Below are positions 1-64,000 of a DNA stretch of 64,000 nt, piece by piece. The stretch is taken from positions 16,763 to 80,762 of IMG/VR virus record IMGVR_UViG_3300032323_001070. The stretch is one strand, 5' to 3'. The position numbers and the translations under genes were made by a program. This DNA is from a virus. Every line of letters starts with the position of its first letter. Position 1 is the first letter of the stretch. The notes beneath the pieces were generated by a model, which was not told the origin of the DNA, did no database searches, and saw only the letters and a list, made by a program, of their open reading frames with translations.

Positions 1-2
1 TT

Positions 3-104
3 TTCTCAGATGAAAAAGTCGTATTAGACAACGGCGATCAGGTTCGTGCCACTGCCAGTGTGGCTAACCTATTAAGCATAACTGTGAGTACCTTACCAGT
101 ATGA
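3..104 (+). CDS. 3' end of a small virion-associated protein (partial), paralog-like to 2888..3217
   Basis: Frame 3 reads FSDEKVVLDNGDQVRATASVANLLSITVSTLPV*. The stop overlaps the next ATG (ATGA). Resembles the EKLIL...ISYVEIS end of 2888..3217. Confidence 0.6.
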   Translation, partial: FSDEKVVLDNGDQVRATASVANLLSITVSTLPV

Positions 105-604
105 GATATCTTAAAAATAAAACTCTATCTAAGTATAGTGCTAGTGACGATTCTCTATTCGTTAATCAATATGGTAGAGCGGTAATGGATCTCACAGGCG
201 GTCTTAGAATACCAAAAGGTACTACAGCCCAACGTCCCTTGCTCACAGGTGTAGATATGTCAGGTGGTGCCAACGGAATGATACGTTACAACACTACAAC
301 TAATTCTATAGAAGCATACGTAGCAGGAGTATGGGAAATTGTTAGAGCTCCGGGAGCTACAGCTATCACAAAACAAACACTAGGCCCTGGCAACGATTTA
401 CAAACCACATTTGGTCCGTTGGTACAAGAACCAAGTTCAGAAAATAACATAATAGTTTTAGTTGAAAACGTTATGCAGATATCTGATACCAACTATAATT
501 TGGCCTACAACTATCTAGGTGTACAAGGTGACACACGCATAGTGTTTACCAGTCCTGTACCAACAGACAAGTATATCACAATATTTTACGGATATTCTAA
601 CTAA
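101..604 (+). CDS. virion structural protein (fibre/baseplate-associated)
   Basis: 167-aa ORF with the IPKGTTAQRP...GMIRYNTTTNSIEAY motif shared with neighbouring fibre proteins. Confidence 0.65.
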   Translation: MRYLKNKTLSKYSASDDSLFVNQYGRAVMDLTGGLRIPKGTTAQRPLLTGVDMSGGANGMIRYNTTTNSIEAYVAGVWEIVRAPGATAITKQTLGPGNDLQTTFGPLVQEPSSENNIIVLVENVMQISDTNYNLAYNYLGVQGDTRIVFTSPVPTDKYITIFYGYSN

Positions 605-606
605 TC

Positions 607-1692
607 ATGTCACAACTGGGGCGAATTTCAGGACCGTTACTACTCAACAATCTGTTGAGAGATGGTACCGATTTATCTTTTAGAAATTTAGCGGTCAGCC
701 CTGACTTACTTAAATTAAAAGTCAACAACAACAGAGTTGGTATTAATACTGACAATCCGTCATTCGATCTTGATGTAGTCGGAACCACAAACCTCAGCGC
801 AGATCTGACGGCTACTGGAACTACAGCTAGATTTGAAAATATTATTTTTAACTCTAACGGTAGCGTTACAACAGTAACAGGACCTATTATCATCAACCCT
901 GCTGGTGGTGCAAATTCCTACATGGAATATCGTGGAAAGTCTAGAAGTGCGCAATTGGAATTTTTTGATAACAGAATTTCAAACACTATTTTAAATCAAA
1001 ATATCGAAGTACGTCCTAGCGGCACAGGCGACCTCGAAGTATATGCAAACACAAATGTCTATGGAAATTTAAACACCAGTGTTGACATTAGACTAGACGG
1101 AAATGTTAGAATTGACGGATCAGCGATTGTTATTGGTAATAATCCCTTAGACACTGTCGCATTTGTTCCTGATTTTACGCAAGACATCAATCCCGGAGTA
1201 ACCGGAACTTATAAACTAGGTGATACTGGGCTACGTTGGAAAGAAACTCACATCAACACAGCCAGCGGTTTTGTTAATACCAGCACAACTACCGCTATTA
1301 TCAGTGAACAGCTAAGAGCTACATCAAACATTATTTCTACAGATCAGTCAAACGATAACATCGTTCTAGCGGCAGATTCTGGAAATGTTACTATTGAAAG
1401 TTTTACGTTCAACGGCAACAGCATTTCTGCTCCTTTAAATACCATTTTAAACTTCACAGGCACTGGAAGAGGATATGTAAGATTTGAAGGTACGAACGGA
1501 TTTAGAGTTCCCTACGGTACCAGAGATCAACGTACTCCTTACGAAGCTGGAGCTACCCGTTGGAATTCTGACGATGATTGGTTAGAGTGTTTTGACGGCA
1601 CAGTTTGGCAAGTGTCCACAGGTGGCGGTAAAACTATTTCTGTAGCGGAAATGGAAGAGACTGTTAACATATTCAACCTCATCCTGGCATAA
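607..1692 (+). CDS. tail fibre/baseplate-associated structural protein
   Basis: 361 aa. GRISGPLL N-terminus, RVGINT motif, beta-rich repeats, VPYGTRDQR..RWN motif. Paralog of 1823..2875. Confidence 0.7.
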   Translation: MSQLGRISGPLLLNNLLRDGTDLSFRNLAVSPDLLKLKVNNNRVGINTDNPSFDLDVVGTTNLSADLTATGTTARFENIIFNSNGSVTTVTGPIIINPAGGANSYMEYRGKSRSAQLEFFDNRISNTILNQNIEVRPSGTGDLEVYANTNVYGNLNTSVDIRLDGNVRIDGSAIVIGNNPLDTVAFVPDFTQDINPGVTGTYKLGDTGLRWKETHINTASGFVNTSTTTAIISEQLRATSNIISTDQSNDNIVLAADSGNVTIESFTFNGNSISAPLNTILNFTGTGRGYVRFEGTNGFRVPYGTRDQRTPYEAGATRWNSDDDWLECFDGTVWQVSTGGGKTISVAEMEETVNIFNLILA

Positions 1693-1706
1693 AATCCAAA
1701 AAAAGA

Positions 1707-1712
1707 TAAATA
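1707..1712 (+). promoter_or_regulatory. T4-type late promoter core TAAATA
   Basis: GATAAATA in an intergenic region; the same motif recurs before most structural genes. Confidence 0.65.
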
Positions 1713-1717
1713 TCATT

Positions 1718-1896
1718 AACAGAGGCAGATCAACCTTTGTTCTATTCCTGTGGTAAACCAGCATAGAGCCCCTGGGCTGAAAATTCGGTTAACGGTGAAA
1801 CACCGGGTATTAAGGAGAGCTCATGGCTATTGGTCGCATTTCGGGGCCGCTCTTAAAGGCGAATCTCGTCCGTGACGGGGTAGATCTGGCCTTTGA
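1718..1896 (+). ncRNA. putative structured cis-regulatory RNA leader extending into the CDS
   Basis: Consecutive hairpins at 1718-1741, 1742-1766, 1767-1778 and 1793-1805; SD pairing 1815-1820/1849-1854; further stem 1853-1896. Confidence 0.45.
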
Positions 1897-2875
1897 GACC
1901 GACCTACTATACTTAGATGTCAATAACTCCAGAATAGGAATTAATTCTGCTGCTCCTCAATACGCACTAGATGTAGTTGGTACTACAAGAACCACAGACC
2001 TTAGAGTCGACAATCAATTTGATATCGGTAATTTCACGATTACTGGTAACACAATCAGCAGTGATCTAAACACAATAAATTTACAACCTTCCGGCGACGA
2101 GCCTGTAATCTATCATTCTAGATTACAGATCGACGATATTAATTTCCAAGCCAATGTAATTTCTACACTATCTTCTAACGTAGATTTAGAAATTAGAACC
2201 AGTGGAACTGGAGACTTGGATGTATATGCTGATACTAACATCTACGGCAGTTTATATGTAACTGGCAACATACAAGCCGGCGGCAACTTAACTATCGGCG
2301 GGGACATTACCATTGGTGATTCACCAACAGACAGCGTAGTGATCAATGCTAGGATTAACAGTGACCTAATACCCGAAACAGACAATACCTATAGTTTAGG
2401 TAATTCATCTTTCCGTTGGGCTAGCCTAACAACTAACAATTTATTTGCCACTACTTTAAATTTACAAACATTAACAGTAGGTAACATTTCGTTATCTAAC
2501 TCAACTATTACTACTACAAGTAATACAGATTTAATTTTAGATCCAAACGGCACAGGGGTTGTTAGAACAGGCAATTTCACTATCGGAACCAACACAATTA
2601 GAAATACAGTGTCGGGTGCTATCACTTTGTTCGAAGCAAGTGGTACAGGCTATTTTAAAATCACAGGAACTAATGCCTTTGTTCCTCCGAAGGGTGGTAG
2701 CGGTACTCGTCCTACTCTATACGCAGAAGAAGGCATGACAAGATACAATACAGATTCTAAGGCATTAGAAATCTGGAACGGAACACAATGGGCTAGCCCT
2801 GCTGGTACTTCTGGAGCGGTCAGTGAAACACAAGCAGAAGATATCGCGGCAAGATTCTCATTAATATTAGGATAA
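1823..2875 (+). CDS. tail fibre/baseplate-associated structural protein
   Basis: 350 aa, SD AAGGAG, MAIGRISGPLL start, paralog of 607..1692. Confidence 0.75.
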   Translation: MAIGRISGPLLKANLVRDGVDLAFETDLLYLDVNNSRIGINSAAPQYALDVVGTTRTTDLRVDNQFDIGNFTITGNTISSDLNTINLQPSGDEPVIYHSRLQIDDINFQANVISTLSSNVDLEIRTSGTGDLDVYADTNIYGSLYVTGNIQAGGNLTIGGDITIGDSPTDSVVINARINSDLIPETDNTYSLGNSSFRWASLTTNNLFATTLNLQTLTVGNISLSNSTITTTSNTDLILDPNGTGVVRTGNFTIGTNTIRNTVSGAITLFEASGTGYFKITGTNAFVPPKGGSGTRPTLYAEEGMTRYNTDSKALEIWNGTQWASPAGTSGAVSETQAEDIAARFSLILG

Positions 2876-2887
2876 GGGGTATAGAAA

Positions 2888-3217
2888 ATGCCAACCGTAT
2901 TTAAACATGCAGTAACTACAGACATTGGAACAGTTCCTATCGATGTATTGCAGATCGATGAAGGAGTCAAGTCCACAGTGATTGGATGTAACTTAGCCAA
3001 CACCACAGACGATGACGTGATCGTAGATGTATTTGTAGTTGATGAAAATTCAACACAGGCATATTACGTTAGAGGTTTAATGATTCCTCCGTATAATGCT
3101 GCTAAGATCATTACAAACAGTGAAAAACTAATATTACCAGCAACTGCGGGTTTAAGAATAGTCAGCGATACCGAAAACAGTGTTGACGCTACCATAAGTT
3201 ATGTTGAGATATCATAA
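2888..3217 (+). CDS. small virion structural protein
   Basis: 109-aa beta-rich ORF in the structural operon, SD present. Confidence 0.65.
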   Translation: MPTVFKHAVTTDIGTVPIDVLQIDEGVKSTVIGCNLANTTDDDVIVDVFVVDENSTQAYYVRGLMIPPYNAAKIITNSEKLILPATAGLRIVSDTENSVDATISYVEIS

Positions 3218-3228
3218 GGAGACGTGCT

Positions 3229-3588
3229 ATGAGTAACTATTTTTTAGGAAGATCTCCAGAAGAATTAATCGGTAATAATTTCAAATATTTCTACGCTCTA
3301 AGAAGAAATGACGAAGGCGATATTTGGTTTGCTAGAGTTAACATGTTGAGCAGAGAGGATTCTGTAACTATCAATAATCCCGGAACTGCTGAAGATAATT
3401 TTGATGGTTTCGAAGCTGGAGTGGATTTCTTTGACGGAAGAGATGCAGATACCAGAGAATTAGAATATCCAAATTTGAAGTACGAACAGTATAGATGGGA
3501 TGATACCAGCATCTATTACTATATCGATGATGACGGTCAGCTGGTAGCAAGAACGCATACAAAGTACGCTTATCCGAGCGGACTATAA
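3229..3588 (+). CDS. hypothetical (probable virion) protein
   Basis: 119 aa, SD AAGGAG, operonic. Confidence 0.65.
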   Translation: MSNYFLGRSPEELIGNNFKYFYALRRNDEGDIWFARVNMLSREDSVTINNPGTAEDNFDGFEAGVDFFDGRDADTRELEYPNLKYEQYRWDDTSIYYYIDDDGQLVARTHTKYAYPSGL

Positions 3589-3601
3589 CTGTAAGATGTA
3601 A

Positions 3602-3607
3602 TAAATA
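3602..3607 (+). promoter_or_regulatory. late promoter TAAATA
   Basis: ATAAATA upstream of the SD-led gene at 3634. Confidence 0.6.
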
Positions 3608-3633
3608 CATATAATTGATATTTGGAGCTATAA

Positions 3634-6600
3634 ATGGCTGAGTTTAAACTAGGTAGAATTAAATTTGTATGGAAAGGTGCATGGGCAGCGAGTACAACAT
3701 TCGTCAAAGATGACGTCGTAAGATATGGCGGTAAGTCATATGTTTGCGTAGAGGGACACACCTCAGGAATCGCCGCTGGCGGCTTCGAAACTGCTCTAAC
3801 AGCAGGAAGATGGAGCTTAATGACCGACGGTCAAGCATGGAATAGTAATTGGGCCACTGGCACATACTACAAAGTCAATGACGTTGTGAGATATGGCGGA
3901 CGATCATATATTGCTAACACATCGCACACATCTGCTGCTACATCAACACTGGGTCTTGAAAACGACCAATCTAAATGGGACATTTTCAATGACGGTATTG
4001 CATACGCTGGTACTTGGTCATTCCCAACACGATTTAAAGTAAACGATGTTGTGGCCTACGGTGGACAGCTTTACATTTGTACTACACATCATACCAGTTC
4101 TTCAGTATTCGCAACTGGGAATTTCGCAGTGTTTGCAACTGGTTTACAATTTGAAGGCATATATGACAACGCAACAAGCTATCAGCCAGGCGATGTTGTT
4201 GTCTACGGCGCAAACAGCTATGTAGCGATCCAAACAACTGTAGGTAATTTACCAACCAATCCTAGTTTTTGGTCAGCAGTAACACAGGGTGTACAATATA
4301 GATCAACTTACAGCGGTGCAACAGCCTATAGAAAAGGCGATATTGTAGCCTATGGTGGATATACCTATGCAGCCAAACAAGACACCACTGGCAATGCTCC
4401 TACCGACGCTGCAAATTGGGATCTATTAAACAAAGGTTATACATTAATCGGTGCTTACAGCGGCGCCACAGCATACAAGCCAGGTGAATTAGTCACTTAT
4501 GGTGGTAATGTCTACGCTGCAAAAACAGACACTACAGGAAATTTACCAACCAGCACAGCACAATGGGATGTATTCACCAAAGGCCTTAACTGGTTAGGAA
4601 CATACAGTGCAGGTACAGCATATGCCCCAGGCGATGTTGTAAAATACGGAGCAAGAATATTCGTTAATATCCAAGCTGGCACAGGAAATCTTCCAACTAA
4701 CGTCAGCTTCTGGAACGTGCTTAACGACGGTGTTCGCTCTGCAGGTACTTACGCAGACGCCACAGAATATCTAGTAGGCGATATCGTACGCTATGGCGGT
4801 AGAAGTTATATCTGTATTCTAGGCCATACATCAAACAATGCAACTAACATAGAACCTCCAAATGCCACATACTGGCAGCTACTAGCAGCAGGTATGAATT
4901 GGAGAGGCAACTACAGTGCTGTTACAGAATATGAATTAGATGATGTTGTTAACTATGCAGGTAGTTCTTGGATCAGTATCGACAACGATAACACAGGAAA
5001 TCAACCAGATGCTTCACCTTTAAGATGGGCATTGGTAGCACAGACTGGTAACTTATCACCAATCCTAACTACCACAGGTGATACTTTCCGTTACGGTGCA
5101 TCAGCAGTTGAAAGATTGCCGGTTGGACAAGAAGGACAAATTCTTGTTGTAAACAACAATTTACCTCGTTGGGAAGATAACAACGAAACTAGAAACGTTT
5201 ATTATGTTACACCAGAAGGCAGCAACTCTAATGATGGTTTATCATATAACAGAGCATTTGCTTCAGTTAGATATGCCTGCACACAGGTAAGAGGTGCTAA
5301 CTTTACCGGCTCTATCAGCGGCACTACTTTAACTGTAACACTGGTAACATTAGGAACATTATCAGTAGGACAGGTAGTCTACGGTACAGGTATAGCACCT
5401 GTGAGAATTGCTTCTTTTGCTAGTGGTTCTGGTTTGACAGGAACATACAATTTAGATTCTGCAAGAACATTTTCAAGCGGCTCACTAAGATCAGCAAGAC
5501 CTGCTACAATCTATATCAAGGCAGGAACATACACCGAAACATTGCCTATCGTTGTACCAGAAAGCGTACATATCATTGGTGACGGACAGAGGAATACCAC
5601 AGTCCAACCAGCCAGCGGTGTTAGTGCTGACGGTTCAACTTTAAATACTCGTTCAACAATGTTCTTGATGAGTGATGCCAGCATGTTATCAGGTATATGC
5701 ATGATAGGCATGACTGGTTTTGCGATCGGTGCAAGCCCAAGCAATATCACAACATCAACTGTTGGTGGAGTATTTGTGGCATTTAACCCTGACAGTCCAA
5801 TATTAACTAAGAGCCCTTACATTACAGATTGTTCAGCTTTCTCATCAGGCGGCACTGGTGCTGTAGTTGATGGTTCATTACACTCAACTGGAAATAAATC
5901 AATGCTGTTCCATGCATTTACAAACATCAACGACAACGGTGTAGGTTTCTGGGTATCAAATGCAGGTAGAGCAGAAATTGTTTCTTGCTTTACATACTAC
6001 TGCGCATTTGGTTATGCAGCATCAGAAGGCGGTCAGATCCGTGCGTTGAATGGTAACTGCTCATACGGGGAGTATGGTGCAGCCAGCGTGGGTTTTGATC
6101 CTTCAGAAACCCCAGTAACTGCGGCGTTGTATGGTCAAGAACTTAACTATCTAATTGAAAATGGCGAGTTCGTTAGCAGCGAGATTATCACTGGACAAAG
6201 CTCAGGTGCAACAGCACGAGTATTAATCAATCAACCTTCTGCTAATAAACTGTACTTTAAACAAGTTACTGGGTCGTTTACATCTGGTGAAGTTATTACC
6301 GGCGGCAGCGGAGCAAGAGCTACGGTTAATGCGGGCATTGGAGTAGCTGGACAGAAAGGATTTATTTTAGTAGTTGACGGACTAACAGAGGAACCAAGAG
6401 CAGGTGGATCTATCACTATCGCAGGTGATGCAGTGTCATACGTTATCCAATCTGTGTCTGAGTATACTGCTGTTCCTGCAACTTATAAACCAGCAGGTTT
6501 CGCGATCATTGTGTTAACTAACGAAAAAGGAACTAGTTCGGCAGAAGACGCAGCAACTACTATCAGATACAAATATAGTAAAGTACGCTTAACAGGACAC

Positions 6601-7017
6601 GATTTCTTAAGTATCGGAACCGGAGGCATAGCTACAACTAATCATCCAAACGATCCGATCCAAGCTCCGTCGCAGGCTGACGAGGTTATTGAATTGTTCC
6701 CCGGACGTGTATTCTATGTATCAACAGACCAAGACGGTAACTTCCGTGTTGGCGAATATTTCCGAGTTGACCAAGCAACAGGTACTGCTACTTTGAATGC
6801 TAATGCGTTTAACTTGGCAGGTTTGAGTTCGTTACGATTGGGTTCGATCGGTGCTCAATTAGGAGCAACGATTAACGAATTCTCAACAGATGAAACATTA
6901 AGCGGAGCGTCTAACACCGCAGTTCCGACAGAATTTGCAGTTAAGACATATGTAGACAACAAGAGTAGTGAAACATACTTGCTGAATCTTGCAACGTCAG
7001 TGGCATTCGGCGCATAA
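3634..7017 (+). CDS. large virion protein with tandem CBM5/12-like repeats and a pectin-lyase-like beta-helix region
   Basis: About 9 repeats of (W/Y)xxxTxYxxGDxVxYGGxxY, followed by a YYVTPEGSNSNDG..TIYIKAGTY beta-helix signature. Confidence 0.75.
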   Translation: MAEFKLGRIKFVWKGAWAASTTFVKDDVVRYGGKSYVCVEGHTSGIAAGGFETALTAGRWSLMTDGQAWNSNWATGTYYKVNDVVRYGGRSYIANTSHTSAATSTLGLENDQSKWDIFNDGIAYAGTWSFPTRFKVNDVVAYGGQLYICTTHHTSSSVFATGNFAVFATGLQFEGIYDNATSYQPGDVVVYGANSYVAIQTTVGNLPTNPSFWSAVTQGVQYRSTYSGATAYRKGDIVAYGGYTYAAKQDTTGNAPTDAANWDLLNKGYTLIGAYSGATAYKPGELVTYGGNVYAAKTDTTGNLPTSTAQWDVFTKGLNWLGTYSAGTAYAPGDVVKYGARIFVNIQAGTGNLPTNVSFWNVLNDGVRSAGTYADATEYLVGDIVRYGGRSYICILGHTSNNATNIEPPNATYWQLLAAGMNWRGNYSAVTEYELDDVVNYAGSSWISIDNDNTGNQPDASPLRWALVAQTGNLSPILTTTGDTFRYGASAVERLPVGQEGQILVVNNNLPRWEDNNETRNVYYVTPEGSNSNDGLSYNRAFASVRYACTQVRGANFTGSISGTTLTVTLVTLGTLSVGQVVYGTGIAPVRIASFASGSGLTGTYNLDSARTFSSGSLRSARPATIYIKAGTYTETLPIVVPESVHIIGDGQRNTTVQPASGVSADGSTLNTRSTMFLMSDASMLSGICMIGMTGFAIGASPSNITTSTVGGVFVAFNPDSPILTKSPYITDCSAFSSGGTGAVVDGSLHSTGNKSMLFHAFTNINDNGVGFWVSNAGRAEIVSCFTYYCAFGYAASEGGQIRALNGNCSYGEYGAASVGFDPSETPVTAALYGQELNYLIENGEFVSSEIITGQSSGATARVLINQPSANKLYFKQVTGSFTSGEVITGGSGARATVNAGIGVAGQKGFILVVDGLTEEPRAGGSITIAGDAVSYVIQSVSEYTAVPATYKPAGFAIIVLTNEKGTSSAEDAATTIRYKYSKVRLTGHDFLSIGTGGIATTNHPNDPIQAPSQADEVIELFPGRVFYVSTDQDGNFRVGEYFRVDQATGTATLNANAFNLAGLSSLRLGSIGAQLGATINEFSTDETLSGASNTAVPTEFAVKTYVDNKSSETYLLNLATSVAFGA

Positions 7018-7020
7018 ATA
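7015..7020 (+). promoter_or_regulatory. late promoter TAAATA
   Basis: Overlaps the stop of the previous gene, upstream of the SD-led gene at 7043. Confidence 0.6.
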
Positions 7021-7042
7021 AGGACTATAGAGGAAAAATAAG

Positions 7043-10000
7043 ATGGCAAAAGCACTCGCATTTAATTACACATTCAATCCAGCAGCCGATTCGGTGACGA
7101 TTGATGGCAACATATCGATCAAACGTGTGTTGCTGATAACCAATGTTACAGATAACATTGTTATCCAAAATTTTGCAGATCCTGCAAAGAAAATTTTAAG
7201 TCGCAGCTATGATCAGGATGCCGACGAAACTACATTCGTATTACAATACGACTGTGCTTCGATGAGCGCCAGCGACAACTTACAAATTTTCTACGAAACT
7301 GATACGATCAGATTCCAACCAGACGAAACATTTATTGACCCTGTGTCAAAAATGCGTGTATCTCAGCCAAATACGTTGATTGATACAGACTTTGAATATG
7401 GTCTACAAGCTACTAAATGGGAAACTTTAGAGCGTTTAAATCAAGTGCCAGCTTTCCACTCTGTAACAGGCGATACTCCTCTAACAAACATTTTAGATGT
7501 TACAGTCAGTGGTACTAACATTGTATCTGTAACAACTTCTAGTCCCCATGGTTTAACTGTAGGATTTCCGATTGACGTGCGAGGCGTTGACAGTCCTACA
7601 GCCGAAGGTACATTTATCGTTAAAAGAACTGGCGATACTACATTTACCTACGAAGCAAGAGCAGTTCAAGCAGGTACAGCAACAGCCCCAGTGAGTATTT
7701 TAACTTCATATGTGAATATTACTCCTGGTCGATTCTATGTAGGTTCTCAAATTCCTCTAGATGACAGTGTTTCAAATACCACAGGACCGATCGTAACTAA
7801 CGCAGCTAGCCCAAGTACGCTAACTGTTAAGACCAACTATACTCACGGTATGGCTGTAAGTTCTACTTACTATCTAGTCAATACCCTAAGTAACTCAAAT
7901 ACAAGCTTCAGTGCTCTCAGCGTTAGTGCTGGCGGTGACGTTGAAGATCGTTCAGCGATCAGCTTATCGACTGGTAACTTCAGCATGTACGAACCATTCC
8001 ACGATGGTACTAGACGTTTTGATATTTCAGACTCTGCTGTTGACACTATCAACGAAACACTGACAATTCCAAATCACGGTATGCTCACAGGCGATATGAT
8101 CGCATATGTAGGCGTTAGTTCTGGCGGCGCATCACCTCAGGTAGCTTCAGTGGTTGGCGGTAGTTATCCGATTTCAGCAGGTAACTTGCCTGCATGGGCA
8201 GCAGGCACAGGTGCAGACGGCAAAATGCTATATGTGGTAAAAATCAACAACAACACCATTAGACTAGCTACCAACCCAAGAGATGCATATAATCAAACCA
8301 ACTTAATTGGATTCACTGGAACAGGTTCTGGCACATTAACATTTGCACACTTTATACGTGGAACCGATGTTGAAGAATATATCAGCACTATCACAGCCGC
8401 ATCAGGTAGTTCTGAATTAGTGGTTACACTAGTATCTGGGTTTACCAATGACATGTTAAAGATTGTTCCAGAACAACAGTTTACAATCGCTGAATCAGCA
8501 GTATCAGGATTGAACGGTGTTTATTATGTTAAAACCTCAGGTTGGGATAAAGATGCTTCGACATTTACTATAATTGGCCCAACAAATTCCTCGGCTGCGC
8601 TAGCAGCTCAGGGCGCATCACAGACCTATACCATGGTCGACACTGGCGGAAACAACACAACATCGTTTGATAGATACAATTTTTTATTAAACACAGGCAT
8701 GAGAATCATCGTACACAATGGTCCAACGATAAACCACATGCGAGTATCGATGCACGATTGGAAATCTACCACAGCTAAGTTCTTTACTAGAGAAGCTATC
8801 CAGTCTGACCAGATCTTCATTAAAAATCACGGTTTAACTGTAGGACAACCGCTGATGTTGATTCTAGGTGGTAATACATTGTCCGGCGGCACGGCCACAG
8901 ACACTACAGTTTATTTCACGAATGTGATCAACAACGACACAATCCAGATAATGACCACAGAAACCGGCTCAGCAGGTGCAACTGGTCCTTATTCTCCAAC
9001 TGTCGGTGTTACCGCAGCAACATTTGGTACACTAACTGCTGCTACATCTTTAGCGGGCGGTATTTATTCGTTACACCCAGGATTCCAAATCGCTAACTTC
9101 ACTGCGCAAGGTACATCGGGTGGTAACGGTACTGGCCGTGACAGAGCTATTGGTAAGTTTACCACTGGCCCAGGATACTTATACGAAGGTGTTCCTATAG
9201 TTATCAAGACTGCCGCTGGCGCTACACAACCAGCACCGCTCACAGCCACAGTTGATACATATACCGCATATCAAAAATACTATGTAAGAACTGTTCTTTC
9301 TGCAGATAACAGATTAGAATTTTCATTGGGGTTACAAGAAAGTGCTGGTCCACTGATTGATTTTTCCGGCGCAACCACTGTGGGCTCAGGTTTCTTTGGA
9401 TTTAGAATCGATGAAAACATATACGCGAACTCGTTCTATCTAAAAAATCACGGCGGTCTTACTACAACGCAGACAGTCGGAACCACAGGTAGTCAGGGTA
9501 CATATCCGGCAGGTATCGGATTCCCAGGACCATTGTTTGATAGAATTGTTGATCCGGGTACAGGCTACGATGGATTACCAAGAGTTAGAACTACACTAAC
9601 CCAGGCGACTCCTATCGCTGGTCTAACAACTGCAACAGTTTATAACATGGTGCCAATCACCAACGATATCTGGAAGGTTATGGCTTGGTCAGATACAGCT
9701 CTACCAACTGGACAACCTACAGTACAATTTACCAACATAGCCAGCAGAACATCGACTGTGGTTTTTGCTAACTCTGCTGTGGTTAATTTGAATGCTAACA
9801 GAATTGTTATTCCGTCACAGAGACTAGGCCAACTTACAGAAAATTCTGTTGTTCGATACAGAGCACAAGGTAACTTAAACATTCCTAGTTCATACACAGG
9901 ATGGCCTGGCTTGATCGACAACAATCAATATATCGTAAGAAACGTTGTATCTAGTGCGTTCTTTGAAGTAGGTTTATTTACAACTCAGTCTTATGCAGCC

Positions 10001-13000
10001 AACGCAACAACTATCGTTCTAAACGATGCTACAGGACTTGCCACTGGCGACACGCTGAGAATCACCACTTTCGGAACTACTAACCCTGTTAGAGGTGTTA
10101 ATGGTCCAATCCAATGGAATGACACCAGTGGTTCATGGGGTACTAAGACTGTTGAAAACAACGAACTGTTGTTGATCACTAACTTAGTTGGTGCAACACT
10201 AACAGTTACACGTGGACACAGAAATACCACTGCGCTTCCAATCTTAGCCAACACCTATATACAGAAAGAATTTGCTTCTTTCCAATTGTTTGCCACAGAG
10301 CAGACATTGCCAAGAGCATTGAACAGCGTAGTAGGTACTACATCAACCAACTTATACCTAGCTACTGCACACGGTCTAAGAACAGGCGATACATTGTACT
10401 GGCAGTCAGGGGCATCAGGTAACCCAGCATATGTAACTAACTTCCCTTACTATGCAGTGGTCGCAGATGCCAACAACTTCGGTGTTGCTGATACACTAAC
10501 ACTGTCTCAAGCTGCTGTGTTACACGACGTAAACGCAACCACTGCCACTAGCTGGACACAATTTTACAGTTCGATTCCATTAACAGGCCTAGGTTCAAGT
10601 CCTTTGGGCAGTCATGTGCTTGAAGACACTTCTGCAACTGGAACTATCGACGGTGGCTATACCGCAACAGCAGTATCAGCAAATACTCTACAGTTCCAAA
10701 CTGCATCACAGATTCCTAATAGAACTTTCACATTCTATCCTGAAGATTCGTTGGATCTATTAACAGGCGAATTCTTTATTAGAAATCACGGATTTACCAC
10801 AGGAACCAAAGTTACCTACTCAAGAAATGCACTGACATTTGCGATAGGTGATGGATCAGGCAATCCTGTAGCTGGATATAACAGATTAGTCAATAACACA
10901 GAATATTTTGTTATTAGAACTAGTTTAAATAGCTTCAAATTAGCAACTTCTAGAGCTAACGCATTTGCTGGTACAGCTATTCTGCGTTATTCAAGTGCTG
11001 GTACTAGCGGTGGACACACTCTGTCAACAGCACAGGTCAGTGGTGAAAGTTTACAAGCTGGTCTAGCAACTATTATTGCACGTGATATCGTGTTTAACGG
11101 TTCTGACAATAACATAGTTGTTGCAGGTGCAGATAGAATTATCGCAACTGGACATGGTTTTAGATCAGGCGACCGAGTAATTTATCAAGTATGGGGTGGT
11201 GGCAGACAGGTTAACGGTCTAGTTAACGGACGTCAGTACTTTATTTCTAACTCTGTGTTTACTGGTGCACCATCAGGTGGTGCTGCCGCAGGTCAAACTG
11301 CTAACCAGTTCTCGCTACACAACACATGGGTGGGTGCTTATACTAACACTGACCGTGCTGACATTTTAGGTGTTGGTACTGGTCGAGTTCACCAGTTCAA
11401 AGTTACTAACCCAACAATGTTCGGAACAACATTCAGAGGCGAATGGTCCACAGCTGACAGCTACAGAGCGGGTGATGTTGTACTGTTTAGAAACAGCTAT
11501 TACATGTCCTTAACTGGTTCAGACTTTGCCACAGGTACTTTGGTTTTCAACTCAGGAAGACAGCCAGCAGCAGAAAGCGGAGCGATCGAAACAAACTGGA
11601 TGCCTTGCCCAGTGTTACCAGCATACGGCACAACATTCTTGACACAGTATAGAGGTGGTTCAAGAGTACGTCTAAGCAACACTGTAACTAGAGTAACTAG
11701 ATTCTTTGATGCAGGTTCTGCTTCGCGTGTTATTGTAGCTGACGATAGAATTAGCTTTGCACAGGCTCACGGTTTATTCAGTGGTCAAGCAGTGATCTAC
11801 AGAATGGATGCTAGGGGCGGATTCCACGGAGGTACTGGTGGTACTGCATCACCTTATAGAGGAACAGGCGGCTGGGCTCCACAGACAGCTATCGGCGGCC
11901 TAACTGTTAATAGAATCTATTATGTAAACTTCTTAAGCACTACTGATATCACATTACATACAAGTCCTCCACTAGCTGTTCGCGGTGGATCTGGCGACTC
12001 TGGTAGCTTTGACTTTGCAGTTGAATTGTCTGCTGTAGGCCAAGGCGAATTCCATAGATTTGAAGTAGTTAACAACGTTGTCTATGACCTGGAAGTATTG
12101 GCAGTTACTAACAATGCTGAAATGATTGTTACAGACCCATATCCATCACGTTCGATCACATTCAATCCGCAAGAAACCAACGTTCACGTAAGTGGTCTAG
12201 GTATGCAGGTTGTTGATATTGTTAACAACGTGATCTATATTCCAAATCACGGATTAGACACTGGTGTTAAGGTTTACTACTCTGCAGGCGTTATTGGTTC
12301 AGGTACAGCGATAGGCGGTCTAACAGACGGTACTGCTTATTTCATAATTAACTTAACTCCTGATCATATTAGATTAGCTTCTAACATCGTTAACGCTTAT
12401 ACAGGAGTAGAGATTGACCTTACTAACACAGGTACTGGTATTCTGCACTATCTAATCGCAGCTACAACATCTGGTTCTTCATGGATCAGATACAACGGTA
12501 CAGGTGATATCAACACTGATACAACTGGTTTGATCACAAACTCTAGCCCATATTCATCACAGGTTGTTGGTAATATCAGAGACGGTGTATTGATTGGTCT
12601 GCCAATGATTGGGGTAACAGAAGTATATCCAAGACCAGATTGTACAAACGTACACAGACCATTCGATGGCGGTGTTGAAATCAACGCAAGTCGTACACCT
12701 GGTGTAAGTATTGTTCGTCAAACACGTAAGTACTTCCGTTATCAATCTGGTAAGGGTCTACAGTACTCAACTGGTATTAACTTCAGTCCAAGCATTGAAG
12801 TCAGCAGAATCGTACACGACGGTACAGCATGGGCAACAGTAACTACACGTAAGCCACATAAACTAGTGGCCGGCAATAAGATTTTTGTTCGTGATGTTGG
12901 ATTTACCACAGAGTACGAAGCTGACAAGTGTGAAAGAGATCTAGCTTATATCATTGAAGGCGGTGCATATGACGTTGCTCTAGGCACAAACTATAATGCG

Positions 13001-15139
13001 ATATTCTTAGGAATCGCTGAAGTTAACTCTTTAGAAATTTCTCAGCGTGTGATCAACAACATCACTCTAAGCAAGCAAGAAGTATCACAAATTACTGCGG
13101 TTTCCAGCGATGGCACAGCACTAAGCAGATCTAACGCATTCTACGATGAAGTGTTAGATATTGTACAGAATGGTAGAGCTGCTGCAAATGCAGTTAGCTA
13201 TACCAACCCAAGTACAGCAACAGTGAGCCAGATCGCTGCCAAAGACAAACTAGTAGCCAACAAGGCATTTATTGCTGCTGAAGTTAATGCTTGGGTAGCT
13301 GTTAACTATCCAAACTCACAGCACGATGTGGCAAAATGTACTCGTGACGTAGGTTACCTAATCGATGCAGTGGGCTACGACGTATTATACGGTGGTAACT
13401 CTGCAACTTATGATGTAGCAAGATTCTTCTTCTACGTATATGAAAGCAAGAAACCAGGTACCAGTGCTCTACACAGAGCGCAGACAGTGGCAGCATATCA
13501 AAGAATTTCTGCTATTATCGATGATATCGTTCAAGGCAATTCGATCGTTAAATCTGTAGGTAACGCATTATTCCAGACAACTTCTGGTAACAATGCAAAC
13601 TCAGGAGACGCTGCGGTTGTTGTTAGTTTAGTTGACATCGTTGTTAACTCTATCGACGAAGTATCACAAGAAGCTGGTCAAGCTGCGCTACCTGCTAAGG
13701 TTTATCCTTCGATTACATGGGCCGCAGCAGGTATACAGGCTGCTAAGAATGCGATCGATTCTGCCAGAAATACTATCATCCAGGATATTGTACGTGGTCT
13801 ATACTACACAACACCTGAAAGCGGAAACTACTTCTTAGTAGATGCTACAAACTTAACTGATTTTAGCTTCCGCTACAGAACTACAGCAGTTCCTGCAGAC
13901 CTAACACCAACAGGATATATCAGCCTTTTCGTTGAGTCTTGGACAGATGCTGCGGTACGTGCTGGTATGTTCGATGATCAAAACGGTCTATTCTACGAAT
14001 ATGATGGTTCAACATTGTTTGCGGTAAGAAGAAATTCTACCAAACAGCTTGGTGGTACAGTTACAGTTACTAAAAACTCTAACACAGTTACTGGTTTGAA
14101 TACTAACTTCCAGAAACAATTAGACCAAAATGACTTTATCGTTATCCGCGGTCAAAGCTATAAAGTTACAAAGATTACTAGCGATACTGTTATCGAAATT
14201 ACTCCTTCATATCGCGGCACAACAAGATCTAAGGTTATTGTTACTAAGACTGAAGAAGTTCGTTATGCACAGCACGAATGGAGTATTGATGTCTGCGACG
14301 GAACAGGCCCAACAGGCTTTAATCTAGATATCAATAAGATGCAGATGGCCTACATCGACTTTAGCTGGTACGGTGCTGGTAAAGTACGCTACGGCTTCAA
14401 AGGTACAGATGGTAAAGTTATCTATGTACACGAAATTAGACATAATAACAGAGAGATCGAAGCTTACATGAGATCTGGTAACTTGCCAGCAAGATACGAG
14501 GTTGTAAACGGTACAGCTCCGAGTTACGCTCCTAGCTTGTACCACTGGGGTGCTTCTGTGATCATGGACGGTGTGTTTGAAGATGACAAAGCATACTTGT
14601 TCACAGTTGCGTCTGGTTCTGGTGGTTCAGACACTATTACTATTCCAACAGCACTAGCAGGTATTCCTGTACCAGTTCTGTCTATTAGACTAGCACCTTC
14701 CGTTGACAGCAGTATTGTTGGCGCACTAGGTGAACGTGATTTGATCAACAGAATGAGTATTACATTGAAACAGGTTGGATTGGTTGTTACACAGACCACC
14801 AGACCAGCTTCTGTAAGATTGATTCTAAACGGAAACTTAGCGCAGGCTGCATACTTCAGTAATTATGGTGCTCCTTCGTTAACACAGCTGATCAAGCATA
14901 CAGGTCAATCAACTGATAGTATCACAGGCGGCACTACAATTTATGAATTCCGTGCTGCGGCTAACAGTCCAGTTACAGCTGAACTAGAAGCATTGGCTGA
15001 AATTGGTAATTCGATCTTAGGCGGTGACTATGTATTCCCGAATGGTCCAGATATCTTAACAGTGGCTGTGGTAACAACTGATACTACAACTGCTTCACAG
15101 ATTACTGCACGTATTACATGGTCTGAATCACAGGCTTAA
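7043..15139 (+). CDS. giant (2698 aa) virion structural protein, baseplate wedge/fibre-like
   Basis: Repeated HGxxTGxxVxY modules, T/G/S-rich, TLIDTDFEYG and YFRYQSGKG motifs of the kind seen in T4-like cyanophage structural proteins. Confidence 0.75.
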   Translation: MAKALAFNYTFNPAADSVTIDGNISIKRVLLITNVTDNIVIQNFADPAKKILSRSYDQDADETTFVLQYDCASMSASDNLQIFYETDTIRFQPDETFIDPVSKMRVSQPNTLIDTDFEYGLQATKWETLERLNQVPAFHSVTGDTPLTNILDVTVSGTNIVSVTTSSPHGLTVGFPIDVRGVDSPTAEGTFIVKRTGDTTFTYEARAVQAGTATAPVSILTSYVNITPGRFYVGSQIPLDDSVSNTTGPIVTNAASPSTLTVKTNYTHGMAVSSTYYLVNTLSNSNTSFSALSVSAGGDVEDRSAISLSTGNFSMYEPFHDGTRRFDISDSAVDTINETLTIPNHGMLTGDMIAYVGVSSGGASPQVASVVGGSYPISAGNLPAWAAGTGADGKMLYVVKINNNTIRLATNPRDAYNQTNLIGFTGTGSGTLTFAHFIRGTDVEEYISTITAASGSSELVVTLVSGFTNDMLKIVPEQQFTIAESAVSGLNGVYYVKTSGWDKDASTFTIIGPTNSSAALAAQGASQTYTMVDTGGNNTTSFDRYNFLLNTGMRIIVHNGPTINHMRVSMHDWKSTTAKFFTREAIQSDQIFIKNHGLTVGQPLMLILGGNTLSGGTATDTTVYFTNVINNDTIQIMTTETGSAGATGPYSPTVGVTAATFGTLTAATSLAGGIYSLHPGFQIANFTAQGTSGGNGTGRDRAIGKFTTGPGYLYEGVPIVIKTAAGATQPAPLTATVDTYTAYQKYYVRTVLSADNRLEFSLGLQESAGPLIDFSGATTVGSGFFGFRIDENIYANSFYLKNHGGLTTTQTVGTTGSQGTYPAGIGFPGPLFDRIVDPGTGYDGLPRVRTTLTQATPIAGLTTATVYNMVPITNDIWKVMAWSDTALPTGQPTVQFTNIASRTSTVVFANSAVVNLNANRIVIPSQRLGQLTENSVVRYRAQGNLNIPSSYTGWPGLIDNNQYIVRNVVSSAFFEVGLFTTQSYAANATTIVLNDATGLATGDTLRITTFGTTNPVRGVNGPIQWNDTSGSWGTKTVENNELLLITNLVGATLTVTRGHRNTTALPILANTYIQKEFASFQLFATEQTLPRALNSVVGTTSTNLYLATAHGLRTGDTLYWQSGASGNPAYVTNFPYYAVVADANNFGVADTLTLSQAAVLHDVNATTATSWTQFYSSIPLTGLGSSPLGSHVLEDTSATGTIDGGYTATAVSANTLQFQTASQIPNRTFTFYPEDSLDLLTGEFFIRNHGFTTGTKVTYSRNALTFAIGDGSGNPVAGYNRLVNNTEYFVIRTSLNSFKLATSRANAFAGTAILRYSSAGTSGGHTLSTAQVSGESLQAGLATIIARDIVFNGSDNNIVVAGADRIIATGHGFRSGDRVIYQVWGGGRQVNGLVNGRQYFISNSVFTGAPSGGAAAGQTANQFSLHNTWVGAYTNTDRADILGVGTGRVHQFKVTNPTMFGTTFRGEWSTADSYRAGDVVLFRNSYYMSLTGSDFATGTLVFNSGRQPAAESGAIETNWMPCPVLPAYGTTFLTQYRGGSRVRLSNTVTRVTRFFDAGSASRVIVADDRISFAQAHGLFSGQAVIYRMDARGGFHGGTGGTASPYRGTGGWAPQTAIGGLTVNRIYYVNFLSTTDITLHTSPPLAVRGGSGDSGSFDFAVELSAVGQGEFHRFEVVNNVVYDLEVLAVTNNAEMIVTDPYPSRSITFNPQETNVHVSGLGMQVVDIVNNVIYIPNHGLDTGVKVYYSAGVIGSGTAIGGLTDGTAYFIINLTPDHIRLASNIVNAYTGVEIDLTNTGTGILHYLIAATTSGSSWIRYNGTGDINTDTTGLITNSSPYSSQVVGNIRDGVLIGLPMIGVTEVYPRPDCTNVHRPFDGGVEINASRTPGVSIVRQTRKYFRYQSGKGLQYSTGINFSPSIEVSRIVHDGTAWATVTTRKPHKLVAGNKIFVRDVGFTTEYEADKCERDLAYIIEGGAYDVALGTNYNAIFLGIAEVNSLEISQRVINNITLSKQEVSQITAVSSDGTALSRSNAFYDEVLDIVQNGRAAANAVSYTNPSTATVSQIAAKDKLVANKAFIAAEVNAWVAVNYPNSQHDVAKCTRDVGYLIDAVGYDVLYGGNSATYDVARFFFYVYESKKPGTSALHRAQTVAAYQRISAIIDDIVQGNSIVKSVGNALFQTTSGNNANSGDAAVVVSLVDIVVNSIDEVSQEAGQAALPAKVYPSITWAAAGIQAAKNAIDSARNTIIQDIVRGLYYTTPESGNYFLVDATNLTDFSFRYRTTAVPADLTPTGYISLFVESWTDAAVRAGMFDDQNGLFYEYDGSTLFAVRRNSTKQLGGTVTVTKNSNTVTGLNTNFQKQLDQNDFIVIRGQSYKVTKITSDTVIEITPSYRGTTRSKVIVTKTEEVRYAQHEWSIDVCDGTGPTGFNLDINKMQMAYIDFSWYGAGKVRYGFKGTDGKVIYVHEIRHNNREIEAYMRSGNLPARYEVVNGTAPSYAPSLYHWGASVIMDGVFEDDKAYLFTVASGSGGSDTITIPTALAGIPVPVLSIRLAPSVDSSIVGALGERDLINRMSITLKQVGLVVTQTTRPASVRLILNGNLAQAAYFSNYGAPSLTQLIKHTGQSTDSITGGTTIYEFRAAANSPVTAELEALAEIGNSILGGDYVFPNGPDILTVAVVTTDTTTASQITARITWSESQA

Positions 15140-15154
15140 TGTGAAAAGGAAAGG

Positions 15155-15194
15155 AAGCAGTAGGACAATTAACTTTGTTCTACTGCTTTTTTTT
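15155..15194 (+). terminator. rho-independent terminator
   Basis: AAGCAGTAGGACAA/TTGTTCTACTGCTT stem followed by a T-run. Confidence 0.85.
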
Positions 15195-15208
15195 AAAGGA
15201 TTTAATAG

Positions 15209-16177
15209 ATGGCAAAGCCAACCTCAACTACTTTAACTAGAAATCTTCGTATTCTCCCTACTGCTGGTGTAGATACGAGAACTGGTCAATTTGGAGAAAT
15301 TGGCTACGATAGAACAACCAGTACATTGGTAGTATACGATGGTCAAACTCCTGGAGGATTTCCATTACTTAAAGCTGACCTAAGTAATCTCGAAGGTTCA
15401 GTCATCGATGTTAAAGGTTCAATATTCGGAGACGATTCTACTTTATTGGTAGATGCTGTAAGAAGTAAAATAGTTGGCCCAGTTGAAACTACTACAGTTT
15501 TAGCTAGCAGCGGCTTTACCGGTAACCTAACAGGTAATGTTCTTGGTAATGTCACGGGTAATGTTCTCGGTAATGTCACAGGTAATGTAAGCGGCAATGC
15601 TGGAACTATAACAAGTCAGGCTAATTCAGCAACTATTACAGCTTCGAGCACAAACACTGCTAACCAGATAGTGTTGCGTGACAGCAGTGGAAATTTCAGT
15701 GCCGGTACTATTACAGCCAACATATCAGGAAATGTTACCGGTAATGTCACAGGTAATGTAAGCGGCAATGCTGGAACAGTGACAAATGGAATTTATACTA
15801 ATCAGACGTATACTGATCCTTCATGGTTAACTATAAATCTCAGCAAGATCACTTTTACAACAGGTCCAAGCATAACATATCAAGGAACTGGAACAAATCT
15901 AGGAGTTAGATCAACAACAACTAATCTAAATTTTGGATCAGCACCAATATCATCAAAAACATTTACAGTAGCAGATGTCAACGCTACTACCACTAGCAAA
16001 ATTGCAGTATACGCACACCCTACTACAGACAACGGAGCTCTAGGAGGAGATGAATTTGAAATGGATCCTATACATATCAGCGCAGTATGTCTGACAAATG
16101 GATCTATAACATTTTATGCGAATGCTGGTCAAGGTCCAGTGAAAGGATCGAGAAATTTTCATTACGTAGTAATATAA
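15209..16177 (+). CDS. tail fibre-like protein with GNVT repeats
   Basis: GEIGYD..LVVYDGQTPGG N-terminal module and GNVxGNVT repeats. Confidence 0.7.
   Translation: MAKPTSTTLTRNLRILPTAGVDTRTGQFGEIGYDRTTSTLVVYDGQTPGGFPLLKADLSNLEGSVIDVKGSIFGDDSTLLVDAVRSKIVGPVETTTVLASSGFTGNLTGNVLGNVTGNVLGNVTGNVSGNAGTITSQANSATITASSTNTANQIVLRDSSGNFSAGTITANISGNVTGNVTGNVSGNAGTVTNGIYTNQTYTDPSWLTINLSKITFTTGPSITYQGTGTNLGVRSTTTNLNFGSAPISSKTFTVADVNATTTSKIAVYAHPTTDNGALGGDEFEMDPIHISAVCLTNGSITFYANAGQGPVKGSRNFHYVVI
15568..15777 (+). repeat. exact 39-nt direct repeat (15568-15606 and 15739-15777)
   Basis: CGGTAATGTCACAGGTAATGTAAGCGGCAATGCTGGAAC occurs twice, 171 nt apart and in frame. Confidence 0.85.
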
Positions 16178-16180
16178 ATA
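16173..16180 (+). promoter_or_regulatory. late promoter TATAAATA
   Basis: Full T4 gp55 consensus. Confidence 0.75.
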
Positions 16181-16200
16181 TAGTATAGAGGAATTAAAAA

Positions 16201-16872
16201 ATGGCAATCATTCAATCAGGTGCATCAAGCGATTTATTAACAGTTGACTCCGGCTTCAAGGCTGCAAGAGTCAGTGTTCTTCCGCCGAACGCTACAGGAT
16301 ATTTTCAACTAGGTGCATTCACAGGCTCACTTTCCGGAACCGGCGTGGCTGCAAACTCACCAGTATTCAGTATGCGATGGGCACCAGCAACTGGCAGGAT
16401 CGCAGTTATTAGACGTATAGGTATAGGCTTTGTTCAAACCGTAGGTTGGACTGCAGGTGCAGCACACGAATATTCATTGTTCGTTGCTAGAGGTTGGACA
16501 GCTAGTGATTCAGGCGGTACAGCGGTTACTGTAGCGGCTAACTCTAATAAAATGAGAACCAGTGGAGATCCTAGCGGTTTCAATACTCCGTCAGATATTA
16601 GGGTGGCAACAACTTCAACATATACTGCCGGTACAAGAACATTAGATACCAATCCTGTCGCAACTACTATATTTTCCGCAAGCCAGGTAGCTGTGGCTTC
16701 TGCAATATATCCTCAACAGTATAATTTAATACATGATGTTAACACTGGTGATCATCCTATCATTTTAGATAATAATGAAGGACTTGTGATCAATAATGTA
16801 ACAGTATTTCCTGCAGCAGGAAATGCAAGAATGTTTTTCAACATCGAATGGTTTGAAACAACAGCATATTGA
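16201..16872 (+). CDS. putative virion protein
   Basis: 223 aa, late promoter and SD GAGG, beta-rich. Confidence 0.65.
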   Translation: MAIIQSGASSDLLTVDSGFKAARVSVLPPNATGYFQLGAFTGSLSGTGVAANSPVFSMRWAPATGRIAVIRRIGIGFVQTVGWTAGAAHEYSLFVARGWTASDSGGTAVTVAANSNKMRTSGDPSGFNTPSDIRVATTSTYTAGTRTLDTNPVATTIFSASQVAVASAIYPQQYNLIHDVNTGDHPIILDNNEGLVINNVTVFPAAGNARMFFNIEWFETTAY

Positions 16873-16889
16873 TACTGTTAACATTCAAC

Positions 16890-16917
16890 AAAAAGCCGAC
16901 TCTAAGTCGGCTTTTTT
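16890..16917. terminator. bidirectional terminator
   Basis: AAAAAGCCGACT-CTA-AGTCGGCTTTTTT between convergent genes. Confidence 0.85.
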
Positions 16918-16918
16918 A

Positions 16919-17170
16919 TTACACTAAGTTTGAATGTAGATATTTTCTATAAGAAGCTATATTGGATCTAACAGTGGCAACTTGATCTGGAATATGTCTA
17001 TTGAAAATAACTTCTTCGTGCAGATTTTCAATCTTATAAACTTCGTTGGTCAGCTTTAACAGAACATCTGTCATATCCTGTTTGAGTTTCCCCTCGGGAA
17101 GATTATTGATTTTTTCTAAGAACATATTTCGTTCTCTTAGAAAATTTTCGTTACTGGGCAGATCTCTCAT
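16919..17170 (-). CDS. hypothetical protein
   Basis: 83-aa helical ORF ending at the terminator. Confidence 0.6.
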   Translation of the reverse strand: MRDLPSNENFLRERNMFLEKINNLPEGKLKQDMTDVLLKLTNEVYKIENLHEEVIFNRHIPDQVATVRSNIASYRKYLHSNLV

Positions 17171-17540
17171 TTTCTAATAGTAGTATTGTATTGATTTTTG
17201 TCTGTATGATCTGATTATTTAAAGTATTCTTTAAACCAGTGTGCATACTCTTAGGCAAGTTTTCAAAAGTACACCATGCTAGAGTTTCGACCGCAGTGGT
17301 TAAAAACTCATCGTTAACTAAACAAACATATGTGCCGTATTCAAAACCTCGGTCTTCGGAAAGATACAGCTCAATAGGGATAATTTTTCCCCTACTGAAA
17401 TCATCTAACAAAGGAGCAGCATCGTCCAACAATGACGATTTTCTTGGAAAAGTGGGAACAGTCCATTTTTGATCTTCGAGGACCAAAAGTATACGTTCTG
17501 TTTTTTTAGATAAGAATAATAATCCTGCTCGCTGTTGCAT
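17151..17540 (-). CDS. NUDIX-fold-like protein lacking the Nudix box
   Basis: AGLLFLSK..RILLVL..W, then Y.TYVCLV..EF and AW..F..LPK.MH.GL. Start reassigned to MQQRAG, 5 nt after TAAGTA. Confidence 0.5.
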   Translation of the reverse strand: MQQRAGLLFLSKKTERILLVLEDQKWTVPTFPRKSSLLDDAAPLLDDFSRGKIIPIELYLSEDRGFEYGTYVCLVNDEFLTTAVETLAWCTFENLPKSMHTGLKNTLNNQIIQTKINTILLLENERSAQ

Positions 17541-17551
17541 GAAAATACTTA

Positions 17552-19072
17552 TCAAGCATTCAGATCAAAGGTCCAATAACCTGGAGCATATTCTCCTTCA
17601 AAGGACTTGAGCCATTGCTCTCCGTCCCATTTATATTGGATGCCTGTTCTTAAGTTAGTAAAGTACTGAGGCGCTTCTGCGGCATATGGATCGAAAGACG
17701 TTATCCAAGTAGAGCCAGTCCATTCAACAATGGTATTGGCTTTGATAACAGGATCGTCACCGTTGAGATTTTTCCAAGCATCGGGTCCATCATAGGCATT
17801 AGCTGACGAATCGTTGGAAACCCACTTTCTAGAATCTAAAAATTGACCAACATTCTTGCTGTTATTAACGTCGTCTAACATCAAATAGCGTGTGCCTACA
17901 GGAATATTAGCGAAACTACCAAAGTTTCTAATAGGATTAAATTTATAAGGATCTATGATAGCAGTGACCGCAGGAATAGTATTTGATGGAATAGTGTCCG
18001 GATCGATATTGACTGTTATATATGTAGGATCTATTTCATTGATTTCAAAGCTTCCTATAACCTCATACCCGTTAGGCTGTTTAAACCTAACTAAACTAGT
18101 AGAAGAATAGTTTCCTATCTTTTCAAAAACGATATTCCAATCTATTCTCGGACCAGTTTTCAATGGAGGATCTAATTTCAGTGCTTTAACAACTTCGGTG
18201 GTATCTACTATTGATAGGTCGTAACCTTGTCCCGAAGGATTCTTTAATAATAGAACACCATAACCTGTGCTCCAAATACCAAGATTTACTTTACCGCCAA
18301 TTTTATTTGGCACGGGCGAATTAAATTGACTTCCTACATTGCCCATGTCATTGTAAATTAGATCATCTAAGGATTTTACTGTTCCCTGATCTGTAAAGAT
18401 ATTCATAACCAATGATTTTACAATACCAAGTCGTTTAACCTTAGCAGGAGGAGTGATCCATATAGGAGTTTCAAATTCTATAGAACAGATATCTATATCA
18501 GATTCGGGACCTGCAGGAATAGTTCTTGAACTGAACTGTATATTTTTAATATCTAGAACGCTAAGACTGGTCCAATCAATATAGTTGTCTGTGGTCTGTA
18601 TTTCTAAACTAGGATTAAACAGAACTAATATCTGTTCTAATAATTGTAATTTTTGATCAGTATTTGAAGTCCATATATCTGCTTTCATGCTGAGCTTATA
18701 AGGCGTAGGCATTAATCTTTCAACAGTATATGTTCCGCCTTGATTTTGTTGATACACAGGATTTCCCTGAGCATCAAATTCGGAATAGTCTCTTTCGAAC
18801 ACATTGACCTTGCTGATAAATTGAGCATCGCTGAGTCTACTGGTATCCATCTCTAAGCCTGTGATATAGCAGGCAATGCGAGGTACAGTAGGCATTTTGT
18901 TTTCGCTGTTCTCTTTGATTAACGCAGCAACCTGTCTGGTTAGATCTCCGTACATCACGGGTACATGTCGCTCTTCGGGAGTCTCACCGCCTGTTTTATA
19001 TTTGAAGCCTATGAATACACGCATGAATTGTGTAACATATCTTCTTACCTGCCCGTCATAAAAATGATCCAT
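17552..19072 (-). CDS. gp15: tail sheath stabiliser/terminator, gp15-like
   Basis: FYDGQVRRY..VPVMYGD..PRI..MPTPY.L..Q.LEQILVLFNP motifs. Confidence 0.75.
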   Translation of the reverse strand: MDHFYDGQVRRYVTQFMRVFIGFKYKTGGETPEERHVPVMYGDLTRQVAALIKENSENKMPTVPRIACYITGLEMDTSRLSDAQFISKVNVFERDYSEFDAQGNPVYQQNQGGTYTVERLMPTPYKLSMKADIWTSNTDQKLQLLEQILVLFNPSLEIQTTDNYIDWTSLSVLDIKNIQFSSRTIPAGPESDIDICSIEFETPIWITPPAKVKRLGIVKSLVMNIFTDQGTVKSLDDLIYNDMGNVGSQFNSPVPNKIGGKVNLGIWSTGYGVLLLKNPSGQGYDLSIVDTTEVVKALKLDPPLKTGPRIDWNIVFEKIGNYSSTSLVRFKQPNGYEVIGSFEINEIDPTYITVNIDPDTIPSNTIPAVTAIIDPYKFNPIRNFGSFANIPVGTRYLMLDDVNNSKNVGQFLDSRKWVSNDSSANAYDGPDAWKNLNGDDPVIKANTIVEWTGSTWITSFDPYAAEAPQYFTNLRTGIQYKWDGEQWLKSFEGEYAPGYWTFDLNA

Positions 19073-20463
19073 TATTCATCCGCCTTTGGTCTAAGTGCTT
19101 TAGATAGACTTTGTTTTTCAGCGACCTGTTTGTCGTTAATTTTGTTAACTTTATCATTGTTGATAAAGCTGGTTTTAAGAGTATCTCTGGCATCTTTGCC
19201 TTCGAATGTTTCGCCTGGCGCAACGTCTGAAGGACCTAAATTACTCATAGTCATTCTTACATTATCTTCAATCTTAATCCATCTAGTTCCACTAAATCTA
19301 AACAATCTCTTAGGCATGTAATCTGTTCTTAAACAATATTGACCCATAATTGGATTCAATGGGAAAGCAATACCAGCAGTAAAGGCAGTACCATTAGGCG
19401 GTTCGCCATCGCCAAGTAAGTATCCTTCATATCCGGTGGTCCTTGGAGTTTCCATAACCGAGGCAGCAGTTGGATTGATGTATATAGGATTGCCGTTGCC
19501 GTCTGTTAATAAATTGCCTTCCGGATCTGTGGCCTGCAATTGAGATGATGCATCAATAGTTGAATTGTCAACAGTAAGTAGTTCGCTGTTGCCATTTTCA
19601 TAATTTTTCTGTACAGTATAATATTGAGTAGTATCGTAACCACTCTTAGGAGAATCTGATTCAGCTTGATCAAGAACTGCCTGCGTGATCTGCATTTCTC
19701 TTTCGTAAGTTGACATAATATCACGTAGACTGTCGGCTAGTTTATAGTAGCTAGGGTTTGGAGGTGCTATTCCGGTAACTTCTCTAAGCACTTCATATTT
19801 CTTACCATCTGATCCGGTTACAATATCACCTGGATAATATGTAACGTCAGTACTCCAAGTTCCGACAAATCCTTCTGTGTTTGCTATGCCGTCTAGGATA
19901 TCTTTAAATTCTTGACTATCTACTAGGGGTTTACATTTTGCACGATATAAATGTGGATACCAAGTTACAGAAAATCCCTCTGCTGCTCTAGTCACTTCTT
20001 CGATAACATAAAAACGTTTGAGTGCAAATGTTAGATCGTTTAGAGCGAACTCATCTTTGAGATGAGGTAATTCTAAAACATCGCCTGCGATTATTTTTCT
20101 GCCTAATTTATCAACAGTATCATTGATATGAAACGTAATAAAAATCGTATCGTTTTGTAAAAACAATCCAAATTGACTTAGATTAAAATCTGTGTCTTGG
20201 ATGTTGTAAACACCGCGCATGATAAAAATGTCTGGATCGTATTTTCTATCTCTATTTTCTAAGAATAGCAGATCTTGGATATTAGTTACGCTGTCGGTAG
20301 CATAGGTGGGTGTAGTTGGCGTATTTTCTGCAGATGCGCCAGGTCCTAGGTATTTGTGAACTAGGACGTCAGTACCGCCCACCTGAAACATTTCCCAGAT
20401 AGTTTTATCGATAAATTTATAGTCGTTGCCCTTTTCTGGGCGATAAAGCGAAAGTCTTGGCAT
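19072..20463 (-). CDS. gp14: neck/head-completion protein, gp14-like
   Basis: DLLFLENRDRKY, LSQFGLFL, GDVLELPHL motifs. Start MPRLSLY downstream of a minus-strand TAAATA. Confidence 0.65.
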   Translation of the reverse strand: MPRLSLYRPEKGNDYKFIDKTIWEMFQVGGTDVLVHKYLGPGASAENTPTTPTYATDSVTNIQDLLFLENRDRKYDPDIFIMRGVYNIQDTDFNLSQFGLFLQNDTIFITFHINDTVDKLGRKIIAGDVLELPHLKDEFALNDLTFALKRFYVIEEVTRAAEGFSVTWYPHLYRAKCKPLVDSQEFKDILDGIANTEGFVGTWSTDVTYYPGDIVTGSDGKKYEVLREVTGIAPPNPSYYKLADSLRDIMSTYEREMQITQAVLDQAESDSPKSGYDTTQYYTVQKNYENGNSELLTVDNSTIDASSQLQATDPEGNLLTDGNGNPIYINPTAASVMETPRTTGYEGYLLGDGEPPNGTAFTAGIAFPLNPIMGQYCLRTDYMPKRLFRFSGTRWIKIEDNVRMTMSNLGPSDVAPGETFEGKDARDTLKTSFINNDKVNKINDKQVAEKQSLSKALRPKADE

Positions 20464-20470
20464 AGTCATA

Positions 20471-20491
20471 TATTTACCGCTACGATAAATA
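20471..20491. promoter_or_regulatory. back-to-back late promoters
   Basis: TATTTA at 20471-20476 (minus) and TAAATA at 20486-20491 (plus) between divergent genes. Confidence 0.75.
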
Positions 20492-20496
20492 CTTGT

Positions 20497-21255
20497 ATGA
20501 GCCAAATTGACCAATCAAAACAAGCTGTATACGACTACTGTAAAGCCATGCTAGGCGATGGCATGATCGATATAGAACTAGATCCTATACACTACGAAAC
20601 AGCACTAAATCGCTCTCTAGCGGTTTTCCGTCAACGCAGCGATAATGCTGTAGAAGAAAGCTATGCTTTTTTAACTTTGAATAAAGATCAAAACGAGTAT
20701 ATTCTGCCAAAAGAAATACAGCAGGTTCGTCAGATCTTTAGACGCAGCATCGGATCAAGATCCGGTGGTGGCGGTGGCGGTACAGTGTTTGAGCCGTTCA
20801 ATTTAGCCTATACAAATACCTATTTGCTAAGTTCAACAAATATGGGCGGACTGTTAACCTATGAATTGTTTAGCAGTTATCAAGAACTTGTGGGTAAGAT
20901 GTTTGGTTCGTTTATTAACTTCACCTGGCATCCACAGACTAGAAAATTAGTTATAATGCAAAGACCTCGAGGCGAAGAAGAAGTCATGCTTTGGGTTTAC
21001 AATACTAAACCTGATTTTTCTATCATAGAAGATACCTACGCCGGCCAATGGATCAAAGACTATTCATTAGCTAACTGTAAAATGATGTTAGGACAGGCCC
21101 GCGAAAAATTTGCTCAAATAGCAGGACCCACAGGCGGATCGAGCCTCAACGGAGCAGCACTGAAAACCGAAGCCCAACAAGAAATTGAAAAGCTCACTGA
21201 CGATTTGATGAAGTTAGTTCCGGGCGGCAGCGGTTATACTTGGATTATCGGTTGA
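20497..21255 (+). CDS. gp13: neck protein, gp13-like
   Basis: LGDGMIDIEL, WIKDY.LA..K..LG..R.KF..I.GP.GG..LNG motifs. Confidence 0.8.
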   Translation: MSQIDQSKQAVYDYCKAMLGDGMIDIELDPIHYETALNRSLAVFRQRSDNAVEESYAFLTLNKDQNEYILPKEIQQVRQIFRRSIGSRSGGGGGGTVFEPFNLAYTNTYLLSSTNMGGLLTYELFSSYQELVGKMFGSFINFTWHPQTRKLVIMQRPRGEEEVMLWVYNTKPDFSIIEDTYAGQWIKDYSLANCKMMLGQAREKFAQIAGPTGGSSLNGAALKTEAQQEIEKLTDDLMKLVPGGSGYTWIIG

Positions 21256-21281
21256 CACTATAAAAATGCGTATGCTATAAT
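21252..21281 (+). promoter_or_regulatory. sigma70-type early promoter
   Basis: TTGACA-N18-TATAAT with an extended -10 TG. Confidence 0.8.
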
Positions 21282-21301
21282 ATTCTTAATTGGAGGATAT
21301 T

Positions 21302-21988
21302 ATGATCATAGGTATTTGCGGGTTTATTGGCAGCGGTAAAGATACAGTCGCTGACTATCTAGTTAATTTTCACGAATTTAGAAGAGAGAGTTTTGCGTCA
21401 ACTCTTAAAGATGCAGTAGCGGCAGTGTTTGGCTGGGACCGGATGCTGTTAGAAGGACGCACCAAAGAAGCCAGAGAGTGGCGAGAGCAAGTAGATCCTT
21501 GGTGGGCACAACGTCTAGACATGCCCACACTTACTCCTAGATGGGTCCTACAATATTGGGGTACAGAAGTCTGCCGTAAATCCTTCCATGACGATATCTG
21601 GATCGCTAGCTTAGAAAACAAACTCCGCAACTCCAAAGACCATGTAGTAATCTCCGATTGTCGTTTCCCTAATGAAATAGCCAGCATTAAAAATGCAGGA
21701 GGCAAGATTATTTGGGTACAGCGAGGAGAACTACCCGACTGGTACGAAATAGCTGTAGAATCTAACAAAGGTCATAATTGGGCATTTCAAGAACTTAAAA
21801 TGCGTAAAATCCATGCATCAGAAACTGCCTGGGTCGGAACCGACTTTGATTCGATAGTTGATAACAATGGAACTATTGAAGATCTTTACAATCAGGCAAA
21901 ATTAATAATCAGCAACGAGGTCGCCCTGTCTCCAAGTAATGCCCAGTTTAGACAGCACTCGAGCACAATTGTAACAGATTGTTTTTAA
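21302..21988 (+). CDS. gp1: deoxynucleoside monophosphate kinase (T4 gp1-like)
   Basis: IIGICGFIGSGKDT P-loop, LQYWGTE, VISDCRFPNE, HASE. SD GGAGG precedes ATG 21302. Confidence 0.9.
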   Translation: MIIGICGFIGSGKDTVADYLVNFHEFRRESFASTLKDAVAAVFGWDRMLLEGRTKEAREWREQVDPWWAQRLDMPTLTPRWVLQYWGTEVCRKSFHDDIWIASLENKLRNSKDHVVISDCRFPNEIASIKNAGGKIIWVQRGELPDWYEIAVESNKGHNWAFQELKMRKIHASETAWVGTDFDSIVDNNGTIEDLYNQAKLIISNEVALSPSNAQFRQHSSTIVTDCF

Positions 21989-22237
21989 ATTGCTGTGACG
22001 GCAGTTATCTAAATTGCCGTCAATATGAAATACACTAAAAACTTCAGAGTGCGGTGATTTGAAACCGCACTTTTCGCACTGATTTTTTACTCGATATCCT
22101 GCACGTTTCCATCTTGGAATACCATGATGCAGTCCGTTAGTCATACAGATTTCACACAGGCTTCTATAATAAGTCTTTCCATTCTTTTTATAGTTAACGG
22201 CTCTAGGTCTTTCCCCGCATTTACATAGTGGTCTCAT
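21902..22237 (-). CDS. HNH-family Zn-finger protein
   Basis: CxC/CxxC pairs and HIDGNLDN..NL.TIC.NC. TAAATA lies 5 nt upstream of the ATG. Confidence 0.75.
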   Translation of the reverse strand: MRPLCKCGERPRAVNYKKNGKTYYRSLCEICMTNGLHHGIPRWKRAGYRVKNQCEKCGFKSPHSEVFSVFHIDGNLDNCRHSNLKTICYNCARVLSKLGITWRQGDLVADY

Positions 22238-22313
22238 AACAGTATTTAAAAGATCTGGACCTTTTTGTCCCCTTTTTCTGCTAGTATAACAGGCCGTTTT
22301 TCCGATTTACCGC

Positions 22314-22319
22314 TAAATA
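22314..22319 (+). promoter_or_regulatory. late promoter TAAATA
   Basis: Upstream of SD AGGAG and the sheath gene. Confidence 0.65.
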
Positions 22320-22354
22320 TTGTTACGAGAGATTTAACCTCAGGAGAATACAAC

Positions 22355-25300
22355 ATGGCACTAGTTTCCCCAGGCATTCAGGTTACCGTAATTGATGAGA
22401 GTTTTTATACACCAGCTGAACCTGGTACAACTCCGTTAATTGTTGTAGCTACAGCCGAGAACAAACTTAATGGAGCGGGAACCGCAACTGCGGCAGGTAC
22501 TCTAAAAGCAAACGCAGGTAAAGCGTTTAGAATGACAAGTCAGAAAGATCTTGTTGATACATTTGGTGTACCTTTCTTTGAAAAGACACCTAGCGCATCA
22601 CCAATTCACGGTGGCGAAAGAAACGAATATGGTACCTTAGCAGCATACAGCTACTTAGGTGTTTCTAACTCTGCATTTATTGTACGTGCAGACGTTGATC
22701 TAAATCAATTAGAAGGCAGAACCGCTGTACCAGGCGCAGAGCCAAGAGACGGAACTTGGTGGGTTGATACCCGTAACACAGCTTGGGGTATCCAAGAGTG
22801 GAACGGTGCAGCAGGTAGCACCACAGGCGGTCAAAAGTTCGCAGCTAAAACTCCTATCGTTTTAACTGATGACGATGCAGCTAAAATTGATCAAAATACA
22901 TATGCACCTTTAGAATCAGTTGGTTCTGTTGGTGATTATTGCGTAGTAGCACTAACTGTTGGTAACGCAGCAGATGCTGATTTTAGCTTGTTCAAAGAAA
23001 ACTTTAAGATCTACTACAAGAGAGATAAAAAATTATTAGGCGGTGACGCTTGGGTTCTAGTTGGCAGCAACGACTGGAAAGCTAGTCATCCAACAGTGTC
23101 AAGCGGAACTGTTTCTAACCTAACAGCTGGACACAGTTTCACAATTAACGGAACAACTGTAGCAGTACCAAGCGGCTCAACTGTAGCTGCTAGACTAACA
23201 GCATTAGTTTCAACAATTAATGGTTTGTCTATCACAGGTATTACTGCAAGAGAAAACGGCGGAAGATTGTTCATATTCACCGACGGTGCTAACGATGGCG
23301 GATTCCCAGGTAGTCCACAAGGTGCCCCTGGCGATTCATCTTTATCCAATGCTATCGTTATTGGTGCAGGAACAGGCACAGCAGTTGGAACTTCAACAGC
23401 AAACGCAGGTGATCTTGGCATTATCGTTGGAACCTACTATGGTCCAGAATTAGCACAGGCACCGCACACACAAGTTCCATTGTTTAAGACTTTCGATCCA
23501 ACTCCACGTCCTACAGGTTCTGTATGGATTAAGACAACTGAGCCAAACAACGGCGCTCGTTGGAGAGTTAAGCGTTGGAACTCAGCAACACAAACATGGA
23601 TTCCTTATTCATCACCATTATATGAAAGCGGACACGCAGCACTGTATTTCTTAGATCGCAGTGGCGGTGGTGTTAATATTCCAACAGACGAACTGTTTGC
23701 TCAATTCAATGCTGACGAAGAGTCTGGCTACGATACAAGCCCAGCTACAGCAGCATTTAGAGTGTGGAGACGTGCAAATACTGAAAGAACTATTATTAGA
23801 TCTTCAGAAATCACAGTCGGAACATTTTCGTCTGGTTCGAAAACATTTACAATTTCTGAATCTGTAAAAGGCGAACTAGCATTGAGTTCACCATTTAGCG
23901 TTACATTTACCGCAGCAGGTACAGCAGCAGATGCACAAACTATCGCAGCAGCGATCAACGCAGCAGGTTTCACACACGTTGAAGCTGATGTTGAAGTAAT
24001 TTCTGCAACACCAGCAGTTTATCAACTAGTTGTTTACCACAAGGTCGGCGGTGATTTTAGATTAAAAGACACATCCGGAACAACATTATCATCATTGTTC
24101 ACAGGATTTAACATTGATTCTGGAGCAGGCACATTAAATTGCTACACAGCTCCAGCAGCTAGCGGTGTTGATTTTATTGCTTCTAACTGGCAACCATTTG
24201 CATCAAGAGACTTCTTTGCACAAGCAGGCGCACCATTAGACGAACCATTTGATGGTCAACTATGGTACAACCCAAGCTTCAGCGAAGTTGATATCATGAT
24301 CCACAACGGTACAACCTGGGTTGGCTACAGACAAGCAACAAGCCCATACTGGGCAGGGGCAGATGCAGATCGTACAGATCCAAATGGTCCTATCGTAAGT
24401 GCTACACAACCAGAAACACAAAGCGATGGTACTGTTCTAAAGAATGGTGATCTATGGATCAGCACAGCTGACATTGAAAACTTCCCAACTATCTACAGAT
24501 ACAATGGTTTATCTCTAGAGTGGGATTTAATTGACAAGACAGACCAAACTACTGAAGACGGTGTTCTATTTGCTGATGCACGTTTTGGTTCTTCAGGAGC
24601 AACAGGCCACGTAGCAGCTACCATCAAAGATCTACTAGCTTCTAACTATCTAGATCCAGACACTCCAGATCCTGCACTATATCCAAAAGGTATGATGCTG
24701 TGGAATCTACGTAGAAGTGGCGGCAACGTTAAGAAATACAATAACAACTATATCAATACAGCAGAAGACAATCCACGTTTAGGTAATGTAAGTATGGCAG
24801 CATACTCAACTGATCGTTGGACCACAGCTTCTCCAAACAACGAAGACGGTTCTGGCGCATTTGGTCGCAAGGCACAGCGTAAAGTTGTTGTAATGGCAAT
24901 GAAGAGTGTTATTGATACCAGTGAAGAAATTCGTGATGAAGAGCGTAGAAACTTCAATATCATCGCTGCACCAGGATATCCTGAAGTGTTAAGCAACTTG
25001 ATCAACTTAAACATTGATCGTGGCGTAACAGCGTTTGTTGTTGGCGACACACCATTGAGATTGAAGAACAACGCTACAGAACTAATCAACTGGGGTACTA
25101 ACGCAAGACTAGTAACAGACAACGGCGACGACGGTATTGTTAGCTTTGACGAGTATTCAGCAGTTTACTATCCAAACGGATTTACAACTGACCTAGGCGG
25201 TGCTAACGCAGTTGTTCCAGCAAGTCACATGATGCTAAGAACAATCGCCCTAAGCGATCAAGTTAGCTATCCATGGTTTGCACCAGCAGGTACAAGACGT

Positions 25301-25798
25301 GGTGGTATTACTAATGCAACAGCAGTTGGCTTTATCGATGCAGCAACTGGTGAATTCCAGACAGTGGCATTGAACGAAGGTACACGTGATGTTCTTTATG
25401 ATCTAAAAGTTAATCCGATCCCATTCTTTGTTGGAGTTGGTCTAGTTGCATACGGTCAAAAGACTCGTGCAAGAAACGCAAGTGCGTTGGATAGAATTAA
25501 CGTAGCTCGTTTGATTGTTTACTTACGTAGCCAATTGAATAAGTTAGCTCGTCCATATGTGTTTGAACCAAACGACAAGATCACCAGAGACGAAATCAAA
25601 GGCGCTGTAGAGAGCTTATTACTAGAACTAGTAGGCCTAAGAGCACTTTATGACTTTGCTGTGGTTTGCGACGAATCTAACAACACACCAAGTAGAATTG
25701 ACCGCAACGAATTGTGGGTAGATATTGCTATCGAACCTGTTAAGGCCGTTGAGTTTATCTACATTCCACTACGTGTCAAGAACACAGGAGAAATCTAA
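22355..25798 (+). CDS. gp18: contractile tail sheath protein
   Basis: MALVSPGIQV..ID, PWFAPAG..RG, RINVARL, FEPND, VCDESNNT, EFIYI motifs. Start at the ATG after AGGAG. Confidence 0.93.
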   Translation: MALVSPGIQVTVIDESFYTPAEPGTTPLIVVATAENKLNGAGTATAAGTLKANAGKAFRMTSQKDLVDTFGVPFFEKTPSASPIHGGERNEYGTLAAYSYLGVSNSAFIVRADVDLNQLEGRTAVPGAEPRDGTWWVDTRNTAWGIQEWNGAAGSTTGGQKFAAKTPIVLTDDDAAKIDQNTYAPLESVGSVGDYCVVALTVGNAADADFSLFKENFKIYYKRDKKLLGGDAWVLVGSNDWKASHPTVSSGTVSNLTAGHSFTINGTTVAVPSGSTVAARLTALVSTINGLSITGITARENGGRLFIFTDGANDGGFPGSPQGAPGDSSLSNAIVIGAGTGTAVGTSTANAGDLGIIVGTYYGPELAQAPHTQVPLFKTFDPTPRPTGSVWIKTTEPNNGARWRVKRWNSATQTWIPYSSPLYESGHAALYFLDRSGGGVNIPTDELFAQFNADEESGYDTSPATAAFRVWRRANTERTIIRSSEITVGTFSSGSKTFTISESVKGELALSSPFSVTFTAAGTAADAQTIAAAINAAGFTHVEADVEVISATPAVYQLVVYHKVGGDFRLKDTSGTTLSSLFTGFNIDSGAGTLNCYTAPAASGVDFIASNWQPFASRDFFAQAGAPLDEPFDGQLWYNPSFSEVDIMIHNGTTWVGYRQATSPYWAGADADRTDPNGPIVSATQPETQSDGTVLKNGDLWISTADIENFPTIYRYNGLSLEWDLIDKTDQTTEDGVLFADARFGSSGATGHVAATIKDLLASNYLDPDTPDPALYPKGMMLWNLRRSGGNVKKYNNNYINTAEDNPRLGNVSMAAYSTDRWTTASPNNEDGSGAFGRKAQRKVVVMAMKSVIDTSEEIRDEERRNFNIIAAPGYPEVLSNLINLNIDRGVTAFVVGDTPLRLKNNATELINWGTNARLVTDNGDDGIVSFDEYSAVYYPNGFTTDLGGANAVVPASHMMLRTIALSDQVSYPWFAPAGTRRGGITNATAVGFIDAATGEFQTVALNEGTRDVLYDLKVNPIPFFVGVGLVAYGQKTRARNASALDRINVARLIVYLRSQLNKLARPYVFEPNDKITRDEIKGAVESLLLELVGLRALYDFAVVCDESNNTPSRIDRNELWVDIAIEPVKAVEFIYIPLRVKNTGEI

Positions 25799-25800
25799 AA

Positions 25801-26430
25801 ATGGCAATTACATCATTAAATAACTACTCCGTACAGACAGCAGGCCCTGGTAGTAACCAGAGCTTGTTGATGCCAAAGCTAAAGTATCGCTTTAGAGTGA
25901 TTCTTTTAGGTTTCGGTGTTGAGCCAAGTACAGAGTTAACAAAACAGGTCATGGATGTTACAAGACCTAAAGTTTCTTTCGAAGAAATGGACATCCCTGT
26001 GTACAACTCACGTGTTTACCTAGCTGGCAAATATAGCTGGGAAACAATGACATTGACACTACGTGATGACGCAAGCGGCCAAGTTACTAAGTTAGTTGGT
26101 CAACAGATCCAGAAACAATTCGACTTCATGGAACAGGCATCTGCACGTTCAGGCGTTGACTACAAGTTTACGACTAAGATCGAAGTGTTAGACGGCGGTA
26201 ACGGTGGCACAGGCGCTGCAAGTGTGTTAGAAACATTTGAGTGCTACGGTTGCTTCGTACAGAACGCAGACTACGGTGATTTGAACTACGGTACTAACGA
26301 ACCAGCAACAGTAGCATTAACAATTAGATTTGATAATGCTATCCAATCAGCAGGTACTGTTGGTATTGGAACCATTGTTGGAAGAACCATTGGTTCAGCT
26401 ATCACTGGTCAGGGCGCATTCAACGGCTAA
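25801..26430 (+). CDS. gp19: tail tube protein
   Basis: Follows the sheath gene; PKLKYRFRV, YLAGK.SWE, LTIRFD. Confidence 0.88.
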   Translation: MAITSLNNYSVQTAGPGSNQSLLMPKLKYRFRVILLGFGVEPSTELTKQVMDVTRPKVSFEEMDIPVYNSRVYLAGKYSWETMTLTLRDDASGQVTKLVGQQIQKQFDFMEQASARSGVDYKFTTKIEVLDGGNGGTGAASVLETFECYGCFVQNADYGDLNYGTNEPATVALTIRFDNAIQSAGTVGIGTIVGRTIGSAITGQGAFNG

Positions 26431-26449
26431 ACCATCCAGTAAATCAAAG

Positions 26450-26473
26450 AAACCCGCAGAAGCGGGTTTTTTT
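26450..26473 (+). terminator. rho-independent terminator
   Basis: AAACCCGC-AGAA-GCGGGTTT followed by a T-run. Confidence 0.85.
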
Positions 26474-26490
26474 GTGGCATAAATATTATT

Positions 26491-27591
26491 ATGAATAAAT
26501 TCGTGAGATATCTAACCCAAGGATTCGTCGGCGGCCTTCTAAATCCTAAAGGCAACATGGCTAACTGGCAACATGCCACGAGGCTATTTGTTGACGACAA
26601 TTATAGATTAGCTCCTAGAACAAAGTTTATGTTCTATGCTCAATTTGAGCTAGATAGAACTGCGGTTAAATCAAACGTCTTTACAGAAAAACATTCAAAT
26701 GAAATTGGTTTTTTGATCAAAGGAACTGATCTTCCTAAGTTTACTATTGACACAGTAACTAAAAATCAATACAACAGAAAAAAATTAGTTTATAAAAATA
26801 TAACCTACGATCCGATCTCAATGACATTCCACGATGACAATGCTGGAATCATTAACGCTTTGTGGGCGATATACTACGGATATTATTTCCAAGATCGTGC
26901 ATTACCGGATGCTGCTTTTTCAGATACAAAATACAGACCGCAATACGGACCATTAGATACATTTCGTTACGGTCTTGATAATGATAAGAGCGTTGATATT
27001 TTTAAAAGTATCAGTATCTATACACTAAGTAGAAAGCGTTTTAACGGATATACCCTGATTAATCCTAGAATACAAAACTGGGCACACGGATCCGTGGCCT
27101 ATGGCGATAACGATGTTTTAGAAAGCACGATGACTGTTCAATACGAATCTGTAAGATACTCATCAGGAAACGTTAGTGTAAACAATCCTAAAGGTTTTGC
27201 TACTCTACACTATGATGTATCGCCTAGTCCTCTCAGTGTTGCTGGTGGCGGCGTTGCTAGACTTACTGGCACAGGCGGTGTCTTAGATGGTATCAGTCAG
27301 GTGTTTGGTGCAGTAGGTAGCGGTTCAGCTTTTGGTTCTGTAGGCGGATTTTTAGGCACAGCTATTGCTGCTGCTAACACTTATAATAATGCAGGACGTC
27401 TTTCTAAAGAAGGTCTTAAAGCTGAAGCGATTAACATTTTATCTAGCCCGTCGAATATCAGAGGGGCAGTTAATACAGTCAGTGGGGTTATAGGTTCAGC
27501 GTTTCCTTCAAACACCCAAGGTAGTGGCGGAACTACCGCTACTCAGAAAAATCTAACCAATAACAATCCTAGCGCAGGAACAACAATATGA
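26491..27591 (+). CDS. tail-tube-fold baseplate protein (gp48/gp54-like)
   Basis: LPKF..NQYNRK..YDPI.MTFHDD gp19-like fold with a Gly-rich tail. Confidence 0.65.
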   Translation: MNKFVRYLTQGFVGGLLNPKGNMANWQHATRLFVDDNYRLAPRTKFMFYAQFELDRTAVKSNVFTEKHSNEIGFLIKGTDLPKFTIDTVTKNQYNRKKLVYKNITYDPISMTFHDDNAGIINALWAIYYGYYFQDRALPDAAFSDTKYRPQYGPLDTFRYGLDNDKSVDIFKSISIYTLSRKRFNGYTLINPRIQNWAHGSVAYGDNDVLESTMTVQYESVRYSSGNVSVNNPKGFATLHYDVSPSPLSVAGGGVARLTGTGGVLDGISQVFGAVGSGSAFGSVGGFLGTAIAAANTYNNAGRLSKEGLKAEAINILSSPSNIRGAVNTVSGVIGSAFPSNTQGSGGTTATQKNLTNNNPSAGTTI

Positions 27592-27959
27592 GTATTACTA
27601 ATTTACCGGTTCAAGGAACCGAAGACAGCGCAGACGGAACAAAACTATTCTTCAGTCAATACGGAAGACAACCTTTAGAATTTTCCGCCAACGAAGTTTC
27701 AGCCGCAGTAGGATTTTTTGAGTCAAACGGATTTGCAAAAGAAGCAGCCCAGGTCACAGCTTCTGTGATATTGACACAGGCCAAACTCGACGGAGTTCCG
27801 GTATTCAAACTGATCGATTCATTAAAAGTTCTTAACGGTCTACAGTTAAGTTCTTTGATAGGTGAAATATTAAACAACAATAGAAATCCTTCCTCTACTC
27901 TAGGATTTAAAACTAATAGTGTGTCAAAAAGCGATCAAGTAAGAAATATCGCTGCCTAA
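27588..27959 (+). CDS. hypothetical (baseplate-associated) protein
   Basis: 123 aa, coupled by an ATGA overlap. Confidence 0.6.
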   Translation: MSITNLPVQGTEDSADGTKLFFSQYGRQPLEFSANEVSAAVGFFESNGFAKEAAQVTASVILTQAKLDGVPVFKLIDSLKVLNGLQLSSLIGEILNNNRNPSSTLGFKTNSVSKSDQVRNIAA

Positions 27960-27963
27960 CATC

Positions 27964-28404
27964 ATGGTCAAGTTTGCCCAAGGACGTTTTGAAATGAAAA
28001 ACCCCAACAAGTATGTTGGGAAGAAAATGCCTTTAGCCCGCAGCAGTTGGGAATTTGTCTTTATGCGAATGCTAGACGAACATCAAGGTGTTGAAAAATG
28101 GGCTAGCGAAAGCATACAGATACCTTATAGAGATCCGTTAACTGGCAAGTACACAGTCTATGTTCCGGATTTTTTTATCGTCTACAATGATAAAACTGGT
28201 AAGAAACATGCAGAAGTTGTAGAAGTAAAACCACAAAGTCAAACTCTAAGAGAGCACGTAGGTAAAAGCGCCTATAATCAAGAACAATATATTAAAAATC
28301 TAGCAAAGTGGGAAGCTGCTACTGCATGGTGTAAGCAACAGGGCATCAAATTTAGAGTGGTAAACGAAGGCGATATTTTCCATCAAGGCGGCAAACGTCG
28401 ATAA
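27964..28404 (+). CDS. gp4: head completion nuclease (T4 gp4, TnsA-like)
   Basis: NP.KY.G..RSSWE..W.SE..IPY..Y.PDF..EVKP..KW.AA motifs. Confidence 0.88.
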   Translation: MVKFAQGRFEMKNPNKYVGKKMPLARSSWEFVFMRMLDEHQGVEKWASESIQIPYRDPLTGKYTVYVPDFFIVYNDKTGKKHAEVVEVKPQSQTLREHVGKSAYNQEQYIKNLAKWEAATAWCKQQGIKFRVVNEGDIFHQGGKRR

Positions 28405-28411
28405 GTACAAT

Positions 28412-28894
28412 ATGACCAAAAAATTAGAAGAACTTTTTAATCTTGAGGAATCTAATCCAAAGCCAGTGGAAACTGTCGAAGAGGAAAAGCCATCTCACCA
28501 AGAAGTAAAATCACTAGATGACAGCTATAAAGCAGTCGCTGAAATTACCAGAGGTCTTCCGCAGATCAAAGAGCTAGATGATCTAGACGAAAAAGAGCTA
28601 GATTCTCTAGCCAGTAAAGCAGAAGCTGCCTATGACGATCTAATGGATCTAGGCATGAACGTAGAAGTACGTTATTCGGGACGTATTTTTGAAGTGGCTG
28701 CAAGCATGATGGGCAATGCTATCAATGCTAAAAACGCTAAAATCGAGAAGAAACTTAAAGCTATCGATCTACAATTGAAAAAATATAAAATCGATAAAGA
28801 TAACAATGAAGATCCAAATGATGTGATTAACGGCCAGGGTTACATTATCACTGACCGTAACGAGCTCCTTAAGAAATTGGGTCAAAAGAGCTAA
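28412..28894 (+). CDS. putative terminase small subunit (gp16-like)
   Basis: Helical. The RIFEVA segment resembles gp16 RAYEV. Lies upstream of the large terminase. Confidence 0.5.
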   Translation: MTKKLEELFNLEESNPKPVETVEEEKPSHQEVKSLDDSYKAVAEITRGLPQIKELDDLDEKELDSLASKAEAAYDDLMDLGMNVEVRYSGRIFEVAASMMGNAINAKNAKIEKKLKAIDLQLKKYKIDKDNNEDPNDVINGQGYIITDRNELLKKLGQKS

Positions 28895-28902
28895 ATACTA
28901 CT

Positions 28903-29454
28903 ATGAAAACTTTTAAAGAATATCTTACCGAAAGCAAAAAGACCTACCCGTTCCGTATCAAGGTAGCAGGCGAACTGCCTGAAGGTTTTGCTAAAAAAGT
29001 CAAAGAATATCTAGGATATTGCAGAGCTAATTTGATTGAAAAATCAAAAACTCCGATACAGGCACAACCTCTGGATTTTCCAGAATTAAGTAATATGGAA
29101 GTGCATGTGTTTGAAGTAGTATGCGAGTATCCAACTACTGCTCCTCAGATACTTGAAAGAATTAAATGCCTAGTTCCTGAAAGTCATTTACGAGTAAGAA
29201 ACGGCGGTGATCCAGGCGAAGCAGAACACGCAGGATTTAATCTAGAAGGTTCGGGTGAATCTATTCTAGAAGAGCCAGAGTATAATGATAAAGTCAAAGC
29301 CAAAGATTATTTCGGCGATGATTTTAATAAAGGTTTCTTAAAAGACCTTTCCAAGTCGTCTAAAGAACGCAAAAAGGAAGGCGTTAATACAGAATACAAA
29401 TTACCAAAATCAAAAGAAGATAAAACTGGCGTTAAGAGCGCCATAGGGAGTTAA
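28903..29454 (+). CDS. putative head-internal protein with a CTS-like N-terminus
   Basis: MKTFKEYLTE resembles T4 internal-protein capsid targeting sequences. Confidence 0.6.
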   Translation: MKTFKEYLTESKKTYPFRIKVAGELPEGFAKKVKEYLGYCRANLIEKSKTPIQAQPLDFPELSNMEVHVFEVVCEYPTTAPQILERIKCLVPESHLRVRNGGDPGEAEHAGFNLEGSGESILEEPEYNDKVKAKDYFGDDFNKGFLKDLSKSSKERKKEGVNTEYKLPKSKEDKTGVKSAIGS

Positions 29455-29457
29455 TAA

Positions 29458-30165
29458 ATGGATTTCAATCAATTACTAGCAAGAATGCAGGAACTAGATC
29501 GTCCTGTGGCCGAGACAGTACCTGCTGCTGAGAATTGCGGCGGGCCAATGAGCATGCCACCGAGTCCATCTACTCCACCGGTTACACCACCAAGCATGAG
29601 TGTTAACTTAAATGCTCAAGGTATGGACAACATCGAAGATTTACTAAAGTTAATTACTAAAGTTAATCCAGATATGGGCAAACCTGAATTACCACCTTTG
29701 CCTAGTTTAAGTATGCCACCTAGCATCACTTCAATCAAACCTGCAATGCCACCATTGAAAATGTTACCCGACATGGACGGAGACAACGACGATAAGCCAG
29801 GTGGTGAAATGGATGCTGACTACAACGACGACGGCAAGTTAGATCGACATGAGAAAGATCATGCTGACGAAAAACCTTTATTAAAAACTCTAGATAAAGA
29901 TAAAGATGGCGATCATGATATGGACGATCATGATCTAGAAAAGAAGAAAGAAGGGTTCCAGGACGCTACTACAGAACCTAATCCTGAATACCAAGACACT
30001 GACTATATGGTGAACAAATTGGCAGGCGGAATGAACGGTCCTAAAAAAATGTACAAACACAGCTATAAGCAAGGTGATAATCCAATGGCAATGGAAGGTG
30101 AAGAACTACGTGCTTGGGTTAAATCTGAACTAAAACAACGGCTAGAAGAAGTCAAATCTAGGTAA
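29458..30165 (+). CDS. acidic Pro-rich protein with DxDxDG motifs (putative scaffold/internal protein)
   Basis: DMDGDND, DYNDDGK, DKDKDGD motifs and a Pro-rich linker. Confidence 0.6.
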   Translation: MDFNQLLARMQELDRPVAETVPAAENCGGPMSMPPSPSTPPVTPPSMSVNLNAQGMDNIEDLLKLITKVNPDMGKPELPPLPSLSMPPSITSIKPAMPPLKMLPDMDGDNDDKPGGEMDADYNDDGKLDRHEKDHADEKPLLKTLDKDKDGDHDMDDHDLEKKKEGFQDATTEPNPEYQDTDYMVNKLAGGMNGPKKMYKHSYKQGDNPMAMEGEELRAWVKSELKQRLEEVKSR

Positions 30166-30180
30166 ATCAATTTAGCAATC

Positions 30181-30208
30181 AAATAGGCTCTACGGAGCCT
30201 ATTTTTTT
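30181..30208 (+). terminator. rho-independent terminator
   Basis: AAATAGGCTC-TACG-GAGCCTATTT followed by a T-run. Confidence 0.85.
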
Positions 30209-30222
30209 CAGTAAATACTCGT

Positions 30223-31809
30223 ATGGCAAAATCACTAGACGGTAACCTAATCAAGAAGGCACACAAGCCTGAACGATACACATTAGAAGAAGTTAAGCAT
30301 CTCGAAGCATGTATGGATCCAGTTACGGGTCCTTTATATTTCTGCAAAAACTTTTTAAAGATTCAGCACCCTGTTCGCGGTGCTATTAAGTTTGAGCCTT
30401 ATGAATATCAAGAACGACTAATAGATGCATATCACAATAACAAACAATGTATTGCTATGCTACCCCGTCAGATGGGTAAAACGACCTGTGCCACAGGTTA
30501 TCTATTATGGTACACGATGTTTGTACCAGAAGCACAGGTCCTGATCGCTGCTCACAAAATGGAAGGTGCACAGGATATCATGAATCGTTATCGATTCGGT
30601 TACGAAAACCTTCCAGACTTTATACGTGCTGGTGTATATTCATATAACAGAAATACAATTGAATACGATAACGGAGCACGTATCCAAGCAGTGACAACTA
30701 CGGAAAATACAGGTCGTGGTAAATCTCTTTCTCTAATTTATTGTGATGAGTTTGCATTCGTACAACCACCAGAGAAAGCCAAAGAGTTCTGGACTGCACT
30801 ATCGCCAACATTGTCAACAGGCGGTAAGTGTATTATTACATCAACACCAAACTCGGACGAAGACCAGTTCGCTTTGATATGGACTGAAGCTAATAAAAAG
30901 TTTGATGAATACGGCAACGAAAGCAAGTTAGGAACCAACGGATTCTATAGCTACTTCGCACACTGGAGTGAACATCCAGATCGTGACGAAACATGGGCTA
31001 AGATTGAACGTGCAAAAATTGGTGAAGAACGTTTCCGCAGAGAATTCGATTGCGAATTCTTAATCTTCGACGAAACTCTAATCAACGCAGTAAAGTTAAC
31101 AGAACTTGCAGGAATTGATCCAATAATGACTATGGGTCAAACTCGTTGGTACAAAGATATAGACCCTAAGGCTACATATCTAGTATCACTTGATCCTAGC
31201 CTAGGTACAGGTGGCGACTACGGTGCTATTCAAGTGTTCGAAATGCCCACTATGGAACAGGTCGCAGAATGGCGTCATAATCTAACACCTATTCAGCAGC
31301 AGGTTAAACACATGCGAGAAATACTGCGATACATTAACGATCGTGGCCAGGAAAAAGGCGGAACTCCTCAGATATACTATTCAGTAGAAAATAACACCCT
31401 AGGTGAAGCTGCATTGATTGTTATCAGTGATATCGGCGAAGAAAACTTCCACGGACTGTTCTTAAGCGAACCTATACGTAAAGGGCATGTTCGTAAGTTC
31501 CGCAAAGGATTTAATACCACACACCGTACTAAGATCACAGCCTGTAGTCAACTAAAAAACATGATCGAAACCCACAAAATGGTATTGAAATCAAAGCCCT
31601 TGATTTCTGAGCTCAAGACCTTTGTAGCGCACGGTGTAGGGTTTGGAGCTAAAACAGGCGAGCATGATGACCTAGTAAGTGCAACTCTATTGATCATACG
31701 TATGGCAGATGTTTTGGCAGATTGGGATCCTAAGATTTACGAAAAAATGACGGAAAAAATCACGGAAGAACAAATGCCAATGCCAATATTCATTAGTACA
31801 GGTTTTTGA
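30223..31809 (+). CDS. gp17: terminase large subunit
   Basis: PRQMGKT Walker A, LIYCDEFAFV Walker B, TSTPN, nuclease DPSLG..DY..HDDLV. Confidence 0.95.
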   Translation: MAKSLDGNLIKKAHKPERYTLEEVKHLEACMDPVTGPLYFCKNFLKIQHPVRGAIKFEPYEYQERLIDAYHNNKQCIAMLPRQMGKTTCATGYLLWYTMFVPEAQVLIAAHKMEGAQDIMNRYRFGYENLPDFIRAGVYSYNRNTIEYDNGARIQAVTTTENTGRGKSLSLIYCDEFAFVQPPEKAKEFWTALSPTLSTGGKCIITSTPNSDEDQFALIWTEANKKFDEYGNESKLGTNGFYSYFAHWSEHPDRDETWAKIERAKIGEERFRREFDCEFLIFDETLINAVKLTELAGIDPIMTMGQTRWYKDIDPKATYLVSLDPSLGTGGDYGAIQVFEMPTMEQVAEWRHNLTPIQQQVKHMREILRYINDRGQEKGGTPQIYYSVENNTLGEAALIVISDIGEENFHGLFLSEPIRKGHVRKFRKGFNTTHRTKITACSQLKNMIETHKMVLKSKPLISELKTFVAHGVGFGAKTGEHDDLVSATLLIIRMADVLADWDPKIYEKMTEKITEEQMPMPIFISTGF

Positions 31810-31820
31810 TAAATATAACT

Positions 31821-33905
31821 ATGGACGCAAGAAATAACATTTCAACTGATTTATTCTACAAAATTCGTAGCCGCTTCTCTGGCCTTAAATTAGGGGGAGA
31901 AGACGGTGCTATTACTATCAATCCAGAAGACGCTAGATTCTTCGACTTTGATTATATGGAGGGAGAAACTCCGTTAGGACATGTCAGCATTAGTTTAGCT
32001 GAACCCAATTCTATGAAAGTTTATTTCAGTACAGGAATCACTGAATCAATGGAAGAGTCTCAAAAAGACAATTGGTACGGTTTCCTTAGAGAACTGAGAC
32101 AGTTTGCTAAAAAGCGTCTAATGGCGTTCGATACCCGAGACATTACTAAAGACAATCTTGATAAAAGAGATTATCAATTTTTAAGTCAAAATGCTCAACC
32201 TAAACCAGAAACGTCAGCGAATATTATACAAAAACCAGTCGGAGAAAGTGTTATGAGTGAAAGCGCAATGTACGGTACAAAGACCGTCAGCTATCAAAAA
32301 TTAATGGATACACGTTTGATTATTAAGCATAGTCAAGCACTAGTAGACGATACACAGCCAGGTGCAAGAACTCGTCATATCTCTGCATTATTTGTAGAAA
32401 ACCAAGACGGTGAAAGATTTAAATATCCATTCATCCATTTAGCAGGTGCTCGTGCTATGCAACGACATGTGGCCAATGGCGGATTACCGTATGATGATCT
32501 CGGTAAGAGTATTATCACTATGAGCGAAGAAATCGCTCAACTAAAAAGTTTTTCAAACTATGTTGTTCGTAACGATCTAATGAACTCAGATACTAACGGC
32601 ATCGTTGAAAGAAGCTCACAGGCATTAAACAGTTTACGTGAACAAATCAAAGCATTGGCAAAACAAGGTCATTATGAGGCTTACAAAGAAAGTTTCCAGG
32701 CACGTGAACAGGTAGAAATTCCACAAGACGTAGTAGAAGATTTTAAAGAAAAATTCACTGTAAGAAATTTTAAAGAAGATATTAAATCTGTTTTCCCTGT
32801 ACTGTACAGATTAATGCAAGAAGAAAATACCTTAGGCTATGACGACATAGTCGCAATGACTTCACATCAGGACGAAGAGCAATTTAATGACGATGTAGAA
32901 GTTTCTGAACAAATAGATGATTTTGAAAAATTTGAATCATGGGTAATGGGACTAGGTGAAGAAAGTGCTATTGCCAGCCAAGATCAAGAAGAACAAGCAG
33001 AGGCTATCAAACAATTACAGGAATTAGTCGGCGAACATTTCCCAGCAGGTGTAGACGGCAGCAATGCTATTGAAAGCCTTAAAGGTCTTATTGACGATCC
33101 AGAATTGTTTAAACAAATCAAAGATCAAGCCAAAGAAGATCCAGACAGTTGTGTTCGACCACTAGTAAAACAATGGCTAGAAGATAATGCTCCAGACGTA
33201 GTAAGCAAGTTAGATTTTGGAGATATGACAGAGCCAGGTCAAGAAGAACCAGAAGCAGGTGCAGAAGAAGTTCCTGCAGATCAAGCTGCTGCAGAAGTTC
33301 CTGCAGAAGAACCAGTAACACAAGGTGACGACAACGAAGAAGGCAGAGAAGGCCGAGGTAGAATGAATGTTAAAGAACTTGCTGAATTTATTACCTCGTT
33401 CTATGACAAAGATTCAGGCACATTCCCTAAAGGACCAGAAGGCGTTTGCACTATGGTAGGCAAGAAGTTTGGTGAACAGGCAGAACAAGTTGCTCGTAAA
33501 TTTGTAGAAAGAATGGCACCACAACAAACATCTGAAAATAATCCAGAATTAGCAGAATTGGCTCGTATCGGAGAACTAGCAGGTGTTAGCGAAGGCCCGA
33601 TGTGGGACAAAGTGAAAGCATTTGGAAAGGCAGCAGGTGACAAAGTCATGCGCCACGCAGACATAACTGGATATACAAAGGCCAAACAAAATTTTGAAAA
33701 ATGGATCGATTCTCATCCAGAACTAGAACCAGAAAAAGAAAATCTTCTTTCTAAATTTGATGCAGAAGCAGAAGAAGATCCACATACTCCGTGGAACTGG
33801 GGTAAGTATGCACTAGAAAAATGGAAGGAAGAGAAAAAGTCCGGAGCAGTTAATCAAGAATCTAATGACGAATTATCAAGAGTAAAAGCGTTAGCAGGCA
33901 TGTAA
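31821..33905 (+). CDS. large acidic hypothetical virion protein
   Basis: Start MDARNN lies 5 nt after TAAATA; repeated ELxRxxxLAG motif. Confidence 0.7.
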   Translation: MDARNNISTDLFYKIRSRFSGLKLGGEDGAITINPEDARFFDFDYMEGETPLGHVSISLAEPNSMKVYFSTGITESMEESQKDNWYGFLRELRQFAKKRLMAFDTRDITKDNLDKRDYQFLSQNAQPKPETSANIIQKPVGESVMSESAMYGTKTVSYQKLMDTRLIIKHSQALVDDTQPGARTRHISALFVENQDGERFKYPFIHLAGARAMQRHVANGGLPYDDLGKSIITMSEEIAQLKSFSNYVVRNDLMNSDTNGIVERSSQALNSLREQIKALAKQGHYEAYKESFQAREQVEIPQDVVEDFKEKFTVRNFKEDIKSVFPVLYRLMQEENTLGYDDIVAMTSHQDEEQFNDDVEVSEQIDDFEKFESWVMGLGEESAIASQDQEEQAEAIKQLQELVGEHFPAGVDGSNAIESLKGLIDDPELFKQIKDQAKEDPDSCVRPLVKQWLEDNAPDVVSKLDFGDMTEPGQEEPEAGAEEVPADQAAAEVPAEEPVTQGDDNEEGREGRGRMNVKELAEFITSFYDKDSGTFPKGPEGVCTMVGKKFGEQAEQVARKFVERMAPQQTSENNPELAELARIGELAGVSEGPMWDKVKAFGKAAGDKVMRHADITGYTKAKQNFEKWIDSHPELEPEKENLLSKFDAEAEEDPHTPWNWGKYALEKWKEEKKSGAVNQESNDELSRVKALAGM

Positions 33906-33928
33906 AAATTAATTACATATTAAAGATT

Positions 33929-33952
33929 GGGCACTTCGGTGCCCTTTCTTTT
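33929..33952 (+). terminator. rho-independent terminator (UUCG loop)
   Basis: GGGCAC-TTCG-GTGCCC followed by TTTCTTTT. Confidence 0.88.
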
Positions 33953-34051
33953 GTCAGTTTTACCAAATCATGTTAACCACTATCTGTTCCTTTGCGTTAT
34001 ATATATAGTTGTCGAATTTCTCGACAACAATAACAAAATGGAGATTTTCAT

Positions 34052-34243
34052 ATGAAATCAATCGTTGCATTAACCGCTGCTCTTTTCGCAGCCACAACAG
34101 CATTTGCACAAGCACCTGCTAAGAAAGAAGAAGCCAAACCAGCTGCACCTGCTGCCGCTGCACCGGCTAAGGATGCTAAGGCTGCTCCAGCACCTGCTGC
34201 TCCTGCTAAGAAAGAAGAAAAGAAAGACGCAGCTAAGAAGTAA
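34052..34243 (+). CDS. small secreted Ala/Lys/Pro-rich protein
   Basis: Sec signal MKSIVALTAALFAATTAFA-Q, low-complexity mature part, SD GGAG. Confidence 0.8.
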   Translation: MKSIVALTAALFAATTAFAQAPAKKEEAKPAAPAAAAPAKDAKAAPAPAAPAKKEEKKDAAKK

Positions 34244-34252
34244 TGAGCGATT

Positions 34253-34282
34253 GAAAGGGCTCTTTTTAGAGCCTTTTCTTTT
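34253..34282 (+). terminator. rho-independent terminator
   Basis: AAAGGGCTCT-TTTT-AGAGCCTTTT followed by CTTTT. Confidence 0.75.
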
Positions 34283-34317
34283 GGCAAAATAATCTATCAC
34301 GTTTGAAAGAAAATAGT

Positions 34318-34346
34318 TTGCTTTTACTAAATAAAAAGCGCATAAT
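34318..34346 (+). promoter_or_regulatory. nested sigma70 and late promoter of the SSB gene
   Basis: TTGCTT-N17-CATAAT with TAAATA (34328-34333) inside the spacer. Confidence 0.65.
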
Positions 34347-34402
34347 ATGTTTATGCGAAAGGCATATAAGTCATTTACACTAAGGCATAAGGAGGCTATA
34401 AA

Positions 34403-35377
34403 ATGGCAACATTAGCAGAAATTCGTGCTAAACTTCAAGAAGCACAAAATAAGAGCACAGGCTCTACATCAAGCGGCGGCGACAACGCAATTTACCCACA
34501 CTGGAATATGCAAGAAGGCAAAGAAGCCGTAGTACGGTTCTTACCTGACGGCAATGCCAATAACACTTTCTTCTGGGTTGAACGAGCAATGATTAAATTG
34601 CCGTTTGCAGGAATCAAAGGCGAAACAGATTCACGTCAAGTACAAGTTCAAGTACCTTGCGTTGAAATGTACAACGATGGTTCAGTATGTCCTATCTTGT
34701 CAGAAGTTCGTGGTTGGTTCAAAGACAAGAGTCTAGAAGACATGGGTCGTAAGTATTGGAAGAAGCGTTCATATATTTTCCAAGGTTTTGTCGTTGAAGA
34801 TCCAATCAAAGAAGATAAGACACCAGAAAATCCTATCCGTAGATTTATCATTGGTCCTCAAATCTATCAATTGATCCGCGGTGCATTAATGGATCCAGAG
34901 TTGGATGAGTTGCCAACTGACTACCTTAAAGGTGTTGACTTTAAGATTGCTAAGACTAGCAAAGGTGGTTTCGCAGACTACTCTACATCAAAGTGGAGCC
35001 GTAGAGAACGTGCTCTAGCAGATGCTGAGCAGGCAGCGATCAATCAATATGGTCTTTTTGATCTGTCTGCATTCTTACCTAAGAAACCTTCAGATATTGA
35101 ACTCAAGGTCATGAAAGAAATGTTCGAAGCGTCTGTTGACGGTGAGGCATATGACATGGATCGCTGGGGTCAATACTTCAAACCCGCAGGTATGGGCTCA
35201 GCCACAGGTGATCCTGTAGCAAAAGCCAAAGCGGTGCCATCATCCGAAGAATACGATGACGAACCTGTAGCAGCACCTGCTCCTGCTCCTAAAGCAGAAG
35301 CTCCGGCAGCAACAGCAGATGGTGCTAGTCGTGCGCAAGACATTCTTGCCAAGATTCGCGCTCGTCAGAGTCAATAA
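34403..35377 (+). CDS. gp32: single-stranded DNA-binding protein
   Basis: VRFLPD, CP, KKRSY, G.DFKI.K..GG.ADYSTS motifs and an acidic tail. Confidence 0.88.
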   Translation: MATLAEIRAKLQEAQNKSTGSTSSGGDNAIYPHWNMQEGKEAVVRFLPDGNANNTFFWVERAMIKLPFAGIKGETDSRQVQVQVPCVEMYNDGSVCPILSEVRGWFKDKSLEDMGRKYWKKRSYIFQGFVVEDPIKEDKTPENPIRRFIIGPQIYQLIRGALMDPELDELPTDYLKGVDFKIAKTSKGGFADYSTSKWSRRERALADAEQAAINQYGLFDLSAFLPKKPSDIELKVMKEMFEASVDGEAYDMDRWGQYFKPAGMGSATGDPVAKAKAVPSSEEYDDEPVAAPAPAPKAEAPAATADGASRAQDILAKIRARQSQ

Positions 35378-35388
35378 TAATAAACAGA

Positions 35389-35414
35389 AGAGTATGGGGT
35401 AATGCCCATACTCT
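35389..35414 (+). terminator. intergenic hairpin (weak terminator or processing site)
   Basis: AGAGTATGGG-GTAATG-CCCATACTCT. Confidence 0.55.
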
Positions 35415-35436
35415 CTTACCATAATAGGAGATTAAG

Positions 35437-35628
35437 ATGGCAAAATTAAGTAAACTAGCAAAGGTAAACGAATCGATTACTATCAATCGCTACGACAATG
35501 GTTGGATGATTGAAATTGGCGGTCGTGACAAAAAAGAAGAATGGAAAACCACTAAGACCATGTGTAACACAGAAGATGAATTAATTGCTGTGATCAAAGA
35601 GTGGAACTCAATGGACCTGGATAACTAA
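35437..35628 (+). CDS. hypothetical protein
   Basis: 63 aa, SD AGGAG. Confidence 0.7.
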   Translation: MAKLSKLAKVNESITINRYDNGWMIEIGGRDKKEEWKTTKTMCNTEDELIAVIKEWNSMDLDN

Positions 35629-35629
35629 T

Positions 35630-36712
35630 ATGGCTAAAGCATTTGATATTTCTAAATTTAGAAAGTCAATTACAAAGTCTATTGAAGGCTTGTCAATTGG
35701 CTTTAACGATCCAACTGATTGGGTGTCAACAGGTAACTACGCACTGAACTATCTTATCAGCGGAGACTTTCATAGGGGAGTTCCTCTGGGCAAAGTCACT
35801 GTATTTGCTGGCGAGAGCGGTGCAGGTAAATCTTATATTTGTTCTGGTAACCTTATCAAGGCAGCACAAGCACAAGGCATTTATCCTATCCTAATTGATA
35901 CAGAAAATGCACTTGATGAAGATTGGCTTAAGGCACTAGGCGTAGACACAGCCGAAGATAAGTTGTTGAAACTTAACATGGCTATGATTGACGATGTAGC
36001 AAAAACTATTACAGAATTTGTTGCAGAATATAAACAGATGCCAGAAGACAGTCGTCCTAAAGTGTTGTTTGTTCTTGACTCACTAGGTATGTTGTTAACT
36101 CCAACAGACGTTAATCAGTTCGAAGCAGGCGATTTAAAAGGTGATATGGGCCGTAAGCCTAAAGCACTAACAGCACTGGTTCGTAACTGTGTGAACATGT
36201 TTGGTTCATTAAACATTGGTCTAGTAGCTACTAATCACACATACGCTTCACAAGATATGTTTGATCCAGATGACAAGATCTCTGGTGGTCAAGGCTTTAT
36301 CTATGCGTCAAGTATCGTGGTAGCGATGAAGAAACTCAAGCTCAAAGAAGACGATGACGGTAACAAGATCACAGAAGTTCGCGGTATCCGTGCGGCTTGT
36401 AAGATCATGAAAACTCGTTATGCTAAACCGTTTGAATCAGTACAAGTGAAGATTCCTTACGAAACAGGTATGAATCCGTATAGCGGACTGGTAGACCTGG
36501 CTGAAGCTAAAGGTATGCTCAAGAAAGAAGGTAACAGTCTTGTATATGTAACTAAAGACGGTGAAATCATCAAGCAGTTCCGCAAGGCTTGGGAGAGAAA
36601 CGAGAATGATGGTTTAGATGCTATCATGAACGATATTTCTAAATATGGCGAAAAAGTCAATTCTGAGATAACTAATAATGATGTTGTATCTGAACCGGAG
36701 AGCGCAGAATGA
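35630..36712 (+). CDS. uvsX: RecA-like recombinase
   Basis: GESGAGKS Walker A, VLDSLG, TNHTY, SGG.G..YASS. Confidence 0.93.
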   Translation: MAKAFDISKFRKSITKSIEGLSIGFNDPTDWVSTGNYALNYLISGDFHRGVPLGKVTVFAGESGAGKSYICSGNLIKAAQAQGIYPILIDTENALDEDWLKALGVDTAEDKLLKLNMAMIDDVAKTITEFVAEYKQMPEDSRPKVLFVLDSLGMLLTPTDVNQFEAGDLKGDMGRKPKALTALVRNCVNMFGSLNIGLVATNHTYASQDMFDPDDKISGGQGFIYASSIVVAMKKLKLKEDDDGNKITEVRGIRAACKIMKTRYAKPFESVQVKIPYETGMNPYSGLVDLAEAKGMLKKEGNSLVYVTKDGEIIKQFRKAWERNENDGLDAIMNDISKYGEKVNSEITNNDVVSEPESAE

Positions 36713-36942
36713 AAGAAGATTTAATTGCCGACTTGTGGAATGTAGTAGTAGAACATATTCCTGAAAAACAAAAGAAAGATGTAGCACATGATTTTGTTAA
36801 CACACTCATGGACTACGGAATCAAAGAGTCGACCGTTGAAAGCCTATTAGGTGTCGATCCTTACCTCGATGAAGCTATTGAATACGTCATTGACGGTGAG
36901 GAAATCCAAGAAGATGAAGATTACTACGAAGACGAAGACTAA
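36709..36942 (+). CDS. small acidic hypothetical protein
   Basis: 77 aa, coupled between uvsX and uvsY. Confidence 0.7.
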   Translation: MKEDLIADLWNVVVEHIPEKQKKDVAHDFVNTLMDYGIKESTVESLLGVDPYLDEAIEYVIDGEEIQEDEDYYEDED

Positions 36943-37397
36943 TGAATTGGTATGATAAAGTTTCGAGGGATATTAGTAACATCCCCGATGCCGTGGCCTA
37001 TTATGAAGCCGAACTGTTAGCGGCAAAACAAGATGTCCGCGTAGCTGGTAACATCGAGAAAGCCTCAGCGCAGATGCCCGGCATCGTTGAAACTAGATTT
37101 AATCAACTTCAGGAAATTGAGGGTATCTTAGAATATCTCAATATCGAACTTCGTCGACTACGTAGTCAGCATTTTCGCAAGTATCTTGAAAACTATCAAC
37201 GCAGCTTGTCCTCTAGAGACTGTGAAAAGTTTGTAGAGGGCGAAGCTGATGTTGTAGACTTTGAAAAGATCATCAACGATTTTGCACTGTTAAGAAACAA
37301 GTGGTTAGGCATTATCAAAGCCTTAGATATCAAACAGTGGCAGTTATCAAATATCGTTAAATTAAGAACTGCTGGCTTAGAAGACGCCACTCTTTAA
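36942..37397 (+). CDS. uvsY: recombination mediator
   Basis: Helical 151-aa ORF, LGIIKALDIKQWQL.N, adjacent to uvsX. Confidence 0.75.
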   Translation: MNWYDKVSRDISNIPDAVAYYEAELLAAKQDVRVAGNIEKASAQMPGIVETRFNQLQEIEGILEYLNIELRRLRSQHFRKYLENYQRSLSSRDCEKFVEGEADVVDFEKIINDFALLRNKWLGIIKALDIKQWQLSNIVKLRTAGLEDATL

Positions 37398-37419
37398 TTA
37401 TACCAGTAAACTGCCCATA

Positions 37420-37425
37420 TAAATA
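37420..37425 (+). promoter_or_regulatory. late promoter of the glycan island
   Basis: TATAAATA, 5 nt before ATG 37431. Confidence 0.7.
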
Positions 37426-37430
37426 AGACT

Positions 37431-38198
37431 ATGAAAATAGTCTTAGTTACAGGTGGGTTTGATCCCATACATTCCGGGCACATTGCCTATTTCAAAGCAG
37501 CACGTTCACTAGGTGATATGCTCCTAGTTGGAATCAATTCTGACGAATGGCTTGTTCGTAAAAAGGGTCGTGCGTTTATGCCCTGGAACGAACGCCTTTG
37601 TATAATCAATAATCTATCAATGGTTGACGAAGTTTATACCTTCGATGACGAAGACGGTTCTGCTAAAGAATTTATTAAACAGGTTCGAGCGCATTATCCA
37701 GATGCAGAATTGATATTTGCCAACGGCGGCGATCGCACTGCAAAAAATATTCCAGAAATGGACGTTGAAGATTCTAATTTAAAATTTGAATTTGGAGTCG
37801 GAGGCGAAGATAAAAAGAATTCTAGCTCATGGATTCTAACTGAATGGAAATCGCCCAAGACTGAAAGAACCTGGGGCTACTATCGTGTATTACACGAAAT
37901 ACCAGGATGTAAAGTCAAAGAACTAACTGTAGATCCTGGTAAGAGCCTAAGCCTGCAACGACATCGAGATAGAACTGAAATATGGTTAGTATCTGAAGGT
38001 CAGTGTATGGTAGAACATCACGGGCATGCCATAGAGACTGACGAATATCTAATACACACCCCTTTAAAGGAACATACTGAGTTTCATATTCCTAGAACTA
38101 AATGGCATAGACTTTTTAATCCGTATGAAACTCCATGCCGGATCGTGGAAATACAATACGGCGATAGATGCGATGAAGAGGATATAGAAAGAAGATGA
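37431..38198 (+). CDS. bifunctional cytidylyltransferase-like / mannose-6-phosphate isomerase (cupin) protein
   Basis: TGGFDPIHSGH (HxGH), FANGGDR, C-terminal WG.Y..L..LSLQRH..EIQYG..EEDIER. Confidence 0.85.
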   Translation: MKIVLVTGGFDPIHSGHIAYFKAARSLGDMLLVGINSDEWLVRKKGRAFMPWNERLCIINNLSMVDEVYTFDDEDGSAKEFIKQVRAHYPDAELIFANGGDRTAKNIPEMDVEDSNLKFEFGVGGEDKKNSSSWILTEWKSPKTERTWGYYRVLHEIPGCKVKELTVDPGKSLSLQRHRDRTEIWLVSEGQCMVEHHGHAIETDEYLIHTPLKEHTEFHIPRTKWHRLFNPYETPCRIVEIQYGDRCDEEDIERR

Positions 38199-38872
38199 TT
38201 CCAATTTTTATAGGTTATGATCCTAGAGAAGCAGTAGCATTTCACGTTTGTACAAATAGTATAATCCGTCAATCAAGTCAGCCGGTGAGTATTAATCCGC
38301 TGGCATTAAACATTCTTAAAGATTATAAAGAAACACACACTGACGGTAGTAATCATTTCATCTACAGCAGATTCCTTGTACCACATTTAATGAATTATCA
38401 AGGGTGGGCTATATTCATGGATGGTGATATGTTACTGCGAGATGATATAGCTAAATTATGGGAGCTTCGAGATGAATCAAAAGCAGTTCAAGTCGTCAAA
38501 CATGATTATAAAACCAGACTTACTGAAAAGTATCTTGGAGCGAAGAACGAGAACTATCCTCGTAAAAATTGGAGTTCTGTTATTCTTTGGAATTGTCATC
38601 ATCCTGCAAATGCTACAGTAACTCCTGACTTTGTACAGAATGCCACTGGGGCACAGGTACACAGATTTACGTGGTTATCTGATGACCTCATAGGAGAGTT
38701 ACCCATCGAATGGAATTGGTTGCCGGATGAGTTTGGAGCCAACCCCGATGCTAAATTATTACATTATACATTGGGTACTCCTAGTTTCCACGAATTCGCC
38801 ACAACTCCTATGGGAGATGAATGGCACAGAGAACGGATCTATACTGAGTACTGTCTACAGCATAATCTATGA
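38195..38872 (+). CDS. glycosyltransferase (GT-A, GT8-like)
   Basis: IFIGYD.RE, SRFLVP, FMDGDM, YPRKNWSS, WNWL, HYT.GTP. Confidence 0.8.
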   Translation: MIPIFIGYDPREAVAFHVCTNSIIRQSSQPVSINPLALNILKDYKETHTDGSNHFIYSRFLVPHLMNYQGWAIFMDGDMLLRDDIAKLWELRDESKAVQVVKHDYKTRLTEKYLGAKNENYPRKNWSSVILWNCHHPANATVTPDFVQNATGAQVHRFTWLSDDLIGELPIEWNWLPDEFGANPDAKLLHYTLGTPSFHEFATTPMGDEWHRERIYTEYCLQHNL

Positions 38873-39639
38873 TTTCTTACATTAAGAAAGATCTCTCCCA
38901 ACAGTATAATATCGGAGATGATCTTTGCACTCCGGACAAATATTTTAAAATAGAATCTGAAAATAATCTTTTTATAATCGGCGGCGGTGCATACGTAGAC
39001 CACGGATTAAAAAGATTAAAAAAATTAAATATTGATCCTAAAAAAGTAGTAGCATGGGGTCTTGGAACATCTGATAAAAAATTAACAGATAGTAAATTAA
39101 AATCTTTGCCTTATTTAGATTGGGGTGTAAGAGATCTTGATACAGTTTCAGCAGACAAATTCCTTCCTTGTGTTAGTTGTTTTAATCGACAGATAACATC
39201 AGCACCTAAAGACGATAATACCTTGATATTTTTAAATGCCAATGACAAAGTTTCTGGCGATATCGATATTGATCAACCTTATCTAACAAATGCAGTATCA
39301 ATGGATGAATTTATACGACACTGGAGTATTTCAGATAAAGTTATTACAAATTCATATCATGGAATTTATTGGTCATTATTAACTGGAAGATCTGTAATGC
39401 CGTTCGGATACTCTTCTAAGTTTTTCAGCGTGTTAAAGATGTTTGAAAAAGAATTACCACAAGAAAACTTTTATAAAATAAAAAGCAAAACTGAGCTAAC
39501 TGAATTATTATCAACAGCTATTAAAGATCCTAAATTTATATCTGTGAAAGATTCTAATCTCTTTTTAGATAGATTTAGAAGTTTAAATTATCAGTTTGCT
39601 GCGGGTCTATCTCGATTTGGTATTAGGTGCAGTCTATGA
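38869..39639 (+). CDS. polysaccharide pyruvyltransferase-like protein
   Basis: NIGD, IIGGG, WGLG, GVRD, VITNSYHG motifs. Confidence 0.65.
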   Translation: MISYIKKDLSQQYNIGDDLCTPDKYFKIESENNLFIIGGGAYVDHGLKRLKKLNIDPKKVVAWGLGTSDKKLTDSKLKSLPYLDWGVRDLDTVSADKFLPCVSCFNRQITSAPKDDNTLIFLNANDKVSGDIDIDQPYLTNAVSMDEFIRHWSISDKVITNSYHGIYWSLLTGRSVMPFGYSSKFFSVLKMFEKELPQENFYKIKSKTELTELLSTAIKDPKFISVKDSNLFLDRFRSLNYQFAAGLSRFGIRCSL

Positions 39640-40445
39640 GTGAATGGATTTTTCTAAGCAAAGACGGCGAAGACGAATATATCAATATGTTCGCTAAAGG
39701 ATGTAAATCTCCTATAGTCAGCACAGAACATTTTGTATACGAATCTAGTAATGCTCCTATAGTGCTTAGGGGAATAATGAAGCACAAGATCATGAAACAA
39801 TGCTGGAATGACGGCAGAACTTTTTATTATGTAGACAGTGGATACTTTGGTAATCAACCAAATCCTCTCAATCCGCAAGGTTGGAAAGTTTGGCACCGTA
39901 TCGTTAAAAACGATCTTCAGCACGACAAAATCGTTGAGCGACCCAATGATAGATGGCTGCGACTTAAACAGAATTTAGAACCTTGGAAAAAGTCTGGAAG
40001 AAAAATATTGATAGCGGCGCCCGACGAAAAACCCTGTAAGTTTTACGGAATAGATTTAGAAACGTGGATCAATGAAACTATGGAGACTATTAAAAAGTAT
40101 ACTGATAGGCCCATAGAAGTAAGATCTCGAGCACCTAATAGGATTGACAGGATACAGAATTCTACATTAAAACAGGCGTTAGATAACGATGTGTTTGCAT
40201 TGGTCACTTACAACTCAAACGCTGCCACGGAAGCAGTGATGTACGGTTATCCTGCATTTACCCTAGCTCCAACAAATGCTGCTGGACCAGTTAGTTCTCA
40301 AGATCTTTCCAAAATCAACGAGCCTTACTATCCTAACAGAGATAAATTATATGCCTGGGCCTGTCATTTAGCCTATGGACAATTTCACAACGACGAATTA
40401 AAAAACGGAACTGCAAAAAAAATATTGGAAGAACAGCATGGATGA
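39636..40445 (+). CDS. capsule-synthesis (KpsS/KpsC-like) glycosyltransferase paralog 1
   Basis: VDSGYF, VTYNSNAATEAV..GYP, LAYGQF..E...G.A. Confidence 0.6.
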   Translation: MSEWIFLSKDGEDEYINMFAKGCKSPIVSTEHFVYESSNAPIVLRGIMKHKIMKQCWNDGRTFYYVDSGYFGNQPNPLNPQGWKVWHRIVKNDLQHDKIVERPNDRWLRLKQNLEPWKKSGRKILIAAPDEKPCKFYGIDLETWINETMETIKKYTDRPIEVRSRAPNRIDRIQNSTLKQALDNDVFALVTYNSNAATEAVMYGYPAFTLAPTNAAGPVSSQDLSKINEPYYPNRDKLYAWACHLAYGQFHNDELKNGTAKKILEEQHG

Positions 40446-41208
40446 AATACTTTATAACTACATCAAGAAAGGTTGCAATAACGCAATAGAAAGCGATCCT
40501 AATTTAGAATCTACAAAGCCTTTGTTGATTCGGGGTATTGCTTCTAAAAAACATATCTATAAATGTCAGAATACCGGAAGAGATTTTTATTATCTAGACA
40601 CAGGATATTTTGGCAACTATCCATCAAAACATAATCCAATAGGAAAAAAATTATTTCATAGACTTGTAAAAAATGAATTGCAGTTATCAAAGATTTTAGA
40701 CGTACCCGGTGATCGTTGGGAAGCAGTGGCTAAAACTGATCCTAGATTACAATTTAAAGGTTGGAAGAAAAACGGATCCCATATATTGGTATTATTACCG
40801 ACGCCTAAAGCATGTAAGTTCTATGGCTTCGAATATGAGCAATGGGTCAGTACTACTATCGAAACATTAAAAGCGAATACTGATAGAAAAATCGTATTAA
40901 GAGAAAAACCCGGTAGAAAAGACAGGAAAGTAATATCCAGTGTCTATGATCAGATGGACGGCGCCTTTGCCACAATATCTCTTAACAGTATCGCAGCTAT
41001 CGAATCAATATTATACGGAGTTCCTCATTTTGCCGCAGTTTCGTGTTGCGGAACTCCTTTGGTATCAACTGACTTTTCTAAAATAGAAACTCCTTATTTT
41101 CCCGACGAGCGCCAGATACAATTAAAATGTAATAGTCTAGCTTATAATCAATTCACTACCGAAGAAATGAAAGACGGTACTGCTTGGAAAATACTCCAAC
41201 AATATTAA
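40438..41208 (+). CDS. capsule-synthesis-like glycosyltransferase paralog 2
   Basis: LDTGYF, REKP, NSIAAIES..GVP, LAYNQFT.EE..G.AW. Confidence 0.6.
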   Translation: MDEILYNYIKKGCNNAIESDPNLESTKPLLIRGIASKKHIYKCQNTGRDFYYLDTGYFGNYPSKHNPIGKKLFHRLVKNELQLSKILDVPGDRWEAVAKTDPRLQFKGWKKNGSHILVLLPTPKACKFYGFEYEQWVSTTIETLKANTDRKIVLREKPGRKDRKVISSVYDQMDGAFATISLNSIAAIESILYGVPHFAAVSCCGTPLVSTDFSKIETPYFPDERQIQLKCNSLAYNQFTTEEMKDGTAWKILQQY

Positions 41209-41209
41209 A

Positions 41210-42301
41210 ATGAAATTATTATTAAACAATAAAGAAATCGCTGCCTTTTTAGTAACACAACTAGATGTGTATAGTTGCTGTGAAAAAATAGAGTTCGAAG
41301 AAATAGACATGACTAATGTTAGGGTATTCATAGAACATGAAACTGCTAGAATAACCTATAACATCGACGATATGCGAGAATCTTTTAAAAAGAAAATAGG
41401 CAAGGCTGTGAGAAAAGATTTGAATCGATGGGTAAATGCTGTCAAAAATCAAATAGAAACCGTTAGAAAAGATTATAGATTATTAATTAACAGTCACACT
41501 GATTACTTTATAGAAAAGTTAGGTGAGAAGAATATATTAGAAGCCTACAGAAACAGCGAAGTTCACAATTTCGTTAAGAGTGTAGGTCTGCATATTGATC
41601 CTTCTGCAGAATTAATAAGAAGAAACGATTTCACCTCAGTCTCAGAAGATTGTGTCTTTCGCAATACCATAGGAAACGAACAGTTAATCATATCTAAGAT
41701 CGATAACAATTATCCTTTCTGGTTTATAGATAGTGGATATACTAATTTTATAGAAAATAATAAAAAATGGCATAGGTTAGTTCGCAACCATATCCATTTT
41801 CATAAAGACTTTGAAGCCCCTGTTGATCGTTTAGGCGTTTTTACAGAATTTCCTAAACAGTGGCGCACTGACGGTGATAAAATTCTAATAATCGAGCCTG
41901 GTCCGTTTGCAGCAGGTATAAGTCGCATAGATTTAAAGACTTGGAAGTATCATATAGAAGCAGAGCTAAGAAAATTTACAGATAAAAAAATCGTGTTCAG
42001 AGAAAAGGCTCCTAAAAAACAAAGAGATCCGTTATATAAACATCTACTAGATGAAGATTACTATTGTCTGGTTAATATTAATTCAAATGCTGCTACAGAA
42101 GCAGTATGGGCCGGTGTTCCTGTGATAACATTAGACAAGCATGTGACAAATAGTATAGCCAGAAGTAAATTGTCGGATATAAATGATCTGTTAAGACCTA
42201 ATTTAGCCAATTGGCTTTGTATGCTGAGCTACAGTCAATTTACCTACGACGAATTAATCAACGGAACTGCTGTAAAACTCGTTAATCAATACCATGTCTA
42301 A
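41210..42301 (+). CDS. capsule-synthesis-like glycosyltransferase paralog 3
   Basis: IDSGY, REK, NSNAATEAVWAGVP, LSYSQFT..E..G.A. Confidence 0.6.
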   Translation: MKLLLNNKEIAAFLVTQLDVYSCCEKIEFEEIDMTNVRVFIEHETARITYNIDDMRESFKKKIGKAVRKDLNRWVNAVKNQIETVRKDYRLLINSHTDYFIEKLGEKNILEAYRNSEVHNFVKSVGLHIDPSAELIRRNDFTSVSEDCVFRNTIGNEQLIISKIDNNYPFWFIDSGYTNFIENNKKWHRLVRNHIHFHKDFEAPVDRLGVFTEFPKQWRTDGDKILIIEPGPFAAGISRIDLKTWKYHIEAELRKFTDKKIVFREKAPKKQRDPLYKHLLDEDYYCLVNINSNAATEAVWAGVPVITLDKHVTNSIARSKLSDINDLLRPNLANWLCMLSYSQFTYDELINGTAVKLVNQYHV

Positions 42302-43220
42302 GTTAACCGCAGTCGCATATTTCAAAGGTATTCCTCCTAATAACAAAAATATGGAGAAACCTATGATACTGAATAATTTCTTACAGGGAGTAAGGCAGCT
42401 AGGCGACATTGCTATCAATAATCAAGAAATGAAGGTTATCCCCTGCGATGTTGCTCTGATACAGGGGTTTGTACACGACGACGGAAAACAATTACCTCAT
42501 CTAGAGTTAAGAAAACAGGCAATAACTCAACAAAGAAACAGTGGCAAGAGAAGTTTAATCGTTGACAGTAATTTGTTTTTATATGCTGATCCAGGAAATA
42601 CAAAAACATACCTTCGATACAGTTTTGACGGAGTATTTCCTACTACAGGATTTTATTTTGATACAGATGTTGATCCTAATCGATGGAAAAAAATCAGTAA
42701 GGACCTAGGATTAACCTTGAAGCCTTATCGATCAGATGGAGATCACATTTTAATCTGCTTACAAAGACACGGCGGCTGGAGTATGGGTGGTCTTAGTACT
42801 TTAGAATGGTTAGATCATACTATCAATAAGATAAGAGAACAAACTTTAAAGAGACCAATCATAGTTAGAGCACATCCCGGCGATCGCAGAATAAAATCAA
42901 TGCTAAGTTTAAATTATAAAAATGTTTTTCTCAGCGAAAAAGAAAAATTAGTAGATGATCTCAAAGGAGCATGGGCCAGTGTGGTCTATAATAGCAGTCC
43001 TAGTGTGGCTAGTCTTATCGAAGGTATACCTACGTTCGTAACAGACCCAACACCCCAACACAGTCAAAGTTTTGGAGTCGCTAACACTGACCTTTCTCAG
43101 ATAACTCAACCTCAACTACCTGATAGACAACAGTGGATTGAAAAAGTTTCGATGTGTCACTGGAATTTTGATGAGCTTAAATCTGGTGAGGCCTGGCAGT
43201 TTTTTAAAAAATATGTTTAA
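42294..43220 (+). CDS. capsule-synthesis-like glycosyltransferase paralog 4
   Basis: ILICLQ, VRAHP, NSSPSV.S.IEGIP, HW..DEL..G.AW. Confidence 0.6.
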   Translation: MSKLTAVAYFKGIPPNNKNMEKPMILNNFLQGVRQLGDIAINNQEMKVIPCDVALIQGFVHDDGKQLPHLELRKQAITQQRNSGKRSLIVDSNLFLYADPGNTKTYLRYSFDGVFPTTGFYFDTDVDPNRWKKISKDLGLTLKPYRSDGDHILICLQRHGGWSMGGLSTLEWLDHTINKIREQTLKRPIIVRAHPGDRRIKSMLSLNYKNVFLSEKEKLVDDLKGAWASVVYNSSPSVASLIEGIPTFVTDPTPQHSQSFGVANTDLSQITQPQLPDRQQWIEKVSMCHWNFDELKSGEAWQFFKKYV

Positions 43221-44062
43221 GCAAACTGCTGCCAGTACGGTTCTGTTCTAACTACCTTAAGATCTTCTCGTTTACTTCTACCGGCAAATTTTCTGTCACC
43301 TTTTAAGTGATCTAACCATGCTCCCCATTCGCTATTAATCAATGGATGGCCTTCTCCTACACTGTTTCCGACTCCGGGTCGTAGATCCCCGAGAGTTTCA
43401 CTCCAACTCAGCTGATTAAGAAATGGCATCTTGACTCTGACAGCATCAAATACGAAGCTATCGTGCCACTCGTCTAATAAAAATATGCCACCTTCGGCTT
43501 TATCGTACATTCTTTGGAATTCCATCAAGAACATCTTGGTCTGCTCAGTTCTTAAATTCATAGAATAGAGGCCACACTCTGAAAATTTACCTTTCCTGCC
43601 GAGGTAGCAGAGATCTTTTTCACCGGGTATCATCCTTTGAAGGTCTGTCAACGTAATAGGGCTGTGGCAAATGGTGTCAGCGTCCATCCATAACAAAATA
43701 TCGGCATCACAGTTCTTGGCACAATGAAAAATTGAGTAAACTTTATGACTAAATCTCACGGCATCCCACTTGAAGCCCTTGCCAGCATCTCTTCTACGGC
43801 TGCGTATCGGATCGCTTCTAACATCTCCGTTGGCCTTAGGAACACCCTTCCACTTATTTTTAAAATTTACCAAATCTTGACTGACTGCGTGGAGGTCTAG
43901 TACTACAAGATTGTCGCCTTTTTCTGAAACAGTAACATCTTCACCGTAGACATACAGTGTTACTTCTTTAGGCCATGTTTTTAGAAAGGTTTCTATCATC
44001 CTTTTTCCATACATCTCATAGCCCTTCTTGTGAAATGTCGTAACCACTGAATATTTTGTCAT
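43217..44062 (-). CDS. glycosyltransferase (GT-A)
   Basis: RFSHKV, WMDAD (DxD), EWHDS, HLKG. Confidence 0.7.
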   Translation of the reverse strand: MTKYSVVTTFHKKGYEMYGKRMIETFLKTWPKEVTLYVYGEDVTVSEKGDNLVVLDLHAVSQDLVNFKNKWKGVPKANGDVRSDPIRSRRRDAGKGFKWDAVRFSHKVYSIFHCAKNCDADILLWMDADTICHSPITLTDLQRMIPGEKDLCYLGRKGKFSECGLYSMNLRTEQTKMFLMEFQRMYDKAEGGIFLLDEWHDSFVFDAVRVKMPFLNQLSWSETLGDLRPGVGNSVGEGHPLINSEWGAWLDHLKGDRKFAGRSKREDLKVVRTEPYWQQFA

Positions 44063-44454
44063 TTTTTCTTCCATATTTGATAACCTTTAGAGATGTCAGT
44101 TATAACATACTGACAACTTTTTAAGAAATCTGAAAATTCTTTATCAATATAATTTTCAGTATAAATCATAAGTGTTGGTTTTTGTTTAATTAACAATCTT
44201 TCCACTAATCTTAGATTTTTAATGCCGTCGACGTCAGTAAATATTAGATTAAACTTTGGCAAGTTTATTAATTCATCAAAAAACTCCTGATAGACGATAT
44301 TTTTTCTTTTTACAATAACGTTATGTTCCTTGTAGACAAAAACTGTGCCAAAAATATTGGAAAAATCTTCGAGAAGATCCGCTGCTGAGTTTAAAACTAA
44401 GCAGGAGTCTACACCGTCGGCAGTTTTTGTAATTCTTTTATAGAACTTGTTCAT
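44059..44454 (-). CDS. hypothetical protein
   Basis: 131 aa, coupled to the downstream glycosyltransferase. Confidence 0.6.
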   Translation of the reverse strand: MNKFYKRITKTADGVDSCLVLNSAADLLEDFSNIFGTVFVYKEHNVIVKRKNIVYQEFFDELINLPKFNLIFTDVDGIKNLRLVERLLIKQKPTLMIYTENYIDKEFSDFLKSCQYVITDISKGYQIWKKK

Positions 44455-44461
44455 TTTAGAT

Positions 44462-44479
44462 TAAATACTATGATATTTA
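44462..44479. promoter_or_regulatory. face-to-face late promoters
   Basis: TAAATA at 44462-44467 (+) and TATTTA at 44474-44479 (-). Confidence 0.6.
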
Positions 44480-44490
44480 TTGAGTAAAAT

Positions 44491-45351
44491 ATGAGATACA
44501 AACTTTATAGGTCCAACGGCGCACTAAACAGTGGCCCAGTCTTTGACGCATTTGAACAGGGTATCCGTAGCATCAAAGAATACCCAGTGTCCGATAGCGA
44601 GGATGTGGCAGTTATTTGGTCAGTGCTATGGAACGGCCGGATGCAGGCCAATCAACATATCTTTTATTCTTTCCAGAATAAGAAAAAACCTGTGGTAATC
44701 ATAGAGGTTGGTAATCTCATCAGAAACAAGACCTGGAGGATATCACTTGACAATATCAATAGTCTTGGATATTTTGCCAATGACAGCGATCTGGATAAAA
44801 GCAGACCAAAACAACTAGGTATCAAGCTCAAAGATACTAACCCCAACAGACGTCCGGAGATATTGATAGCTGCTCAACATCAGAATAGTTTACAGTGGCA
44901 AGGTATGCCTCCTATGGTAGACTGGGTTAAGCAAACCATCGATAAAATAAGGCAGTACACTGACAGAGGAATAGTGGTTCGACCACATCCTCGTTCACCA
45001 TTTACTCTAAACATACCCGGAGTTAGTGTAGAAACTCCTCAAAAAATCAGAGACAGCTACGATGATTTTGACATAGATTATAACTACCATTGTGTTGTTA
45101 ATCACAACAGCGGTCCTGCTGTTCAAGCAGCCATTCAAGGCGTTCCTGTGATCTGTGACTCGTCTAGCCTTGCTGGAGAATTAAGTGGAACCTTTGAAAA
45201 TATTGAAAACATTCAATTGCCTGATAGAAAAGATTGGTTGATTAAACTAGCCCATACTGAATGGACTGTAGAAGAAATAGCCCAGGGTATTCCACTCAAG
45301 AGATTGAAACCTAAACTTAACCAACTTGTAGCAAATTCCTTGCTTTCTTAA
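44491..45351 (+). CDS. capsule-synthesis-like glycosyltransferase paralog 5
   Basis: ILIAAQ, VRPHP, NSGPAVQAAIQGVP, LAHTEWT.EEI..G. Confidence 0.65.
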   Translation: MRYKLYRSNGALNSGPVFDAFEQGIRSIKEYPVSDSEDVAVIWSVLWNGRMQANQHIFYSFQNKKKPVVIIEVGNLIRNKTWRISLDNINSLGYFANDSDLDKSRPKQLGIKLKDTNPNRRPEILIAAQHQNSLQWQGMPPMVDWVKQTIDKIRQYTDRGIVVRPHPRSPFTLNIPGVSVETPQKIRDSYDDFDIDYNYHCVVNHNSGPAVQAAIQGVPVICDSSSLAGELSGTFENIENIQLPDRKDWLIKLAHTEWTVEEIAQGIPLKRLKPKLNQLVANSLLS

Positions 45352-45369
45352 GTATGAATGTGTTAAAAT
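45340..45369 (+). promoter_or_regulatory. sigma70-type promoter
   Basis: TTGCTT-N18-TAAAAT with an extended TG, ATG 6 nt downstream. Confidence 0.55.
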
Positions 45370-45375
45370 TAACAC

Positions 45376-46569
45376 ATGCCGAACCATCTTTATTTCGAAG
45401 ACGCCTTTGTGGAATTTTATTCACATGTAATGTATGGAAAAATTCCACTGCAATATCAGGATCAGCATCCCTGTGATAATTTTTACAATTTAATCACTGA
45501 CAAAAAACAGTTGACCGAAAATCAAGGTCGGTTCATCGTCAAGATTTTAGAAAAATATAAGAAATTTTCTTCGAACCTCGGTCTTCGGTATCAACACCTA
45601 CTAGACAACCCCAAGTGGAAAAATACGTTCCGGATCATTGATACTTCTAAAAAGATTTTCATCGAAAACGATGATCAAAATAACCTCTGGATCAACGCAA
45701 AATTTCCGTATGCTTTGAAAGATATCTTTCAAAAAGAAATTGTTGATCCTAGTGGATTAACTGGTAGTCATTGGGATCCTGAATCTAAAGTAAGAAGGAT
45801 TCCTTTCAGAAATTGCAACATTATACACATTTATGAATTTGCTATAAAACATGGTTTTGAGGTGGATGATTCGGTATTAACTGCCATGAGCGAGGTGGAA
45901 GAGATTTGGAACAATGCACATGATGTTGTTCCATATTCAAAAATAATCGATGACAAAGTCTATCTCATAAACGCCAACGAAGATGTAGAAGCATGGTGGT
46001 CTGAGAATTCAACAGGCACTATTCAACAAGACATGTTTTTGGCAAAAACTGCTGGATTTCCTCTACAAATTGAAGAACAGGATCACAGCGACATTCTGGA
46101 ACGCATTTCAACTTCAGAAGAAACTCATTTCTGGATCAAAGACAACGATCAGTTTTTTAATCTGTACAATACCCTAGGTGGAAAGTGTGCTGTGGTATTA
46201 GATAGAAACTGTGATGTCAAAGAATGGATCGGCGATTTTGTAAATTCTGCTGAAAAAAACCAGATCAATCGAAACCTTATAAAAGTCTGTTTTAGAGAAT
46301 CTCAAGAAGATAAATCAGGTTTCAATGATTGGATCAAACAAAACAATTTGGGCGGTACGTTAGAAAATGCTGATATCTTTATTTTTCAACATAAGCCTCC
46401 CAAGTGGTTGTTCAAAGATAATATTTCTGTTAAAATAGTAGTTACGAATGGTTTATATCCTTCTACGAGTAATTTAACACAGGCATTAACAGAGTCACAT
46501 CCCTGTGTGATACACCTTGGAAATATAAAGCCATCGGCACAAAGGAAAATAACAATTGTCGACTTGTAA
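45376..46569 (+). CDS. hypothetical protein upstream of UvsW
   Basis: 397-aa ORF overlapping the uvsW start. Confidence 0.7.
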   Translation: MPNHLYFEDAFVEFYSHVMYGKIPLQYQDQHPCDNFYNLITDKKQLTENQGRFIVKILEKYKKFSSNLGLRYQHLLDNPKWKNTFRIIDTSKKIFIENDDQNNLWINAKFPYALKDIFQKEIVDPSGLTGSHWDPESKVRRIPFRNCNIIHIYEFAIKHGFEVDDSVLTAMSEVEEIWNNAHDVVPYSKIIDDKVYLINANEDVEAWWSENSTGTIQQDMFLAKTAGFPLQIEEQDHSDILERISTSEETHFWIKDNDQFFNLYNTLGGKCAVVLDRNCDVKEWIGDFVNSAEKNQINRNLIKVCFRESQEDKSGFNDWIKQNNLGGTLENADIFIFQHKPPKWLFKDNISVKIVVTNGLYPSTSNLTQALTESHPCVIHLGNIKPSAQRKITIVDL

Positions 46570-48010
46570 ATTAACAATCAAGGATGAAGTTAATATAAAA
46601 TTTGATGGATTGGCTGTTGAAACTAGAAGAAAAATAGTCAACAAATTAAAATACGATCTTCCCTATGCACGACATATGCCTGCTTACAAATTAGGCAGAT
46701 GGGACGGAACAAAAACTTTCTTCGGCATCGGCGGCACTGGATATCTAGCACATCTCGATGTGATTCTTCCTATAGTTGAAGAATCAGGATATGAAATAGA
46801 AGTTGAAGATCTTCGACAATTCCGTGATTTTAAATTTTCTCCAGTAACTGAAAACTATTGGGCTGATCAAGGCAAGACATGGCCCAAGGGTCATCCGGCC
46901 GCAGGGCAACCTATCGTACTTCGAGATTATCAGTACGATGTGATCAATAAGTTTTTAGAAAATCCACAGAGCCTACAAGAAGTGGCCACAGGCGCAGGTA
47001 AAACGATTACTACCGCTACATTAAGTCATCTCTGCGAACCTTATGGTCGCACTATGGTTGTTGTTCCAAACAAATCTTTAGTGGTGCAAACTGAAGAAGA
47101 TTATAAAAACTTAGGCTTGGATGTTGGCGTATACTTCGGTGATCGTAAAGAACTAAATCGCACACATACTATCTGCACTTGGCAGAGTCTTAACGTCTTA
47201 GATAAGAAAAGTTATGATGATGATACGTTGACACTGGCTGAATTCTGTGAAGGTGTCTGCGCTATAATCATCGACGAAGTACATCAAGCCAAGGCAGATG
47301 TGTTGACTAAGTTGCTGACACAGAATTTTAAAAACTGTGCGATACGTTGGGGATTGACAGGAACTATACCTAAAGAAAAATGGGAGTTTCAAAGTCTACT
47401 GGCCAGTATTGGTCCAGTAATTAATCAAGTCACTGCTCACGACTTACAACAAAAAGATGTATTGGCGAAATTAGATATACAAATACTACAGACCACTGAC
47501 GTAGAAGTATTTAGAACCTACGCAGAAGAATATGCATGGTTGGTAACTGATAGCAAGAGATTGGATTGGATCTCAGATAAGATTAAAAATATAGCCTCTT
47601 CAGGAAACACATTGATATTGGTTAATAGGATCGATACTGGAAACAAACTGGTAGAGCGATTGCCTGACTCTGTTTTCATCTCTGGCGCTGTTAAACTCGA
47701 GGATAGGAAAGACGAATATGATGAAGTTAAAACTAGCGATAACAAGGTTATTGTGGCGACTTACGGTGTGGCCGCTGTGGGTATTAATATTCCAAGGATT
47801 TTTAATCTGGTTCTTATTGAACCCGGAAAGAGCTTTGTCCGCGTTATACAAAGCATTGGGCGAGGCATTAGAAAAGCAGAAGACAAAGACTTCGTTCAAA
47901 TCTGGGATATCACATCTACCTGCAAATACGCCAAGCGCCATCTCACTGAAAGGAAGAAGTATTACAAGGATGCTAAGTATCCGTTCACGATCACGAAGGT
48001 AACAACATGA
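46556..48010 (+). CDS. uvsW: SF2 DNA helicase
   Basis: LRDYQ, ATGAGKT, DEVH, GLTGT, QSIGRGIR. Confidence 0.9.
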   Translation: MSTCKLTIKDEVNIKFDGLAVETRRKIVNKLKYDLPYARHMPAYKLGRWDGTKTFFGIGGTGYLAHLDVILPIVEESGYEIEVEDLRQFRDFKFSPVTENYWADQGKTWPKGHPAAGQPIVLRDYQYDVINKFLENPQSLQEVATGAGKTITTATLSHLCEPYGRTMVVVPNKSLVVQTEEDYKNLGLDVGVYFGDRKELNRTHTICTWQSLNVLDKKSYDDDTLTLAEFCEGVCAIIIDEVHQAKADVLTKLLTQNFKNCAIRWGLTGTIPKEKWEFQSLLASIGPVINQVTAHDLQQKDVLAKLDIQILQTTDVEVFRTYAEEYAWLVTDSKRLDWISDKIKNIASSGNTLILVNRIDTGNKLVERLPDSVFISGAVKLEDRKDEYDEVKTSDNKVIVATYGVAAVGINIPRIFNLVLIEPGKSFVRVIQSIGRGIRKAEDKDFVQIWDITSTCKYAKRHLTERKKYYKDAKYPFTITKVTT

Positions 48011-48498
48011 AAAGATGGGACAGACTAAGCGTACCAGTGACTATTCCTTTCGAAGGAAAGAGAAAGAAATTCTTAAAACATCTTATAGAAAACAATAATT
48101 TTCAAATAATGATAGAGGTAGGGATTGACACAGGAAAGACTACTTTTTTCCTATTAGATAATATTCCTCATTTAAAAATTTACGCTATTGATACTGATAT
48201 TAGAAAGTTTTATAATAATTCTATAAAAGAAAAATACGGCGATAGACTGATACCAATGGAAGGATATAGTCACGAAGTTGCTGATCAACTGCCAGACAAT
48301 TTTGCAGATATAGTTTTCATAGATGCTGATCATTCATATGACGCAGTGAAAAAAGATATCGTAAAATACACGCCTAAACTAAAAAAGAATGGTTTATTAA
48401 CTGGACATGATATTGACTATCCGGGTGTAAACAAGGCTGTTAACGAAATGATTAAAGATTTTGATGTTGGTCCAAATTATGTATGGATTAAAAAATAA
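48007..48498 (+). CDS. class I SAM methyltransferase (Methyltransf_24-like)
   Basis: IEVG..G, FIDADHSY, G.L.GHD. Confidence 0.8.
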   Translation: MKRWDRLSVPVTIPFEGKRKKFLKHLIENNNFQIMIEVGIDTGKTTFFLLDNIPHLKIYAIDTDIRKFYNNSIKEKYGDRLIPMEGYSHEVADQLPDNFADIVFIDADHSYDAVKKDIVKYTPKLKKNGLLTGHDIDYPGVNKAVNEMIKDFDVGPNYVWIKK

Positions 48499-48508
48499 AG
48501 GTAACTAA

Positions 48509-49015
48509 ATGAGAATATTAACACTAAACAACACTTCATTTGATTTAAATGAACTACCGGACGAGGTAGATGACGACACTAGATTTTCAGTACTAGACAA
48601 TTCAAATCCCAACGATCCTGATTTCTTTTTCATGCCGTTGATCTTTTTAGAGTCATTCAACTCACCAGCAATTTTGTTGAATATCGGCGGTTATGAATTA
48701 CAGATGCCCTTAGACTGGTGCATGGTAGTTGGAGACAAAGAATGCGGACTAGATCCAGAAGTCCTGCCATTAACAAGTATTAATGAAAGAGGATTTGATG
48801 CGTTTGTATTCAATCCTATTAAAGGATTTAAATGCGAATATATGAGTATCGAAATCGTTAATATCTTCCAAGATGTTAAATGGTATTTTCCTAAAATGAA
48901 AAACGGACAACTGTTAACAGTACCGTTACATGATGGAGAAAATCCACCTTGTGTTTATTTTGTCAAAGAAGTTAGTAGACAGAGCGAAGTACTACAGTTA
49001 CACAAAGTAATCTAA
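48509..49015 (+). CDS. hypothetical protein
   Basis: 168-aa ORF with SD. Confidence 0.7.
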   Translation: MRILTLNNTSFDLNELPDEVDDDTRFSVLDNSNPNDPDFFFMPLIFLESFNSPAILLNIGGYELQMPLDWCMVVGDKECGLDPEVLPLTSINERGFDAFVFNPIKGFKCEYMSIEIVNIFQDVKWYFPKMKNGQLLTVPLHDGENPPCVYFVKEVSRQSEVLQLHKVI

Positions 49016-49242
49016 TGCCTATACCATTTATGGACAACGATTCTTTCAAGCGCCGATGTATTGGTTGGAAATTAATATTTTGTCTTTGGCCTAGACGTTG
49101 TTTTTATACTGGTAAATATCTTTGGTTACAACTCGCATATAGAGGTACAGCAATGATTACTGGACCCGGTGAACCTATATTTGAAGATAGGTGGTGCGAA
49201 AAACGAGAATATCTTTTTTTAAAGATAAAAGGAATAGTATGA
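49015..49242 (+). CDS. hypothetical protein
   Basis: 75 aa, coupled on both sides. Confidence 0.55.
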   Translation: MPIPFMDNDSFKRRCIGWKLIFCLWPRRCFYTGKYLWLQLAYRGTAMITGPGEPIFEDRWCEKREYLFLKIKGIV

Positions 49243-49871
49243 AAGTAGTAATATATCACGCAGAGGCAGGCGTGGCTAAAAAACGAAGAGAAGGCATATA
49301 CAAAGAATTAACAGCCTTATTAAAAAAGAATGTTAACAGTTTTGGATTTCCCCTAATCCACCTAACAACTACTGGGCACGAAGGTTGGGGAGATGAAAAC
49401 TATTTTTATGATCTCGATCCTGAATTGGTTAATTATAATCGAGAATTGTGTTATATAGACTTCTTAAAAAATTCTGCTAACGACACAGATGTTTATTGGT
49501 TTACAGAACCAGATTGGAGAATAAATCAACTATTTCCTCCGTTAGAAAACGACATAGATTTTCTTCTAAGAGACGATAGCGCACCACTTCATCCCGGTTG
49601 GAGATTAGCTAAAAGGTCAGCTCTACCGGTATTTGAAGAAACTTTAAAATGTTACGATCTTCGCCCTGATCAGAAAGTCTGGGGTGGTGATTCTACCGGA
49701 CTTAGAAATCTTTATGATAATTTTGGCCGACCAACCAATACTATCAAAGCATTTGGTTGTTCAATAGGTTTTAGATATTATAAGAGTTATGGAATGAGAA
49801 AAGCAAAGTATACTCAACAGTTCAAAGCTGACCATAAAGAAGAACTTTTAGAAAGGTATGGAAAAGAATGA
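49239..49871 (+). CDS. putative glycosyltransferase-like protein
   Basis: Start MKVVIYH (ATGA overlap), FTEPD and WGGD motifs, glycan-island context. Confidence 0.45.
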   Translation: MKVVIYHAEAGVAKKRREGIYKELTALLKKNVNSFGFPLIHLTTTGHEGWGDENYFYDLDPELVNYNRELCYIDFLKNSANDTDVYWFTEPDWRINQLFPPLENDIDFLLRDDSAPLHPGWRLAKRSALPVFEETLKCYDLRPDQKVWGGDSTGLRNLYDNFGRPTNTIKAFGCSIGFRYYKSYGMRKAKYTQQFKADHKEELLERYGKE

Positions 49872-50212
49872 AAGCAGGAAAAGTTTGGGGTGTAACAGAA
49901 TTGCTAGAAGCCAACGGTGTGCTAGAATTTCATCGCATCGAAGCTAAAGCAGGCGGAGTGTGTTCGAAGCACAAGCACAAGTATAAGTGGAATGGTTTCT
50001 TCGTCGAATCAGGTAAGATGATCATACGAGTATGGAAGAACAGCTACGACCTAGTAGACGAAACTATGTTAACAGCAGGTCAATATACTAAAGTTGCGCC
50101 TGGTGAATATCATCAATTTGAAGCAGTAGAAGATTGTGTCGCATTTGAATTGTATTGGGCAGAATTTGACCACGATGATATTGAAAGAGAATCAGTAGGA
50201 TTTAGTAAATGA
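49868..50212 (+). CDS. cupin-domain protein (sugar isomerase-like)
   Basis: KVWG, SKHKH..K.N.F.VESG, PGEYHQF. Confidence 0.75.
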   Translation: MKAGKVWGVTELLEANGVLEFHRIEAKAGGVCSKHKHKYKWNGFFVESGKMIIRVWKNSYDLVDETMLTAGQYTKVAPGEYHQFEAVEDCVAFELYWAEFDHDDIERESVGFSK

Positions 50213-50808
50213 TATTAAATGATCAGCCAAAGACATTTGTTATCGCTCTTAAAAATCATTCGATAAGTGAGAAACAACTATCAGATTGTTTGGAAAGTGC
50301 GAAAGAATTTAATTGGTCGATAGAAGTATTTTGGGGTACAGACGGTAGAACCCTTACAGAAAAATCCTGGAATGATATAGGAGTAACACCTTTATATCAT
50401 AAAGGAAGTATGGACAGGCCCGGAACATGGGGATGTTTTTTCAGTCACTGGTACTTATGGAATAAGTGCATTGATATGAACGAGCCGATAGTCGTTCTAG
50501 AACACGATGCTATTATAGAAGACCACTGGAGAGTTTTTGATTTAAAATCATTAACTAAGCTTCATGAAAATTATTCTTTAAAGAAGCCGCACAAATGGGT
50601 CGATGAAGACAGTGGAGTTTGTTCGTCGTCTACTCACGCATATTGTATTTCGCCTAAGGCTGCTCAGAAAATGATTAAATTTTCTCAAAAAGTAGGTGCA
50701 TTTGCAGCCGATAGAATGATTGGAGACAAAGTATTATCATTCGAACATTTAGATGGAAACAGTCTGGTAACTAGACAAAATAGTTATTCAACAACGGAGA
50801 ACTTATGA
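50209..50808 (+). CDS. glycosyltransferase family 25
   Basis: FVIAL, DG, GCFFSH..LW, VLEHDA, HAY.ISP..A. Confidence 0.8.
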   Translation: MILNDQPKTFVIALKNHSISEKQLSDCLESAKEFNWSIEVFWGTDGRTLTEKSWNDIGVTPLYHKGSMDRPGTWGCFFSHWYLWNKCIDMNEPIVVLEHDAIIEDHWRVFDLKSLTKLHENYSLKKPHKWVDEDSGVCSSSTHAYCISPKAAQKMIKFSQKVGAFAADRMIGDKVLSFEHLDGNSLVTRQNSYSTTENL

Positions 50809-51380
50809 AGATAAAAAATACAGTAATGAAAGATAAAAACTATAAACACTTGGGGGGCAATTTAGAAAACGGGGATCCTGATACGTTTTCTGAAAAAGTT
50901 TGGAAATATCTTTTAGAAGTTACAAATTCTAATAAAATTCTTGATTTAGGATCAGGTAGAGGATATACAAGCAAATGGTTTATCGATCACGGATTAACAG
51001 TTACAGCGGTAGACGGCCTTGAACAAAATGTTAGTACTGCTATAGTTCCTACTATATTACACGATTTAACTACTGGCCCTTATTTAAATTTAGTTGATTT
51101 GGTTATATGTGTTGAAGTTGTAGAACATATTGAAGAAATTTTTTTAGAAAATCTATTAAATTCACTCTCTAGCGGAAATTATATTTTTATGACTCATGCA
51201 GTACCAGGTCAGACCGGATATCATCATGTCAACTGTCAAAACAGTGAATATTGGATTAATCATCTAGCAAACAAAAATTTTAAATTATTAGAAACAGAAT
51301 CTAATAAATTAAGAGAATTAGCAAAAGAAGATAATGCAAAATGGCTAGCACAAAATGGTATGATTTTTCAAAGGATCTAA
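50805..51380 (+). CDS. class I SAM methyltransferase
   Basis: LDLGSGRG, CVEVVEHI, PGQ.G.HHVN. Confidence 0.8.
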   Translation: MKIKNTVMKDKNYKHLGGNLENGDPDTFSEKVWKYLLEVTNSNKILDLGSGRGYTSKWFIDHGLTVTAVDGLEQNVSTAIVPTILHDLTTGPYLNLVDLVICVEVVEHIEEIFLENLLNSLSSGNYIFMTHAVPGQTGYHHVNCQNSEYWINHLANKNFKLLETESNKLRELAKEDNAKWLAQNGMIFQRI

Positions 51381-51381
51381 A

Positions 51382-52095
51382 GTGTTTATACATACAGTGT
51401 ATAAGTCAGAAGAAAATGTTGATTATTTAAAAGATTGGCTAGTCCATCATAGCTTAATCGGCATCGAACACTTCTATATGTATGATAATAGCGGAGCACA
51501 TGATTATCCGTACGATCCGTCTTATATTGTTCCTTCCCATACAAACAAATACGGAGAACTTATTAAGTACACGGTAGAAGAAGCAAGGGAAAAACAACAA
51601 GAAATTTTTAAAGAGTTTCCAGTAACGGTTATTCCGTGGCAAAACAGAGATGCTAATGGTAAATTGCTATATTATCAGAAAGAATCTATTATTCATTTTA
51701 GCCAGTTAGTAAAAAAAGGATTATGCGCCTTTATAGATATCGATGAATTTATCATTAAAAAAGAAAATTTTAGAGTATCTAGAATGAATCAACGAAAATT
51801 TAAAGCAAGGCATCATTACAGTAGTGTCCACGACTGTCACGAATATTTTGATGTTGATACTACAGGTTGGGGGACAAAGGTTATTTTAGATATGGCTAAT
51901 TTTCCATCTTCTAATCAATATAAAAATATTCACTTTGTACATCTCGATTTACCTGCGTCTGCCTCATATTTTAATCACTATAATCATTGCGAATCTGCTC
52001 ATCAATGGCTTATTATGAATGGAAAAAATATTGATCCTGATTATAACAACATATATCAAAGATTAGAAGATACAGAATTAAAGAAAAAAATATGA
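51382..52095 (+). CDS. glycosyltransferase (GT92/GT2-like)
   Basis: E...L.DW..HH..IG..HFY.YDN, FIDIDEFI, NHY. Confidence 0.7.
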   Translation: MFIHTVYKSEENVDYLKDWLVHHSLIGIEHFYMYDNSGAHDYPYDPSYIVPSHTNKYGELIKYTVEEAREKQQEIFKEFPVTVIPWQNRDANGKLLYYQKESIIHFSQLVKKGLCAFIDIDEFIIKKENFRVSRMNQRKFKARHHYSSVHDCHEYFDVDTTGWGTKVILDMANFPSSNQYKNIHFVHLDLPASASYFNHYNHCESAHQWLIMNGKNIDPDYNNIYQRLEDTELKKKI

Positions 52096-52766
52096 ATATA
52101 AAAGCCTTTACTATCAGAAAACCCAATGACGATTTGTCAGAAAGACTGTCAGACGAATTAATAGAATCTGGAAAACAGTTTGGTATCGCTATCGAAAAAG
52201 TTGATGGCGTATACGCTAACCAAGCAGAAATTATTCAGCAAAAAGGTCTGCATGTATTTGAAAAGATGAAGGAAGCAAAAAAACAAAACAAAGGCATGCA
52301 AGGCTGTTTTCTAAGTCATTATCAACTATGGGAACGCTGCTTAGAATTAAATGAACCTATTCTAATATTTGAACATGATGCATTGATCATTAGACCATTG
52401 CCAGACAATTTTCTTAACTTGTTCACACATCATGCGATATTAGATTATGCTTGCCATTATCCAGACTATGAAGAAATAGTTCTTCGTGACGGCCCGTTGA
52501 AGATTACAAATTTTCCGTTTATCGAAAATGTACCAGCAACATATAAGGGATTAAATTCCTCACACGTTAAGGGATCACACGCTCATGCAATTAAACCAGA
52601 GGGTGCTAGAACATTAATTTCTAATGTAAAAAAGTATGGATTTGTCGCATCTGACATGTGCGTTAATCAATTCTATACATCATATATAACCATTGACCCT
52701 ATCATTGCTAGGGTTAATCCTTTCGTAAGTCAAAAGAATAGACATTTATCACATACAAAATCATGA
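52092..52766 (+). CDS. glycosyltransferase family 25
   Basis: GCFLSHY.LW, IFEHDA, HA.AIKP.GA. Confidence 0.8.
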   Translation: MNIKAFTIRKPNDDLSERLSDELIESGKQFGIAIEKVDGVYANQAEIIQQKGLHVFEKMKEAKKQNKGMQGCFLSHYQLWERCLELNEPILIFEHDALIIRPLPDNFLNLFTHHAILDYACHYPDYEEIVLRDGPLKITNFPFIENVPATYKGLNSSHVKGSHAHAIKPEGARTLISNVKKYGFVASDMCVNQFYTSYITIDPIIARVNPFVSQKNRHLSHTKS

Positions 52767-53590
52767 AAATATTAATTACAGGAAATGCAGGATATATCGG
52801 TAGTCACCTTTCTAATATGTTGTTAGAAAAAGGAGGACACGAAATACACGGGTTAGATAAAAAGAAATCTCAAGTACCGTTGTATAAACATTATTATCAA
52901 GACATTAGAAATACAGAATGGAACATGCAGGATTCCTACGATTGTGTCATCCATCTTGCTGCGGAAGTATCTGTGAGCAGAAGTGTTGATAATCCTATAT
53001 TATACTACACCACAAATACCATCGGTACTTTAAATGTTTTAAGAAATATTAAAACTAAAAGATTTATTCATGCCAGCACAGGTTCCGCAGGCCCGATGAA
53101 TAATCCCTACGGTATCAGCAAACGCGGTGCCGAAGAAATTGTTGATCAATTCTGTAAGCAGAACGATATTCCATTTACAACATTTAGATTTTACAATGTC
53201 ACAGGTACAGATGGCATCGAACCAACAAATCCAGACGGTTTGATGTGGAATCTAATGAACGCAGAAAAAACAGGTGTGTTCAATTTATTTGGCAATGATT
53301 ATAACACCGAAGACGGTACCGCAGTGCGTGATTACACTCACGTAAATGAAATATGCAACGCTGTTTCACAGGCCATAGACCAATCAACTAACACCATAGA
53401 AAATCTAGGTCATGGTGTAGGCACTACTGTACAACAAATGGTTGATCTATACAAAAACATCAACAACTGCGATTTCAAAGTAAACATCTGCGATCGTCGA
53501 GCAGGTGATCTAGAACGAAGCGTTTTAGATAATCCTTCTAAATTTATGACCAAGATGTATACTATGCAGGATCTTTTAAAGGTGAGATAA
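52763..53590 (+). CDS. galE: UDP-glucose 4-epimerase-like NAD-dependent epimerase
   Basis: TGNAGYIGSH, HLAA, YGISK, RFYNV, DGT.VRDY.HV, RRAGD. Confidence 0.88.
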   Translation: MKILITGNAGYIGSHLSNMLLEKGGHEIHGLDKKKSQVPLYKHYYQDIRNTEWNMQDSYDCVIHLAAEVSVSRSVDNPILYYTTNTIGTLNVLRNIKTKRFIHASTGSAGPMNNPYGISKRGAEEIVDQFCKQNDIPFTTFRFYNVTGTDGIEPTNPDGLMWNLMNAEKTGVFNLFGNDYNTEDGTAVRDYTHVNEICNAVSQAIDQSTNTIENLGHGVGTTVQQMVDLYKNINNCDFKVNICDRRAGDLERSVLDNPSKFMTKMYTMQDLLKVR

Positions 53591-53591
53591 A

Positions 53592-53867
53592 ATGGGAAAT
53601 TTAAAGCCGGGTGCAACATATATCTATGAACGAGCAGATGGCATCGTTTATCAAAGAGAATTTGGAGCTGATCCATCAACAAGAACTGAAGCGGGTTGGG
53701 ACTATGATCCTAGAACATCAGACGGCAGACCGTTACATAATCATATAATGGATTCAAAACTTTGGGGCAATATTCATAGAGCTGCAAAGGAAAATCCCCT
53801 CTTGCAAGAAGCGTTAGATCGTGTTAAAATAATATACGAACTGAGCAGAGAACATGGGACAAAATAA
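53592..53867 (+). CDS. hypothetical protein
   Basis: 91-aa operonic ORF. Confidence 0.7.
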   Translation: MGNLKPGATYIYERADGIVYQREFGADPSTRTEAGWDYDPRTSDGRPLHNHIMDSKLWGNIHRAAKENPLLQEALDRVKIIYELSREHGTK

Positions 53868-54333
53868 ACACGTAGACCTTTTCAAAGATATGATTCCTGC
53901 TGTAGATATGGGCTTAAAGGAATTATGGGATGCCGTCTCTGATGATGGTCGAAAAGAAATCAAAGGCGATCTATGGAACCTAAACAGATACATTAGTTCT
54001 GTAAAAAGTTCTAATAGAGAATTGCAGGAACATTTCTTATTGACCACTAACGAATTTTATAATAAGAATTGGAACGAGATACAGAAACATCCTAAGCTAG
54101 TCTGGCAGTCTCTGTGTCTATGTAGCCATGAAACTAAAAAGACCTACTTTCATGAGTGGGTTCCTTTGAAAAAAGAAAAGAACAAAAAAGAAGAATTCTT
54201 AGCAGGTTTATTTCCTAACATGAAGAGAGCAGACATTGAAACACTCGCAGCCATCACTACAGACAAAGAAATCAAGCGATATTGTGAGGACCTTGGTTGG
54301 GATAAAAAAGCGGTCAATGGAATTAAACTATAA
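53854..54333 (+). CDS. clamp-loader small subunit-like (T4 gp62-like)
   Basis: LNRYISS..NE..N..HPKL.W..L..HEW..KK pattern. Confidence 0.55.
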   Translation: MGQNKHVDLFKDMIPAVDMGLKELWDAVSDDGRKEIKGDLWNLNRYISSVKSSNRELQEHFLLTTNEFYNKNWNEIQKHPKLVWQSLCLCSHETKKTYFHEWVPLKKEKNKKEEFLAGLFPNMKRADIETLAAITTDKEIKRYCEDLGWDKKAVNGIKL

Positions 54334-55000
54334 GTGCGAATACTGCGGCAAGTTATTTGCTAAAGAAAAAACTCTGTTCATACATATCTGTGAACAGAAG
54401 CGCAGACACTTGAGTAAAAACGAGAAGCATGTTCAAGCAGGTCTTCTTACATTCCAACGATTTTATTCGATAACAAATAAAAATTCTAAAGCTAAGACTT
54501 TTGATGAATTTGCCAAAAGTCCTTACTATACTGCCTTTGTAAAATTTGGCAGCTTCATGATCAATACCGCTCCTATCTATCCAGAAAGATTTATAGACTT
54601 CGTAATCAAGAGCGGAGTTAAATTAGATCATTGGTGTCGTGACGAATTATATGACACATACATCAGCGAACTTATCAAGATAGAACCAGCCGATGGAGCC
54701 ATACAGCGTAGCATACAGACTATGATGGATTGGGCTGATACTAATAAGGCAGAGTGGGAACATTACTTTGCCTATGTAAATCTTAATCGTGCTACACATG
54801 ATATCAAAGAAGGGCTAGTGTCGCCGTGGATGGTATTAAATACCAAGAGCGGTAAAGAGATGTTGCAGAGATTAAATGACGAACAGTTAGATATAATTGC
54901 TCCGATAATTGACCCACAGTTCTGGATGAAAAGATTTAAATCATCGCCTGCCGATTTAGAATTAGTAAAAGACATTGTTAAAGAGGGCAAAATACTATAA
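54317..55000 (+). CDS. hypothetical protein with an N-terminal Zn finger
   Basis: YKCEYCGK.F......HIC; start MELNY. Confidence 0.7.
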   Translation: MELNYKCEYCGKLFAKEKTLFIHICEQKRRHLSKNEKHVQAGLLTFQRFYSITNKNSKAKTFDEFAKSPYYTAFVKFGSFMINTAPIYPERFIDFVIKSGVKLDHWCRDELYDTYISELIKIEPADGAIQRSIQTMMDWADTNKAEWEHYFAYVNLNRATHDIKEGLVSPWMVLNTKSGKEMLQRLNDEQLDIIAPIIDPQFWMKRFKSSPADLELVKDIVKEGKIL

Positions 55001-55227
55001 TGCCAAAAAGACCAGAACCCGAGATTCAAGAAGAAGAATTAAAAGAAAACGAAGAGTTCATTTCGAGGGACGACATTGACATTGAAGTCATGCACACCAT
55101 GGATGATGAACCAGCTGTTTATGTAAAATTTACCGGTTTCGATGATGAAGAAGATGCTGAAGACTATGCACAATTCTTAGCAGAAACTTTGCCATTGTTG
55201 TTGTTTGAAAGCACGAGATTACAGTAA
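55000..55227 (+). CDS. small acidic hypothetical protein
   Basis: 75 aa, TAATG coupling on both sides. Confidence 0.65.
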   Translation: MPKRPEPEIQEEELKENEEFISRDDIDIEVMHTMDDEPAVYVKFTGFDDEEDAEDYAQFLAETLPLLLFESTRLQ

Positions 55228-55805
55228 TGCCAGATATAGATATTGATTTTGTAGACAGAGAACAGGCATTGAATTTATTCAAGCATGTAGTTGCCAGTCG
55301 AGTTGACAGCGATGAATTGGTCAAGCATAATACTGGCATATATCTACACGAAGTTCCAGTTAATGCGAAATCTAATCTATGTGCTGTGCCGTATGAACAG
55401 GCAGAAGATCAAGGCTTCTTTAAGATAGATTTTCTAAACGTAGGTTTGTACAAAGGTGTTCGCAATGAAGAACATCTCATTCAACTAATGGAGACTGAAC
55501 CACTATGGGATCTACTGTTAGACGACGCATTTATCCAGAACCTATTCCACGTGAATGGGCATGGGTCTATTCTGAGACAGATGGAACCAAAAAGTATAGA
55601 ACAATTGGCAGCGGTATTGGCGATGATCAGACCCGCGAAACGCTCGCTGATTGGGAAAGATTGGACTACGGTGATGAAGGAAGTTTGGACGAAACCGGAC
55701 GGTGACGAATATTACTTTAAGAAATCACATGCCACAGCCTATGCTGTCGCGATTGTCGTTCAGATGAATTTAATATGTGAACAAATTAGTTACGGGTACT
55801 TATAA
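55227..55805 (+). CDS. dnaE: miniature/split DNA polymerase III alpha (family C) catalytic fragment
   Basis: MPDIDIDF, KHNTG, KIDFL, A.IRP, FKKSHA.AYA motifs within 192 aa. Confidence 0.8.
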   Translation: MPDIDIDFVDREQALNLFKHVVASRVDSDELVKHNTGIYLHEVPVNAKSNLCAVPYEQAEDQGFFKIDFLNVGLYKGVRNEEHLIQLMETEPLWDLLLDDAFIQNLFHVNGHGSILRQMEPKSIEQLAAVLAMIRPAKRSLIGKDWTTVMKEVWTKPDGDEYYFKKSHATAYAVAIVVQMNLICEQISYGYL

Positions 55806-55806
55806 T

Positions 55807-56730
55807 ATGAATCCAAAAGGCGGCACCGAGCTATTAAAAGAAAAGCTCTTAGAAAAAGTACCTGCAGAATTATTTGATGGTATAAATCTAATAACCAGCA
55901 TCTGCGATGAATCGATGTTGGATCCTACAAAAATAAATGTGATGTGGCAGCATCTGAGTTACGATCAACCTAACGTAACAAAAATGACTGATAAAAAATT
56001 CACAGACAAAGTTGATTATTTTGTTTATGTGTCACACTGGCAGCATGAAAAATTTAGATATAAATTCAACACACCGTTAAGCAGATCTAAAGTAATTAAG
56101 AATGCTATTGAACCAATACCTTATAAAGAAAAACCAAAAAAAATCAAACTAGTATACAGCTCTACACCGTGGCGAGGCCTTGAAGTTTTATTGCGAGCCT
56201 TTGAAGTGTTAGACAGAGATGATGTCGAATTAGATGTATATTCGTCAACGATTATCTATGGCAGTGACTTTCATAAAGGTGCTGATCAACATTACAAGCA
56301 TCTCTACGATAAGGCAAAATCAATGAAGAATGTTAACTACAAAGGTTATGCATCTAATGAAGAAGTTAGAAAAGCATTGACTGAGGCACACATTCTAGCC
56401 TATCCAAGTATCTGGGAAGAGACCAGTTGTCTATGTGCTATCGAAGCTGCTATGGCAGGGTGTTCAGTTGTAACTACCAACTACGGTGCGTTATATGAAA
56501 CACTCGGTGAATGGGGAACGTTTGTAGAGTTCAACACTGATGGTGATGAATTAGTTAAAAATTATGTGGAAGTGTTGAATAAAGAGATTGATAATTTTTG
56601 GTCTACTTCAACGCAACAGCGTCTGTTAGATCAGCACGTTTATTTCACGAATTTTTACACCTGGGATAAACGAGCCCAAGAATGGATTGAATTCTTAACT
56701 AAGATCCAATCAAGTAGGTCTTCTAACTAA
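55807..56730 (+). CDS. GT-B glycosyltransferase (GT4-like)
   Basis: GGTE, YSSTPWRGL, YPS.WEETSC..AIEA (EX7E). Confidence 0.8.
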   Translation: MNPKGGTELLKEKLLEKVPAELFDGINLITSICDESMLDPTKINVMWQHLSYDQPNVTKMTDKKFTDKVDYFVYVSHWQHEKFRYKFNTPLSRSKVIKNAIEPIPYKEKPKKIKLVYSSTPWRGLEVLLRAFEVLDRDDVELDVYSSTIIYGSDFHKGADQHYKHLYDKAKSMKNVNYKGYASNEEVRKALTEAHILAYPSIWEETSCLCAIEAAMAGCSVVTTNYGALYETLGEWGTFVEFNTDGDELVKNYVEVLNKEIDNFWSTSTQQRLLDQHVYFTNFYTWDKRAQEWIEFLTKIQSSRSSN

Positions 56731-57081
56731 CGTAATCGACTTACGTTTAATTCTCTTTACGATAATATCGTTTAAGCTGGTACAAGGACCGAACATTATT
56801 TTAACGTCTTTGGTACTGAAGTTTTTAATAGCATAGCGGAATTCTACTATTTCTCGATGTAGGAAAATGTTAATAGGAATCTGTCTATTTGATTCCCACC
56901 ACCATGCTTCGCCTAGTTCTAAAAATCGTGATTTTTCTTCATCTGTACGGATACTTGCATAGTCGTATAGGCTGGTGATTTGGGCATCTTGGTTTATAAT
57001 TATACCCACGTATTCTCTATCTACGTGGTTAATAACGCTTATAAACGGAAAGTTTTCTTGTAGGTTTTCTGTAATCCGCAT
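56710..57081 (-). CDS. hypothetical protein
   Basis: 123-aa ORF with WWWESNR and a basic tail. Confidence 0.7.
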   Translation of the reverse strand: MRITENLQENFPFISVINHVDREYVGIIINQDAQITSLYDYASIRTDEEKSRFLELGEAWWWESNRQIPINIFLHREIVEFRYAIKNFSTKDVKIMFGPCTSLNDIIVKRIKRKSITLVRRPT

Positions 57082-57115
57082 TTTTCAAATAAATATCATA
57101 AAGGGTTGCTAATGT

Positions 57116-57922
57116 ATGCAAACAATTTCAGTTTATTTATATCCAAATAGAGTCCGAGCATTTTCTAATGCCTTAGCTTCCTCACAAACAGAGAGGTATC
57201 GTAACGTGTATAATCGCAATTTAAAGGTGTATCGCGGCGCCGACAATCGTTTAGAATTAAGAATAATGAACTCCGATCAAAAGCCCAGGGATATTACTGG
57301 ACTAACAATCGTATTTAATCTGGTTTCAAGAGACACCCAAGAGCTGGTAATAAAACGTGATTGTACAGTACAGAGCATCGCAGACGGCAGAGTTGCCGTG
57401 ACAATAACTGAAGCAGACTTGATGGATATCCAACCAGGCTTCTATCAATATTCAATCACTGGTGAAACTAGAGTTGGCAGCAATCCTTATACCGTTTCTA
57501 GTAGAGTACCCTTGTACATTGACAGCCAATATGGTGTTAATGCCATTATCGAAGTTATGCCAGGAATTTCCGGTGAGCCTCAAGAAAGTAACACCATTAG
57601 CGAATTTAGAAAAGTTGTTATATACGAACAGCATCCTCAAGTTGAAACACACTATTATAGCAGTGTAATCGATGCCAATCCAGAAACATCTGTGCCACAA
57701 TCGTTACATTCGTTTCAATTCTATCTAACCAATTATACTGGTGAAATTAAAATAGAAGGCAGTCTAGAAAAAGGTGGAGATCCGTTTTTCTGGTCAACTG
57801 TTGATACCTTTAATTTTACCAATCAAGAATCGTTCTTCCATCATGTAACAGGTAAATGGAATTATTTTAGAATTTTCCACAAACCGACTACAGGAAATGT
57901 TGACAAGATAGTTTACCGATAG
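57116..57922 (+). CDS. putative virion structural protein
   Basis: TAAATA at 57090-57095 upstream; beta-sandwich-like sequence. Confidence 0.6.
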   Translation: MQTISVYLYPNRVRAFSNALASSQTERYRNVYNRNLKVYRGADNRLELRIMNSDQKPRDITGLTIVFNLVSRDTQELVIKRDCTVQSIADGRVAVTITEADLMDIQPGFYQYSITGETRVGSNPYTVSSRVPLYIDSQYGVNAIIEVMPGISGEPQESNTISEFRKVVIYEQHPQVETHYYSSVIDANPETSVPQSLHSFQFYLTNYTGEIKIEGSLEKGGDPFFWSTVDTFNFTNQESFFHHVTGKWNYFRIFHKPTTGNVDKIVYR

Positions 57923-57928
57923 TATAAT
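57900..57928 (+). promoter_or_regulatory. consensus sigma70 promoter
   Basis: TTGACA-N17-TATAAT. Confidence 0.85.
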
Positions 57929-57934
57929 TTGTTT

Positions 57935-58954
57935 ATGACTCTGGTCGTAGACAAATTTCGCTCGCTGATCCCACCACGTGCTAAAAGTAGCCCTAGTGGT
58001 TGGACATCATTCAACGCACCCTGTTGCCAGCATCGCGGGCATAGTCCGGATACTCGTAAAAGGGCAGGCGTTCGCTTTGACCAAGGCATCGTCTATAATT
58101 GTTTCAACTGTAAATTTAGCACAGGCTGGCAACCAGGATCACCGATTGGTGAGAAAATGAAAACCCTGTTACGCTGGATGGGTGCCAGTGAAGATGCAAT
58201 TAAAGAAATGGTATTCGAAGCACTTAAAACTGAAGGTGAAGAATACAAGCCCGAACAATATCAAGCTAAAGTAGAATTTGAAGAGAAGCCATTACCGGAA
58301 GATGCGTTACCTATCAGCGAATGGGCTAATCAATCTTCTGCGCTATTAACTGATCTAGGACCTGTAGTAGAATACATTGTTGATAGAGGATTTGATCCAG
58401 CATCAGATAATTTTTATTGGAGTCCATCTTCCGGTTACACTGATCGTGTGATCATTCCGTTTAGATGGCAAGGACGCATTGTAGGCAATACTGCTCGCAA
58501 GGTCAGAGACGGTAGACCTAAATATCTATCAGACCAACACCCGCATTTTGTTTTCAACTTTGATAGCCAAACAGAAGATCAGAAGTATATATTTGTATGC
58601 GAAGGTCCTTTTGACGCACTGGCTGTAGACGGTGTTGCCCTACTAACTAACGAAATTTCCGATCAGCAGAGTAGAATAATTAACAGTCTAAATACCAAAG
58701 TAATCGTGATCCCAGATCAAGACAAAGCAGGACTGGTTTTGTTTGATCGAGCCGCTGAACTAGATTGGGCAGTAGCCATGCCTAACTGGGATGATGATGT
58801 CAAAGACTGTGCAGACGCTGTGCAACGATACGGCAAATTATTTGTGATCGTTGATGCCATAATGACCGCACAACAAGGTGCCATTAAGATCAATATGGCC
58901 AAGAAAAGAATGGAACAAAAATTAGAGAGATTGTCTTATGCAGAAAATAATTGA
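57935..58954 (+). CDS. gp61: DNA primase (T4 gp61-like)
   Basis: Zn ribbon (CC..YNCFNC), RVIIPF, PKY, TOPRIM EGPFDA, PDQD, KD. Confidence 0.88.
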   Translation: MTLVVDKFRSLIPPRAKSSPSGWTSFNAPCCQHRGHSPDTRKRAGVRFDQGIVYNCFNCKFSTGWQPGSPIGEKMKTLLRWMGASEDAIKEMVFEALKTEGEEYKPEQYQAKVEFEEKPLPEDALPISEWANQSSALLTDLGPVVEYIVDRGFDPASDNFYWSPSSGYTDRVIIPFRWQGRIVGNTARKVRDGRPKYLSDQHPHFVFNFDSQTEDQKYIFVCEGPFDALAVDGVALLTNEISDQQSRIINSLNTKVIVIPDQDKAGLVLFDRAAELDWAVAMPNWDDDVKDCADAVQRYGKLFVIVDAIMTAQQGAIKINMAKKRMEQKLERLSYAENN

Positions 58955-59051
58955 TATATTGTTATGGCCTTATAGAAAGATCAAAGACTATTACGAATTC
59001 AAAAAGAAAATGAAAGAATTACGGAAGAGAGATCCTTTTATCTACAAATGA
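58938..59051 (+). CDS. 37-aa basic peptide ending RDPFIYK, coupled to the carbamoyltransferase
   Basis: Own translation MQKIIDILLWPYRKIKDYYEFKKKMKELRKRDPFIYK*; ATGA overlap with 59048. Confidence 0.65.
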   Translation: MQKIIDILLWPYRKIKDYYEFKKKMKELRKRDPFIYK

Positions 59052-60493
59052 TTACCTGGGGAATTAGTGCAAACAGCCATAACGCTGCATTGGCTGTATT
59101 TGAAGATAATGAAATTTTATTTGCCAGCGACTCTGAACGTTTTAGTAAAATAAAAAACGATCCAAACCTACATCCGGAGTTGGTAGCCTATGCACGAAGA
59201 TTTGGCGAACCCGATCTAGTATGTTGGTACGAGAAACCTTGGTTAAAAACTCTAAGACAGTTATATGCGGGCCAAGGTCTTAACAATAATAATGTAAAAA
59301 CATATCTAAAAAAGTACGGAATCACAGCGCCAATTAAAACTCTTCATCATCACGAGAGTCATGCTGCTGCCGGATACTATACCAGCAATTTTGATGATGC
59401 CTGTGTGGTAGTTATTGATTCCATCGGAGAATTTGAAACTATCACAGTATGGAAAGGCGATAACGGAAAACTGACAAAACTATTCAGTCAGTCATATCCA
59501 AACAGCATAGGCCTTTGGTATTCGGCGATGACACAACGTTGCGGATTAAAACCCAATGAAGAAGAATACATTCTAATGGGTATGGCAGCGTATGGTGATG
59601 CCAATAAGCTGAATCTAAAAATATCCAAAGACTTTATAAAAAGTTTCGAAACATTTGAGTTTAATAAAAATCTACATCGCGGCTGCAAAGATTGGGCGCC
59701 GGAGATAACTGAAGTATTTGATATCGCTGCATCTACGCAGAACGTATACGAGCTGTTGTTTGATCGAGTGTTAAACAAAGCTCGTACAATGGTTTCATCG
59801 CCTAATCTTGTGCTCATGGGCGGCTGTGCTCTAAACTGTTCAGCCAACCCTATCGCCTTTAGATACTTTGAACGAGTTTGGATCATGCCGGCCCCGGGTG
59901 ACAACGGATCTAGTATCGGCAGTGTTCTAGCACATAGGAAGAGAGCAGCTAATTGGAGAGGACCATATCTAGGCTATGATATGGGCTACAAAACTGATAA
60001 CGCAGAGATTGTCGATTATCTTATCGAAAATAAAATCTGTGGCCTGGCTAGAGGTCGTGCAGAATTTGGACCTAGAGCATTAGGCAATAGAAGTCTGTTA
60101 GCAGATCCCAGAGATCCTAAGATCAAAGACCTCGTAAATGATATTAAACAGCGAGAAAAGTTTAGACCGTTCGCTCCTGCGATATTAGAAGAACACGCCA
60201 AAGACTACTTTGAAATGCCAACAATATCAACACCTTACATGCAGTACACCGTGAAATGTAAGCAGCTAGACAAGTTTCCTGGAATTGTACATGCAGATGG
60301 TACTAGTCGTGTACAAACAGTCAATAGATATGGAAATCCTGAATTCCGTAGATTATTAGAAGAATGGTACAAGCGAACCGGCTGTCCGATGTTGTTGAAT
60401 ACCAGTTTGAATATCAAAGGCCAGCCTATGGTAAACGATCATGCCGATGCAAAGAACTGGAGCCAGGCCTATGGTTTACCTGTGTTTAATTAG
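59048..60493 (+). CDS. O-carbamoyltransferase (NodU/CmcH/TobZ family)
   Basis: ERFS..K, HH.SHAA, LMGMAAYG, GGCALN, EFGPRALGNRS, RPFAP, HADGTSR.QTV, LNTSLN. Confidence 0.92.
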   Translation: MITWGISANSHNAALAVFEDNEILFASDSERFSKIKNDPNLHPELVAYARRFGEPDLVCWYEKPWLKTLRQLYAGQGLNNNNVKTYLKKYGITAPIKTLHHHESHAAAGYYTSNFDDACVVVIDSIGEFETITVWKGDNGKLTKLFSQSYPNSIGLWYSAMTQRCGLKPNEEEYILMGMAAYGDANKLNLKISKDFIKSFETFEFNKNLHRGCKDWAPEITEVFDIAASTQNVYELLFDRVLNKARTMVSSPNLVLMGGCALNCSANPIAFRYFERVWIMPAPGDNGSSIGSVLAHRKRAANWRGPYLGYDMGYKTDNAEIVDYLIENKICGLARGRAEFGPRALGNRSLLADPRDPKIKDLVNDIKQREKFRPFAPAILEEHAKDYFEMPTISTPYMQYTVKCKQLDKFPGIVHADGTSRVQTVNRYGNPEFRRLLEEWYKRTGCPMLLNTSLNIKGQPMVNDHADAKNWSQAYGLPVFN

Positions 60494-60503
60494 AATGTAT
60501 AAT
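60475..60503 (+). promoter_or_regulatory. sigma70-type promoter
   Basis: TTTACC-N17-TATAAT, ATG 7 nt downstream. Confidence 0.55.
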
Positions 60504-60510
60504 ATAAAAT

Positions 60511-61926
60511 ATGATTAAAGATTACGGATACGAAGTACAAAAACTATATCTCGAACTGATGCTGGCAGATGCCGAAGTGTTTGTTCGTTGTCAAGGCATT
60601 TTCGATCATTCACTGTTTGATCGCAAACTGCAAGATGCCGCTGAGTTTATCAATGTCTATGCCAAAGAATATTCAGTGCTGCCAGACTATGAAATGGTCA
60701 ATGCATCATGCAGATCTGATCTCAAGCGTCCAGAAGATATCAAAGAAGGTCACTTAGATTGGCTCATGGATGAATTTGAATCGTTCACGAGACACAAGGC
60801 CATCGAGCGAGCGATTATCGCCAGTGCGGATCTATTAGAAAAACATAACTATGGTGAAGTAGAATCGCTGATCAAAGAAGCAGTACAGATTGGTCTTGCT
60901 CGTGACATGGGCACAGACTACTTTGAAGATCCTAGAGGAAGATTGCTGGGACTCAAAGATAAGAATGGTCAGATCTCAACGGGTTGGCCCTGTATGGATC
61001 GTAAACTGTTTGGAGGTATGAACCGTGGTGAGCTTAATATTTTTGCTGGCGGTAGTGGTGCAGGTAAATCGTTATTTCTCGCGAACCTTGGTGTTAACTG
61101 GGCATTGGCTGGGCTGAATGTAGTTTATCTAACACTGGAACTTTCAGAAGCATTAGTCAGTATGCGTATTGACTCGATGGTCACAGGTGTGTCAACGAAA
61201 GAGATTTTCAAAGATCTTGATGATGTTGAAATGAAAGTAAAGATGATTGGCAAGAAAGCAGGTATGCTACAGATCAAGTACATGCCCAGTGGTAAAACAG
61301 TCAATGACATCCGAGCATATATCAAAGAATATGAGATACGCTGTGGCAAGAAAGTAGACGTATTGTTGGTAGACTACATGGATCTGCTGATGCCAATCGG
61401 TAAGAAGATCTCAGCAGAAAACCTGTTCGTCAAAGACAAGTATGTGTCAGAAGAACTTAGAAATCTTTCCATGGAAAAGAAAGTGTTGTGTGTGACAGCG
61501 GCACAGTTGAATCGTGGTGCTGTAGAAGAAGTAGAATTTGATCACAGTCATATTTCAGGCGGATTAAGTAAGATTCAGACAGCGGATAACGTGTTTGGTA
61601 TCTTTACATCAAGAGCCATGCGTGAGCGTGGACGTTATCAAATCCAGTTGATGAAAACTCGTTCATCCAGTGGTGTAGGACAAAAGATCGATTTAGAATT
61701 CAACATCGAAAGTCTGCGCATCAGCGATCTGCCAGAAGAAGAGCAAGAAGGCAACGGTGCTATCAGCAGAGGTGCTAGCTCAATCATTGACAGCATCAAG
61801 CGTAAAACTGAAGTACAGCAGAGAGAAGAACCCACTGATGGTGTTCCTGTAGGCAAAGTCCGTGCAGAAGTACAGAGCAGTAAGCTACGCGAAATCCTCA
61901 GCAACATGGGTAACGATGAAGAATAA
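60511..61926 (+). CDS. gp41: replicative DnaB-family helicase
   Basis: GGSGAGKS, TLEL, VDYMDL, TAAQLNR, MKTR. Confidence 0.92.
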   Translation: MIKDYGYEVQKLYLELMLADAEVFVRCQGIFDHSLFDRKLQDAAEFINVYAKEYSVLPDYEMVNASCRSDLKRPEDIKEGHLDWLMDEFESFTRHKAIERAIIASADLLEKHNYGEVESLIKEAVQIGLARDMGTDYFEDPRGRLLGLKDKNGQISTGWPCMDRKLFGGMNRGELNIFAGGSGAGKSLFLANLGVNWALAGLNVVYLTLELSEALVSMRIDSMVTGVSTKEIFKDLDDVEMKVKMIGKKAGMLQIKYMPSGKTVNDIRAYIKEYEIRCGKKVDVLLVDYMDLLMPIGKKISAENLFVKDKYVSEELRNLSMEKKVLCVTAAQLNRGAVEEVEFDHSHISGGLSKIQTADNVFGIFTSRAMRERGRYQIQLMKTRSSSGVGQKIDLEFNIESLRISDLPEEEQEGNGAISRGASSIIDSIKRKTEVQQREEPTDGVPVGKVRAEVQSSKLREILSNMGNDEE

Positions 61927-62152
61927 AAGAGTAGAATTGTTGGGCTGGTTTCCAGAAGAGGGCGAAAACATCGAAATTGATTGGCCCAAGGTACACAAGA
62001 CCATAGGCATAGATCATACCAGTTGGTTATTAAAGCAGCCCCAAGAAAAGTGCCAACTGTTTATAGAACGTATAGATTCTAAATGTCGTTTAATCGCAGA
62101 ATTCTACGACGAGCAAACTCTATTAACATATCACCTAATGTGGGCTAAATAA
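61916..62152 (+). CDS. hypothetical protein
   Basis: ATG start MKNKRVELL overlapping the helicase end. Confidence 0.55.
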   Translation: MKNKRVELLGWFPEEGENIEIDWPKVHKTIGIDHTSWLLKQPQEKCQLFIERIDSKCRLIAEFYDEQTLLTYHLMWAK

Positions 62153-62155
62153 TGG

Positions 62156-62500
62156 ATGCGAGCAAAAGAATTTATCGTAGAAAGAACACTGGCACAGCGT
62201 AAATCGGCTGTGCTGCCCACTACCAAGGCCTATCCCGGGATGCCTTCGTCTAATCCCTACGAAATTTATAGGTTTGGTATGGCTATGGCCAATCATGAAA
62301 TGCGACATGCAGACGGTCCTACTAGCAATCATGCAGTTATAACAACTTATACTCCCGAAGAAGATCAGATAGTCACGGCAGCTGAACGAAAAACTGGTCA
62401 CAAGGGGCAACTGGTAGCAGATCGAAAGAGTCACGAACCCGATAATACAGGCATACAGAGCCCTGTGGCACAGTCCAAACGTAATCGCTACGGAGTTTGA
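62156..62500 (+). CDS. putative head-packaged protein (CTS-like MRAKEFIVE)
   Basis: TAAATA at 62146-62151; N-terminus resembles T4 internal-protein CTS. Confidence 0.6.
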   Translation: MRAKEFIVERTLAQRKSAVLPTTKAYPGMPSSNPYEIYRFGMAMANHEMRHADGPTSNHAVITTYTPEEDQIVTAAERKTGHKGQLVADRKSHEPDNTGIQSPVAQSKRNRYGV

Positions 62501-62501
62501 T

Positions 62502-63212
62502 ATGAGATTGAGAGAACTAAGCGAAAGCACTGTGGTCACTATCAACAAGCAGTTGAATCCTAAGATCTGGCAGGATCAGCGATTAGATCCTGAAGTGATA
62601 CGCAAACTCAAAGACATCGCCAAGGCCTTTGAAGAATTCGTGGGCATAGAACTAGATGTCATAGACTACACAGTCACAGGTTCAAATGCCAACTATACCT
62701 GGACAGAATATTCAGATCTAGACCTACACCTGATCATACCCGGCACTCCCACAGAAGAGCAGCGAGAGTTATTTTCAGCTAAAAAGGCCCTATGGTCAGA
62801 GCAGCATACGATCACTATCAAAGGCCTGCCCGTGGAAACTTACATACAGGGCGAAGACGAACCACACCACAGCACAGGTGTTTATTCAATCATCAAGCAG
62901 AAATGGTTGGTAGAGCCCAAGAAGGTCAAACCCAAGGTAGACGATGCCGCAGTAGAAGCCAAAAAAGATTCAATCATGCGTGACATAGAAACTGCCATGC
63001 TCAGCAAAGATCTTGATAAACTACGTCTAGTCAAGGACAAGATCACTAAGATGCGTAAAGCGGGTCTGGCTCGTGCGGGAGAGTGGTCAGTGGAAAACCT
63101 AGTGTTTAAGATACTTAGAAACCTAGGTCTTATAGATCAAATCACAGAAAAAATAAGAGAGCTGGAAGATTCCGAGCTCTCTCTAGAACAACAAGATAAT
63201 CTATTAGATTAG
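62502..63212 (+). CDS. Pol-beta superfamily nucleotidyltransferase
   Basis: TGSNANY..SDLDLH, VETY, ENLVFK.LR; N-terminus MRLRELSE. Confidence 0.75.
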   Translation: MRLRELSESTVVTINKQLNPKIWQDQRLDPEVIRKLKDIAKAFEEFVGIELDVIDYTVTGSNANYTWTEYSDLDLHLIIPGTPTEEQRELFSAKKALWSEQHTITIKGLPVETYIQGEDEPHHSTGVYSIIKQKWLVEPKKVKPKVDDAAVEAKKDSIMRDIETAMLSKDLDKLRLVKDKITKMRKAGLARAGEWSVENLVFKILRNLGLIDQITEKIRELEDSELSLEQQDNLLD

Positions 63213-63895
63213 TCGTTGCGTTGACCAAATAGCTGTAACAGGCTAAGGAAGATGTTAATAAAGTTCAAGTACAGTGTTAGGGCACCTAGAACTTCTTCTT
63301 TGCCGTCATTTTCATAGCTGACCATTTCACGGATACGCTGTGTGTCATAGGCAGTCAAACCCAAGAACACTATGATAGCGATCGCTGAGATCACCATGGC
63401 AAACACCGAACTGCCAATAAAGATATTGATGATGCTAGCGATAATGATAGCGATCAAACCCACGAACATAAACTGCCCTACGCTGGTCAAATCCTTCTTA
63501 GTGAAATAACCATAGAAGCTCATAGTGGCGAACAACACAGCCGCAGCCATGAACGCTGACACTATGCTGCCCATGTTATAGATCACGAATATAGTGGCAA
63601 AGCTCAGTCCCATCAGAGCAGCAAAACCATGCAGGAATAGCTGTACAGCGGATTTGCTCATACGATCAAAAGCAAAAGATCCCGCTAGGATAGCTACCAA
63701 AGGCAGGAACACTACCACCCATTTCATAGCACCCGTGAAGAAAAATGCCATTAGAGCAGGGCTACTGGCCACCAATAAGCTGACCACCATCGAAGTGACC
63801 ACAGCCAACATCATGTTAAAGTACACACGGCCCATGGCAGAGTTGATCTGGCTAGCAGAACGAGTTACACCCACGGACATCACTGATTCAAACAT
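63209..63895 (-). CDS. yccA: Bax inhibitor-1/YccA family membrane protein
   Basis: About 7 transmembrane segments, YGY.TKKDL, TAYDTQRI, ALTLYLNFINIF. Confidence 0.88.
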   Translation of the reverse strand: MFESVMSVGVTRSASQINSAMGRVYFNMMLAVVTSMVVSLLVASSPALMAFFFTGAMKWVVVFLPLVAILAGSFAFDRMSKSAVQLFLHGFAALMGLSFATIFVIYNMGSIVSAFMAAAVLFATMSFYGYFTKKDLTSVGQFMFVGLIAIIIASIINIFIGSSVFAMVISAIAIIVFLGLTAYDTQRIREMVSYENDGKEEVLGALTLYLNFINIFLSLLQLFGQRND

Positions 63896-63925
63896 TTTGG
63901 ACTCCTTGAAGTTGTTAATAATATT

Positions 63926-63954
63926 ATTATACAGTAAAATATTTACTCAGTCAA
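63926..63954 (-). promoter_or_regulatory. nested sigma70 and late promoter of yccA
   Basis: Minus strand TTGACT-N17-TATAAT with TAAATA in the spacer; SD AAGGAG. Confidence 0.75.
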
Positions 63955-64000
63955 TGGCCAAATGTTCCTAGAATAGGGTTTTTTGTGCCATTTAATAAAT

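Follow-up and report, generated by a model that had tools for sequence, protein, structure and literature searches.

The window analysed here is a stretch of 64,000 nt from an 80.8-kb IMG/VR sequence of an uncultured T4-like phage, and genes for tail sheath, tail tube, terminase and UvsX are present in the record. Near the beginning of the window, a gene at 607-1692 is followed by a gap of 130 nt (1693-1822), after which the next gene starts at 1823. The first-pass annotation, whose quoted sequences were all found in place when checked on the window, had called this gap unusually long, and with neighbouring gaps of 2, 12, 11, 45, 25, 69 and 23 nt it is the longest locally. The features of the gap and of the beginning of the downstream gene are collected in Table 1.

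The gene downstream of the gap encodes a fibre-like virion protein of 350 amino acids, for which 211 homologous loci were confirmed in IMG/VR. A look-up by protein language-model and structure in the ESM Atlas gave as nearest neighbours viral clusters with PTL_trimer, Mtd_N and Laminin_G_3, and modelling by AlphaFold gave a poor result (pLDDT 65). The gene adjoins tail-fibre genes: one, at 3634-7017 of the window, encodes a tail fibre of 1127 aa in which a pectate-lyase-like segment accompanies six carbohydrate-binding repeats of the CBM5/12 type, and another encodes a giant fibre of 2698 aa. Searches of INPHARED (GenBank phage records) for near and distant relatives and at the protein level gave no match or short domain matches only, and cultured relatives of the leader gene were found neither in these searches nor among the 146 gene starts described below. 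The gene upstream of the gap (607-1692; MSQLGRISGPLL...; MSQLGRISGPLLLNNLLRDG...) is a paralogue with the same N- and C-terminal modules and no leader. It is coupled to the ORF at 101-604 and starts 3 nt after that ORF. The first codons of the fibre-like gene had been described as GC-richer than the rest, and the first 78 nt indeed have a GC content of 56% compared with 39% in the remainder, which places them in the top 0.4% among 78-nt windows.

The gap carries a T4-type late promoter core, and its TAAATA is invariant among the aligned leaders of relatives (49/49 and 93/93). Transcription presumably starts near 1718, a position assigned by analogy with T4 late promoters. The ATAAATA of this promoter precedes its ATG by 117 nt, whereas the remaining plus-strand copies in the window are found 12-33 nt upstream of gene starts. 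Late leaders in this phage thus appear to be very short as a rule, and the one studied here is the sole long late leader of the window. The ATAAATA motif is under-represented in the window, with 12 copies compared with 22.9 expected. No terminator-like or sigma-70-like sites were found between 1500 and 2000, and no tRNA was found. In a metatranscriptome run (X1) short contigs from close relatives cover 1734-1884 and none lies over 1300-1701; these data are contigs only, with DNA carry-over possible, and inform on neither the start site nor expression.

Table 1. Features of the leader and of the adjoining coding region, in window coordinates.
Feature	Position	Strand	Remark
Late promoter core ATAAATA, T4 type	1706-1712	+	predicted mRNA 5′ end near 1718
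Further ATAAATA sites	3601, 7014, 16174, 20485, 26479, 37419, 57089
P1, 5′-terminal hairpin AACAGAGG / CCTTTGTT, loop CAGATCAA	1718-1741 (1718-25 / 1734-41)	+
P2, TGT with GCA	1749-51 / 1761-63	+	pseudoknot 5′ strand lies in its loop
H-type pseudoknot helix, AACC with GGTT	1756-59 / 1787-90	+
Insert hairpin AGCC-CCTG-GGCT	1767-1778	+	within pseudoknot loop 3, long forms only
P3 hairpin CGGTG-AAA-CACCG	1793-1805 (1793-97 / 1801-05)	+
Shine-Dalgarno (SD) region AAGGAGAGC, 2-nt spacer, ATG	1812-1825	+
Gene for fibre-like virion protein (MAIGRISGPLLK...), 350 aa	1823-2875	+	candidate controlled gene
K, P1 loop GAUCAA with codons 3-5 UUGGUC	1728-33 / 1830-35	+	putative long-range pairing
GCTCTT	1849-1854	+	candidate anti-SD partner of GAGAGC 1815-20
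H5, putative coding hairpin TCTTAAAG (codons 10-12) with CTTTGAGA (codons 23-26)	1851-58 / 1891-98	+

To the 211 homologous loci, further gene starts were added with a codon-neutral N-terminus pattern, and the pooled set comprised 146 non-redundant MAIGRI(S/T)G gene starts. Class A leaders, of which there are about 97 including that of the window, have in order the late promoter, P1, P2 with the pseudoknot, P3, GGAGAGC and the ATG; the long forms, among them the window, have an additional hairpin in loop 3 of the pseudoknot. In the 17 class B leaders, which precede GSVLKSNLTRNG genes, P2 with the pseudoknot and P3 come immediately after a terminator and a late promoter, and an AU-rich spacer separates them from the SD. 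Class B leaders therefore carry the core without P1 and without the contact between the P1 loop and the codons. The terminator in class B (loci L085, L094, L099, L100, L127, L131, L137, L140, L149, L154 and L160 among others) is strong, the AU-rich spacer reads CUAACAUUAUUAUAAAGGAG, and the core lies at the 5′ end. Class B phages also have two paralogues, 3-5 kb apart, and the pseudoknot leader is found on one of them only. Class C is a small group of leaders on GAMLKANLERLG genes (loci L176, L118, L158, L096, L116 and L159) with a P1-like hairpin followed by ACCCGGGCUCACCCAGGAAUGAAUAGAGGUGGAGGAG; here CACC/GGUG versus ACACC/GGUGU resembles covariation. Several subfamilies of MAIGRI(S/T)G genes are without any leader. 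In some class A relatives the same leader and N-terminus occur ahead of genes of 550-1200 aa, suggesting a 5′ cassette that stays constant while the fibre modules behind it are shuffled.

The leader model gave a single copy in the 80.8-kb record and one per phage record. Over about 0.9 Mb of DNA from related phages, the class A and class B models matched only leaders of this fibre-like family. When the class B model was applied to class A leaders the matches were marginal (E 0.15-0.65), yet they were in the correct place every time.

Folding of the single sequence was no better than that of shuffles (z of −1.0 for 1693-1900 and −0.5 for 1718-1822), so that the reality of the structure could be decided only via comparison with relatives. 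A covariance model built from four seeds was used to align 93 class A leaders. In this alignment 93.4% of the cells were paired, compared with 78.3% in column shuffles (0/500) and 31-51% with slid partners, and the covariation score was 0.39, whereas shuffles scored 0.14 and slid partners 0.04-0.09. The class B leaders were aligned by MAFFT with no structural fitting, and the core was paired in 94.9% of the cells, compared with 76.7% in shuffles and 29-51% in slid controls; the values per helix were 100% for P2, 95% for the pseudoknot and 92% for P3. The frequent occurrence of G-U pairs argues that the constraint acts on the plus-strand RNA and not on a repeat at the DNA level. Comparison of the homologous leaders, in which covariation is strong, strongly supports that the gap holds a genuine folded RNA composed of P1, P2 with the pseudoknot, and P3. 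At the level of sequence, the same comparison establishes this fold, its conservation and its restriction to this fibre-like gene family.

P1 forms a hairpin in every homologue with a sequence that differs each time: all ten modelled pairs change on both sides, 87-97% of the cells are paired, and the family loop motif is GACCA(A). P2, which was outside the covariance model, keeps three pairs with the pair types UA84/AU8, GC92 and UG76/CG12/UA4, and a fourth pair is restricted to the short forms. The pseudoknot helix is paired in 98.9% of the cells and all four pairs change on both sides, giving the variants AACC/GGUU, AGCC/GGCU, CAACU/AGUUG, UACC/GGUA, GGGC/GCCC and GGAC/GUCC. This helix was recovered unaided by RNAalifold from a plain MAFFT alignment, with 0 broken pairs, and for one of its pairs six out of six tree-independent contrasts were in the same direction (p ~0.03, using a tree of the downstream proteins). 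In P3, which is 7 bp long in class B, four of the five pairs change on both sides (CG46/GC46, CG59/GC24, UA45/AU23/GC9). Unpaired positions of the core are conserved as well, namely AC before P2, GU in loop 1 and A-A/U-N-G after P2. At the site of the insert hairpin the short forms read AUGUAAGGU, and the long forms have hairpins that vary in length and sequence (AGCG..GCU, GAGCCGU..ACGGCU). Loop 3 of short-form leaders (e.g. L058:3455-3465) reads AUG-UAA, a start-stop, or AUG CAA GGU GGU UAA, which long forms, the window among them, do not have.

Several stems that the first-pass annotation had read from the single sequence can be recognized in this structure. The AACAGAGG/CCTTTGTT hairpin (P1), the CGGTG/CACCG hairpin (P3) and the AACC/GGTT pseudoknot are supported by the homologues, and AGCC/GGCT was correctly drawn as a hairpin, although it is an insert limited to some lineages. 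The CTAT/ATAG and TGG/CCA stems were not retained since they are not conserved and clash with the pseudoknot; the conserved stem is TGT/GCA.

The structure may extend into the coding region by two pairings, K and H5, for which the alignments are suggestive only. K, in which the P1 loop would pair with codons 3-5, was outside the model and is paired in 94.1% of the cells, compared with 91.5% in shuffles (0/500) and 2-59% in slid controls. Two separate lineages (L022 and L179) have undergone a double change in which GACCA with GGU-C became GUCCA with GGA-C, the double change to ACCUA with AUA-GGU has one origin, and in one clade the loop motif is lost and the codons read GGA AGA. Single changes in the loop core preserve a wobble pair (GAUCA twice, GGCCA three times), and the end pairs are loose. 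With only 2-3 independent events a tree-aware sign test on K cannot reach significance. Codon 4 is GGT in 73 of the 82 sequences and GGA, GGG or GGC in paralogue classes without P1. The segment facing the P1 loop is +8..+13, inside the ribosome footprint, and K, for which independent compensations are few, is the best candidate for a contact with the ribosome site; it had been missed in the first-pass annotation.

For H5, 94.0% of the cells are paired compared with 90.5% in shuffles (0/500), and 28 double-change cells were observed where 8.1 were expected. The tree-aware test of the change from TTA/TTT to TTG/TTC was not significant because events are few and G-U intermediates are common. Two nested stems had been proposed in this region, of which the outer one stands in the H5 register and the inner one (ATCTCGTC/GACGGGGT) is not conserved. 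Codon usage was evaluated as a codon-entropy ratio for the 223 columns with a conserved residue, which had a median of 0.89. The lowest ratios of the whole gene were those of codon 10 (CTC, 0.15), codon 9 (CCG, 0.23), codon 4 (GGT, 0.30) and codon 25 (GAG, 0.34). The synonymous constraint suspected in codons 1-25 is thus not uniform: it is in excess at codons 3-4, 8-11 and 25, whereas codons 5, 7 and 13-23 vary freely. This codon-specific pattern supports both K and H5. The gene's strongest synonymous constraint, at codons 8-10 (1844-1852, GGG CCG CTC), is explained only partly by the supported helices.

The SD motif GGAGAGC is nearly invariant within class A, and its AGC is probably dispensable for pairing with 16S rRNA. 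The GGAG at 1814-1817 starts about 22-23 nt past the 3′ strand of the pseudoknot, which ends at 1790, and P3 lies between them. A translational switch had been proposed in which GAGAGC would pair with GCTCTT in the gene. The two segments are complementary in 88% of the cells, which is not above shuffles, and show no covariation; since both are nearly invariant, covariation cannot arise. The calculated duplex energy of −9 to −11.7 kcal/mol is only a modest improvement on that of shuffled SD regions, and the complementarity of variant SD regions to GCTCTT is no better than chance. As a candidate, this pairing would explain the leftover constraint on codons 8-10. In nested-fold ensembles the SD and the AUG were about half open, a result that is uninformative on accessibility. 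What stands of the proposed switch is a leader that reaches into the fibre gene, whereas the SD pairing that would form it is without covariation support.

In our preferred reading, which we give about an even chance of being right, the leader acts in cis to control the initiation of translation, as a brake or as an operator. The transcript would begin about 5 nt past the late promoter and fold at once into P1, followed in order by the H-type pseudoknot (P2 and its loop paired with GGUU), P3, the ribosome-binding site and the hairpin in codons 10-26. Pairing of the apical loop of P1 with codons 3-5 would close the whole leader as a ring, with the loop/codon helix sitting within the footprint of the 30S ribosome. 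In this way the leader would hold down or gate the synthesis of one fibre paralogue, and the terminal 5′ helix would additionally shield the mRNA. We infer that the effect of the leader is to lower initiation. A GC-rich, paired start region lowers initiation in bacteria, and the composition of the first 78 nt of the gene, being the opposite of one that favours initiation, argues for initiation control. Against this reading, in class B the core occurs without P1 or the contact and must therefore have a role of its own. Moreover, the pseudoknot appears too elaborate and too conserved for a plain brake, which hints at a trans-acting partner.

The conservation of the core across two subfamilies suggests that something recognizes it, which makes a protein-binding translational operator the main rival. 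The P2-pseudoknot-P3 core would then be bound by the fibre protein, by an assembly partner or by a general repressor, and the ribosome site would be blocked or opened as a result, in the way of T4 gene 32 or the leaders of ribosomal-protein genes. This would fit a core that is kept across two distant gene subfamilies with differing surroundings, that is restricted to this fibre-like gene family, that has conserved unpaired positions and whose complexity seems to go beyond the needs of passive tuning. However, the fibre-like product has no known RNA-binding domain and an entire hairpin can be inserted in loop 3, and we consider an operator of this kind unlikely.

Terminal 5′ helices are known mRNA stabilizers, and in classes A and B alike the first helix begins at the eighth nucleotide past TAAATA and lies some 2 nt from where the 5′ end is predicted. 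It could accordingly be that the terminal hairpin or the pseudoknot serves only to guard the message against nucleases that depend on the 5′ end, with no direct role in initiation. Any hairpin would suffice for this purpose, however, and the conserved pseudoknot, the P1 loop and the constraint on codons 3-4 and 8-11 would be left unexplained, so that stabilization as the sole function is quite improbable.

The compactness of the H-type pseudoknot, its A-rich loop 3 and the conserved bases at its junctions, a short way upstream of the ribosome site, would fit a riboswitch for a small molecule, of the general type of preQ1-I or SAM-II. We regard such a riboswitch as very improbable because searches up to E 10 matched no riboswitch model of Rfam, the pseudoknot ends 22 nt short of the SD instead of containing it, loop 3 accommodates the hairpin insert, and the gene encodes a virion protein and not a metabolic or transport function. 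It is hardly credible that the late mRNA is trimmed at its 5′ end by a self-cleaving ribozyme or a processing signal: small ribozymes are abundant in phage metagenomes and the topology of the pistol ribozyme, in which a hairpin loop pairs with the strand just before a second hairpin, is loosely similar, but no Rfam ribozyme model matched, the P2 helix of pistol has no equivalent here and, as a weak point, an RNA-library contig is unbroken over 1734-1884.

A bolder reading, in which the leader would be a switch of a new class, would divide it into two functional parts. The core would be a sensor or aptamer for a phage or host factor, such as an intermediate in the assembly of baseplate or fibre, or a small molecule, and the helix between the P1 loop and codons 3-5 would be the expression platform. 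Translation of one fibre paralogue would thereby be coupled to the assembly state of the virion, a tentative proposal that we consider unlikely.

With respect to described RNAs, Rfam 15 gave 0 matches at gathering score in the whole window and 0 at E up to 10 in 1650-1950. Two homologous leaders (L058 and L160) gave only chance matches or matches to terminator hairpins far below gathering. The claim in the first-pass annotation of a new cis-acting structured leader that is no known riboswitch is thus in agreement with the strong covariation, the zero Rfam matches and the codon constraint. We conclude that the leader represents an RNA family absent from Rfam and undescribed in the literature, of the kind of structured translational leaders. 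The late genes of T4-like phages share one simple promoter, and how the amounts of virion proteins are made to differ is largely unknown. Here about a hundred uncultured aquatic phages share a large, deeply conserved RNA fold, which is attached to a single family of genes for fibres or baseplate attachment. The leader offers a handle on post-transcriptional control of host-recognition proteins, and constitutes a new structured RNA family for Rfam.

Among known pseudoknots that control initiation on one mRNA, those of E. coli rpsO (S15, RF00114) and the alpha operon (S4, RF00140) enclose the ribosome-binding site. The leader of the window differs from both in that it gives no match to their models and would comprise two nested pseudoknots, a local one formed by P2 and the pseudoknot helix and a long-range one between the P1 loop and the codons. 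Unlike in the H-type riboswitches preQ1-I and SAM-II, the models of which likewise do not match, the SD is neither within the 3′ strand of the pseudoknot nor abutting it.

Two further systems are from phages, and the leader belongs to neither of these leader families. In the maturation-gene 5′ UTR of the levivirus MS2, long-distance pairing keeps a low-copy virion protein scarce; an upstream strand pairs with the SD region and works by way of a kinetic trap on the replicating RNA genome, in which a metastable hairpin holds back the inhibitory fold (PMC4615214). The window has in common with MS2 that a phage virion-protein gene is preceded by a multi-stem 5′ leader with a candidate long-range pairing to its own initiation region. 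It differs in that the pairing is between a hairpin loop and codons 3-5, on a late mRNA of a DNA phage, and the pairing that involves the SD is without covariation.

The leader of gene 32 in T4 and RB69 is an autogenous operator in which a 5′ pseudoknot of about 28 nt nucleates binding of the repressor beside the ribosome site, and next to the pseudoknot the operator has over 40 unstructured nt in which UUAAA/UAAA repeats occur and which take in the ribosome site (PMC535899). The gene downstream is fibre-like in our case and does not encode a single-strand binding protein, and there is no sequence similarity between the two leaders. Between pseudoknot and SD the window has P3 and 6 nt (GGTATT) without UUAAA repeats, and it has an extra 5′ hairpin, the loop of which would pair with the coding region. 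Both systems nevertheless belong to T4-type phages, and in both an H-type pseudoknot lies at or close to the mRNA 5′ end, ahead of a single gene's ribosome site. In class B the pseudoknot lies about 2 nt from the predicted 5′ end and an AU-rich stretch precedes the SD; in the window the pseudoknot follows P1. By analogy, the T4 gene 32 operator would be the functionally closest known system, and the one that the leader described here probably works most like.

Follow-up and report, generated by a model that had tools for sequence, protein, structure and literature searches.

On the plus strand of a 64-kb window (the whole stretch of viral DNA analysed here, 64,000 nucleotides) lies an open reading frame of 192 amino acids, at 55227..55805, that retains the catalytic aspartates of the alpha subunit of bacterial DNA polymerase III (DnaE). 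The locus raises the question whether so short a protein is still part of a polymerase and, if so, where the remainder of the active site is encoded. An earlier reading, made from the letters of the sequence alone, had offered two answers, namely that the protein is half of a minimal family C polymerase split in two, with the GRGS half encoded at another place, or that it is a repurposed nucleotidyltransferase. Our analysis strongly favours the former. With high probability, the gene encodes the C-terminal unit (C-half) of a two-piece minimal DnaE-like Pol III alpha of the "group 2.2" jumbo phages, i.e. the lineage of RaK2, PA5oct and Atu_ph07. The C-half carries the metal-binding strands of the palm, with the catalytic Asp residues, as well as a trimmed remnant of the fingers, and it is selectively maintained; the assignment draws on the family phrog_11778, a profile search of the PDB, an AF2 model, VIA alignments and dN/dS. 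A separate N-terminal unit (N-half) supplies the GRGS nucleotide-phosphate-binding loop in relatives and, as we infer, in this phage as well.

A compact copy of the DnaE palm and fingers

The open reading frame is intact and its first residues read M-PDIDIDF. The start codon and the TAA of a preceding 75-aa ORF overlap in the form TAATG (AGTAATGCC), and the stop codon is followed after 2 nt by the ATG of the next gene. Along the protein, motifs are found in the order PDIDIDF (residues 2-8), KHNTG (33-37), KIDFL (66-70), IRPA (134-137) and FKKSHATAYA (164-173), so that start, motif order and upstream overlap at 55227-55805 (+) are all as the sequence-only reading had described them. The codons of D3-I4-D5 (55233..55241, +) specify the DxD pair of catalytic aspartates, which is invariant and corresponds by homology to D401/D403 of E. 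coli. The third catalytic aspartate and its adjacent lysine are specified by the codons of K66-I67-D68 (55422..55430, +), equivalent to E. coli K553/D555, with KIDFL lying on KFDFL 553-557. The codons of R135-P136 (55629..55634, +) belong to IRPA, the counterpart of the DnaE motif "FRPG", and these residues were aligned to E. coli R639-P640. Finally, the finger helix FKKSHATAYA (55716..55745, +) represents the DnaE motif "FNKSHSAAYA" at E. coli 756-765.

Little of this is visible to Pfam. Neither PHP nor OB nor any other domain was detected above threshold in the C-half, its sole Pfam trace being DNA_pol3_finger (PF17657) with 13.4 bits, below the cut-off of 22, and PF07733 (DNA_pol3_alpha) had no match in the whole 80.7-kb record from which the window was taken. 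According to VIA, palm and fingers remnant account for all 192 amino acids, in agreement with the earlier statement that PHP, OB and clamp-binding regions are lacking. The same reading had noted that the GRGS motif is missing here and from the upstream ORF, and indeed G[RK]GS was absent from the C-half and from all six frames of the 64-kb window.

The homology to DnaE became apparent at the level of the family. A phmmer search of the PDB with the single C-half sequence gave an E-value of 0.4, which is not significant alone, so that the family profile was needed. In the PDB, the profile built from 85 diverse relatives of the C-half matched nothing but chains of Pol III alpha (9 distinct sequences, E 6e-6 to 1e-4). 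It placed C-half residues 54-140 on E. coli alpha 538-641 and residues 151-180 on 739-769, pairing K66/D68 with K553/D555, IRP with FRP 638-640 and FKKSH with FNKSH 756-760. At its N-terminus, the MPDIDIDF of the C-half is identical to the motif at residues 413-420 of M. tuberculosis DnaE1.

The predicted fold points to the same family. AF2 modelled the C-half with a pLDDT of 96.6, and the top 16 Foldseek matches of this model were all Pol III alpha, while the top 15 matches of VIA-align were all C-family polymerases. The VIA Z-scores were 9.5 for PolC (3f2c; rmsd 3.6, 189 residues aligned), 9.4 for the Taq enzyme (3e0d) and 8.8 for the E. coli enzyme (2hnh), the latter over chain residues 400-784; the next unrelated fold after the C-family polymerases had a Z of 3.8. 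In total, the 192 residues cover about 385 residues of E. coli alpha. Residues 141-150 of the C-half stand in for E. coli 642-738, and residues 14-53 for E. coli 412-537, a stretch which we take to include the thumb (boundaries as in Lamers et al. 2006). The C-half is a compact copy of DnaE residues ~400-784 that has lost the thumb insert and some 100 finger residues; the remnant of the fingers keeps R135, P136, K165/K166 and H168.

Family, selection and genomic neighbourhood

The C-half belongs to an abundant family, and its matches go far beyond chance. It matched phrog_11778 ("DNA polymerase", a profile of 197 positions) with an E-value of 1.2e-67 over residues 3-186 of 192, and tblastn searches retrieved 96 records of cultured phages, nearly all of them jumbo phages. 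Amino acid identities were 51% to Phosso, 52% to Atu_ph07 (over a shorter match), 43% to the PA5oct group and 35-40% to RaK2, 121Q, GAP32 and CBB. IMG/VR holds at least 550 C-half loci; the best 80, from uncultured freshwater relatives, are 66-85% identical, and many are located on large contigs. Sequencing runs sharing this DNA are labelled as freshwater, lake or plankton metagenomes, one run containing 98% of the words sampled, and RNA-type data were not among the runs listed for it. A HMMER search of 1.84 billion representatives yielded 416 clusters of C-half relatives at 50% identity (E up to 1e-3), and among the 150 clusters listed nearly all are stand-alone proteins of ~180-215 aa or shorter pieces. 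When longer relatives were searched for, only P0153 (350 aa) was returned; it is a singleton whose N-terminus is unrelated, and it was set aside because its 2-kb contig is probably chimeric.

In 85 representatives of the family, a set spanning 31-60% identity, D3, D5, K66, D68 and P136 are invariant, and D7, H34, G37, R135, K165, H168 and A173 are conserved in at least 90%. Of 75 close relatives, 63 are exactly 192 aa long. In a set of 66 distinct close relatives, the opening MPDIDIDF is invariant and synonymous sites are near saturation relative to the window copy; the pairwise dN/dS has a median of 0.13 (219 pairs with dS of 0.05-1.5). The dN/dS comparison suggested by the sequence-only reading gave no sign of relaxed selection, and no aspartate was lost in the 85 relatives.

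The gene is part of a conserved replication module. Immediately upstream lies the 75-aa acidic ORF (55000..55227, +), whose stop overlaps the C-half start; it has no Pfam or PHROG family and is conserved in part of the clade. It is preceded by a phrog_11058 protein with a C2H2-like zinc-finger trace (54236..55000, +; E 1.3e-59), and a similarly sized gene occupies its place in Phosso, Atu_ph07, GAP32 and Ettore. A UvsW-like DNA helicase (46556..48010, +; phrog_16, E 3e-75) marks the upstream edge of the module, a position at which GAP32 and Ettore likewise have a helicase. Downstream of the C-half are a phrog_11637 gene (56710..57081, -; E 1e-34), which comes after the C-half in all relatives inspected, a DNA primase with a Toprim domain (57929..58954, +; phrog_47, E 7e-33; Toprim_2; supported by synteny in relatives) and a DnaB/gp41-like replicative helicase (60511..61926, +; phrog_19, E 4e-71). 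Inserted into the module are a GT4 glycosyltransferase (55808-56730) and a Nol-like carbamoyltransferase (59048-60493). The order of UvsW-like helicase, other genes, phrog_11058, small ORF, C-half, phrog_11637 (on the minus strand), virion-associated protein, primase and DnaB-like helicase is conserved across Phosso, Atu_ph07, GAP32 and the PA5oct-like Ettore, and all relatives inspected have primase and DnaB helicase in the module with the C-half. Of the T4-type replisome that had been proposed for this DNA, only a part can be seen in the window, namely the primase and the DnaB/gp41-like and UvsW-like helicases; the fragment has no family B polymerase, though relatives carry one.

The N-half in relatives and the predicted heterodimer

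The missing first part of the palm is encoded by a separate gene in related phages. In Phosso (gp138) and Atu_ph07 (gp316) the N-half is a protein of 177 aa that scores above the Pfam cut-off for DNA_pol3_alpha over profile positions ~20-96. These proteins read V(W/K)GVGRGS…(DFDEFLN/DFSEFLE)*, and N-halves stop where DnaE would go on with "…NPER…MPDxDxDF". On three metagenomic contigs (G002-G004), whose C-halves are 68-74% identical to that of the window, the N-half has 155-168 aa and reads …VWGVGRGSSVASY…EEFFKEI*. Of five large related contigs searched, which are 56-83% complete, three encoded an N-half. The numbers of N-half and C-half records are the same in each host genus compared, with 34 and 34 for Escherichia, 8 and 8 for both Erwinia and Salmonella, 4 and 4 for both Xanthomonas and Yersinia, and 2 and 2 for Agrobacterium, and at least 22 phages carry both halves. 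The two genes are never adjacent in relatives but lie 14-224 kb apart, and ~160-185 kb apart in G002-G004. The surroundings of the N-half gene are conserved as well, with a GroES/gp31-like gene and MazG, and in Atu_ph07 also a clamp-loader gene nearby. Within the size range of 85-272 aa, N-half relatives form at least 7,984 clusters. Phosso, Atu_ph07, G001, G003 and G004 also possess a family B polymerase.

The IMG/VR record of the window is an 80.7-kb fragment that is ~22% complete, and it yielded no N-half with PF07733, the Phosso N-half or a 45-row N-half profile, no family B polymerase with PF00136 and no epsilon-like exonuclease with PF00929. Because the two genes are ~160-185 kb apart in G002-G004, the N-half is not expected within a fragment of this size. 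Likewise, the five closest IMG/VR relatives (79-85% identical), on contigs that are only 9-31% complete, showed no N-half. The search that the sequence-only reading had proposed, for a small GxGRGS ORF and for gp43, came back empty for the 80.7-kb record and successful for the relatives, which have the N-half and, in most cases, PolB as well. Its main proposal, one half of a split family C polymerase with the GRGS half elsewhere, is supported by complete and near-complete relatives and is carried over from these to the present phage, whose ~22% record does not itself show the partner.

Natural fusions of the two halves point to their joint function. Three fused proteins of 375-376 aa (P0104, P0275 and P0276), which were retrieved from ENA and Logan data and share 78-81% identity with one another, match Phosso gp138 with residues 6-179 (E 2e-24) and the window C-half, over its whole length, with residues 190-371 (E 2e-27). 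The halves are collinear and connected by a linker of 10 residues, KDNKEGIYNI, and the split N-halves end within 0-5 residues of this linker. A scan of viral contigs for DNA of the fused form produced no relative. A scan of metagenome contigs produced one ordinary C-half and two matches across the split junction; L101, the one of these two that was inspected, proved to be an ordinary full-length cellular DnaE and not a fused mini-DnaE. The AF2 model of the fused protein P0104 reached a pLDDT of 48 and was not used as evidence.

Structure prediction of the two halves together, another of the checks proposed earlier, gave a confident complex. The N-half of the relative G004 and the C-half of the window reached an ipSAE of 0.91 in three of three runs, compared with 0.00 for the best of three controls, a score which may reflect likeness to solved single-chain DnaE structures and which refers to the N-half of a relative instead of that of this phage. 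For comparison, 58 of 80 solved complexes and 2 of 110 mismatched pairs attained the ipSAE mark used here. At least 76% of the contacts were common to the runs, and the partner was modelled with a pLDDT of 90. In the predicted interface, residues 114-128 of the N-half, which contain the WGVGRGSS loop, touch residues 2-9 (PDIDIDF) and 165-178 (the KSH helix) of the C-half.

Function, alternatives and comparison with known systems

From these data we propose that N-half and C-half would associate non-covalently and thereby rebuild a single active site of the Pol-beta fold, with the GRGS loop, as modelled, packing against PDIDIDF and the KSH helix. Such a heterodimer would be expected to catalyse nucleotidyl transfer. 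With more reserve, we suggest that, alongside the family B replicase, it might be a templated DNA polymerase of low processivity that works on short patches, and at the replication fork it may serve in primer extension or gap filling. This suggestion follows from the fixed linkage of the gene to primase and helicase and from the polymerase-specific finger motifs that have been kept. The loss of thumb, HhH, clamp-binding and OB parts strips the protein of most DnaE contacts to duplex DNA, so that templated, processive synthesis is not assured. A bolder version holds that the two-piece core of ~350 aa, or the fused form of 375 aa, is a self-sufficient template-directed polymerase; working at the fork together with primase and helicase, it would extend primers for the family B replicase or hand over to it. 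We put this forward tentatively and consider it rather doubtful; the hand-off role would parallel that of B. subtilis DnaE beside PolC, or that of eukaryotic Pol alpha.

The alternative to a templated polymerase that deserves most attention is a heterodimer that acts as a nucleotidyltransferase of another kind, built on the Pol-beta-fold core, for instance as a terminal transferase or tailing enzyme, as an enzyme that makes or modifies primers, or as a maker of nucleotide signals or anti-defence molecules. It would fit the absence of those elements (thumb, HhH, clamp-binding and OB) with which DnaE grips duplex DNA, as well as the fact that the phage lineage already owns a complete family B replicase. 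However, the conserved R135/P136 and FKKSHAxAY are specific to C-family polymerases among enzymes of the Pol-beta fold, and the gene is fixed in a primase-helicase module; we therefore regard such a transferase as unlikely. The possibility that the 192-aa protein acts alone, repurposed as a catalyst or not, e.g. by binding metal and DNA or the host replisome, is smaller still. What speaks for it is that the N-half is missing from the 80.7-kb record and that the two genes do not adjoin in any relative. Yet that record is ~22% complete, both halves occur in the same genera with at least 22 phages having both, and the N-half was recovered from three of five large related contigs even though these are only 56-83% complete. 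In addition, natural fused forms exist, and in the predicted complex the catalytic strand is buried against the GRGS loop. The stand-alone nucleotidyltransferase that had been offered as a second option by the sequence-only reading is accordingly not favoured, since by homology to DnaE the active site needs the GRGS loop, which is on the other protein.

Two further explanations can be given very little weight. A decaying remnant, i.e. a pseudogene fragment of a captured bacterial dnaE, might be suspected from a length of about one sixth of that of DnaE and from the large internal deletions. Purifying selection and the invariant aspartates exclude it: a dN/dS of 0.13, the constant length, the invariant catalytic residues, the spread over 416 clusters and the confident fold are all at odds with decay, and the earlier argument that preservation of the motifs speaks against it was correct. 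We consider its probability to be negligible. In cyanobacteria, the products of split dnaE genes are joined by trans-splicing inteins, and this established case makes a covalent joining of the phage halves by a split intein conceivable. The phage proteins, however, leave hardly any room for one. The C-half begins with M-PDIDIDF, without the ~35 aa of an IntC and without Cys, Ser or Thr at position +1, and the N-halves end within 0-5 residues of the FFKE motif, without the ~100 aa of an IntN. Moreover, the split site differs from the cyanobacterial one, and a split intein is exceedingly improbable here. A two-piece enzyme assembled without splicing thus remains the reading that we prefer.

The arrangement itself has been known since 2021. 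The split minimal Pol III alpha of group 2.2 jumbo phages was predicted from sequence by Iyer, Anantharaman, Krishnan, Burroughs and Aravind (Viruses 2021, 13:63; PMC7824862), who described the two units as an NTP-binding subdomain and a Mg/template-binding subdomain. The Atu_ph07 paper annotates gp316 as a Pol III alpha subunit, and GenBank already annotates both halves, e.g. as "DnaE-like DNA polymerase III alpha" in Phosso. A search of the literature for experimental work on the split enzyme, or for later accounts of it, returned only Iyer et al. 2021 and the Atu_ph07 paper, and no bench test. The window adds one member from an abundant freshwater lineage. What the present analysis adds is modest: statistics on selection, a heterodimer model for this lineage and the existence of natural fused forms, on which PMC7824862 is silent.

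A C-family polymerase of ~350 residues distributed over two distant genes would define a minimal catalytic core of the bacterial replicase fold. The split enzyme could become a compact model for structure-function studies, for which the fused forms would provide a convenient single-chain construct. It also bears on a question raised in print in 2021, namely why T4-like jumbo phages with a complete family B replicase universally retain a second, reduced polymerase near primase and helicase. Should the two-piece core prove to be a self-sufficient templated polymerase, it would be the smallest C-family polymerase known.

Compared with the bacterial enzymes DnaE and PolC (2hnh, 3e0d, 5lew, 3f2c), the C-half has the Asp triad, the lysine corresponding to K553, FRPG and FNKSHxAAYA in the same order, and it shares the palm/fingers fold with homology over E. 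coli 400-784. It differs in having only 192 aa as opposed to 1,100-1,400 aa, in lacking the PHP, thumb, clamp-binding, HhH, OB and tau-binding parts, and in that the GRGS loop, the first half of the palm, is on another polypeptide in the split enzyme. The C-half lacks three marks of a canonical DnaE or PolC: a complete palm with GRGS loop and Asp triad in one chain, the full set of domains, and Pfam scores at gathering level. The cyanobacterial split-intein DnaE resembles the phage enzyme in being a dnaE-type polymerase made from two distant genes, but the latter has no intein segments, is split at another site and is a minimal core, not a full-length protein. In the fused mini-DnaE proteins, which are known only from short contigs, one chain replaces the two of the split form. 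The closest counterparts are the known C-terminal units of phrog_11778 (Phosso gp437, Atu_ph07 gp074 and GAP32_282), with which the window copy shares a length of ~190 aa, a start at DxD, the invariant residues and the primase/helicase module. In relatives of the window copy, as in the known group 2.2 split enzyme, the N-half is encoded far off, and the lineage includes phages with a family B polymerase. From these known units the window copy differs only in its lineage; two sugar-modifying genes are inserted in its own replication module.

Single-chain forms of the mini-DnaE

Three metagenomic proteins from the search for relatives (P0104, P0275 and P0276) are natural single-chain fusions of the mini-DnaE of 375-376 aa, in which the N-half, the separate unit with the GRGS loop, is followed by a 10-residue linker (KDNKEGIYNI) and then by the C-half. 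They share 78-81% pairwise identity, and the contigs that encode them, 2.4-5.9 kb long, stem from ENA and Logan. The paper that described the split enzyme in 2021 (PMC7824862) makes no mention of such fused forms. A further protein, P0153 (350 aa), is a singleton with a different architecture, in that its N-terminal 235 aa are unrelated and are joined to the last ~115 aa of a C-half. The 2,036-bp ENA contig that encodes it is probably chimeric or mis-assembled.

Genes surrounding the C-half

The slot directly upstream of the C-half is occupied in the clade of the window (loci L012-L091) by small ORFs of two alternating, unrelated families, both of which overlap the C-half start by 1 or 8 nt. 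The window carries the acidic type (55000-55227, plus strand; sequence …VYVKFSGFDDEEDAEEYAQFLAETLPLLLFESTRLQ), the second family being of a KCPxKW…DxETGE type, and no known family was found for either.

Two sugar-modifying genes, both on the plus strand, are inserted into the replication module, namely a GT4 glycosyltransferase (55808-56730) between the C-half and phrog_11637, and a Nol-like carbamoyltransferase (59048-60493) between primase and helicase. Both insertions are missing at the corresponding sites in the cultured jumbo phages Phosso, Atu_ph07, GAP32 and Ettore. Downstream of the UvsW-like helicase and ahead of the C-half region comes a modification and sugar gene block (49191-53590, plus strand), and its contents include 2OG-Fe(II) oxygenase-like, methyltransferase-like, GT-like and epimerase-like genes.

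Neighbourhood of the N-half gene

The N-half gene has a conserved neighbourhood of its own on the large metagenomic contig G004 (L094:1995-2755) and in Phosso and Atu_ph07 (loci L010 and L011). In all three loci genes for a MazG pyrophosphohydrolase and for a co-chaperonin of the GroES/gp31 type are found nearby, to which Atu_ph07 adds a clamp-loader gene and Phosso an AAA-ATPase gene.
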